A stretch of DNA of 64,000 nt from Octopus sinensis (taxonomy: Eukaryota), in the NCBI RefSeq assembly GCF_006345805.1, contig NC_043012.1, positions 39,122,001 through 39,186,000 of the forward strand. The letters are read 5' to 3'. Positions within the stretch are counted from its first letter, which is position 1. Each line of letters starts with the position of its first letter. Below the pieces are notes generated by a model. The model did not search any database. It was not told where the DNA came from and saw nothing but the letters and a program-made list of their open reading frames with translations. Position numbers and translations under genes: made by a program. This document shows, one piece after another, positions 1-64,000 of the stretch.

Positions 1-80
<80 letters not shown>
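1..80. repeat. (GATA)n microsatellite
   Basis: Perfect GATA array running from the window start. Confidence 0.98.
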
Positions 81-81
<1 letters not shown>

Positions 82-85
82 GTAT

Positions 86-236
86 ACGACGGGCTTCTGT
101 CGGTTTCTGTCTAGCAAATCCACCAACACAGTCTTGGTTGGCTCGAGTTTATACCAGAGGGTACTTGCCCAATGTGTGACCCGCAGTGGGACTGAAAACA
201 GAACCATGTGGCTGGGAAGCAAATTTCTTAGCACCC
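86..236 (-). mobile_element. tRNA-derived SINE family A, head portion (diverged)
   Basis: Reverse complement aligns by eye to the head of the 6737 copy (…ccacatggtt…cagtcccactgcg…ttgggcaagt…gaagcccgtcgt). Confidence 0.8.
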
Positions 237-1293
237 ACCCTTAATCTGCGTATATTGTGCACACATTCACGCATCGCCAATTTGTATTTTTCCTTCTGCT
301 TGTTACATGGAACGTTCGGTTCTTCAAGTTCTCTTTGCTCTATAAGTCGATCTACCTTTTTTGGCTGTAAATTTTAGCCACCCTAATTGATGGGATTCTT
401 GATATACTGTGCTTGATAAAATTGGTGGCATGGTCACGGTTGAATAACTTTAATGCTAGATGTACTCCACCACTGATAGTCTATGGCTAAACAACAATAT
501 AAAGCCGTGTTTGAGTTTTCGCTTGAGTGAATGCTCCTTATCAAAGGTACGTGTTCTGGTTTGGATCTACACCAACCTCGAGCATACAAAAATATGATGA
601 AATAAGATCCATCCATGACCACATTGACCTTTTATAACAATGTGCTTCCATTATTAGACAGTAGGTTATAAATTAAGGGGCTTGTGGTTGAAATGTCTTG
701 CAGATTCAGGTATTGTATTGAGGCTCCCATGTCATCAATGTAATGTATGACATACATCGGTAATGTATGTCAGTTTGTCTGACTGAGGGCATCTGTGACG
801 ATTTATGTGCGTCTTCGAGTGCATGTCCTTTCCTTCTGTTTGTGTCTGAGTGTGTGCTTGTATGAAGTTCTGTATCGATGCATGGACGGACATGCTACGA
901 GAGACATATTACTGTTTCGTGTTTATCGTTCACGGAAATACTTGTTTAACTGTGGTGTCTGAGTATTCAGTAAGCGTATGCACAACGGTTACACTAATAC
1001 TCAAACAATATCAGTGAAGCAGAAAGTATGACAAAGCGGGGGTCTCCGTACTACTTTTTTATTAAACTGGATACCGCACAGTTTCCACAAGAGATGCACC
1101 GACCCGTTGTAATACTAAGAGAATCTTCACCAAGGTGAGTTGTAGTTGGAACGAACCCGCGACCTTCTGAATGCCAAGAGAACTACTTAACTATTCAGCT
1201 ATGACAAATTCAGATGCACACTTATATATGCTCATATCTATGTATCTATATATATATATCTATATATATATATATATACATATGTGTGTATAC

Positions 1294-1369
<76 letters not shown>

Positions 1370-1573
1370 GACATGTATATTTCAATATGCTTATACATAT
1401 CTAAACACATATGTATGCGTGTGTTGCGTGTGAATAGACAAATTGATATAGACGCGTAGATATGTGCACACACAGAAACACACACATTTAAAATAAATAT
1501 ATAAACATATATTGTATACTATAAATGTATTTTAGTGTATATTTGGCTATAGGTAAGTATGTGTGCATCTATG

Positions 1574-1624
<51 letters not shown>

Positions 1625-2198
1625 GGTGCGGGTGTATGCGTGTGTGTAAATTAAATTCCCATTCAACCTAAATACCCGGCCAGCGAACAAACTGAAAAAT
1701 CAATTTTCAAATCTAATTTAGATTTAATACAAACTTGTAAACATTATATAATTTCACTTATTTGAAAACACACGCACTCACATCTAGACACACACACACA
1801 CATAAAGAATGAAGACAGCCATAATAAAGTGGGGAAGTGTGAGAATATACTTATTGTTGAAAGTCCCTCTCCATCTTTATACACACACACACACACACTG
1901 AGATATATATATTTATATAAGAATGCATATACGTATATATGTATATAAATGGTGTGCGTAAGTGTGTGTGTAAATATACATTTATATGCGTATATATACA
2001 TATATATGTTCGTATATAAGTATATCAACACACGTACACACGCACACACATATATACATATATATATGTATATAGTATGTGCGTGTCTGTGTGCGTGTGT
2101 GCGTGTGTGTGAGTGTTCGTATGTATGTGTATACGTTGGTTCATTAGGAAGATTCTGATTAAACATGTTTTATAATCGAGAAATCGACAGACGTATGT

Positions 2199-2560
<362 letters not shown>

Positions 2561-2867
2561 TGTGTATGGACTGAATTCTCACATTTTGTATAGAAGGATA
2601 TTTAATCTAACAAACACACAACTTAAGAGGTAAATCAATAGAAATATCTTGCTCACTTTCCCTTACACACACACACTCAGAAGAACACATACACACAGAG
2701 GTACACACACACATACGCAAATACATACGTATTACACACACGCACACACACTATAGACCCACACATGCACCTATCTGTCCACATACACTCAGACATAGAA
2801 TCAACATAATAACACTAAATTCAATTTCCTCCGCAGTTATCGACAATTTTTAGGAAAAAAAAACTAA

Positions 2868-2872
2868 ATATA

Positions 2873-2942
<70 letters not shown>

Positions 2943-3034
2943 TAATAATAATAATAACAATAATCATAATAATAATAATGATGATAATAATAATAATAAC
3001 AGGTCCGACAACAACCATGGCAATAATAATAATA

Positions 3035-3075
<41 letters not shown>
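2868..3075. repeat. (AAT)n microsatellite
   Basis: Direct inspection. Confidence 0.97.
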
Positions 3076-3077
<2 letters not shown>

Positions 3078-3396
3078 ACGAGAAGGAAAAAAAGCCGGCA
3101 AGAGAGAACAGCAAACTGAATCGTTGGAGTATTGTAGTAAACAAAGGCTGAAGCATTATGTTACTGTGAAAAACGCATTGTGAACACGATTAAAAAAAAA
3201 GTGTCCGTTTTTGTTTGTTTTTGTAAAACGAAACAGCTACTTAAAATTTAATTTGTGTCGACTTAGTTCACTTGCGTATGAACTCCATTATAAGTACGAT
3301 ATAACTGAGTACAATAGCAGGCTTTAGAATATTTTCTAAAGAGATTCTATTATATTCCACTCTTTTATATACGTAGATACTTAGATAGGGTGTAAT

Positions 3397-3448
<52 letters not shown>

Positions 3449-4009
3449 TGGTGAATGTACTCGCTCAAAGATTAGACACCGCCTTTGCAATCTGTGAGTC
3501 GTTGATGCTTACACACAAACGAGACACTCTTTTGGCAGCACATCCATTCATAACTACATTGACAAACACACACAAACGCACATCACAGACACGCACGCAT
3601 ACACATACACGTACACGAACACACTCAGACATGCACAAACACGCATGCACACACACAAACACACACGCACGCACGCATACGCATAAACATTGAAACATTT
3701 TCGGTTAGTCTCGCCTGGAAGTGTTAATATCAAAGGTGTTTGTACTCATTTCCGGCGTGGTTGACGATGTTTCCATCCCGGTTAAAATATTGTAGGACAA
3801 TCACGTGTCGTGCAAAAGAAATGGCTGACTGCTGAGGTTAGAGCAATACCTGGTGGTTGTTTATACACAATGGGAAGAATGGGAAAAGTAAAGGCGAAGA
3901 GAATGCTTTTGTGGGGATCAACCAACGGAAGTGGAGACCATTGTGTAAAATCAAGAGAAAGTAAACGGTTCGTCTGCGGGACAATTGAAAGAGAGAGGAA
4001 ATAGGGTGA

Positions 4010-4225
4010 CTGTGGGACGGAGGCGTTTTTAGTAAATGTACACAATCTTGAAAAAAGAGAGCACCTCTGTGGGGCAGAGACTGTCGTAAAAAATGTATTC
4101 AATTCGGAGACAGGGGAGACAGCATATATGGGGACAGACACGCTTGTAAAAAAGATGAACAATCGAGAGAGACAGAGAGAGTGAGGGGTGAGGCAGCACG
4201 TTTGTTGTAGAAAATATATACATTT
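4010..4225. repeat. Degenerate ~58-bp minisatellite, left part (continues at 6317-6395 beyond the LINE)
   Basis: Core CTGTGGGACAGA-like words at 4010, 4067, 4127, 6317 and 6375, most followed by GTAAA…CAAT. Confidence 0.6.
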
Positions 4226-4227
4226 TC

Positions 4228-6290
4228 AGGCAGTGAAAAGTCCCGCCTGAAAATAAAACTGTTGGAAATTGAAAAATGTTTGCAACTCTCCCATGGAAAA
4301 GAAAGAGCAGACAAAGAAGCCTGGGCTATAGACAACGTAAATTCTAACCCCAGAGCTTTCTACAGGTATGCCAAAGGAACAGCTACGGTGCACTGTAGGA
4401 TAGCGCCACTCCTTGAAAAGGATGGCACACTCACAGGAAATCCAATGGGGGTAAGTGAAATACTAAATGAGCAATTTAAGAGTATTTTCACTCCACCCCT
4501 AGGACATTTTCAAGTCAGCAATCCAACTGACTTCTTTACCACTGCAGATATAAAATCAGAGGCAGCGATGATTGATTACATCAATATAAATCAATATAAA
4601 GGAAGACGATGTAATAAAGGCTATAGATGAAATGAAAACAAACTCAGCTACTGGCCCCGATGGATTCCCAGCAATCCTTCTAAAAGTATGTAAGAGAGTC
4701 CTAGCAGACCACTGCAGTTCCTCTTTCAGAGCTTCTTTGCAACTGGTAAACTCCCAAGAAAACTGAAGGAAGGTAAAATATGCCCTATTCATAAAGGAGG
4801 TAGCAGAGCGGAGGCCAATCTCTCTGACCTCACATATCAGCAAGGTCATGGAACGAATAGTCAGAAGGAAACTAATCGCCTTCCTTGAAGAAAATGACTT
4901 GCTGCCTGACACCCAACAGGGTCTCCGACCAGGAAGAAGCTGCTTAACTCAGCTCCTACAACACTATGACTGGGTGCTGAAACGACTGCTTAACCACTCA
5001 AATGTGGAAGTGATATATCTCAACTTTGCAAAGGCCTTTGATAAAGTCGACCATGGAATGATATGTCCCAAACTGCGTGATCTTGACATAGTTGGAAAAT
5101 TGGGATAATGGCTTCATGACTTTCTGAAGGATAGAAGTCAGGTGGTAGTAGCCAATGGGGCCACTTCCATTAACATGCAAATAGTGAGCGGTGTTCCGCA
5201 GGGCACTGTTTTGGGACCACTACTGTTCATAATGGCCCCCTCAGACATGCCCTCAGCCACGCAGAGAGCCACGATCACAAGTTATGCAGATGATACAAAA
5301 GTTTCACAGGCAATACAGAACCCTGAAGACACTAAGCACCTGCAATGTGAGCTGGACAAAATATACAAGTGGGCTGAAAAGAAAAGCATGCAGCTCAATG
5401 CTGAAAAGTTTCAAGCTTTATGCTATCAGCATGCAAAGCTAAATGCAATACCCAATAAATACACTGGACCTGGAGGGATTGCAATCCCAGAGGCACAATC
5501 AGTGCGAGACCTGGGTATTTACATGAGTAATGATGCAACCTTTCATGTGCATGTTGCTAAATTGGCAATGAAATGTAGGCGGCTGTCCGGATGGATTCTT
5601 AGAACCTTTAGAACAAGAGACCAGGAAACCATGATGGTCCTCTGGAGGACACTTGTCCTAAGCCACTTTGACTATTGCTCTCAGCTATGGTCACCATCCA
5701 GTGTCAAGTTAATCACAGAACTTGAGGCGATCCAACGAAGCTACACGAAGATAGCCTCTGTGCAGCATACAAGCTATTGGGAAAGACTCAAGAGATTGAG
5801 ACTCTATTCCTTAGAGTGTAGGCGAGAAAGATATGCCATAATATACATCTGGAAGATCCTAGAAGGACTTGTCCCAAACTTTGGCATCGAGAGTTACACA
5901 AATGCCAGAACTGGGCGCCACTGCATAGTGCCAAGGACACCAAATTTGCCATCAAGATGTAGGACAAGATATTGTGATAGCCTGGGCTTCCGAGGCCCAC
6001 AGCTCTTCAATATCCTCCCGAAGAACCTAAGAGACCTGCATGGGGTGGATGCAGATGTCTTTAAAATGGAGCTGGATCTCTTCCTGTCAGGTGTCCCAGA
6101 TGAACCAACTTCACGGCAGGAGGTGCAGATGAGGGCAGCTGCATCAAACTCTCTCATGCACCAAATGGCAATTGCTAAAAAGCATTCGTGAAGTAAAATC
6201 ATATAGAAACACCAAATGGCGGTGCCCCAGCATGGCCATAGCTCGTGAGCTGAAACTAGATAAAAATAAAGATAAAAAAAATAAATAAAA
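4228..6290 (+). mobile_element. 5'-truncated CR1-group non-LTR retrotransposon (LINE); ORF2 reverse transcriptase with frameshifts and a stop
   Basis: Motifs ATGPDG, LRPGRSCLTQLL, FAKAFDKVDH, SGVPQGTVLGPLLF, YADDTK, RDLG, RRERY, RGPQLFN across ORFs 4262-4630, 4848-5108 and 5142-6191; in-frame TAA at 5106; short 3' UTR ending in a GATAAAAA-rich tail. Confidence 0.95.
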
Positions 6291-6563
6291 CAGTCCCAAA
6301 ATTGGAAAGATCCCGTCTGTGGGACAGAGGTGGTTATAGTAAAGAATACAATCGTGAGAAAGGAGGCAGAACATCTGTGGGACAGAAACACTAAAATCAT
6401 TTTGTATACCTTGATGCCAATGAGCCAAATATCCTTTCTGTCGTTGTAATCCCCGGTCTCTCCAGGATTAGTAGCAGCATCATAAATTTGAGGCCTGGGT
6501 CCTCATTGAAAATTACTCGTGAGATGTATTGGGAATTACCGTTTGCCGGATTTAAAAAAATTA

Positions 6564-6630
6564 TTTTATTTGTTACACTTATTTGGCTGCGGCTATGCTG
6601 GAGCACCGCCTTTAGTCGAACAAATCGACT
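6564..6630 (-). mobile_element. SINE family A 3' tail fragment
   Basis: ctgcggctatgctggagcaccgcctttagtcga is a near-exact reverse complement of 7064-7095. Confidence 0.8.
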
Positions 6631-6736
6631 ATATATTACAGTTCTTTCAAATCCACCGCGCAAGCGCAGTTTTAGTTGGCAGCGATTAAAAATGCCGACT
6701 TACTTCAAAAATTGCTAAAATCATATAAAGAAAATA

Positions 6737-7128
6737 GGCGCAGGAGTGGCTGTGTGGTAAGTAGCTTGTCTGCCAACCACATGGTTTCGGGTTCAGTCCC
6801 ACTGCGTGGCACCTTGGGCAAGTGTCTTCTACTATAGCCTCGGGCCGACCAAAGCCTTGTGAGTGGATTTGGTTGACGGAAACTGAAAGAAGCCCGTCGT
6901 ATATATGTATATATATATATGTATGTGTGTGTTTTGTGTCCCCTAGCATTGCTTGGCAACCGATGCTGGTGTGTTTATGTCCCCGTTACTTAGCGGTTCG
7001 GCAAAAGAGACCGATAGAATAAGTACTGGCTTACAAAAGAATAAGTCCCGGGGCCGAGTTGCTCGACTAAAGGCGGTGCTCCAGCATGGCCGCAGTCAAA
7101 TGACTGAAACAAGTAAAAGAGTAAAGAG
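6737..7128 (+). mobile_element. Full-length tRNA-derived SINE family A (CORE-like, internal microsatellite, LINE-derived tail)
   Basis: Pol III A-box TGGCTGTGTGG and B-box-like GGTTCAGTCCC; CORE-like ACCTTGGGCAAGT; internal (TA)/(TG) tract; tail GGCGGTGCTCCAGCATGGCCGCAG…(GTAAAAGA)n; multiple copies in the window. Confidence 0.92.
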
Positions 7129-8380
7129 AGAGGGCAGGAAAAATTATAGAAATTTTTCTACTAGTGGCTAGCGTGTATAAACTAGTCAATAGACAACATA
7201 TTTTTCATATAAAATTAATGAACATTTAAACACAAAAGTGGTGTTTTTAACAGTTTTCTGCTATAGCCCGGGGTCAGCCAAAGCGTGCCCAACGGTTTTA
7301 TTAGGCCAAAACTTCGAGGAAAACGCTCCTTACAGAAACACACGCACACACACACACACACATACACACACACACACATACACACACACACATACATACA
7401 CACACACATACGCACACATATATGTGTTTTTGTATGTGTGTATGCGTGTGTGTGTCCACTATTTCCGCATTGGTTTAGTGACGTGTGGGTGCATGGAATA
7501 ATTACAAGGCTTCAAAATGCATAATTGTGTCAACTTATTTGATTGAACCCTTCGAAGCGATGTTGCGGTATGGTCGTAATCCAATGACTGCATCGTGCGG
7601 CAGAACAAGAGAAATGGAAACTTTCCTAGACCTTTATGTTTTCTCCACCTTCGAAACAATCAAATATTGAGTGAAACTTACGATTGTTGTGATTTGAGAT
7701 CTTACTGGAACTTAGTGAAATAGCGAATTTATCGTCGAACAGCCTACCGAATCTAATACACATTTTAATAAAATTAAACAATATCCTTAATTAATACTGC
7801 GGATTATTTGTCCTTTATAGTAAAATACTTAGTTTTTAATAAGAATTTTAAAAGCAAATACGTCACATTTGTTGTCTCATTTACAGAATTTATATTCGTA
7901 TATACACAAATTTAGATATATAAATGCACACACACACGCGTGTGTGTGAGAGAGAGCCTCTTTGTGTGCGTGTGTGTCTGTCTATGTGTGCGTGTGTGTG
8001 TAAGTGGCATGCACACTTCATCAGATTCAATTCGGTACGAAAGACAGAGTACTTAATATCCTATAGACATTAAGCCATGCTTGAAAGTCTATAGAACCAT
8101 CTTCATTATTCTTCCTTTCAATTGTGAGCCATTAATTCGGTGCCAACAATCTGGTCCCGTTATAATTGACCATAAATCTACTTGATATATAAGCATATAT
8201 ATATATATATATCATGAATTCTTGTACCTCAGTACGGTTAATTATAAATGCGACAAAAGAATATATACATACATCTATACACACATACATATACAGTGAG
8301 ACAGAAAATGAATAAGAGAGAGAGAGAAATTTTAAAAAAGCTTGAAGGCTTTGCACCTCAGTAAGGTTAATTATCATTGC

Positions 8381-8428
<48 letters not shown>

Positions 8429-8637
8429 TACACAGGTATAGTTACATACAGAGCGAAGCATACATGCATATGTGCATACATTGTATGCACTCATATATAT
8501 TAATCTTTTGTATTCTGAACACAAGTGGGCCCAACTAAATATTGGTTATAAATACGTGCTTTTGTCCTTACGTACGATTAATTGAGACTCGAAAACAATA
8601 AATCATATAACATAATATAATATAATATAATATAATG

Positions 8638-8670
<33 letters not shown>

Positions 8671-9049
8671 GAACACAGCATTTAAACTGAGAGCTGCTAA
8701 CAGTTTCTTGCCATGGAGACACTGTGATTAAGCAGATTTGTAGTACGTGAGTCTCTTATCGATCAATGGGCTGAGAGCACGTGGTCTCTGAACGTGATGA
8801 TCGCTAGGAGACAAAAGGTACGTTATGTAATTCTGGCAAATCACAATATTTCTACGGTAAACATCCATTAGTAACTGTTATTTTGAATCCTGAGTCCGTT
8901 AAATTATACTTTTCTGTTACAGGATGGAGTCCTTAACGTGTGTGTGTGCACACGTGTATATTTGCTTACATACATATATATGTGTGTGTGTGTGTGTGTG
9001 TACGTGTATGTGTACATGTGTGTGTGTGTGTGTGTGTGTGTATAAAATA

Positions 9050-9404
9050 GGCGCAGTAGTGACTGTGAGTTAAGAAGCTCGCTTCCCAACAACATGGTTC
9101 CGGTTCAGTCCCACTGCGTAAAACCTTGGGCAATTGTCGGTCTTGGGCCGGCCAAAAACTTGTGAGTGGTATTGGTAGACGGAAACGGAATGACGCGCTT
9201 CGTATATATATGTATACATTTTAGTGTCTGTGTTTGTCCTTCCAACAGATGTTGGTGTGTTTACTTCCCCGTGACGTAGCGGTTCGGCAAAAGATTCCGG
9301 TAAAATAAGTACTAGGTTTACGAAGAATAAGTCCTAAAGTGGATTTGTTCGACTCCAGCATGGATGCAGTCAAATTGACTGAAACAAATAAAAGAATAAA
9401 AGAA
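9050..9404 (+). mobile_element. SINE family A, near full length, diverged
   Basis: Colinear with 6737-7128 from head to (ATAAAAGA)n tail. Confidence 0.9.
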
Positions 9405-9448
9405 TATACACAAACACATATATATGAGTGTATGTATATATACACACA

Positions 9449-9486
<38 letters not shown>

Positions 9487-9856
9487 TATATATATATATA
9501 TATATATATTACTAATATATTAAACTGCTACATGTTCTTTTCAGTATTACAAGCCGGTTTTAGTGTGAAATTATCGTTCCTCCAGTTGCTTCAGGTACCA
9601 AGATATGAAAATTGGCAAAGTGTAATACAACGGTTTGGCATTTTTCAAAATAGTAGTATGTCCCACATACGACAGTAGTACAAAAAATACTTACTGAAAA
9701 TATGACAACATGCATGGACTTATGCGACCAACAAAGTGCTATTGTTAAGCTGAAACTGTTGCTAATGTAAAAAGAAATGGAACGGTGAAACTATGTTTTC
9801 GTTTCCTGAAAAAGCTACGTTTTGGACCAACGACACCTTTGCATAATAGTAACTAT

Positions 9857-9925
<69 letters not shown>

Positions 9926-10029
9926 TGCCACCCTCATCTCTGCTTCTCACTTCGTTACCTATTTAATTAAAGACATGCCAGCGAAAACCATGAGTTTCCT
10001 ATTGATATTATAACCATTTTCTTCCTTTA

Positions 10030-10062
<33 letters not shown>

Positions 10063-10066
10063 GTAG

Positions 10067-10133
<67 letters not shown>

Positions 10134-10714
10134 CGGCCTTCTTTAGAAGGTATTGCTAATTCACCATTTATCTGAATGTTTAGATGTTTCTTTTGATCTT
10201 ATGTCAGGCAAATTCAAAATATGCAGTGGCTACATACAAGAATAGAGACTTAGAAAGTTAGTTTCCTATGTAAATTCTATCTTATTCTAATATTGCGCAG
10301 TGAAATTTGTAGCAAGAACTCCTATATGATGTGTTCCATAGGACGCAGTTCAGTTACAGCCCGGGTTTCAGGGTTCCGCAACAGTTCAGCATTCTGCTAA
10401 ACAACCCCAGAGATTAGCGTGGTGTAGGTGTCGAAGTTGTCAAAGAGCGTCTGGCCAAATTTTTGATCTGATATTTGAGATGAAACCCACATCGCGGCAG
10501 GAGGCAGAAAATAGAGCAGCACCATCCAACTCGTTACATTCACTAGAAGGTGTAGAGGAAAGAAAGCCAAACACACTGAATGGTGATGTTGCTGCCTGGC
10601 CCCGGCTTCTAGAAGAGAAAACTTACTGAGAAATGCTTAAACTCGTCTGTCTAATTTGTATCGCATTCTTATTTCTAAAATGTCAATGCCTGGGATCATG
10701 TACCAAGTATATTA

Positions 10715-11062
10715 TCTTTTACCTTATATTTGTATGAGTCATTTTTCACTGCGGCCATGCTGGTGCACTGCCTTGAAGGGTTTTAGTCGAACAAATAGAC
10801 CCCAGGACTTATTTCTTTAAAGCCTTGTACTTATTCTGTCGTTTTCTTTTGCTGCACCGCTATGTTACAGAGACGTAAACATACCGACACCGGCTGCCAA
10901 GCGGTTTAGCAGGACAAACCTACACACAAAGACTCACACGCATGTATCAATACATATACGACAAGCTTTATTCAGTCACCGTCCACCAGATCCACTCACA
11001 AGGCTTTGGCCGACCCGGGGCTATAACGGGACACACTTGTCCAAGATGCCACACCTGCGCCT
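10715..11062 (-). mobile_element. SINE family A with most of the tRNA head deleted
   Basis: Reverse complement matches tail, body and CORE-like part; ends gccacac|ctgcgcct, lacking the A/B-box segment. Confidence 0.85.
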
Positions 11063-11999
11063 ATATTAATTCATTTTGAAACAATTTCTGTGGATTCTTC
11101 TAACAGATCATAGCACAGCTAGTTAGTGGTAAGTCTCACGCGGTCATATCGATCACAGTTCTACGAGCCGCAACGAGCATGCTATATGACTCTATCTGTG
11201 GCTGAAATGGGGCTACACAACCACTTTAATAATAACCGCAGTTTGATATTTCCTCTGCTAATATAATTACTTACGCAACGTTCACATCCCGAAGCACCAT
11301 AACTCACCAACAGTAATAAATATAAACGTTAGAGCGCAGTCTGCACTTCAAATCGAGTCTGTGATGTAATAAATAACAACGGAATTGCGTCCATTTTGTT
11401 ACAATTTACAGACTGTAACTTACAAAAACTTTAAGTAAAATTATGTGATGCTACTTCACTGTCTGGTTTTTGCTTCATCACTTCCGCTGCTGTTTATGTG
11501 CTAGATCGGCCTGCTAGAAGTAGCAACAAGTTCTCCTAGCCCTAATCGTTCGCTTAAGAAATGACAGAACATATACGAAAAGACAGTTGCTATTTATGTC
11601 ATTCTATATAGGATGATCTTAGGCCATAAAAAAATACTTACTGATTTATTCAAACCCTGTTTGAATCAGATTCTGTAGTTTTAAGTACATATTATACACT
11701 GTTACAGTTCGTTAACGTAAAATGTTGGCGAAAAGACACATTCTTTTTAGCTTGAGAGTATTACAATTTAGTTTGATTACTATTTAGGCGTTCTGCAGGC
11801 TTATTTTACGAACACGAAATCCATTTACATAACAACAATCTCATTTCAACCGTATAAAGTTTCAGCAGGCCATCGTATTACCAGGGAAGTGTCTGTCTTC
11901 ACGTAATCTATGGAGACGGTATCAATGTAAATAGCTTTTAACGATGAGTCTTCCTCTCATCCTCGTTTGTTATCAACTTCTGTCAATCCTCACACTTGA

Positions 12000-12760
12000 A
12001 TTGGGGACATGAAACACTTCGAGATACTATCAACTCCTTAACGATTCTGTACTTTATGCCATTTCCTCTTGAGCTCCATCTTTTTGTCTCTTGTACAACT
12101 CCTTTGATCACATTTATTGCGGTAACTCTCGTCTCTATTTAGTTTCCAAATGCTTTCCTCCCACATTCATCCTTCGTTTGGTCCCGGCGGATACTTTGAT
12201 GCATGAGAAACAAAATGCTAACTTTATAAGCTTCGACACCATGTATGTGTACTGGTACCATTCTTGTTCATACCGATGTTGGATTGTATCATAAGGATCT
12301 CCTCTGAGGGGTCCAGCATATGGACCCATCAAATGCGGAAAAGGAAAATACAAAAAACTAGACTTCACTAACGATCTAGGTGTCCTTAGTGCCTTATATA
12401 CGGTAAACCAAGGCCTGAAGCCCAGTTACAGTAACAGCATCTGAAGGGTCGGTGCTCGTATCAGCGATGAAAAAAACCCAAGTGATGATTATGGTTGAGA
12501 CACAATAGAAACAATTCTTGCCGGTGGGCAAGATTATGAAGATCCTTATCTCCTTCGTGCACCGCGGTTGTAATATCATTAACGATGGAAACTTAGAAAC
12601 TGCCGTAGGGAAATAGTTCAGCAAGGCAATATGTCGGTCAGGTATCTCTAGATGTTTTCAAGCATCTCTGTCTATTTTGTCCACTTCCTACATCAAACAA
12701 GGCATCAGACCTGTCTCTATTCATTCAGTCTTCATTCTGACGTCCATTTATGTCACAAAT
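12000..12760 (-). mobile_element. Possible highly decayed RTE-like LINE remnant
   Basis: Broken minus-strand peptides KHLEIPDRHIALL, CTKEIR and IKYRIVKELI loosely resemble RTE ORF2 segments in the expected order. Confidence 0.3.
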
Positions 12761-13314
12761 TGCACGGACTTGTGAATCTCCTCACTCAGAAAAGAATATA
12801 TAAAGTTCTCTGGTGGAAATTTGCTGGAAATGGGATAAGTATGATCCACGTGGTTAAGTTCTTTTCGCAACGTCGAGGCTTCTAGTTCAATCTCACTAAA
12901 GGGTACCATAGACAAATGTATTCGATCAAATCCTTGTACACGTAAGCCGTCGTCTGCGCGGGAAGGATTCTATCAGTTCATGAATGGGGTATCTAATCAA
13001 TTGGACAGTAAAAAACACCACTTGGCTAAAACTTTGAATAATCTCAACAGAATTTACTCGGCTCCACAAATTCAGAGAACCTCTCCGATGTGAGTTTTCT
13101 TCTTCCGGTTCCGGAGATAACATAGAACATCGGCGCTTATGCCATTTGTCTTTGGAACGCAGTATTAATAGCAAAGTGCTGTTGGTTACACTCGGTAAGG
13201 ATATTCAGTTGTTACAGGAGCAAGGGTTATTGACTGCTGAAACCACAGTTTGCATGCCATTGCAGTTTAGCAGAAGCAAGAGAAGAAAAATACTGTAAAG
13301 GGGATGACAACATA

Positions 13315-14146
13315 TTAGGGTTGGCAACTAAGTTCCCGCCGATTTTTTTAATTTTGGAATTTATTGAGTTTTTAAATTGTAGAATCTATTTTTTCGAAAA
13401 ATCTATTTTTGAATAATTTTGGAATATAAATTTTTTTCTAATTAGTTTTAGTTAATTTTTGGTTATTTTCAGATCATTAAAAAGGAATGACAAGTTTAGA
13501 AAAACCAGCATTTTCGACACCTTTTTGCTTTTAATTATGGTTCTAAGGCCACAAAACCTACGTGAAACCGAACAAAAGCGGGCCTGAAACAAGGTCTTCA
13601 TCTAAAACGATGTTCTGCGTATGGTGGGACTGGGAAGAGATTATCCATTACGAATTTCTTGAACGGAACCAAAAGGTCAACGCGGAACTCAACAGATGTT
13701 CAACAGATGGAACGACTCAGCGCGGCAGTTCAAGAGAAAAGACCTAATCGTCAGCATGGGGTTCTTCTGCTGCACGACAACGCCCGCCCTCATATTGCCA
13801 ATATGAACCAAGGAAGCCATTCAAACGCATGGCTGGGAAGTGCTGCCACACCCGCGTACTCTCCTGATTTGGCACCAACGGATTTCCACTTCTTTCAATC
13901 TCTTTCAAATGATATGCGCAGAGCTTCGTTCAATACTGATGCAGAATTGAGAGCTTGGTTGGATCAACTTTTCGAGTCGAAATTGGATGATTTCTACCAA
14001 CGAGGTATTAAAAATCTTGTTGAATGTCGGGAAGATGTTTTAAACAACACGGGTGAATACATTGTTGATTAATTAGTTGTTGTTCTTTATTAACCCTTAA
14101 AAAAAATTAATTTTAAAAAACGGCGGGAATGTAGTTGCCAGCCCAA
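13315..14146 (+). mobile_element. Internally deleted mariner transposon (mellifera-subfamily-like)
   Basis: TIRs TTAGGGTTGGCAACTAAGTTCCCGCCG and CGGCGGGAATGTAGTTGCCAGCCCAA, flanked by TA on both sides; transposase motifs QHFRHL, CVWWDWEEIIHYE, LLHDNARPH, YSPDLAPTDFHFF; frameshifted. Confidence 0.95.
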
Positions 14147-14536
14147 TACATAATTTCGTGGCAATGTCTTTTAATCTAAAGCAATGATGATGAAAAACCA
14201 ATTAATAAAGTTATGATTAATTCTGGGTAAGAGAGGCAAAGGAGACAGCACTATAGTAGAAAATGAGTAATGTGAATTAAATATAAAATGCAGCGGTTAG
14301 TTAGAGATCTTTAGTCGGTATGGTAAGTGACAAGTTTAGCGATATGTTTCAGTCGTATAAGACCTCATTAAGAAGCAGTCTAACCGTTGCTATCAAGTTG
14401 TTGATGACTAGGGAGAATATACGATAGACACCGAAGCTGCAAACACATTGTACAACAATAACATCAGAAAAAGTTTGCAATAACAATTAATATTAGATCG
14501 GAATCAATCACAAATAATAAATATGTGTATATATAT

Positions 14537-14599
<63 letters not shown>

Positions 14600-15174
14600 G
14601 TACGTGTGTATACATATTGGCCTTAAACAGCCTCTTGATGGCCCTGTTTTTATATCAACGTCTGCCTGTTCAACCATATTATTGTAACAAAACAAAAATT
14701 AACGAACCCATTGTCTTTATTATTTATATTTTCTTAAACACGCAAACAAATTAGAGTTTCTATCTCTATTTTTTTGGTTTTAATTCTTCCCTTTTCTTTC
14801 TTTAGTATTGTTTTTGTTGTTGTTGTTGTTACTAGTTTTTATATAAGTTTTTTTTTTCTATAATTCTAATTACTCGGTCTCATAATCCGATTTCCTCTTC
14901 TTTTCTCTTCCATTTGACCTTCCAACATTTTGTCCTTTCTCGCTCTGTCTACGTCTCTCTGCCTCTCGCTTCATCTCTGTCTCTATCTTCCTCTCTTTAT
15001 TTCTGTCTTTTACTATCGTCTTCTATTATTTGATTCGGTCTCTATATCTTTCCATCTTTGTCTCTCTCTCTTCTGTCTGTCTGTGTGTCTGTCTGTCTGT
15101 TTCTGTGTGTATATATATCTTATACATATATATATATATACATATACATATATATATATATGTGTGTATGTATA

Positions 15175-15230
<56 letters not shown>

Positions 15231-15669
15231 TATACATATACATATATGTATGTATGTATATATATATATATCGTTATGTCTCTCTCCCTCTTCTCTCTCA
15301 CCCCTAAATATTGACCCATATATCAGATGAATTCATTTGTTTACTTCGATTTTTCTAAGCAACAACTACAGCAGCAACAATATGAATTACAAGAAGGAAA
15401 ACAAAAGACAAAATACTTAAAAACCAACAAAAATAATTACCTAAAACCGTGATGCCCCACCCCCACCGCAACCAATAAGAAAATTCCCTCATATATAATA
15501 AAAATGCAAATACTAATCGAATTGTAGCCAAATATCTTTTCTTTTTCCTTTTAGTTTTGTTTTAGCTCTTTATGTTATATTTTATGTTGTTTTAAGTGGA
15601 ATTCAAGTCTTCTATTTTAGATTCTTTTTGTTTCTGCCGAAAATATTACCTACAAACACCAAATGTATA

Positions 15670-15728
15670 CATCATTATCATTATCATTATCTTCATTATT
15701 ATTATTATTATTATTATTAACATTATAA

Positions 15729-15781
<53 letters not shown>

Positions 15782-15792
15782 CCATTTATTAC

Positions 15793-15830
<38 letters not shown>

Positions 15831-15990
15831 TATTATTATTATTATTATTGTTGTTGTTGTTGTTGTTGTTGATATTATTATTATTATTATTATCCTCATT
15901 ATTACTACTACTACTACTGCTATTACTATTGTTGATATCATCGTTGTTCTTGTTCTTGTTCTTGGTGGTGGTGGTGGTTGTGGTGGTGGT
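15670..15990. repeat. Compound (ATT)n/(GTT)n/(CTA)n/(GGT)n microsatellite
   Basis: Direct inspection. Confidence 0.95.
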
Positions 15991-16709
15991 GTTCATTGCT
16001 TGAAAAGTACAAGAGTTTCCATTATTAGAACAAGAATTAGGAACATGTTGGAGAACATGGATAGGATTTGATCAAAGTTAAGCAGAATATTGAATACAAG
16101 CATTCATAGATTCTTTGGCGTCACCAAGGATACTCAAAGCTATGGAGGAGATTTAGGGCTGCCAAATATTTTGAATTTTGCCAAATATTTTACATAATTT
16201 ATCGCACATGTCTCGGTCCGCACTAAACATAAATATGCACGAGAGTGTCATATGAACCGCGAAGATCTTATTTGTCAATGAGGAATGTGACTTAATGTTC
16301 TTCTTGAAAACGGAAATAAAAAACATAACACTGTCAATACATAAATAACAGTTCTAAGAAAACAATTATTGATGTGCGTTTTTATTTGTGTCTCATCGAT
16401 AAGGAGTCATGAGTATGTAGGGTGGGGTACTCTAATAATGAAATCGAGGAATACGCGTGATGACAAGTGCTTATTTTGTGACACAAACCTGCCCACAGGT
16501 GGATGGCAAAAGATGTGGGATGATGGAATAAAATGCAAAATTTTCCAAATTTTCGGAAAAGGAACGGGCAGCACGATTACGGAGGAGCCTTTTCATGACT
16601 ACCCCCTCAGAAAAGAGGTCTACAAACACGTTCTTCGAAAACGATATGATATGACATCTCACTGAAATTTTCGCCACCTATTATTACCTTACTAAGTATG
16701 AGTATATAT

Positions 16710-16920
16710 CCTTTTCTACTCTAGGCACAAGCCCCGAAATTTGGTGGAAGGGGGCCAATCGATTAGATCGACCTCAGTACGCAACTGGTACTTAATTTAT
16801 CTACCCCAAAAGGATGAAAGGCAAAGTTGACCTCGGCAGAATTTGAACTCAGAACGTAAAGACAGACGAAATACCTTTAGCATTTCACCCGGCCTGCTAA
16901 CATTTCTACCAGCTCGCCGC
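16710..16920 (-). mobile_element. tRNA-derived SINE family B
   Basis: Reverse complement reads GCGGCGAGCTGGTAGAA…GAGTTCAAATTC (B-box)…GAGGTCAACTTTGCCTTTCATCC…AAGTACCAG; shared with 38011, 48490 and 63444. Confidence 0.9.
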
Positions 16921-18751
16921 TTTTTTATACATTTATGTATATACCTGCACAAACTTAGGCCTGGCCTAAATATAAAATTACTTGCTTAATTAAGTCAGGA
17001 CAATAGATATGGATGTGGAGTGCTTTATCAAGAACAGTACTTCAATCTGGGTTTCCTGTAGCTACAAACTTTAGCATCATTTGTTTGGCCTGGTTCAATG
17101 GAAATGATTTCGAGGACCGAATAATCTCTCTAAATTCAGTTGGCAACTTATTGGTGCTGGACATGAACAGAAGCCAAGGGCCACCACTTCGAATTTTTAA
17201 TCCGCGCTTGATGATATGTATAAATACGAGTTTCTGGAAGGTTAGTACATTGTTCCTGATATGGAACAACCTGAACGACCAGATTGGCGAACTAATTATC
17301 AGGCAAAATGACAAGAATATAACACAGAAGTATCGACAGTTTTTAGGATATTTTAATGAGTGTAACATTCGAGTATAAGACAAATAAAGAAAACCCTGAG
17401 AACGAGCAGCGGGAAAGTGGCGGGGAAGTGGTGCTAGAAAATTTGAGAAAAATCCAGATGGTTATGTTGCCAGAGCGCGATCTTCACGACTAATTTTACA
17501 GATACAAAGCGTAGATACTTGGGAAGATGTTGGTGATTCTCGTCTGTAGTTTGGTTGGATGACAGTCACGTGTGACTATAGGCAGAATCTAACCAAGATT
17601 ACCTCTACTTTCTGATAAGGATTTTCATTCTTTATAAGAATTAGAGTACCTTGGAAATCACCCGTTGATATATTGTTTTCTTGAGACTCTAGATGAAAAA
17701 AGAAGTTGAGATTTAGCAGTTGTTTTTAGCAGATAGCACGACTATATAGAGGCTCCCTCTAGATCAACGATGTTTTAATTTGGTAGCAGCAGTGAAAGTG
17801 AGTTTATCCTACTGGGCAGGAAATAAAATATTTACTTAATATATACTGTAGTTCACCAGTTCGATCAACAGGTTCAAATATTTGCAATACTGTTCTCAGC
17901 TGAGTTCTTGAATCATTCAACAACCAAATTGTATTTGGTAGATAAAAATTATTCCGAAACGTGACGTCAATGCTACTTCACAATGCGATTGGTGGAGAGG
18001 GTGTAGTTAGATAGAAGAACGTGGGAACTAAAACAAGTTCGAAGCTTTTACTTTAGAATAGCTTATCACTAGCGTTAAGATGCTCGGCTCTTACTATTTA
18101 GACGCAACTATTTTGAGACATCTACATTAAATATTTATGCACGTGATAATAATAGAAATAAGATAGAGAAGCTGGCACACTCTTTAAAATTGTATATCGA
18201 GTGAATCTCTTGACGGTAGAAAATGTTAGAGTGAAAATATCGTAGAAAGAAATCACAGCCGTTCCTCCTGCCATTGGCAAGAAAAAGTTTCAAATTTGAA
18301 TCTCCTCTTCCTTTTATTTTTCTTCAGCTTTTTTTTCTTTTTTCTCTCTTTTTCAATTATCTCAGCCAATGAACATTTGACTGTGGGTGGCTTGGCAAAA
18401 TGGAAAACATATGACGTCATAGATATTTAACCACTCCGCCATTTGTGGCATAAAGTTAAACAGGAAATCTATCTTTACTAGAAGCTTCAGTATCGATTTG
18501 CTTCGACCACTCACTACCACGTTGAAGGTTGTTAGTTATGGGCAGAGGTAGAGGTTATGAAGTCGATCTCTGTGGCTATTTCAAACTAGATCTCCTTCGA
18601 TGGAAATTACATTGACTGAAAATTACATTGATAGTCTCGCATACTAAGTCGTTACTTAAACGTCACGCTACCTCTTTCTTCTAATAACTCACCGCAGTAT
18701 CATTTTCTTTCTGCTCTGCCTTACACAACAAAACATTTCATATATATATAT

Positions 18752-18822
<71 letters not shown>

Positions 18823-18836
18823 GTGTGTGTGTGTGT

Positions 18837-18892
<56 letters not shown>

Positions 18893-19154
18893 AGATATCG
18901 AAATACACTCACACACACATGTATGTATTTATGTATATATATGGAGAGAGAGAAAGAGAGAAAGAGAGATAGCGATGCAGGTAAACACTGTTAATTCTGA
19001 TAATCATGTTCATCTCCATATCAGCTCACCTGGACTTTCCTAATGGCCATTCTTTAACCTTCGGACTTTAACCTCGATAAAGACATCGGATATCAAGTTC
19101 AAATCATTTGAGATCTACTGCTTTTTGACCATTTCTAGATCTCACCTGATGACA

Positions 19155-19254
<100 letters not shown>

Positions 19255-19289
19255 GGTAGATAGATTGATAGATAGATAGATAGATAGAT

Positions 19290-19380
<91 letters not shown>

Positions 19381-19382
19381 TA

Positions 19383-19560
19383 TGAGGGATATCCCTTCAT
19401 CAGAGAAGATATGAGAGTTAAATAGACGGAAATACTAGAGTTTAATAGAAGTTATTTTGGAAAGGAAGAGATATAGGAAGAGGTATGGGAAGTATAAAGG
19501 GAAATAAGAGAATAAAAATGAAAATATATGTTGGATGTTATATTTGCAGTTGCAGTTCCA
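19383..19560 (-). mobile_element. Inverted, truncated copy of a hammerhead-bearing PLE terminal repeat
   Basis: Reverse complement is colinear with 19569-19690 and ends CTCTGATGAAGGGATATCCCT, lacking the GAAA half. Confidence 0.65.
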
Positions 19561-19673
19561 ATAGATGTTGAACTGCGACTGTAACATCCTTTCTACTTCC
19601 TCTTTCTCTCCATCTCCAGAATATCTTCTTATATTGAATTCTACTATTTCCCTATATTTAATTCTCACTTATC

Positions 19674-19721
19674 GTCTCTGATGAACGGAAATGACTCATA
19701 TCCCTGAAACAGCTGTAAGAC
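19674..19721 (+). ncRNA. Minimal type-I hammerhead ribozyme motif
   Basis: GTCT-CTGATGA-[stem II 19685-19705, two mismatches]-GAAA-CAGCTG-TA-AGAC; stem I GTCT/AGAC; stem III ACAGCTGT is palindromic. Confidence 0.8.
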
Positions 19722-21679
19722 TACCTTTGTCTTTATAAATGCTCTAGAAATTTCACACTCTCTTGGTCTGTTGTTTTATTTTACTTATATATATGTGCGT
19801 ATATTTTTTCGCGGGCGCTTGTCAGCGTGCATTGGAGCGGTTCAACTTCTCCAGGCGCCAACGCCGCCTCAACGTTCCCTCCAACGTTCCCTCCAACGGC
19901 GCGCTGACATTATCATCAAACCGGCTGACAAGGGTGGAGCTGTAGTGGTGTGGCGCGCGGACCTCTATAGGGCCGAGGCTTTCCGCCAACTCAATGACAC
20001 CTCCTTCTATTCCCCTCTGCCCTCTAACCCCACACGTAGCTACCAACAGACGGTATCCTCTACTGTCCGCGACCTCATCTCGTCCTCTTCTCTCCCCGCA
20101 CCGCATCCAACCTAATTGTGCGAACCCCACGTACCCCCACCATTTACTTCCTCCCCAAAATCCACAAACCCAACAACCCTGGCCGCCCCATCGTCTCCGC
20201 CTGTAACTCTGCCCCACGGAGCTCATCTCTAAATACCTCGACCGTGTCCTTGCCCCCCTAGTGGCATCTCTTCCCTCCCACATCCACGATACCAACCATG
20301 CTCTCCGGCTTTTCAACTCTTTCTCCTTTCCTCCCGGCTCCTCCAAAATCCTTTTCACTATGGACATCCAAAGCCTCTATACTGTTATCCCTCACCACGA
20401 AGGACTGCAGGCCCTTCGACACTTTCTTGACCTCCGCTCTAACCCTGTACCTGACACCTCCACACTCATTCGTCTGCCGACTTGTCCTTACTCTGAACTG
20501 CTTCTCTCGTTCGCGGGCGAGTTCTACCATCAGGTCTCGGGAGTGGCCATGGGAACGCTAATGGGCCCCAACTATGCGAACCTGTTCGTTGGCTATGTTC
20601 AGGACCAAATATTCTCTAATTTCACTGGTCCCACTCTGAACTATATGGTCGTTACATTGACGACATTATCGGTGCCACCTCACTCTCCCGTGAACATCTA
20701 GATTCCTTCCTCTCTTTCGTCCAATCTTTCCATGCAGCCCTCCACTTCACTTCCACTATCTCCAACACCTCTGTCTCCTTCCTCGACATTTCGGTTAGCA
20801 TTCTTCACTCCACTCTTAACCACCCTCCATTCACTACAAACACACAGACTCACACTCATACCTCAACTCTTCTCTTCCTCCCACCCAGAACACACCAAGC
20901 TTTCCATCCCCTATTCCCAATTCCTCCGTCTACGTAGTGACGACCATGACTTTGAGACTCAGTCTCAACGTATGGCTCACCACTTCACCCTACGTGGATA
21001 CCCCCTCACCACTATCCACACCGCCCTTGCCAGAGCATGGTCCGTGGACCGTGTATCTGCTCTCTCTCCCCGACCCCGCCCTGTAGTCTCCCGCCTCCCT
21101 TTCCCTCACTTACCACCCCACGACCCTACGTCTCCACGCACCATTCTTCGAGCTTTCCGTCATCTCCAGTCCGACCCGTCCATTCACACCTCTTCCCTAA
21201 CCGACCCCTCCCCTCTTTCAAACGAGCCCACAACCTTCGAGACCTTTTGGTCCATAGCTCCTTCCCTGACCCTACCTCCCAACCCGGCTCGTTCCCCTGC
21301 TCCCGCCCACGTTGACGCACTTGCCCTTACCTCTCCAACACCACCCGCCTCACTAGCACCCACCATCGACCCTATCCCATCATCCACTCCTTCACCTGCA
21401 CCTCCAGCAATATTATCTATTGCGTCTCTTGCTCTCTCTGCAATTCCTTGTACATCGGACAAACGGGACGCCGCTTGGCTGACCGGTTCGCGGAACACCT
21501 CGTGACATCCACCTTGCGAACGACACACCGGTCTCACGCCATTTCCGCTCCACCACGTCACTCCTTGCAACACCTATCTATGTTCGGTTGTCCTTACACA
21601 GAGGCCATCCGGATTCCCGTTTGCGCCGTGAACAAGAATTAATCTTTTCTCTTCGCTCTTATACGCCATTTGGTCTCAC

Positions 21680-21985
21680 TCTCCCCCCTCCTCATCTAAC
21701 CCCCCTCTCCCCCCTCCTCACCTATCCTTCCCCCCGACCCCTACTTCTTCAGTCCTTCATCCTTCACTCCTACTCCCCTTCCCTTCTTCCCTCTTTCTCT
21801 CCCTCCTTCCCTCTTCCTCTGCTCCCTCACTCCCTTCTTCTCTCTCTCCCCCCCTCTTTTCCCCCCTTCTCTCTCCCCCCTCCCCCTCCCTTCCTTCTCC
21901 CCCTCCTCTCCTCTTCCCCCATCTCCTCCCCCTCTTCTTCCCCTCCCCCTCCCCCTCTTCTCCCATCCTCCCCCTCTCTCCTCAC
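21680..21985. repeat. Polypyrimidine (C/T) low-complexity tract in the PLE 3' region
   Basis: About 300 bp composed almost solely of C and T. Confidence 0.9.
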
Positions 21986-22407
21986 TACACCACACACGAC
22001 TTTACACATCACATCATTTATGATGTGCCATACTAATACATACACCAACTAATACATACTAATACGTACTAATACATACTAATACATACACCAACCCTAT
22101 ACATACAGACGTCCAGACCCCTCATACGCACTTATACTCTCTCATACACACACACACACACACTTATACATACTAATACGTACTAATACATACTAATACA
22201 TACACCAACCCCATACATACGCCTGTCCAGACCTATCCTAGGGTCACTCAACCCTATTATCAACCCTATTATCTCCCCTTATTTCGCTCTCGCGTCTCAT
22301 GTTTGATCTTTGACCTCTGGCCGAAATCAGATCGCCATGTTGATTCGTTAGTTACTGCACGCATTTTTTTTCTCTCCTTCTTTCTGTGTTTTTTTTCTCT
22401 CTGTGTA

Positions 22408-22445
22408 TCTTTCTGTTGAAGAGCGTAGGCTCGAAACGTTAAAGA
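22408..22445 (+). ncRNA. Variant minimal hammerhead motif in the PLE terminal repeat
   Basis: TCTTT-CTGTTGA-A-GAGC-GTAG-GCTC-GAAA-CG-TT-AAAGA; stems I and II pair perfectly; core has U at position 6 and an extra A. Confidence 0.65.
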
Positions 22446-22542
22446 GTTGTTTTATTTACATTTCCTGAGCGCCATACTAATACAATTGTTCGTTTGTTTT
22501 CCACCTGCCTTCGTCTTTTGTCTATTTTCATAAAGCTTCCCG

Positions 22543-22617
<75 letters not shown>

Positions 22618-23470
22618 CGAGGTAAGTTTGCAGTAAATTGAGTGATCACTCAATAATTTTGTTTTAGAGATGTTTAGCCTTGCCGGCCGACTTCGGTGCT
22701 AGGGTTGGTTGAACTGGTACTTTATCCTGAGGGAGAGTCATTATCCGATGATTTGGAAAATTCTTTTACAACAATGACGAGCAAGCTCTATTTGTATACA
22801 TGTGAGACATTGCATAGGCACTGCTGGCCTTCCATATAATTATGCATGAACTCTGGAGAACGATTGACGTTCTCAGTTGAGAATAGATTACCAGGCATGA
22901 TATATAGTCATGACAGAGCGTAGAGTGATTAAGAAATTTCGACCGAAATCATGAGATTCTGGTTCGCTACGCTTGTATGTATATATGCAAGTATGCGTGT
23001 CTATGTGGTGTGTATGACTTCAATTTGCATCTGGTTATGGGGTTCTTGTTCATTAATTTCCAGTGTTTTGAGGAATGTTGAACCAGCTCTTAGTCACAAA
23101 TTCTTCTCAGGTCTACTCTGACACGGAGTAATAGCACCTGTCAGGGCTCCCCTTATATGTTAACTAGTATATGAGCGACGGGAGGTAGAAACACTCGCGT
23201 TGGTGTCCGAGGGTGTCGTAAGTCCAGTGGGAGTGAGCGCCCGCTCGTCATTGTTAGAGGAATGTAAAATCGGATGCTCTACTGAGTCGGATATTTTGCC
23301 CTTTCCATTTTCCCTGGCTCTGGGCTTCTTGGTATTGCTAATGCAATTCGTTTTGGTGCTGTACAAGGCTACACTCAACATAAAACCCTGGTACGAGCAT
23401 AGCTGACACATACCGGCCAGCAATGATCATGCTCGCCAAACGAGAAGACGGCTATCATGTATATATGTAT

Positions 23471-23880
23471 GTAGGTGTGGCTTATGTGGTTAGAAGTTTG
23501 CTTTCCTACTACATGGTTCCGGGTTCAGTCCCACTGCGTGGCAATTTGGGTAGATGTCTTCTAATATAATCACTCAGATCGGCCAAAACCAGGTGAGTGG
23601 TTTTACTGGACGGGAATATGTGTGTGTATGTGTGAGCGTGCGTTCGCGTGCATATGTGTGTGCGTGTGTGTAAGTATGTATGAGTGTGCCTGTCTGCGTG
23701 TATGTGTGTATGTGCGTGTACGTGTATTTCTGCGTCTCTGTTTTGTAAACCTTCAATATATTAACTTAGAAAAAAAACAATAAAAAGACGGAATTTGATT
23801 CGTTCCCAAAAATTTCTTCAAGATGGCGTCCGAGGAAGAGCGCAGCAAAATGGCTGATACGAGTAGAACAAGATTAAGAT
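23471..23880 (+). mobile_element. SINE family A, old copy with expanded internal (TG)-rich tract
   Basis: Head acatggttccgggttcagtcccactgcgtggca is clear; tail is degenerate at 23800-23880. Confidence 0.75.
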
Positions 23881-23975
23881 ATATACATATGCATAACACA
23901 AGAGAGTTAGCTTTACATTTGTATACTTTATCTGAGTATCAATAAATGACCAGCCTGCGAGTAAAATGTTTTCCG

Positions 23976-24190
<215 letters not shown>

Positions 24191-24763
24191 CTGCCTATAT
24201 GTATATATATATATATATATATACACATATATATGTATATATGTAAATATACATATATAAATATATATATATATGTATTATTTACATATAATTATAATAA
24301 ATATATATATATATAATATAAGAATATATATGTATGTATATATTTATGTATAGCTATGTATATACGTCCTCGCAACAGACACACTCATAAATAGTCTTAT
24401 GATGGGCACTGTGGAAATCCATGGAAAATACTTCCTCAAAAATTCCGTTCTCTTCCCCACTCTTCCCCACCCATTACACAATGGTGTCTGCGAGTGTATC
24501 GAACAAAGCGTCCTTCTTGTTGTTGCTATGTTTTCTATTTTTCCGAAAGATACATCGTTAAACAATATCACCTTTTGTTCTAAATTCAATGAACGTACAA
24601 TATCCTAATCAATTCTTCATTGTCTTACATATCTATTTAATATTGCTGCAATAAATATTATCCTCTCTAACGCCTTCCTCTCATTACCATATTTAATAAC
24701 CGCATTACTTGTATTAACTATTAATATACTCCTTCCACTCATCCCCTTTCCTTTTCATAGTTA

Positions 24764-24818
<55 letters not shown>

Positions 24819-25793
24819 TAATAATAATTATAATAATAATAATTATAATAATAGTTATCATTATTATAATCATTATCATCATCATCATCATCATATTTGT
24901 TATTATTATTATTATTATTATTATATTATTATTATTATTACTATTGTTTAAGTAATGGATTGCTTGAATCGTTAGAGCCACAGAAAAAAGGAACTTACGG
25001 CATTTGTTACGGCTATTAGTTCCTGAGTTCAAGCGATGCCGAAGTCAGTTTCGCATTTCATCCCTCCAGGGTCAATAATAGAGTGTTCCACTGAAGGACA
25101 CGACATACCCTTTTTGCATATTGCGAACGCACAGAAATTCCTCATAATTGACAAATTATTGTCTTTGTATAAGGAAAAAAAATGAAAAAAAAATTGATAT
25201 TGAAAACAATGCCGGGATGAATGAGATGTAATCCGGGTAGAAAACTGGAAATAGTTTATTTTCAAATAGTTGTTTACATTTATGATTCAAGCAATGACTA
25301 AAGCGGGGACAAAATACCAACAAAAAACAACAACAAGAACATGATGAAGGGGTTATGGATGAAATATTAATTTCCTAGACCAATCTTTATTCACAAAGTG
25401 TACGGTGTTTTCGCGGTAAAGACTATCTACTGGTCAAAACTATACTGTGGACACTCTTTAACAATTCTAGAACAGAGTTTTCTATTTTAGCAAAGATAAA
25501 AAACCTCACACAGGGAATATTAAAAGAAGGATGTGTAAAAGTAATTATAGAAGGAAAAAAAACTGAATTTCAATTGAAACTATTGCTTTGTACTTTTATA
25601 GCAGACAGAACGCTACAGTTATGTAGTGTTTGGGGGATAAGTATAAAACAGATGGTTATTACCAGAAGAAAAGTGAAACTTCTACCATAATAAGTTGTAT
25701 TTGATGTTCGTAAATATCTGTATGGTGGTGGTGGGGCGTGTGTGGAGAGTGGAGCGTATGTGTGGCTATGCTTATTCATATATATATATATAT

Positions 25794-25893
25794 TGTCAAT
25801 TCAAATGAAAAAGAAAAACAACGAGGACCTGCCCGAGCTTGGTGCTCGGTGAAAGGACAGAAGAATTTGACAGTTCGAGCTTAGCTCTTCGTC
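25794..25893 (-). mobile_element. Short PLE-terminal-repeat-like fragment with truncated hammerhead
   Basis: Minus strand reads GACGA-A-GAGC-TAA-GCTC-GAA-CTGTC; lies between two (TA)n tracts. Confidence 0.5.
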
Positions 25894-25922
25894 TAATATA
25901 TATAATATGTAATAATATAAAG

Positions 25923-25960
<38 letters not shown>

Positions 25961-25985
25961 TATATATTATATATAATATATATAC

Positions 25986-26021
<36 letters not shown>

Positions 26022-26178
26022 TATAATATATATTAATATACATATATATATATATATATATATATTTATGCACACACATATATATATATGTATGTATGTA
26101 TGTATGTATCTATGTATGTATAATATATTATATATAATATATATATTAATATATATATATATATGTTATAATATATAT

Positions 26179-26224
<46 letters not shown>

Positions 26225-27217
26225 AACTGAAACATGTTATAATGTATATATAAAAATTAAAAATTGTTAATACAGCAGCATTTTCGAACTTCATTTTTTT
26301 ACAAATATATATATATATATACTTAGTATTTGATAAATCGTATGGTATACACCTGGTAGTTTGCCAATGAAGACGTTCCTTGTCTTAGTGTGTTCGGAAG
26401 ATGATTGATTACTACAATTGCTTTGACCCATCTAGTATCGATCCCTCGAGGATAGGATATTGTACAACCGGTTTAGATGTATCACTCGGTGTAGATGTGT
26501 TTCCGCAAGTGATTTCGAGAGGCATCTCGTTAAAATAATCTCTGTGACGCACAACTTGGCGCGGGACGTTGTCTTCTTTGTCTTCGTATATAGAAAAGGG
26601 CAAATAAACGAACACGCTTCATTCTTATAGGAGATACATTAAAAAAATATGAGATAGAAAAAGAAATAAATACACAATACAGAGTAAATATGATTACGCA
26701 CAACCGTTAGTAGATATGGATATACAAACGGTCACATATACATGGTCTGGTGCACATGCACTCGGTCGTACCAACGGACATTCACATGCAAGCACACACA
26801 CAAGCGTGGTCTGGTGCACATGTTCTCGTACAAAGAATGAAGCGGGTATTAATAACTCCAGTATCTAGTACCGGCCAGTGATATGATACCTGTTGTTGAC
26901 GAGTCATAAATTCTGTGGTGCGTTCCACTTCATCTGGCTGACATATTTACAGTACTTGTGCACTCATGAATTCGGACTTGACACACTCGTGTACGTACTC
27001 ACACCGACAGAATCACACAATCCAGCGTATATTGCTATGTATACATCGGCACACACATATGTAAACAGTCTTACGTATATATCTATATATACCCGTAGTA
27101 ACATTAACATACGCCTGTTGGCGCATCTTCATAGGCTTGTATACTCTCACATACATTTAAATACATTTCGTTACGCAGATACTACCACATCTATCTAAAT
27201 GTATGCGTATAGGCATA

Positions 27218-27251
<34 letters not shown>

Positions 27252-27314
27252 TATATATATATATATGTATGTATGTATGTATGTACGTACATATGTATTT
27301 ATATATATATATAT

Positions 27315-28690
27315 AACTTGCTGACTGACACCCAGCATGGATTTCGACCAGGTAGAAGCTGCCTAACACAGCTCCTGCAACACTATGACTGGGTATTAAA
27401 GCAGCTACTAAATGGCTCAAATGTGGACGTGATATATCTCGACTTTGCAAAGGCCTTTGATAAAGTCCACCACGGTATGGTTTGCCACAAACTGCGTGGT
27501 CTCGGCATAGGCGGAAAACTTGGAGAGTAGCTGCACAACTTCCTAAAAGATAGAAGACAGGCAGTTGTGACCAATGGAGCCACCCGCAAGGAAACACAAA
27601 TAACAAGCGGTGTTCCACAGGGCACTGTCTTGAGGCCACTACTGTTCATAGTGGCCCTTTCAGACATGCCCTCAGTTGCTAAGATGGCCACCCTTGCTAG
27701 CTATGCAGATGACACAAAAGTCTCCCACGCAATACAAAACCCTGAAAATATTGCGCATCTGCAACAGGAGTTGGATACAATATACAGGTTTGCTGAGGAC
27801 AACAACATGCAGTTTAACGCAGGTAAGTTCCAGGCCCTGCGCTACAGGCACACAAAGGTAAACGACATGCAGACTGGATACACTGGCCAGGGAAGAATTG
27901 CAATCCCTGAGTCAAAATCATTGCGTCACCTGGGCATTGACATGAGCAATGATGCATCTTTCCAAGTGCATATTACTAATCTGGTGATAAAATGCAGACG
28001 GCTAGCTGGATGGATTCTCCGAACTTTCAGAACAAGAGAGAAGGAGAAACTGATGGTCCTCTGGAAAACTTTCGTCCTCAGCCGCTTGGCCTACTGCTCC
28101 CAACACACAATATAAAACTAACAGCAGAACTCGAAGCAATTCAAAGAAGCTACACAAAGAGATCATCTCAATGCAACATATCAGCTACTGGGAAAGACTG
28201 AATGTATTAAAACTCTTCTCCCTAGAGCGAAGGCGGGAGAGATATGCGGTGATATACATCTGGAAAATCCTGAAAGGTCTTGTCCTAAACTTTGGCATTC
28301 CAAGTTACCACAACCGCAGAACGGGGCGCCACTGCATGGTGCCAAATATTCCAACATCACCATCAAAATACAGGACCAGATACTGCAACAGCTTGGATTT
28401 CAGAGGACCACAGCTCTTTAACATCTTCCCTAAATGCCTGAGAGACTTGCATGGTGTGGATGTGGGTTTCTTTAAAACTAAATTGGATTTCTTCTTGTCG
28501 GGGGTCTCAGATGAATCTACCTCACGACAGGAGACACAGATGCGGGCAGCAGCATTGAACTCCCTTGTTGATCAAGTGCCACGTATCAGAGGTGGATTCA
28601 CATATTAGTGTAGCTCATTCAACGGTGGTGCCCCAGCATAGCCGTGGCATTCGGGCTAAAACATTTTTAAGGATGTAAGGATTTAAGGAT
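27315..28690 (+). mobile_element. 5'-truncated CR1-group LINE, second subfamily
   Basis: QHGFRPGRSCLTQLL, LDFAKAFDKV, SGVPQGTVL, YADDTK, RRRERY, RGPQLFN; clearly homologous to 4228-6290; TAG at 27528 and frameshifts; (TTTAAGGA)n-like tail. Confidence 0.95.
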
Positions 28691-28704
28691 ACATACATAT
28701 ATTT

Positions 28705-29122
28705 GAACGATGTTGAGAATATACCGCCAGCATTGCCCAAACGACCTTAAGTTAACTTCAAAATTCATCCCAGGCTAGGACCACGGGCTATACGTCCCCT
28801 ACCTAATTCAGGATCACAACTGCAACACAAGTTATTTTCCGCAACAGGCCCTGTCCTATTTAAAGTTGTCCCAAAACAGATCAAAGAGGAAAAGGATCCC
28901 TTTACCTTTAAACGGAATCTGGACAAATTTCTTGAAAGAATACCATATAAGTCACCTTTCCTTGACATAACTCACTAAACAAGAACTCCCTTCTCGAGTG
29001 GGCCATTATACCACAAAATTAGACTTTAAAAGGCTTTAGATAATCCTAATAGGTGGTTCTATTAAGTTAGACATGACATGGACCAATTTTTGGTCGAAAA
29101 CATATCTAAATTCTATCTAAGT
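28705..29122 (+). mobile_element. 3' fragment of a third, more distant CR1-group LINE
   Basis: Plus-strand translation HPRLGPRAIRP…GPVLFKVVPKQIK…FKRNLDKFLERIP parallels the GPQLFN…FK.ELD.FL..VPD C-terminus of the other two LINEs; (TATCTAA) tail repeats. Confidence 0.75.
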
Positions 29123-29124
29123 TT

Positions 29125-29178
<54 letters not shown>

Positions 29179-29389
29179 CATACATACATACATACATAAT
29201 AATACATACATACATACATACATGTATGGGATTGTGCGTGGATATGCAATGAAATGACTGAATTCAATATCGCATCAAGAGTTCCGTCTCTTAAGGCAAA
29301 GTGCGATTTATTCAAACAAGGATGTACTTAACGCTTCGTTATTGTCTTCCCTTTTTCGGGGGATGGGGGTCCTCCAAAGAGTGCAGACC

Positions 29390-30150
29390 CATTATCTCCT
29401 GCTCGGTGAATTTTCTACCTCTACTAGTGTAAAATTCTTCCAGGTGTTCTGTTTTACATCTACTTCAGTACCGAAGGTGTGTCCTTTGAATGAAATTCGA
29501 TGCGAATGGAACAGGTGGAAATCTGAAGGCGCAAGATCAGACGAATATGGAGAGTTGGTCAAAAGTTCCAAGAGAAACCCAAGTAACTACTACCGCGTCT
29601 GCAAAGATGTGTGCTATCAGGAATTGCCGTGATGAGAGAGAGTGCCCTCATGAGTATCAAGTGATGGCGACCTCTAGGGCACCAATTCATTTCATTTATC
29701 CATCTAGTCACAATATATACCCGAGTTGACGGTGATGTCCGTGAGAAGAGGGTCTTGAAAGGAAAGCCTTTCCAATCCCAATCCCAAGGTGAAAGCATAG
29801 CCTTCGGGTGAGGATCTCCTTTGGAAGTATTTTTATTTTTATTTTTGTTGGTGGTTCGCTGCATTTCCCCTACGATGGTTTGTGTTTCATATTTTTATAG
29901 GCGATCAATTTCTCTTTCCCTGTCTCCATTTTCATAAAGAAAATGAAAGTCTCCTTTACTCTTCTGTCACGAAGCGAAATTATCTGCATTCAACTAATGT
30001 GTGACGCATCGACTCTGCTGACGTATTCAGGAGGACGAAGATGGTTTTCAACACTCGATTTGGATACTTAGAGAATATCTGGATCAACCTGGTCGTGTAA
30101 AAGGTGTTGGTGTGATTGTTAATTTCAGTTGGCCGGCAAGATCGAACTGC
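29390..30150 (-). mobile_element. Highly decayed mariner transposase relic
   Basis: Minus-strand peptides in the correct order: RSCRPTEI, METGKEKLIAY (cf. TGDEKW), PHPKAMLSPWDWDWKG, HHGNS..HTSLQTR, PYSSDLAPSDFHLF; TIRs not identified. Confidence 0.85.
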
Positions 30151-30307
30151 ATGGTGAACCATCATCTGCGTAAACAGTACATGTCTTCTTGCAGGTTCCC
30201 ACCGCTTTTTTGACTTTCTTCAAAATAAACAAGCATGAGATGCCGATAATGTTCGTTTTGTTGCTTTATATTCAATATAATGCCAAGCACAGAGAATATG
30301 TGTGTAT

Positions 30308-30378
<71 letters not shown>

Positions 30379-30665
30379 TAGTAAATAGTATGTGAACTAC
30401 TAATCTACAATAGACTTTAAAATTGATTTGACAAACAATAAAGTTCACGACGCGCCGTGTACTCTTGTGTAATCTTTCACTCCCCAAAAACAAAATGGCT
30501 GTATTCTTAGGAAGAAAAAAAAACAGACAGAAAGAACGAAAAAAATACACGATAAAGAAAACGAGATAAACTGTGAACCAAGAGAAGAGCTTTGTTTTAT
30601 GTGTATAATATAACATACATACATATATTATATATATATATATATAATAATATATATATATTCAT

Positions 30666-30726
30666 ATTCAGCAAAACTGTCCGACGAACGGGAACGTGAA
30701 ACTCAGAGTAACAGGTTTTGTTGAAT
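30666..30726 (+). ncRNA. Type-I hammerhead ribozyme motif with long stem I (U4C core variant)
   Basis: ATTCAGCAAAACTGT-CCGACGA-ACG-GGAA-CGT-GAA-ACTC-A-GAGT-A-ACAGGTTTTGTTGAAT: 15-bp stem I with one bulge, 3-bp stem II with GNRA loop, GUA cleavage triplet; AATAAA at 30743. Confidence 0.8.
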
Positions 30727-31356
30727 TGGTCTGCTGCTTTTGAATAAAGTATATACATATATATATATAATTATATATATATACATATATATAGTATATA
30801 TAATATGAGAGAGAGAGAGAGAGAGAGAGAGATAGACAGACAGACATGAGTATGTTGTTTTACGACTAGTTTTCACTCTTTCTCTCATATTTTCTTTTCC
30901 TTCTAGCATCCTTTTGATGAAGTTCGCGCGATGATAGCATCAAAACTTCCCCCCACATTTTTAAAGTTTTAGAGTAATGCGAAATATACGAAGACTTGTA
31001 CATCCAATGCTAATGAAAAGAAAAAAACTAAAGCAAAACAACTGACGTTCAAAAAGAATGTATATATGGAATGCATCAAGGTGACGCCTAGTTTAAGAGG
31101 GGAAAAAACAGAGTGAGCGCGTCAGGTTTTTGACCAGGTAGAGGAGTGACGAAGAGTCCGGAGAGAAGGGGGAAATAGTCCAAGAAAACATTGGTGTCAA
31201 TACAAGGATGAAGTGACCAACAACTAATTTTGAGCTCTGTCTGCCTGAGTGTCTGTCTGTCTCTTTCCCTCTCCCTACTTCTCTTTCTCTCTCTCTTTGT
31301 CTCTCTCGTTATATATGTGTGTGTGTGTGTGTGTGCGCGCGCGCGTGTGTGTGTGT

Positions 31357-31642
31357 GGAGGCGTAATGACCCAGTGGTTAGACAGCGGCCTCGCGGTTTC
31401 GATTCCCAGACCTGGCATTGTGTTTATTGAGCGAAAACAACCTAAAGGCTCCACAAGGCCCTGGCAGGGGGGAGGGGGTGATCCTTGCTGTACTCTTTCT
31501 CCACAACATTCTCTCACTCTTTCTTCTATTGGCCTGCTCGCTTAGCCAGCGGGGTGGCGGCATTTCAAGGCTAAAACAATGCGCAGCGCATTGTGACCAG
31601 TGATGTGTAGTAAGATCTAATGATCTGGTCGGTCACGTGATA

Positions 31643-31650
<8 letters not shown>
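31357..31650 (+). mobile_element. tRNA-derived SINE family C
   Basis: A-box-like TGACCCAGTGGTTAG and B-box GTTTCGATTCC; 3' part recurs inverted at 62303-62395. Confidence 0.75.
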
Positions 31651-31682
<32 letters not shown>

Positions 31683-31691
31683 TATATATAT

Positions 31692-31749
31692 AATGGCGGT
31701 GCCCCAGCATGGCCACAGCTCATAAGCTGAAACTAGAATCAATCAATCA
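31692..31749 (+). mobile_element. Extreme 3' stub of a CR1-group LINE
   Basis: AATGGCGGTGCCCCAGCATGGCCACAGCTCATAAGCTGAAACTAGA nearly matches 6215-6260, followed by an (AATC)n tail. Confidence 0.85.
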
Positions 31750-31974
31750 TATATATATATTTGAAAGAATGAGTTGGCTTTTAGAGAGGATAATTGTTAT
31801 TCTAAATTAAAATTACCTACAAAAGAGCCATCTGTACTCATGCTTTCAAGTGTATATAATACTGTACCAAGAACTTTCCCTTTAATATTTTACTATGTGT
31901 GTGTGTGTGTGTGTGTGCGTGTGTGTGTATGTGTGTGTGTATGTGTGTGCGTGCGTATGTGTGTGTTTGTGTGT

Positions 31975-32188
31975 CTGTGTTTGTCCCCCTAGCATTGTTT
32001 GACAACCGATGTTGGTGTGTTTACGTCCCTGTCACTTAGCGGTTCGGCAAAAAAGAGATCGATAGAATAAGTACTGGGCTTACAAAGAATAAGTATCGGG
32101 GTTGATTTGCTCGACTATAGGCGGTGCTCCAGCATGGCCGCAGTCAAACTGACTGAAACAAGTAAAAGAGTAAAGAGTAAAAGAGTAA
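31975..32188 (+). mobile_element. SINE family A, 3' half beginning at the internal (TG)n tract
   Basis: Near-identical to 6930-7128. Confidence 0.9.
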
Positions 32189-32189
32189 T

Positions 32190-37260
<5,071 letters not shown>

Positions 37261-37713
37261 AGTGTGTGTAAGTGTGTTTACGGATGTATGTTGTGTGTGT
37301 GTTTCCATTCGTGTTCAGATATTTGCATAGGTGCCTGTAATTATGTGTATACGGGTGTATATACGGGTGTATATGGCTGTTTTATGATTGCAGTTTAAAT
37401 ATTCGATTGATTCCAACACTTCACGGTTTGTTTTTATTGTTCTTTGTGTTGCTCTTGTTTCTCTTTGATTTTTGTATATTTATGTATTTATATATATTTC
37501 TTTTTTTTTTTATTTTGTAACCTGGTATGAAATAACGTAATCTGGTTAGATCCACGTTCAGCTCAACCGAATCCATTTCCTCTGTCGTCTTCGCCGTCGT
37601 CGTCGTCGTCATCATCACCACCAACCTCCTCCTCATCATCATCCTTATCATCATCATAATCGTCGTTATTATAATTATTATCATTATTGGTTTCAAATTT
37701 GGGAGGTCAATTG

Positions 37714-37763
<50 letters not shown>

Positions 37764-37782
37764 AATAATGATAATTATTATT

Positions 37783-37818
<36 letters not shown>

Positions 37819-37850
37819 ATTATTATTATTATCATTATTATTATCATCAA

Positions 37851-37898
<48 letters not shown>

Positions 37899-37958
37899 GA
37901 TTATTATTATATTATTATTATATTATTATTATTATTATGATTATTATTATTATTATTA

Positions 37959-38010
<52 letters not shown>

Positions 38011-38011
<1 letters not shown>

Positions 38012-38228
38012 GGCAGCTACCTGCCACAATCTTTCGCACGCTGGGCGAAATGCGTAGCAATATTTATTCTGCCGCTACGTTCCGAGTTCAAATTCCGCCG
38101 AGGTCGACTTTATCTTTAATCCTTTGGGGGTCGATTAAATAAGTACCAGTTACGCACTGGGGTCGATGTGATCGAGTTAATCCCTTCCCCCAAATTTGAG
38201 GCCTTCTACTTCTGGGTAGAAAGAGTTA
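38011..38228 (+). mobile_element. SINE family B embedded in (ATT)n
   Basis: GAGTTCAAATTCCGCCGAGGTCGACTTT…AAGTACCAG; (ATT)n on both sides. Confidence 0.9.
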
Positions 38229-38252
38229 TTATTATTATTATTATTATTATTA

Positions 38253-38298
<46 letters not shown>

Positions 38299-39206
38299 CA
38301 GTAGTAGTAGTAGTAGTATTTTTTTTATTGTTGCTGTTGTTGTTATTATTATTTTTATCATTATTACCATCGTCATCATTATGGTCACCAGCATTATTAT
38401 GATCATTATTTGTATTCGAAGGAATGATAGGTTTTAAGACTGAATAAACCTCAGTGTTAAATTTCGCATGTTACCATGGGGAGTACAATCCCCACCTAAG
38501 ATCCCATTCGTGTTCCTCATGAAATCTCTGTCGGCGTTGTAGCCGTTGTTTTCATCGCTACCGATATTATTGATATTGTCGTCTACATTTTCATCCCCAA
38601 TTCAACTGTAATCAAGCAAATCTTATGACAAAAAGAAACATCCAGCCGGGACCACCTTGACCGTATCCACAAAATATATCATGCCAACGAGCCCTGTTCC
38701 TTTCATAAATACACTAAGGTGTCATTTGAAGGTTCTTCATCAGGTCGGGTGATTATTACTTTCTTCCTGCGTTCCCGGTCTTCGTAGACACAGTGGTTAT
38801 CACCTTTTGACCTAATGATCATGCTAATGTAGTGTATTTCATACAGATGAAACAGGGATGAGCAGATAACAGCAACCATCATTTATCTCCTTCAATCAGT
38901 GAAAATTATATGCTTATAAACATGGCTGCCTCTGGTGCTCTTCTCTCTCAGTATTGTCAAGCAGTTGACAGAAGATATTAAAGGAAAATAAAACAAAACC
39001 CCTCCCAAAAATGCTTTTTCGAGAAAGACGTACATAGAACTTTCACAATACAAAATGGTGCTATACAAATACGTCAAAGAATGATTTTCGTCTCCATTAT
39101 GGAGATGTCATACTGGAGATGGGTAATTTCTGTATTTTATTGGTGTTTAGTTATGGTAGAACTTAAGCCAATGCATGTGTGCATGTGTGTGCGTGTGCGA
39201 ATATAC

Positions 39207-39238
<32 letters not shown>

Positions 39239-39423
39239 AGGCTTGTATACGTGTATGCATTTAGGTATATATATGTATATGTGTGAATATGCATATATAT
39301 ATATATTTATTATATATTATATAGAGAGAGAGAGAAGAGAGAGAGAGAGAGATTAACGTATGTATGTAAATATGAATATGTATATGAATATATTATATAT
39401 ATATTAATAATTATTATATATAT

Positions 39424-39461
<38 letters not shown>

Positions 39462-39888
39462 CATGAATATGTATATAAATAAATATATATATATACATAT
39501 ATGCATATATTTGCGTGTGTATACGTATGTATATGTGTGTGGGTGTGAGGATGTGGGTGCGTGAGTATTTAGATGAGAGTATGTACGTAAACGTATATGG
39601 ATATCTATAGAATGAGAATAAGGAAATGATTATTTCGAAAGCATAGAAAACACTCTGGGAACATCATTTGAATTACTGAGAACGTTATCAAAGAAAAGCC
39701 GTCGCCATATTCGCAACACGTGTACCAACTTCCAACAGCCCAACCAGGTATTATGGAATTGGATTAATAAAATAAGGAAGGAAGGGAGCAGGCAACAGTT
39801 ATAATATACAACATTCTGTATCCAATACATTATATTATATCATAGAACCAACATACAGTGACTGGATTTTCTCTACGGAACCACAACA

Positions 39889-39928
<40 letters not shown>

Positions 39929-40589
39929 CGAGGTGGTTCTGGGTGTTATAGATCAACTTAAGGAAAGTCGAAATAATGGTGAATTCCGGAATCATAGAGT
40001 GCGTCGAGTAGAAGAAAGTAGTTTATAGAGAGGTTGGGGATTGTTGAATTGGCTTAATTATGGGGTGGGTGGATTAGCATGTCTTACCTTTCTAGTTATT
40101 GCGCTTCAACATGTTTTTTGCTGTGGTGGTTGTTGTAGCACCAGTCCAGTTCTCACTGAACAGACCAATAGACAAATGTATTTCAGTTGTGACAATTCCA
40201 CCATTCTTGTGCATTACACCTCTTGAAATGCATAACCCAATGTGACCCTCCCTTTTCAATAGGGTGGATTTTCATTTAGCTGTTACGTTTAGAATACTTA
40301 ACCATAAGAAAGTTGTGCGATTGCTGGTGGAAAGAATATAACAAAGACGGCGGACATTTACTTTATTACTACACAAGACGAGATAATGCATAATATTATT
40401 GGCTGTAGTGCTCTTGTTGTTTATTTCCAGGTCAAAATTATGAGGAAAAGCATTCCAGTCATGACCACCCTGTAATTTTAGAGTCTACGACTACATTATT
40501 TCACCTATTATTTTTTTATTTAAGGTGGGAAAACGTGATCAGGGAGTGATTTCACTGCTATCTCTAGCAAATTGATGCACCTCATTGAT

Positions 40590-40665
<76 letters not shown>

Positions 40666-42256
40666 AACTAAGTTGTCAACCGAATCCCTGCAAAAAGAAG
40701 GAACTTAAAAAATGCTGTATTCTTAAACACACAAAAATAACTAAATCACGCACATATCCATACACAGAAATAAACGCACACATAATTTTCTATTTGTTTT
40801 CCATGTTGTGACATTATGTGTTGTAACATTTCTATCTTAGAAGGGTCATAGGGCCAACAAAACACACGCACGGTTGTTGGCAAATTTTTTACAAGAACAA
40901 AGGATACCTTCTCGCGCTCTCCCATCCTTCAACCATCGTTATGTATTTTCCCCAACTTCCCTCATCTTATTTATCTCCACCTTTATCTCTAGTTTTGCTA
41001 TTGCTCCTCCGTAAATGGTTTCTCTGACAATATTCACGAGAATTACTGATATGTTGGGCTACGTGACAAAACCACTTCATTTTTCACGTTTCAGTACTTC
41101 TTAACCATTTTATTACGCTAAAATATTCTGTGTGTATGTGTCTGTCTGTCTGTGATTCGTGTGTGTGTTAGGGGGGGTTATGTCTATGTGTGTCTGTGTA
41201 AGCAAGCAACTAGGAAATTGAGAGATGAAAGAAATCAAAACTTCTGTAGTGGTTAAGTCTGTTTCCTCAACTTCAGTGCCTCCCAACACAAGCAGGTATT
41301 TTTGCTTGACGCTCGGAAAGAACGGAGAAGCTGCTACGGTAATATCTTTGCATATATTTTCGGTGTGCTTACCGACTGATTTCTACTAAGAGGTTGTATA
41401 CATGCTATCAACATCGCAATATCGATAGAATGTATGTATACCAACTATATCTGTGGGCCAACGCTATTATACTACTATACACACACGAAGGGTTCTTCAC
41501 ATTGTTCAGTTCAAATCATAATAATCGCTTATTAAAACAAGTATTAATTCCTTTCCCAAATTTTGGCAGAAAACCACAAGTTCAACATGAGCGCACCATG
41601 AGTATTATTGACTTGAATCTAAACACAACGTGACTGCTCGTTGCTGTAAGGATTCTTCACAAAGCACAAACCAAAATTGGATATCGACGGGATTTTAATT
41701 CAAGATACAAAGAAACCTCACTAATTACTGTAGGACATTCCACTTGATTCTTAGAGTGTGTGTGTGTCACTGCAGAGCGATCACAATACGAACGATATGT
41801 AACAAAGATGGGAGGCTACATATCACAACAACAGCAGTGTTTGTCTTGTAATTATTCTATCGATTTCACAAAGATGAAAGCTAAAGTCAACATCAACAAG
41901 ATTAAACTTAAAAGGTAAAAGGATTTTATACTAAAGTCTGAAAGGCATTTCTTTCCATTATTCCATAGATCCTGAGATCGATACAGTAAGTACCATTCAT
42001 ATATTGGAATTGATCAAATCTATTAGAGCAGTGTCTCGTTCTTGATGGACGTTTAATGAAGTGAGAAATCAATGAAGTGGTTACCTACACACTAAGACGA
42101 GCATTTACTTTCAGAAAAGGCTCCCTACCAACTGTGTAGCAGCGTGGTCCGTTTCAATGTTTATACATGTAAACTACAACAGAGATTCGTCTCTCTTTAT
42201 ACATCTCGTATAGCCCCAGTCGTTTTACAACGGCAATCGTGATAATAATAATAATG

Positions 42257-42327
<71 letters not shown>

Positions 42328-42391
42328 AACAACAACAGCAACGACAGTGATGATGATGATGATGATGATGATGTGGAGGAGGAGGAGGAGG

Positions 42392-42757
42392 ACAAGAGCG
42401 CTAACTTCTGCCAAGGCAGTACCAACATCTTCTCAACGATTAGCCAGAGATGATTTTTTTAAATGAGAATATCTGAAATAAACTCGACTGCTCTCATAAA
42501 CGAGAATACTAAAAATAAACCCGACCGATCTCAAAAATTAAGCAAAAATATAAAAATAAATAAAATTTTTGAAGAACGGAAAAATATTCCAGAGCCCTGG
42601 TCCGGTACCAGATCGAACCTAAATTCTACTCAGTTCATGAGATTTACGAGGTCAAACATCCATAAAAATTTCATCCAAATCCATCCGGCAGTTCTTGAGA
42701 TATCTTGTTCACCACGGACAAACAAACAAACAATACTCTCGCCTTCGCTAATGAAGA

Positions 42758-42762
<5 letters not shown>
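42392..42762 (+). mobile_element. Possible non-autonomous Helentron/DINE-like element
   Basis: AAATTTCATCCAAATCCATCC…TTGAGATATC, (ACAA)n, and a short terminal hairpin ending GAGGTAA; this layout is recalled from such families. Confidence 0.45.
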
Positions 42763-42818
<56 letters not shown>

Positions 42819-42876
42819 TATGAAAAATTAATAATATAGAATAATAATAATAATAATAATAATAAGAATAATAATA

Positions 42877-42911
<35 letters not shown>

Positions 42912-42944
42912 TAAAATAATGAAATAATAATAATAATAATAATA

Positions 42945-42975
<31 letters not shown>

Positions 42976-42993
42976 AATAATAATAATATATAA

Positions 42994-43027
<34 letters not shown>

Positions 43028-43040
43028 TAATAATAATAAT

Positions 43041-43368
43041 AGTGGGAGCATCACAGCCATGTGTTGAGAGGGATTCTTTGGGTTGAATAATTCACCTCTG
43101 AAACATGGGTGGTTCTTTCAACATCCTTAACAACCGTTATTCAGGACCGTTTGATTAGGATTGGGTTACTCACCCAGAAGAAATTCGAACTGGGCCCCAC
43201 CTGCAAGGTCATGTACTGTTTATCTTGATATGAGATCACCATGTCGCGCACATATGGTTGTGATGCATGTGCCTAGTGTACCTTATCAGACGGGTAGTCA
43301 TGATGGTATACTGGGCTTCGTATATTTACACCCCAGGTCACTTGATGGCGTGCACTGCTCTCTCACTC
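43041..43368 (+). mobile_element. (AAT)n-embedded non-coding repeat, partial copy
   Basis: Reverse-complement homolog of 43526-43860. Confidence 0.9.
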
Positions 43369-43416
43369 CATAATAATATAATAATAATAAATAATAATAA
43401 TAATATAATACTAATA

Positions 43417-43462
<46 letters not shown>

Positions 43463-43475
43463 TATTTTATTATTA

Positions 43476-43524
<49 letters not shown>

Positions 43525-43525
43525 T

Positions 43526-44076
43526 GAGTGAGAGAGCAGTTCATGCATCAAAGTGACACTGGGGTAAAATATACGAAGCCCAATATACCCATCATGACTA
43601 CCCGTCTGATGAGGTACACCAGGCACATGCATCACAACCATATGTGCGCGACATGGTGATCTCATATCAAGATAAACAGCACATGACCTTGCAGGTGGGG
43701 CCCAGTTAGAATTTTCTTCAGGTTGAGTAGCCCATCCCGCTCAAACGGTCCCTGAATAAGGGTTGTTTAAGGATGTTGAAAGAACCACCCATGTTTCCAG
43801 AGGTGAACTATTCAAACCCCAAAGATTCCCTCTCAACACATGGCTATGATGCTCCCCTACTACTTCTGCTCGTGATCAGAGATGTACATATCGTCAGCTA
43901 CTAAGGGACATGCTCAACTGGTTAAGGTCAAACAACTGACAAGCAAATCTGTGATATTGAGCAGAATATTTGCTGTAGCCCATATTTTATACCAAGACAA
44001 AACAATGTACATGATTACACTTCCAATCAGTTAAGATCAGAAGCCACGAGAGCCACTGCTGGTACTGCATCAGGGC
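43526..44076 (-). mobile_element. (AAT)n-embedded non-coding repeat, apparently full length (~550 bp)
   Basis: Flanked by (ATT)n on both sides; one end shared with 43041-43368, the other with 52091-52382. Confidence 0.9.
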
Positions 44077-44210
44077 ATTTATTATTATTATTATTATTAT
44101 TATTATAATGAGTTCCTTGCTAAAGTTCTATTTCCTCCAGTCAGAAATTAATCATTTTCCTCTGTTTCCGAGTTTTCTGCTTTCCACCTCGTCACACCTA
44201 AACTCGTATA

Positions 44211-44270
44211 TTCTTTTAATCTTTTACTCGTTTCAGTCATCTGACTGCGGCCATGCTGGACCACCACCTT
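44211..44270 (-). mobile_element. SINE family A tail fragment
   Basis: cttttactcgtttcagtcatctgactgcggccatgctgga. Confidence 0.8.
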
Positions 44271-44479
44271 AACTAGGTGACTGCTGGAGTGCGGCGACGA
44301 CAGCGAGGGCGAGAGCGATCACGTGGGAGCGGACGAGGTGGCGATGGCAGTATATCGAGGATACGCCGGCTGTAAAGGGTGAAGAAGGAGCGTACCCGCA
44401 TTTAGCGATCGCTAAGAAGAAGAAAGCCACAAGAAATTTCCTTCCACCTCGATAATTTTACTCACACACACACACATAT

Positions 44480-45035
44480 ACAAGCCGGGTCTGCTGAGTC
44501 ACTTTGAACTTGGCATACCATATGCTATTTAGAAATATCAAAGGAATCTCCCGCACATCACACATAGTCTGCTTCAAAAACGAGACGAATTCTACTGGAT
44601 ACCGTGGGCCTACATGAACAATGCCTGAAAGAATATCTGAGCTCAAGCTTTACTACTTTACAGTGGTAGATGGTTGCGCTTTCTCGAGCTAAACCATACA
44701 GATATGGTAGTCTAGGATCTGCCAGCGACTGAATTTGTCCGAGATAGTGCATGAAAGTTTGTTAAGTTCATACGAGAGAAACAAAATTTATGTGTCTATA
44801 TTTAACTTTTGTGTTTGTCGTATGTCTGAACTGCTGGCATCTCACCATCAGCGTATAACTTGAAGCGAAATGTGAATTTGGTAAATTTTCAAGCTTCTTT
44901 TGTCACCTGATGAGGCTCTTTTGCACTGGGCGTTACATTGTCTCACAACCACTAAGGAGCGGTGCAGAATAAAGCTGAAACGATTGTTGTGCTAATAAAT
45001 GCTTCTAGTTGCACTCCACCTTTCGTTTTAATCAC
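44480..45035 (+). mobile_element. Decayed 3' end of a Naiad-like PLE
   Basis: Broken peptides NSTG and QW*…SRAKPYRYGS resemble the GIY-YIG C-terminus seen at 61019-61120; followed by a hammerhead, AATAAA and (TG)n. Confidence 0.5.
44904..44991 (+). ncRNA. Type-I hammerhead motif with extended stem II
   Basis: CAC-CTGATGA-GGCT…TTTTGCAC…GTGCAGAA…AGCT-GAAA-CGATTG-TT-GTG; AATAAA at 44994. Confidence 0.7.
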
Positions 45036-45420
45036 TGTGTGTGAGTGTGTGTGTGTGAGTGTGTGTGTGAGGTGTGTGTGAGTGTGTGTGTGAGGGAGAA
45101 AGAAGTAGTTTACTGGAAGGGATAAAAAGAACAGAGAGTAAAATGAATGTAGATAGACAAACAGACGTGAAGAGAGTGGGGATTTTTTTCGGTAGAAGTG
45201 GTGATATAATTAAGCGAGGGTTGCCAATGGAAAGACAAATGCAAAGAAGTGGGACAGATAGATCGAAAAAGAGAGAGTGAGAAGATATAGAGACAAACGG
45301 AGAGAGGGGCTATCTTTAGAAAGATAGTGAAAAGAAAAGTGGAAGAGAAAGAGAGAGAGCGGGGCTAGAGAGTGATAGAAAGAAATACTGAATTAGGGAA
45401 AGAGGTGAATGTGTGTCTGT

Positions 45421-45451
<31 letters not shown>

Positions 45452-46037
45452 GAGAGTAAAAGAGTTACAGAGAAGGAAGGGTACTTAAGTTGATGGAAAG
45501 AAATAAGAGCGATACAATAGAATCACCAAAGAGGAAAGTGTTTTGGAAGACATTTTTTCTGCTGAAACACGAAAAGTAGCCACAAAAACCGAGCAATTAG
45601 AGAAAATGACTCGAACAAATAATTAAAAGCAGTCTGTTAGCGGAGAAACGGAGAAGGAGACTCGACTCTATGTATAAATTACATCATTATTACTACTGCT
45701 AATACTACCACCACGACAAATAACAGTAATAATAATAATAACAACCATAATAATAACATAATAATAATAGCACTTGTAGTATAGTAGTAGTAGTAGTAGT
45801 AAGTAGTAGTAGTAGTAGTGTAGAGGTTACTTTAGTGTAACCTTAACCAGAAATTATGTTAGTGCCTGGCGAACAAACAGCAAATATTTCAATGGCGGCG
45901 AGGGTGGAACAATGGAGCTAATCAGAATGGTCTGCATTCTTATGGCTTTTTTTGATGATGATGGCAGATTCTACGAGAGACATTATTACACACGAGTTGA
46001 CGGCCTGATATGCATACAGGTGTATGCACAATGTGTT

Positions 46038-46117
<80 letters not shown>

Positions 46118-46472
46118 TATATATATGTATGTATGATAATTGTGTGCGTGTGCGTGTGTGTATATTCATGTTTGCTGGTATGTGTAACCTTCTAGCAGCA
46201 CTCATGTATTACACGATGTGTGTGTGTATGCATTATATATGCAATTATGTGACAACATAACTGCATGCATATGAATGTCTTTGCATTCAGACACCTGATA
46301 CGTATACAAGAGCATATGCATGCGGCCACATATATACATACATATATATATATATAATATAATATATTACATAGATATAAAGTATATATATAAATATATC
46401 TATATATATATATATATATATATAATATAAATATGCATATACATATATATAAAATGTATGTATATATATATA

Positions 46473-46515
<43 letters not shown>

Positions 46516-46527
46516 TATACATGTATG

Positions 46528-46580
<53 letters not shown>

Positions 46581-46732
46581 TTATATTCAATTAATTATTA
46601 CGTATATATACGATGGAAAATGCATGTATATACATATGTATAATTGCATATATACATGTGCGCGTAAATACGCATATATATATATTAAAGAGAGAGAGAG
46701 AGAGATAGATAGATAGATAGATAGATAGATAT

Positions 46733-46791
<59 letters not shown>

Positions 46792-47277
46792 TATTTACAT
46801 ATATATATGTACGTATACAGAAATGTGTATCTAGCTAGTATTGTATAAACACGTGTGTCAACGTGTGTTTTTTAGTACGTGTCTGAGAATGAGGGAACGT
46901 TCGTATAGACGTGCCTTTTAGTGTGTGTGTGTGTGTGTGTGGGTCTTGTCTCCTTATCTAACAATTTATCACAGATACTTTAAAAAATGCTTAAGCAACG
47001 CTAAATGGAAACTCAGGAAGTGCAGAAAGAGAGATAGAGATGAGAAAACAGGCAGACGGACAGACAGACAGACAGAGACAGAAAGTGAGGGTAGCAGAAC
47101 ACAGAGAGAGAGAGAGAGAGAGAGAGAAATTGATTGTGTATGCACGAGAGTATGTGTATGCTGAGACTGTGGGTACTGAAACAAGTCATTAAATATACAT
47201 CTCACCCATGTACACACACAAAAGCACACACACACACATACATATATATATACATGTATGTATACCAATCTCTCTCT

Positions 47278-47329
<52 letters not shown>

Positions 47330-47415
47330 CTATCTATCTATCTAGTTATCTATCTATCTGTCTGTCTATCTATCTATCTATCTCTCTGTCTCTCTGTCTC
47401 TCTGTCTGTCTGTCT

Positions 47416-47454
<39 letters not shown>

Positions 47455-47673
47455 TATATATATATATATTATATATATATATATATTATCTAAATGGAGA
47501 CAGTGCATCTGTACATAACAATTGGTTGGAAAATAACAGGTATCAAAATATATTCCATCATACATTTCTTTGAAGTAGTTCACAGCGACTATGTCACTTA
47601 CACATACACGCACGCACACACACACACACACACACTCACACACACGCATATATATATATACATGTGTATATAC

Positions 47674-47721
<48 letters not shown>

Positions 47722-48489
47722 AATACATGCATACATATATAAATATATACACACATGCATATATATACATAGTGGAAAGTTTAAGAAACTTCCAATGCAA
47801 CGACACGCTAAAAAACAAACATAAAATCAATATTAGTTTCACGATCAGAAAAAGGATAAAAAAAGAAAGAAGAAAATTACCGGAATATTTCGAACATTCA
47901 CTCTTCTTCAGAAAGGTAGACATGAAGAGAATATGGTGGACAGGGAAATTTCGAGAAATCTAAACGTACGCATAATCAGCCGTCAAAATTTTCTTTTCAG
48001 TTGCTCTTCCATTTTGTTCCCCGCTTTGCATTTGGGATTCGATATCTTCATGAAGAATCCCTTCAAAATAACCGTTTGATGTTTATAAAGAAGTTGCTAT
48101 CTCATCTTGCAAGTAACGCCCATTTATTGAAGATGAAATTTTCTTAGTATTCTTCCCATGACCCTCCCCACGGCTCAGCTGATTGTGGTATGGGCCGTGT
48201 ATGTGAGAGAAAAGGGATCGATTCAAGTTCGCTACTTTTATATTATTTATGGAACAAGGAAAGATTAAATGCAGTGTTATACAGAGGCAGATTTGATGTC
48301 AATGTGCAGAAAACCGGAATAAAAATGTAGGACTTTCTCCCTGACATATTACTGATTCTGCCGCCAGTGTACTGAAATCTCTTGCTTAATAACATTGTGA
48401 AGTATCTAGAAAAGTCGAATTTTGATAGCACATCCAACTTGAGATGGTGATATTCTGAACTCACTAATATTTAAAACAAAACTAATAAT

Positions 48490-48705
48490 CCATTCTAGTA
48501 GCGAGACAAAACTTGAAATTTATGGAGATAAACCTAGTCGATTACGTAGAACACTAGTGTCCCACTGGAATTTAATTTATCGATCCCGAAAGGATGAAAG
48601 GTAAAGTCGACCTCGGCAGAATTTGAACTCACAAAGCAAAGAAGGAGGAAACGCCGCTTAGCATTTTTGCCTCGCGTGCTAACAAACCTCTCGGCTCGCC
48701 ACCTT
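48490..48705 (-). mobile_element. SINE family B
   Basis: ggatgaaaggtaaagtcgacctcggcagaatttgaactc…gctcgccacc. Confidence 0.88.
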
Positions 48706-48754
48706 AACAACAACAATAGCAGCAGCAGCAGTGGCAGCAGCAGCAATAATTTTA

Positions 48755-48955
48755 ATGCAGGGCCAGCACTTCCCGGGGGGATGGACAAATCAACTACAAC
48801 GACCTCTATACTTGCCAGGTGAGTTATTTTATCGACTTCACAAGGATGGAAGTGAAAGATGACCTCAGCGACATATGAACCGAGGACGGAAAGCGCCGGA
48901 AGAAACAAAAAACACAGCAAACAATTTTGTGGACGCTCCAACGAGTTTGCTAGCT
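48755..48955 (-). mobile_element. SINE family B, old tandem neighbour
   Basis: ttatcgac…aaggatggaagtgaaagatgacctcagcg, a degenerate match to the central motif. Confidence 0.6.
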
Positions 48956-49910
48956 TATTAAATAATAATGATTATTATTATAATGATGATAATGATGATG
49001 ATGATGGTGGTGGTGGTTGTGGTGGTGGTAGTGGTAGTGATGATGGTGACTTGGTAAATGATCATAGCTGATCATAGCTGGAACCGGTTATATCGTAGTT
49101 CGTCTAAATATGGTTTACCCTAGGGTTACACAATAACAAATGTAAAGTTATGTAAGTTCAGAAGTGGTCCACTTCATATTTCCTCTTTCTGGATATATCA
49201 AATTTATTTCCAGTAATGTACTCCGTAAAAAAACCCATTTGCAAACAGCGTTTCCTCAGCAATATTGTTCAGCACAGTATCCCTTACGCTTAATTGGTAG
49301 CTTCCTTTGTAAGACTTAATACAATAGAGATTGAGCAGTGCTGTCTAGCATGGGAGCTCGCTTATTTACTTACGTCTTCTCGAATTTCATTGACAGCCTG
49401 TATAGGATAGAGAATATTTGTGTATCTACGAACGGGGAAGATTCAATATACAGCGATAATTCTATTAGATGTGCTGTATTTTGATACATGGATATGTTTT
49501 TGTGATGAATGCAGTTTAAAGTTGTGCGTTGTATGTTGTGTTAATCGGATCTCGTTGTGCTTGATGACCGTTGACCAAGGAATCGGTGAATAAACCGAAG
49601 TTTATATGATTGAATAAAGTTGATAGAAGATCATTGACGTAGAGCAAAGCAGTTTAGATAAATACACTCTTGAACGTTTGTTTATATGTCTGTCTGTATT
49701 CATGTAAGTTTGTATGTATATGTGTGCCTGTATCTATGTATTTGCATATTTATTCATAAACAGAGACAGCGATATGTATAAGTATATATGCGCGTGTGTG
49801 CATGTGTGTGTACGTGTGTTTACGTGTGTATATATGTTATACATATATATATATATATACATACATACATATATCCATATATATGTATGTATATATATAT
49901 AAATATATAA

Positions 49911-49968
<58 letters not shown>

Positions 49969-51210
49969 CAATTCTAGCATACACGGGATCAGTGAAATCT
50001 GTGAATAAACGATAAGACCTAGTTGCTTAGGCGATTATCATACACAACCGAACTGTGCCGGGATTTTGGGGGGTTTGTTGGGGGATTGGAGCGAAAATAA
50101 CTAACAACCACGTCGTGCCTTCATCTCTACCGTCATTACATTTGCTCTCGTCTTATTCCAACTTCAAATTGTGCTGATCCTTGGAATATAATACCTGAGA
50201 CTGTCTTATATACGATAGGTATTATCGCAACATCATTGGACATAGGACTTAAAGGCAGGAAAAGATGGGGAGAGAAAGATAATTCTGATATTCATCGAGA
50301 CAAAAAATTGAATCAGATCAAGTATGTACCATCATTATCGCAGTAAGTATGGAAGTAAAGAGGAACGGTGAGATAGAAAGGAAGTGACAGAGATTGATAT
50401 GTGTGTGTAAGTGTGTGTGAGTGAGTGTGTGAGTGTTTGAATGTGTGTATGCGTGCGTGTTTGTGCGTATATATATACATATATATATATATACATATGT
50501 GTGTTGATATATATATATACACACACATACAGACATACACACATAGATGAAGATTTAATACAAAAGAACATTGTTAGGAAATACAGCTTCCTTCCAAAAC
50601 CTTGATAACTTATCTCGTCATTAGATTAACTCACAATTTTTTCATTTTATTTTTCATTTTATTTACTTTCCTTTAACATATTTTTTTCTTTATCTTTCCA
50701 TTCCTTTATTGTCTGTTTCTTTTGATTTTTCCTTTTTTTATACATCATTCTGTCTTTGCCAAATATTTCCCCTTCTTTTTAGTTTCTTTTCCAAAGTATC
50801 ACCACACGAGAGCTGTGTGTGTATGTAGGAATATTAGTAAGTATGTATGTATGTATGTTTGTATGTATGTAAGTACTATGTATGACTTTATATGTGCGTG
50901 TATATATGCATTTACGTGTACCAATAATTGTTGTCTACCTAACCCTCTCTCACTCACACTCTCTCTTTCATAACACCTGTACATCCCACACACACGTATA
51001 TAAATATCTGTACACATAGTTACATATACCTTTATTGTTAAGTCATACCTCTATCCTTAAATTATACCATTCATCCTGTTCTGAATATAATCTATTTATC
51101 CCTGTCTGTTCCTCTACCAATCTATCTATCTGTTAATCAGTCTGTCTATCTGCCTAGGTATATATGAATGTATGTATGTATGTATGTATGTATGTATGTA
51201 TGTATGTATG

Positions 51211-51261
<51 letters not shown>

Positions 51262-51998
51262 GATATATATATGTATGTATGTATGTTATGTATGTATGTA
51301 TGTTATGTATGTATGTATTTATGTATATGTATATATCTGCTGTCTGTCTATGTATATATATCCATCTATCTCTCTATCCATCAATTCATCACGCACATAC
51401 ACACACGGACTCATACCTACACAAACACACACATACTTCGATGCACACCTACGCACCCATACGCACGCACATACACACACATACATGTATGTATATGTAT
51501 ATTATATTAAGCCCGATAGTTGTCTCCGTACACATACATGCAGAGGAACACGCAGACATACACACACACGTATATACACAACGGAATATCTATTTATCAC
51601 TCTCTGCCGCCTCTCTCGCCCTCTCTTTCTCTCTGCCTCTTTCTTTCTCTCTCTCTCTCTCCTCCCCCCATCCATCTAGCATCTCTGTTCTTAATTGTGC
51701 CTATATACCTGTCTTTTGTTCACCGATTCACAGACACATAACGCTTCCTTCCATGACATTCAAGGAATATTTCCCTTAATCTCTATCATTAATCCATCTA
51801 TCCCTTGTCAAATATTCATCCATTTACATACATCTACTCGGAGTTAGCGTTTTTTGTTTGTATATTAATTTTTGTTTTGTTTTGTTTCCTTAGTCTTTCT
51901 TACGCTTTCTTTTCAAATCCAGATTATCTTCTTCGGCTTAATTCTACGATTTCAACTCTCAATATATTTTGACTTTAGCTTAAACCTTTTTCTTGGAA

Positions 51999-52079
<81 letters not shown>

Positions 52080-52090
52080 TAATAATAATT

Positions 52091-52382
52091 CCCTGATGCA
52101 GTACCAGGCACTGGCTCACATGGCCTCTGTACCATGTCCTGACATGGTACAAAAGATGGACTACAGCAAATAGTCTGCTCAATACCACAGATCTGCCTGT
52201 CAGTTGTTTGACCGTAAACAGTTGAATATGTCACTTAGTGGCTGATGATATGTGTATCTCTGATTGGGGGAGCATCATAGCCATGTGTTAAGAAGAATTC
52301 TATGGGGTTTTAATAGTTCATCTCCAGAAACGGTGGTGTTTTATTCAACATCCTTAAAACAACTCATATTCAAGGACCTTTT
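52091..52382 (+). mobile_element. (AAT)n-embedded repeat, diverged copy of the CCCTGATGCAG end
   Basis: Begins CCCTGATGCAGTACCAGGCA immediately after (AAT)n; colinear with the reverse complement of 43750-44076. Confidence 0.85.
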
Positions 52383-53849
52383 TACATCAGGCAAACGTCA
52401 CCTTCACTAACAATAATCGATATGGTTAAATTTGTAAGCCACTAAATCATAAATATTACGGCATAGTTGAGTACACAGAAGTTCGAAGTCTTCCTTTCAT
52501 CTCTTCTCACACCTGACCTCCGACGAGCAGACACCACTGAATATATATATCAGTGGCGACTCCGGGTACAAACTTTAGTAACTGGAACATGTATATTCAA
52601 GCTGATTTAATTTCTGCCAACACTGACTTCAAGTGTGGAATTGTAGCCAATAACTTGTGCTTCTTTTAGTCAGTGCGGTTGCAGTTTATCTATTTTCGTT
52701 CAGTGTCTGGCGGTCGTCTTAGAGGTGCCCTGTGTCAAAATATATCATTCGTAGCAGATGTTCTCTCGACATCGTTCACACGCGCCAGACTCAGGCTCAG
52801 AACTTACAGCCCGAGTTGTTAATTATAATCGTAACAATTAAAAGTAAGCAAAATTTAATGTTTTCTTGAAACAATTAATTTCCATAGAGATTAGGATGTA
52901 AATTCCAATCTATAAAATGTTTCCGTCCATAATATTCTTAAAGAAACGAAAAATTATCCAGCAACCCGGTCTAATACGAACGAGCTTGGTAGGTTTAAAA
53001 GGCTAACTGGCCTCTCTTCTCAAGAGTACAGGCAACAGTCAGATCGCTGTTATGCACTCCGCTGTTGTTATTTGATTGCGATTATTCTGTGCGTCTGTGT
53101 GTAAAATCTGTTGCGTTTTCCAGTGTTGCTTTATTTTCACTCTTAAGTTAGAAATGGAGAAAGATATAGTGCTAGATATGAACATTGAGCCGTTTGGGGC
53201 TACAGATATTGAGGTAAGACGTGAAATTCTTCGAGCTGGTATGCAAAATCTGTCATAAGCTCGAGTGACGTTGCTGACCTGGAGTCACCTCTGACGGCAA
53301 TTTTCTTTGCTCCCTTCGCCGTCCACAGAAATAGCGTTCGTAATACTTTTTTTCGTTCGGCTTAACAGCCCTTCTTGTCTTGTTATTTGCCTTGTCCTGT
53401 CTTTTACTGCTTATTTTGTACTGTCGTTACTGTCCTGTTTTTGTTACCATTTTTACCCCTCTGCGAAAAGATCTCAAATTTTATTTGATTTGCTTTTCGC
53501 AGGAAGGAAAGTTTCTATCGAAGATACGTCTCGCCTTCACCTTCGAAACGTAGAGTAGATGAAACCATGGCGCCTGAAGAAGGGGTTTTTTCCTTGTGTT
53601 ATTTGTCCTGTACTCTATTTTTTTTTTTGTGTTTAAGAAAAATGCCCAGTTCCTTGGGTTTGTGTCTATGTTTTCGTTTCTCATTGTGTTCGACGTTTTT
53701 TTGGTGTCCTGTACTCATATATGTGTGTATATATACATGTATGTATCTAGCTGTTCCCCCTCTCTCTCTCTTACACGTTCCCTGGACAGCTTCCGACGTG
53801 AACCGGCGAGATTTCGCAAGAGACTTAACATTATTTTGAGTTTGCTGCC

Positions 53850-54735
53850 ATGGCGGATGATAATAAGGCAACTGCCTGTGCAAGAAGGAACCAACAATTG
53901 AAACGTTGGGCGGACTCTGATACAAATAGGGAATCGATTGGCGTTCGAGACCGACCTAAAAGAGTTAATTTTCAGGATGGTTGTCTTTTTAGCAGCGTGT
54001 TCTAGGGGAGATAAAGACGAAGTGATAAAACTGTTGGCTCGAGGAGCAGATATTAACACCGCCAATGTGGATGGGCTTACCGCTCTACACCAGGCATGTA
54101 TTGATGACAAAATTGACATGGTGAAGTTTCTTGTTGATAATGGTGCTGATGTTGATGTCTGTGATAATGAAGGTTGGACACCTCTTCATGCTACAGCTTC
54201 ATGTGGCTTTAATGACATTGCACAATATCTTATCAGCACCTGTGCCAATAAAGCTGCTGTTAACAATGATGGCGATCTTCCTCTTGATATATGTGAAGAA
54301 GCCAAAATGGAAAAGTTGCTTCAAGAAGAAATGAATCGCCAAGGTGTGGATGCTGAAGCAGCACGACTAGAAGAGGAAGAAATGATGCTTTCTGATGCTA
54401 ACCAATGGTTAAATTCCGATTGTGTGACAGAGCGGCCTCATGCAAAAACAGGTGCTGTTGCTCTTCATGTAGCAGCAGCAAAGGGCTATATCAAAGTTAT
54501 GCATTTATTAAACCAAGCAAAAGCTAATGTAAATATCAAAGACTCAGATAGTTGGACTCCTCTTCATGCAGCAGCTCACTGGGGCCAGGAAAGAGCTTGC
54601 AAAATATTAGCTGAAAATTTCTGTGATATGGACTCAAAAAACAATGCAGGGCAAACTGCCTTTGATGTTGCTGATACTGAACTTCTTTCTTTACTTGAAG
54701 AACTCAAAAAGAAACAAGCTAAGCTTAGAGATAAA
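53850..54735 (+). pseudogene. PPP1R12A: Processed (intronless) PPP1R12/MYPT1 myosin phosphatase targeting subunit retrocopy, N-terminal ~295 codons, one frameshift near 53984
   Basis: GCTGCCATGG Kozak start; MADDNKATACARRNQQLKRW (MyPhoNE motif), KRVNFQDGC (RVxF motif), then frame change to VFLAAC…DINTANVDGLTALHQACIDD…GWTPLHATASCG…ALHVAAAKGY…WTPLHAAAHWG (ankyrin repeats); homology stops at KKKQAKLRDK with no GT donor. Confidence 0.88.
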
Positions 54736-54780
54736 TATATGCATATGTTTTTTATTAATAATATATATATATATATATAT

Positions 54781-54880
54781 TCTTCTTCTTCTTCTATCTT
54801 CTTTCTTCTCTTCTTCTTCTTCTTCTTCTTCTTCTTCTTCTTCTTCTTCTTCTTCTTCTTCTTCTTCTTCTTCTTCTTCT
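54781..54880. repeat. (TTC)n microsatellite
   Basis: Direct inspection. Confidence 0.97.
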
Positions 54881-55362
54881 CCCCCCTCCTCTTCCTAACT
54901 TTATCACTAATACTTTTTAGTATAACACCTATGCAAATTATATAAACAAACCTTTCAATAGAAATATTTTCATGAATTGAACAGCAGGAACTGCTAGCCA
55001 CCACAGACCAACGACAATCAAGGCAATCCCAAATTCTTCCTCCCCTTCTCCCCCTCCTCCTCCTTCTTCTTCCCTACCAAGAATTCACATGAACCTTAAA
55101 CCCACAAGAGTAAACAAGAGAGACAGAGAAAGGCAGAAACAAGGAAAATGCCACTTATATTTGAACACTATACAAATATTCTTTTCAAATAACTTTTCTT
55201 TTAATTTTTCTAAATTGAATTTTTTCATTGTTACAGTTGAAAAGGTCTCAAATGACCGAAACCGGTACTGAAATGTTCCTTATAAAATTATTTTAGCATT
55301 TTCTGTCTTGACTTGTTTTTTCATATACATCAACTCGTGTGTCCCTTTTCATCCTTATACAT

Positions 55363-55399
<37 letters not shown>

Positions 55400-55744
55400 C
55401 TAGGGTACTACAAAAGCATCTGCTTCGCTAAAAATAGAAGTCAAAATACTTCTAAGCCACAGAAGAATCACAGGATTAATACAGGCATGATAGGAAAGAA
55501 TTCTTAGTGAATATTTTATTTTATGAATTTTACTCTATGGCTGTACGCTCACGGCCACCAACGATATTATTTTTCGAAATATTATCGTTCTTATACACAC
55601 ACACATATATACGTCCTCCTGTATAGCAGCTCGGTGAAAGAGGTAGGGAAAGTACTATACGTAAAAAAATGCTGGTGTCGATTTCTTCAACTTGAATGCA
55701 GTGCCCTATAACGGCCGCGCTCCAGTGACTGAAGCATGTGTAAG

Positions 55745-55781
<37 letters not shown>

Positions 55782-55791
55782 AATTTATGTA

Positions 55792-56051
55792 CAGTAATCC
55801 CTCAACTGTCACGGGTGTTACGTTCCAAAATAGGTGAAAATCCGCGAAGTGGAAGCAATACTGTACTGTAAATTTTTTCGTCTTATTTTTATATTTTTAG
55901 GCGTGAAAATGCTTATTTTATCACAAAAATAATTAAATTCTAAAAAAAATCTAAATACCAATTAGCCGCAAAAACCCGCGATATACTGACGTGTCCGCGA
56001 TATAAATTTACATGCATATACTAGCCGGGAATATTTGATCGGTGATTACTG
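55792..56051. mobile_element. Tigger/pogo-like MITE
   Basis: TA|CAGTAATC…GATTACTG|TA termini; internal repeated CCGCGA words; no ORF. Confidence 0.75.
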
Positions 56052-57157
56052 TATATATATATACATTTAATAGCATATCGAGCGTTACTTATCAGATGCT
56101 ACATACCTTTGCTCTTAATGTGTTTCCTCGCATTCTTACAGCTTCCAAAGGATCCCGCCGGCATATAGATGACCGAGGGCACGTGACCATCACAGAACGG
56201 GACGCGATTTACTCGGAAGGTGACTCGTTTACCGCTGAATATACTGGAGCAACTTAGATGGAAGTGTTTTTGCTGTAGAACACAATGTATTGCTCGGTAC
56301 TGGAATCGAAACCACGTCCTTGCGATCGTAAGTGAGAGAACACCTAGACCACTACGCGTCGCTCCTTCACTTAGAGCATAATATAACACAATATTATAAT
56401 AATATACGTAATTTCAAACCTAGTATAGCATATAACAAATAATACATTATGTATCAAGCCAACATAAGAATTAGAGAAACAGTGTAGGAAAAAATGGAAA
56501 GAAAAACGTATTTGATTAATTAATTTTCTGGGTCTGACGGGCAATTTTCAAAGTAATTTCAATTTCTGATGAAGATTGGAATAGAAGTTACGGGAAATAT
56601 TTTCGAAAACTTTTGAGAAATTGCCACATTGCTTGCTTTCAGTTTCCAATAGACGACTGGAGAGAAACTAATCAACATGGAGAAGAAATAACTTGTATAT
56701 CATAAAATTATCATTTTCATTTGAAATCTATCCAGGCATTGAGTATTTGCAGAGAAATCGTTAAATGCGTACGAATATCCATCCAATACACGAAACACAC
56801 CCAAGCATATGTGTGTGCGTGTGCGTGCATGTGTGTCTGTGTGATTGTAGAAACGTTTAGGTGTGCATTTCTTGTACTTCTTCATGGGTTTCGACCCGAA
56901 GGCTGCGACAATTCTGCGGCATGCCACCATCGTCAACTTTTCAATGGTTACACGTTTGGGGTTAGCTTTTCGTGAATGGAAGAGTTTTATAATCATGCGC
57001 TCGCTTCAGCTTCTCGCTGTGATGTAAGTTCATATGTACATATGTGCCTGTATATGTATGTGTGTATTTGTGTGTATAGGCTTGTGTGTGAAAGTATAAA
57101 TATATATATAAGTATATATATTTGAATGTATATGTGTATATATATATATATGTATAT

Positions 57158-57194
<37 letters not shown>

Positions 57195-58715
57195 CGTATA
57201 ATTAATTATGTATATATATAAATATACATATAAGTTGTCTATCTTAGAATTGAAAGTCCAAAATTCTATTGTCTACGGAAATTAATTATTTGATGGTAAA
57301 AGTAACAATATAAAAGTATATATCTCTATATCTATAAGTATATATAGATATGTCTATATATATATGCATGCATACATACGTTCATATATATATATATATA
57401 TATATATGTATCCATTTATACACACACAAACGTATATATATGTATACATATATATATATATGTACGTATGTATGTGTTTATGCATGTATGTATGTACATA
57501 TACATCTCATATGTAAAATGGAAACAATCGAGAGTTAATCTTGGTTTGTAATAAATTCCTCATCAGTCTCTTTGTAATTTACCGATATTACACATCAAAG
57601 ATGGAACCACAATTTGAATACACACACATGCATATATATGTGTGTATGCAGAAACACATATAAAAATGTGCATATATGTGTGTAGATGTACATAGGCATA
57701 CACACAGACGCACACACTCGCAAGCACACGCATATTTCGCAGACATATACCCATATGTGTGTGCGTATATATGTGAACACACGCACAAGTCTAATAAATT
57801 ATTGCTTATTTTTGTCTCTCTGTGTCTCGTTCTTCCGTTTTCTGATATTCTGCGACACAGGACATTATGTAATTAGGACACACAGACACACACATTAATG
57901 TATCCATTTAAATATACACATATATGTGCCCGTGAGTGTTGCAGTATGTGACTGTGTGTGCGCGCGTGCATGTGTGTGTAGATGTGTTAGTATTTCTTGT
58001 ATTTCCTTTATGCGTTTCTGCCTGAAGGCAGTGACCATGCTGGGGCACACCACTATCGTGAATTTCTCATTTATAACATTTGTAATAAATATTGTTCCTA
58101 TTATGTTATGTTAAACTGTCGTAAGTCCAAATTTGGCTAAATGCATTTTTTTCCAGAATTATTTTTGATTGCAATAGCCAATTCTTTTGGTCAAACTATC
58201 TTATCTCCATTTTCTTCAGATGCCAAGACATCAAATATTGTCAACATGTAGTACAACAGTTTTGCTTTGGAATGATTAAACTATTGTTTCTTTTTGCGAA
58301 AAAATAAAAAAGACTTGGACATACGGCACTTTTGCATATTAGCAACGATGCATCTAAGTGAGTCTGCGTGCATGTCTGTTTGCATATGTACGCATGTGGG
58401 TGTATGTTGACAAATGGTTGGATTTTGAGGGGTTCTGTTATGTTCTTAAGTTTGTGGTTTCGAATCCTGCACCTACCGATATATATTGTTCCTGAGCAAA
58501 CCACTATATTTAATATTCCTTCGGTCCACTCAGTTAGTGAAAACCAGTGATCCTAACGCTGATCGGGGGCGGGGGCAGAAGACTAAATACGTCACAGAAT
58601 CCTGGAAACGGGCCTAATGAGCATACGTATGGATATAATTGGTGGTATAATTACATCTGTTTGGTACAGAGGGGCACGCGTGTGCTTGTGTTTATGTATA
58701 CTTACATATATATAC

Positions 58716-58794
<79 letters not shown>

Positions 58795-58861
58795 TGTACA
58801 TAACTATAAATACATATTTATATATATACAAATATATATATACATACATACACACACATGA

Positions 58862-59041
58862 TAGATCGTTAGCCACTACACAAATTTTTTTCTCTCCTTG
58901 TTTTCTGTGTCCCTTTCTGTAGAAGAGCGGAGGCTCGAAACGTAAAAGACTTTTTTCTATTCATGAGCGTTATACTAATACATCTGTTTGTTTTGTACAC
59001 CACCTGTCTTCGTCTTTTGTTGTTTTTTTCGTAAACTCTCC

Positions 59042-59043
<2 letters not shown>
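58862..59043 (+). mobile_element. Solo 3' terminal-repeat fragment of the Neptune-type PLE family, with hammerhead motif at 58913-58948
   Basis: Colinear with 22343-22543; CTTT-CTGTAGA-A-GAGC-GGAG-GCTC-GAAA-CG-TA-AAAG; ends at (TA)n. Confidence 0.85.
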
Positions 59044-59084
<41 letters not shown>

Positions 59085-59180
59085 AAATATAAAATTAATT
59101 AAGGGTAGAAATTGATATTTATCAATTAAAACCAGTAGTCTAGCATATTAAAAAAGAATCCGAAGATTAAAATATTTATA

Positions 59181-59388
59181 TATACCAATAAGGACTGAAC
59201 GCGAAAAGTGGACAGTCAACATGCTAGATATAGACGTCAAATCACCATTCTCCACAAAAGATTATGTTCTCAAATCTTTTGTGCAGAGTTTGGTTTGAGA
59301 ACATAATCTTTTGTGGAGAATGGCGATTTGACGTCTATATCTAGCATGTTGACTGTCCACTTTTCGTGTTCAGTCCTTAATTGGTATA
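59181..59388. repeat. Near-perfect inverted repeat, ~96-bp arms, 15-nt spacer
   Basis: Arms 59181-59276 and 59292-59388 differ by three substitutions and one 1-nt indel. Confidence 0.97.
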
Positions 59389-59699
59389 TATATATATATA
59401 TATAATTTAAAGAAAACAGAAAATATACATACAATAATCACATTTTAATCGTAGTGCAGTCAATTAATATGTTATTACGTTTTGGCCTACGTTATGTTTC
59501 ACTCAATTGTTATTCTCCAGATCTGCACCACTAAAGTACATTATGACGTTATAAAACATTCGCCACTTCTCGACATATTTCACTGCTATATTTTCCCTTC
59601 TCTCGAAAGGAGAATTTCTTACGACTGAATCGACTATACTTTGAATACTGGCCAAAATGTGCGTGTGTATGTATGTATATATATATAATATATATATTA

Positions 59700-59742
<43 letters not shown>

Positions 59743-59782
59743 CTACATATATGTGTATATATATATATATATTTATGTATAT

Positions 59783-59826
<44 letters not shown>

Positions 59827-60160
59827 TGGAGGAATAATCGCTAAACGGGTATTCTATTTCGGATAATACAAAAATAACCTAATGAATATATCTGACAGTT
59901 AACTCATGGCATCAGTTTGCACATCACGAATAATACTTAAAAGATATAACCAAAATTACCAGCTTGTTATATAATATACTTCATTAATAATATCATACTT
60001 TAGTTAATACTTATATTTATTAAATATGAAGGAACTACACTTGTTTCAGTATTGCAAGATTACAATATATATACATATACATAAATATATACCTATATAT
60101 ATATACATATATAAATACATATATATATGTATGTATATATATATATTATATATATATATA

Positions 60161-60202
<42 letters not shown>

Positions 60203-60204
60203 CA

Positions 60205-61225
60205 GTATATCAGATTATGACACTTTTTATAAACATGCCCCATATTATAAAAAAGCTTTAAAAGAAGTAGAATACAACTGTAATATATATTTTTTTAATT
60301 ATTATGAACACGATAATAATAATAATAATAATAGTAATAGTAATAGTAATACTATAAGTATTCCTAATAAAACTAATAATAATTCTAACAGTAAAAATAT
60401 GATTAATAATAATAATTAAAGACAATATAACAAACTAAATAAAGATAAAAACAATATACTTGTTAATAATGTTTACAATAATAATAGTAATCATTATAAT
60501 GAGAATATGAGCAATAGTAAGAAACATAGTAAAGTATACATAAAGAGATGTAATATAACTAAGAATAACAATTTAATACCGATGATGTCTACTAATAAGG
60601 ATATTATAAAAACATAAAAAAAGGATATTATATGGTTAATTATTCCGTATGGGGATCAAGTTATGACTAATATTATTAAGGAGATACTTAAGATAGTAAA
60701 AATTGTTTTTAAAAAGGACAATATATTTTCCAATAAAACCATAAGAGTGAGATACTCAACACCGAGAAATGCAGGCAATATGATTTCCTCTATAAATAAG
60801 AAATTAAATAATTATTACAATAGCATAATAAGTAATAGCTCTAGCCATAATATGGCCGATAGTGACAGAAGACTTAATCAACGTGCAGAAAAATGTTCGT
60901 GTCGTGATAAGACTAAATGTAATATAAATAACGTAATTTATAAATGTATAGTTAACTCTAAGAACAATAATAATAAAATTATATATAAGGCTTATATTGG
61001 ATCAACAGCTATTTAAATAAGTCTACAGGCTTTAGTAAATATATATGGGAATTAAAATCTAGAAAAAGAGAGTACACACTTAATTGGAGTATTATAGGTA
61101 GAGACCAATCCTATAATAGTTATAGATAGATATATAAATATACGATAAATAAGACACCAAAGTACGATATATAGATGCATATAACGCTGAAGGGTTTCAC
61201 CTAATTGATTTGGAAATTATTTTTC

Positions 61226-61228
<3 letters not shown>
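60205..61228 (+). mobile_element. Decayed 3' part of a Naiad-like PLE (RT thumb, Asn-rich linker, GIY-YIG endonuclease)
   Basis: [18 protein letters not shown]; KKDIIWLIIPYGDQVMTNI; IFSNKTIRVRYS; CSCRDKTKC; NVIYKCIV…AYIGST; STGFSKYIWELK…YTLNWSIIGR; bounded by (TA)n on both sides. Confidence 0.8.
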
Positions 61229-61260
<32 letters not shown>

Positions 61261-61956
61261 CAAGGAGAAAAATTTAGACGAAAGCAGTTTAAAGGGGAAA
61301 CGAGACAAAAACCTAACGGACGGAGAATTTAGACAAATACATGATACACGGAATATGCGCAACTGAGTTTTCCTCGTCAGTCAATGACCCAAAATATCAT
61401 AGTGGTTTCGCACCATTACCATTGAGACAACTCAATTTTAGAGTCGACAGTGCTGTTATTAATGTACCGAGAAAAAGATAGCGAATGTATACTTAGAGGG
61501 AAACAAACAAGGCATTATGGAAACACAACACCCAGAGAACTATGCATATATAACAACACGAAGCCTTACATCTATATACAGTGGAAGAAAAAGTAGTAAT
61601 AATACATATACCACACAAACAAAAGAAAGAACTTTGCAGCTATCGAAGGCAAACATGAAAAGGCGGTATTTTGTCAGTATTTTGAATGATGTATTCATTC
61701 TCTCTATAGCTTCAATATAAAGACATCATTCAAAATACGGCTAAAATGCCGCCTGGATTTTCCTGGGATTTTAACTAAGGACCCCTACCTTCCTGGAACT
61801 ACCGACCAACATTCATTAAATCCGCCTGTATTCTTCTACCAACCTTTACTCTTTATTTTTGTATTTATCCTTTAATATATTTTATTCCCTATAAACTGTG
61901 AATCTATTTTATTCTTGTAAATTGTAAATTTTCCATGTCTAAAATATCCATAGCTT

Positions 61957-62031
61957 GTCTCTGATGATGGAATACCCAGTGCTGGAGATACTAGCCTAAC
62001 GCTTGCGCTATCCCAGAACCAACTGCAAGAC
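61957..62031 (+). ncRNA. Mutated hammerhead motif related to the 19674 family
   Basis: GTCT-CTGATGA-TGGAATA…TATCCCA-GAAC-CAACTG-CA-AGAC; GAAA and GUA are altered, so probably inactive. Confidence 0.55.
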
Positions 62032-62302
62032 TTCAAATTCACCTTACCCTAATTAAATTATTCTAAATGACTTGAGATACTCATTCTGCCTTGGTTTTGT
62101 TTTTACCTCTATCATAATATAAACCTGCTATAACGGAACCCTAATATGGAACCTTAGATCCAGCCTCAGCTGGGAACTTGGAACCTAACGGACTATCAAC
62201 GATACCACTTACCCAGCGTACCTAGACGTTTAGATCACAAGGGAAATAAACCCCTAATTTCTATATATACACATACACATACACACACACATATATATAT
62301 AT

Positions 62303-62395
62303 ATCACATGCTCACGATTACTGTTATTATACATCACCGATTACAATGCGTTTTGCATTGTTTCAGCTTTCAGACGCCGCTACCCCGCTGGCTAC
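62303..62395 (-). mobile_element. SINE family C 3' fragment
   Basis: Reverse complement TAGCCAGCGGGGTAGCGGCGTCTGAAAGCTGAAACAATGC matches 31544-31582. Confidence 0.8.
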
Positions 62396-62813
62396 TTATA
62401 TATATATATATATAAGTTTGTATTTCTAAAACACGATATATTTTATATTAATATCTACTTACATTTCTACCTTCGTGCTTTCTTGTTTTAGCCAGATGCT
62501 GTGGGCAAGCTGGAGCAGTGCCATTGATATATGTATAAAGAATTGATATATTTACACGCGTGTGTGTGTATGTGTGTGTGTGTGTAAGACCGAGTATGTC
62601 TATGTTTTAATGAATATGTAAGTGCGTATATACATTCATATGTATACATATATATATATATAAATATATATATATCTATATATATATATATATATTTGTA
62701 TGTATGTATGTATGTATATGTGCATGCATGTTTGTGTATATATATATAAATATAAGTATATATATATATATATATTTATATACACACACCCAGACGCATA
62801 GGCACATACACAT

Positions 62814-62896
<83 letters not shown>

Positions 62897-63443
62897 AGTA
62901 GTTTTGGCTTCGTGTTTATGCAATACATAATATCTATTGTTCATATTAAGAGTTGGTGATGTGTAACAATACCGTTTAGACTTGACGTTTTATCTTTCCA
63001 GTGTATATAATGTCTGCGATTTCTATTTAGTTTCTATGGTGTTCTTATAATATGATACCAGTCATTCATTGAGGGTGGATGATAAAACAAGCTTTGCTTT
63101 CCTTCTAAACTTTTAGTCAGATAACTATGTTTTTTTTATGTTTTTAGGATCAGTGTAAGTCTTAAAGAATTCTCTTCAATTTATTTTGTTTCCCGTTTTA
63201 CGTCGAACACGAATCTAACATCAGAGGAAGCATGTGTATCAGGAATATATTGAGATTGATATACTACATCTGAAATATGTTTTATGGCGAGTAGTGAGCT
63301 CGTTAAATTGTGGGTGCGACGAACAAATTACCTTGCAGTAATTCTCACAGGTTAAAGGAAATATCTGCTAGTGGTTTGTGTTGATGGCATTTACTAAGCA
63401 TACATCTTGATATTTCTATTGTTCTGACGAAACAATTATTAAA

Positions 63444-63660
63444 GTGGCGAGCTGGTATTAGAAGCGTAAGCACACCGGAGGAAATTTCCAACGGTAATTC
63501 GTCCGGCTTAACTTTTCTGAGTTCGAATTCCGCCCGAAGTTGCCTTTGCCTTTCATCGTTTCGGGGTCGATAAAATAGGTACCAGTTGAGCTCTGGGATC
63601 CATGTAGTCGACTTACCTCTTCCCCAGAATTACTGGTCTTGCGAAAAAAATTTGAAATTA
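63444..63660 (+). mobile_element. SINE family B
   Basis: GTGGCGAGCTGG…GAGTTCGAATTCC…TTTGCCTTTCATCGTTTCGGGGTCGATAAAATAGGTACCAG. Confidence 0.88.
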
Positions 63661-64000
63661 TTGTGTTATTCTTCATTCAATTTTCTTTATTTCTTGCTAA
63701 GTGCCTAACCGACACCTAGAGCAAAGAAATTCACTGTATACATTGCTAAGCTAATACAGTGAACACACCAGATTGTTCCTTTACGGAAGTCAAGTTATGT
63801 TATAGAAAAAAGAGGGAAGAAAGAAAAAGGAAAGAAGGAAAATAAGGATAAAAACAAAGAAAATAAAATGGAAGAAGGAAAGACAATTCACATCGATAAT
63901 ACTCTTCCCAATGCGTGTGACGAACCAGTTAAAACAATTGTGTGCATTTCTCGCATGGATGGTAAACCAGGGATCATTTTCCAATAATTCTCAGTTGCTT

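What the first reader, a model, noticed from the sequence alone, without database searches (positions are those of the whole stretch)
30661..30750. A ~90-bp 'ribozyme + poly(A) signal only' unit sitting between (TA)n tracts
Seen: the unique DNA between two TA-rich arrays is almost entirely a hammerhead fold, followed by AATAAA. It has a 15-bp stem I with one bulged G, core CCGACGA (C instead of the usual U4), a 3-bp stem II capped by a GGAA tetraloop, GAAA, stem III ACTC-A-GAGT and a GUA cleavage site. Established: Penelope-like elements carry minimal type-I hammerheads in their terminal repeats, often with palindromic stem III that works as a dimer. Inference: a 1-nt stem III loop is implausible in a monomer, so this may be a dimer- or trans-acting ribozyme. 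It could be the core of a minimal non-autonomous microsatellite-targeting element that cleaves or terminates read-through transcripts. No parent element for it is present in this window.
Basis: partly seen in the sequence, partly recalled or inferred. Interest (0 to 1): 0.8.

Follow-up and report, generated by a model that had tools for sequence, protein, structure and literature searches.

The report
Penelope-like retroelement stub with variant hammerhead
The 90 bases are the clipped end of a common Penelope-like jumping gene that has thousands of copies in TA repeats and full-length parents elsewhere in the genome; its hammerhead ribozyme motif is of a known kind and likely inactive in this lone copy, although a whole older lineage of the element spread with an unusual change in the ribozyme core.

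Summary
Observation confirmed; the idea of a separate minimal element is not. The hammerhead motif is there as described (1 descriptor hit in the window, 1 in 40 shuffles). It is the 5'-truncated, tail-less pseudo-LTR end of a ~3.4-kb Penelope-like element: at least 4,334 core matches lie in this genome, and full-length copies carry the motif, AATAAA and a 71-nt tail running into an intact 711-aa RT/endonuclease ORF with Hydra-clade motifs. Published Hydra ribozymes have the same 1-nt-loop palindromic stem III. C4 is a lineage trait (1,509 matches) of an older subfamily with no shared ORF stops; the youngest subfamily has canonical U4. Most C4 copies (77 of 96) start within 20 nt of the core, at the 5' edge of stem I; only 10 matches join (TA)n at the cut site. 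C4 copies rarely extend far upstream (9 of 96, against 14 of 30 for U4 copies). This could mean that ribozyme activity governs insertion length, but that is untested. Mostly known biology, with one testable lead.

The parts
30604..30660 (.). 5' (TA)n target tract
30661..30749 (+). 5'-truncated, tail-less pseudo-LTR stub of a Hydra-type Penelope-like element, C4 subfamily
   Evidence: 91% over 92 nt to the end of long copy L213
30666..30680 (+). hammerhead stem I 5' arm; family 5' ends pile up at its upstream edge
30681..30687 (+). core C3-C4-G5-A6-C7-G8-A9 (C4 instead of U4; lineage trait)
30688..30697 (+). stem II with GGAA loop (GCAA and an A-A base in the young subfamily; both loops fit GNRA)
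30698..30710 (+). GAAA, quasi-palindromic stem III ACTC-A-GAGT and H17 (predicted cut after A30710)
   Evidence: same layout in published Hydra ribozymes
30711..30726 (+). stem I 3' arm
30743..30749 (+). AATAAAG: the family's short 3' end, where the 71-nt tail would begin; likely a reverse-transcription start site
30750..30806 (.). 3' (TA)n target tract

Best explanation
The unit is the 5'-truncated, tail-less 3' end (pseudo-LTR) of an autonomous Penelope-like retrotransposon with Hydra-clade motifs, likely made when the element's enzyme nicked a (TA)n tract, began reverse transcription at the short start site after AATAAAG on uncleaved RNA and stopped about 90 nt later near the likely 5' end of that RNA. 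Shown: family membership, parent ORF, two 3' ends, TA targets, pile-up of 5' ends. Inferred: target-primed reverse transcription from two start sites (by analogy with the anole Poseidon element), a transcript start about 14 nt before the core, and a ribozyme that cuts only as a dimer or with protein help and is probably silent in this lone C4 copy.
For: 346 exact and 4,334 relaxed core matches, controls 0. L213 runs from RT and endonuclease remnants through a ~1.16-kb 3' UTR into the same C4 core and tail. 4 of 30 RT-bearing loci (L222, L236, L241, L247) have open frames of 721-728 codons, and in 11 of 12 junctions printed the ribozyme, AATAAA and tail run into the ORF; 88 tail-ORF junctions genome-wide, two tandem pairs 3,334 and 3,397 bp apart. 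Protein motifs RWK, DKT, CxCX5C, CxxC/CxH, no CCHH match the Hydra definition (PMC8557442). 17 of 26 published Hydra ribozyme rows have a 1-nt loop III, 5 of them actc-n-gagt. Exactly one tail in 57 of 58 C4 and 16 of 16 U4 double-armed counts (a few insertions counted twice). TA within 14 nt of the 3' end in 64 of 92 and 23 of 30. 77 of 96 C4 cores end within 20 nt upstream; 40 of 58 inverted arms end between -17 and +5. Only 10 matches join (TA)n at the cut site. Two start sites, tail and uncleaved template are shown in vitro for another PLE (PMC11167929).
Against: No cleavage, transcript start or priming was measured. Pfam finds no RT or GIY-YIG family in the ORF. No tree with published Hydra proteins was built. 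The element (~3.4 kb) and tail (71 nt) are longer than the published norms (<3 kb; 30-40 bp). All 16 ribozymes found upstream of 30 tail-ORF junctions were U4 type (the pattern came from U4 copies), so no full-length C4 copy with a 5' pseudo-LTR was seen. The pile-up could instead be a stall or fold-back at stem I, and an antisense self-priming model is in print (PMC3846280). The cut-site count has no neighbouring-site control.
Confidence: 0.85

Rival explanations
1. The stubs are a self-propagating minimal non-autonomous element (retrozyme- or SINE-like), transcribed from stubs and mobilised in trans by the Hydra-type protein.
For: Stubs far outnumber long copies in the C4 lineage (87 of 96 within 50 nt) and share a sharp 5' edge; non-LTR retrozymes are proposed to derive from PLE pseudo-LTRs (bioRxiv 10.64898/2026.07.22.740005).
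Against: 5' ends vary base by base and grade into the UTR and ORF; direct tandems (L121, L122) duplicate truncated copies with their TA or unique flanks; a tail-less stub lacks the second start site; C4 ORF copies share no stop codon.
Confidence: 0.07
2. The 5' pile-up and inverted arms come from the ribozyme structure itself: the enzyme stalls or the cDNA folds back at stem I (or primes itself on an antisense template), and the transcript start lies elsewhere.
For: Some junctions switch strand exactly within the stem I complementarity (L006, L017); palindromic junctions were read as antisense self-priming in rotifer PLEs (PMC3846280).
Against: A fold-back copy should have the same 3' end as its template, yet the two arms nearly always differ by the tail (57 of 58; 16 of 16).
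Confidence: 0.2
3. This copy is an active ribozyme or terminator kept to process host read-through transcripts.
For: Core intact and stem I slightly stronger than in the family.
Against: It is an ordinary member of 346 identical cores; monomer stem III is unstable; a single minimal PLE hammerhead did not cleave in vitro (PMC4209133); U4C lowers activity in vitro (PMC3088659); no partner copy in the window.
Confidence: 0.03

Closest known systems
Hydra clade of C-terminal-endonuclease Penelope-like elements (Craig et al. 2021, PMC8557442)
   Same: RWK, DKT, CxCX5C linker, CxxC/CxH, no CCHH; (TA)n targets; ribozyme with palindromic 1-nt-loop stem III (Hydra-2_aMil has ctgt-ctgatga...actc-g-gagt-a-acag); inverted arms; tail on one end.
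   Different: Not the listed octopus family Hydra-1_oBim (other ribozyme and protein, by eye); ~3.4 kb with a 1.2-kb UTR; 71-nt tail; a lineage of 1,509 matches with C4, where 26 of 26 listed Hydra rows have U4; the young subfamily has lost the second linker Cys.
Minimal dimer-type hammerheads of metazoan PLEs (Cervera and de la Pena 2014, PMC4209133)
   Same: Type-I topology, palindromic 15.2-16.2 region, mostly solo copies from truncated PLEs, opposite-strand pairs.
   Different: C4 (mostly with C7) core; no G10.1-C11.1 pair (A-U or A-A); very short stem II.
Poseidon element of the green anole (Frangieh et al. 2024, PMC11167929)
   Same: Two 3' ends separated by a tail; AT-rich targets; ribozyme uncleaved in inserted copies.
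   Different: Other clade; here both ends are followed in the element by TA-like letters (CATAT; TGTA/TCTA), so short target homology is possible (by eye).
Non-LTR retrozymes (PMC7229834, listing only; bioRxiv 10.64898/2026.07.22.740005)
   Same: Short non-coding unit with a type-I hammerhead related to PLE pseudo-LTRs.
   Different: Dispersed truncation products of a coding element, not tandem arrays of a fixed unit.

Membership tests
Hydra-clade PLE | single ORF with RT and C-terminal GIY-YIG-type endonuclease | tested here: met
   711-aa ORF; RT motifs (FDII, MGAYDG, YRDD) and C-terminal nuclease region aligned with 9 homologues. By motif only: Pfam gave 0 families.
Hydra-clade PLE | RWK motif; DKG changed to DKT | tested here: met
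   RWK in all 10 rows; DKT in L231, L232, L213 (EKT in L236)
Hydra-clade PLE | CxCX5C linker | tested here: met
   C-N-C-K-D-E-S-S-C read from C4 copies L211 and L214; young U4 copies have C-N-F
Hydra-clade PLE | no CCHH; CxxC and CxH around the conserved E and N | tested here: met
   CRLCLLEK and NQRSE..CRH; no CCHH seen by inspection
Hydra-clade PLE | (TA)n insertion and hammerhead near the 3' end | tested here: met
Hydra-clade PLE | phylogenetic placement among published Hydra RTs | not tested
   reference proteins seen only as text in the supplement
EN+ PLE insertion | pseudo-LTR, inverted 5'-truncated arm, tail on one end only | tested here: met
   57 of 58 and 16 of 16; the window copy itself is a solo, tail-less arm
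Type-I hammerhead ribozyme | core CUGANGA...GAAA...UH within three stems | tested here: inconclusive
   all positions fit except U4 (C); stem III stable only as a predicted dimer; Rfam no hit
Type-I hammerhead ribozyme | self-cleavage | not testable with these tools
   needs an in vitro assay
Non-LTR retrozyme | tandem array of a fixed non-coding unit, each with a hammerhead | tested here: not met
   dispersed copies with variable 5' ends continuous with a coding element

The most novel reading that the evidence does not exclude
The two subfamilies are a natural experiment on what the PLE hammerhead is for. Reverse transcription starts near the 5' end of the element's RNA and runs off, giving stubs. 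Only ribozyme-cut and re-joined (circular) RNA lets the enzyme go on into the UTR and ORF. The weak C4 core therefore gave mostly stubs (9 of 96 copies beyond 50 nt), and the return to U4 gave more long copies (14 of 30) and the youngest, larger wave.
Probability: 0.2. Interest if true: 0.7.

Novelty: new member of a known kind. Interest (0 to 1): 0.3.

Why it matters
As a locus it matters little: one dead stub among thousands. As a family it offers intact young ORFs, two natural ribozyme cores (C4/C7/U11.1 and U4/U7/A11.1) on an otherwise shared pseudo-LTR, and a measurable difference in insertion length. The role of the hammerhead in endonuclease-bearing PLEs is called unclear in PMC8557442 and was dispensable in vitro in PMC11167929, so this pair makes that open question directly testable.

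Tried and rejected
Rfam on 28000-34000 and 30662-30750: no hammerhead family. L033 as parent: its upstream endonuclease remnant belongs to a different, older PLE family joined to the stub. L052 tail extension as element body: an unrelated abundant repeat. L121 476-bp tandem as the full element: other copies extend more than 1.5 kb further. In-frame intron from the GUA site to just past the tail, with a start codon in the U4 core: no skipping joint in 4 guessed-RNA contig sets, one contig crosses the proposed acceptor unspliced, and homologues of ~700 aa begin near the downstream Met; dropped, not disproved. Expression: no RNA holder listed on record; contig depth cannot show level, strand or ends, so nothing is concluded. 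The family, with the C4 state, lies in runs of four organism labels (depth shares unreliable). Rooting the subfamily tree with distant proteins was uninformative (17 sites favour U4 copies, 13 favour C4 copies). Compensatory covariation within the family: none among 246 cores, so the fold rests on cross-family comparison with the published table. A direct search for C4 cores linked to the ORF junction could not be run, so full-length C4 copies remain unsearched. Luense et al. 2017 could not be read; supplements of PMC4209133 and PMC3088659 were not opened, and Repbase/Dfam are not held; the C4 variant or this family may be described there.

Full report
Observation. A relaxed type-I hammerhead descriptor hits once in the window and once in 40 shuffled windows. 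Against it: the 90-mer folds like its shuffles (z -0.13) and Rfam has no hammerhead hit. The 15-bp stem I is cleaner here than in the family because this copy lacks two bases of the 5' arm. Predicted energies favour an intermolecular stem III (-7.4 kcal/mol) over a monomer stem III (+0.2).

It is a repeat. These are match counts and lower bounds; inverted pairs count twice. C4 is thus a lineage trait. Among 246 distinct cores in fetched loci (a sample enriched for C4), 166 are C4/C7/GGAA/U11.1 and 59 are U4/U7/GCAA/A11.1.

The parent. Two early leads failed: L033 (junction with another PLE family) and L052 (unrelated repeat). The shared upstream body of L121 led to a 5'-truncation series more than 1.5 kb long and to L213, which runs from RT and endonuclease remnants through a ~1.16-kb AT-rich UTR into the C4 core and a 71-nt tail, then (TA)n. 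A search with that RT gave 30 loci, 4 with open frames of 721-728 codons. In 11 of 12 junctions printed, ribozyme, AATAAA and tail lie directly before the ORF. There are 88 such tail-ORF junction matches, and tandem pairs give a unit of 3.3-3.4 kb. The window holds no other piece of this family, only a 29%-identical remnant of a distant relative at 60.6-61.1 kb.

Clade. The 711-aa protein has 1,076 homologues among 7,999 scored candidates, mostly ~700 aa and unnamed. It shows RWK, DKT, CxxC/CxH, no CCHH, and in C4 copies a CxCX5C linker, the features that define the Hydra clade (PMC8557442; passages, section 11 and supplement parts read). In that paper's table, 17 of 26 Hydra ribozyme rows have a 1-nt loop III, 5 have actc-n-gagt, and 26 of 26 have U4. 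The listed octopus family differs by eye. Pfam detects nothing and no tree with published references was built.

Subfamilies. Over 527 codons, C4-linked and young U4-linked ORFs differ by 63 synonymous and 34 replacement codons with no shared stop; private changes in C4 copies are 26, 51 and 6 stops (Fisher p 7e-6). The path between them was therefore under purifying selection, which fits an autonomous C4 lineage, though the test cannot assign selection to one branch. Mean pairwise distance is 6.1% among 7 C4 copies and 1.9% among 15 U4 copies. The tree is a ladder from the C4 group through L220 (C4-linked) and L221 (U4) to the young group. A return from C4 to U4 is plausible, and both changes are CpG transitions, but the root is not established.

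How stubs arise. I examined 96 cores in 90 loci taken from the first 100 listed of the 346 C4 matches, and 30 of the 2,656 U4 matches. Copies have two 3' ends: after AATAAAG, or after the tail. Where an inverted arm exists, exactly one arm has the tail in 57 of 58 and 16 of 16 counts, with a few insertions counted twice. This is known qualitatively (PMC8557442; PMC3846280, passages) and matches the two start sites shown in vitro for the anole element (PMC11167929, parts 1-2 of 4 read). AATAAA does not set the end: there is no poly(A), and the end lies 1 nt after it. 77 of 96 C4 cores and 13 of 30 U4 cores end within 20 nt upstream (C4 values are about 1 nt too high), with an edge near -15, where an initiator-like YYANWYY motif lies (motif recalled). 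Inverted arms agree: 40 of 58 end between -17 and +5. Only 10 matches genome-wide join (TA)n at the cut site, against 17 of 96 sampled C4 cores with a TA tract within 18 nt upstream, about 12 of them clean junctions by eye; there is no neighbour-site control. I infer priming on uncleaved RNA and run-off near the transcript start. In Drosophila Penelope the start lies in the pseudo-LTR (PMC2377424, passages). The window copy is such a run-off from the short site.

The ribozyme in this copy. A single minimal PLE hammerhead did not cleave in vitro and dimers did so weakly (PMC4209133, parts 1-2 of 4 read; review PMC6765202, passages). U4C lowers activity in vitro yet allows viroid infection (PMC3088659, passages). 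With no partner nearby, this copy is probably silent.

The lead. C4 copies extend beyond 50 nt in 9 of 96 cases, U4 copies in 14 of 30 (p 2e-5). Independently, C4-type sequences are 30 of the first 100 core matches but 6-10 of the first 100 of 1,117 matches about 60 nt upstream. If circular templates made by the ribozyme (proposed in PMC4209133) are what allows long copies, this is the expected pattern. Other lineage differences, such as enzyme processivity or promoter position, and lower exact-match survival of older copies could also explain it. I give it 0.2.

Novelty. PLE stubs with minimal hammerheads are in print since 2014. I found no description of this family or of a C4 lineage in searches or in a recent octopus repeat annotation (PMC13282606, passages; no mention of hammerheads). 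Luense et al. 2017, Repbase and Dfam could not be checked. The retrozyme preprint was read in part 1 of 5 and passages. Earlier scan notes report like stubs and the same 5' pile-up in other genomes; they are unchecked leads, not evidence. Verdict: new member of a known kind; interest 0.3.

Noticed in passing
window 19708-22543 (+): A broken PLE of another clade (DKG motif in the RT) ending in (TA)n, with a degenerate hammerhead-like motif near 22412-22447 whose position 3 is not C; like motifs flank L025 and L162.
   Followed up: partly
window 60618-61230 (+): Remnant of a distant Hydra-type ORF (29% to the parent protein) ending in (TA)n.
   Followed up: partly
window 53902-54945 (+): Uninterrupted 347-codon frame with ankyrin repeats followed by a (TTC)n tract; looks like a processed copy of a myosin-phosphatase-targeting-type gene (name recalled).
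   Followed up: no
L124:651, L249 (-) 2834 and a stem II AGAGC family (L205 flank): CCGA cores also occur in three other small hammerhead families of this genome (1-2 copies each), so C4 may be tolerated widely in its PLE ribozymes.
   Followed up: partly
L236 ORF codon ~564: The young, expanding subfamily has lost the second cysteine of the CxCX5C linker yet still inserts in (TA)n.
   Followed up: partly
L033:1181-1537: A stub joined to the 3' end of an older, different PLE family that has its own longer-stem hammerhead.
   Followed up: yes
L213:9671-9741: The tail holds hairpins and by eye resembles the sequence after the ribozyme of coral Hydra-2_Amil, a possible conserved protein-binding signal.
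   Followed up: no
window 4211-6191, 27531-28608, 13566-14072: LINE-type RT remnants and a DDE transposase remnant.
   Followed up: no
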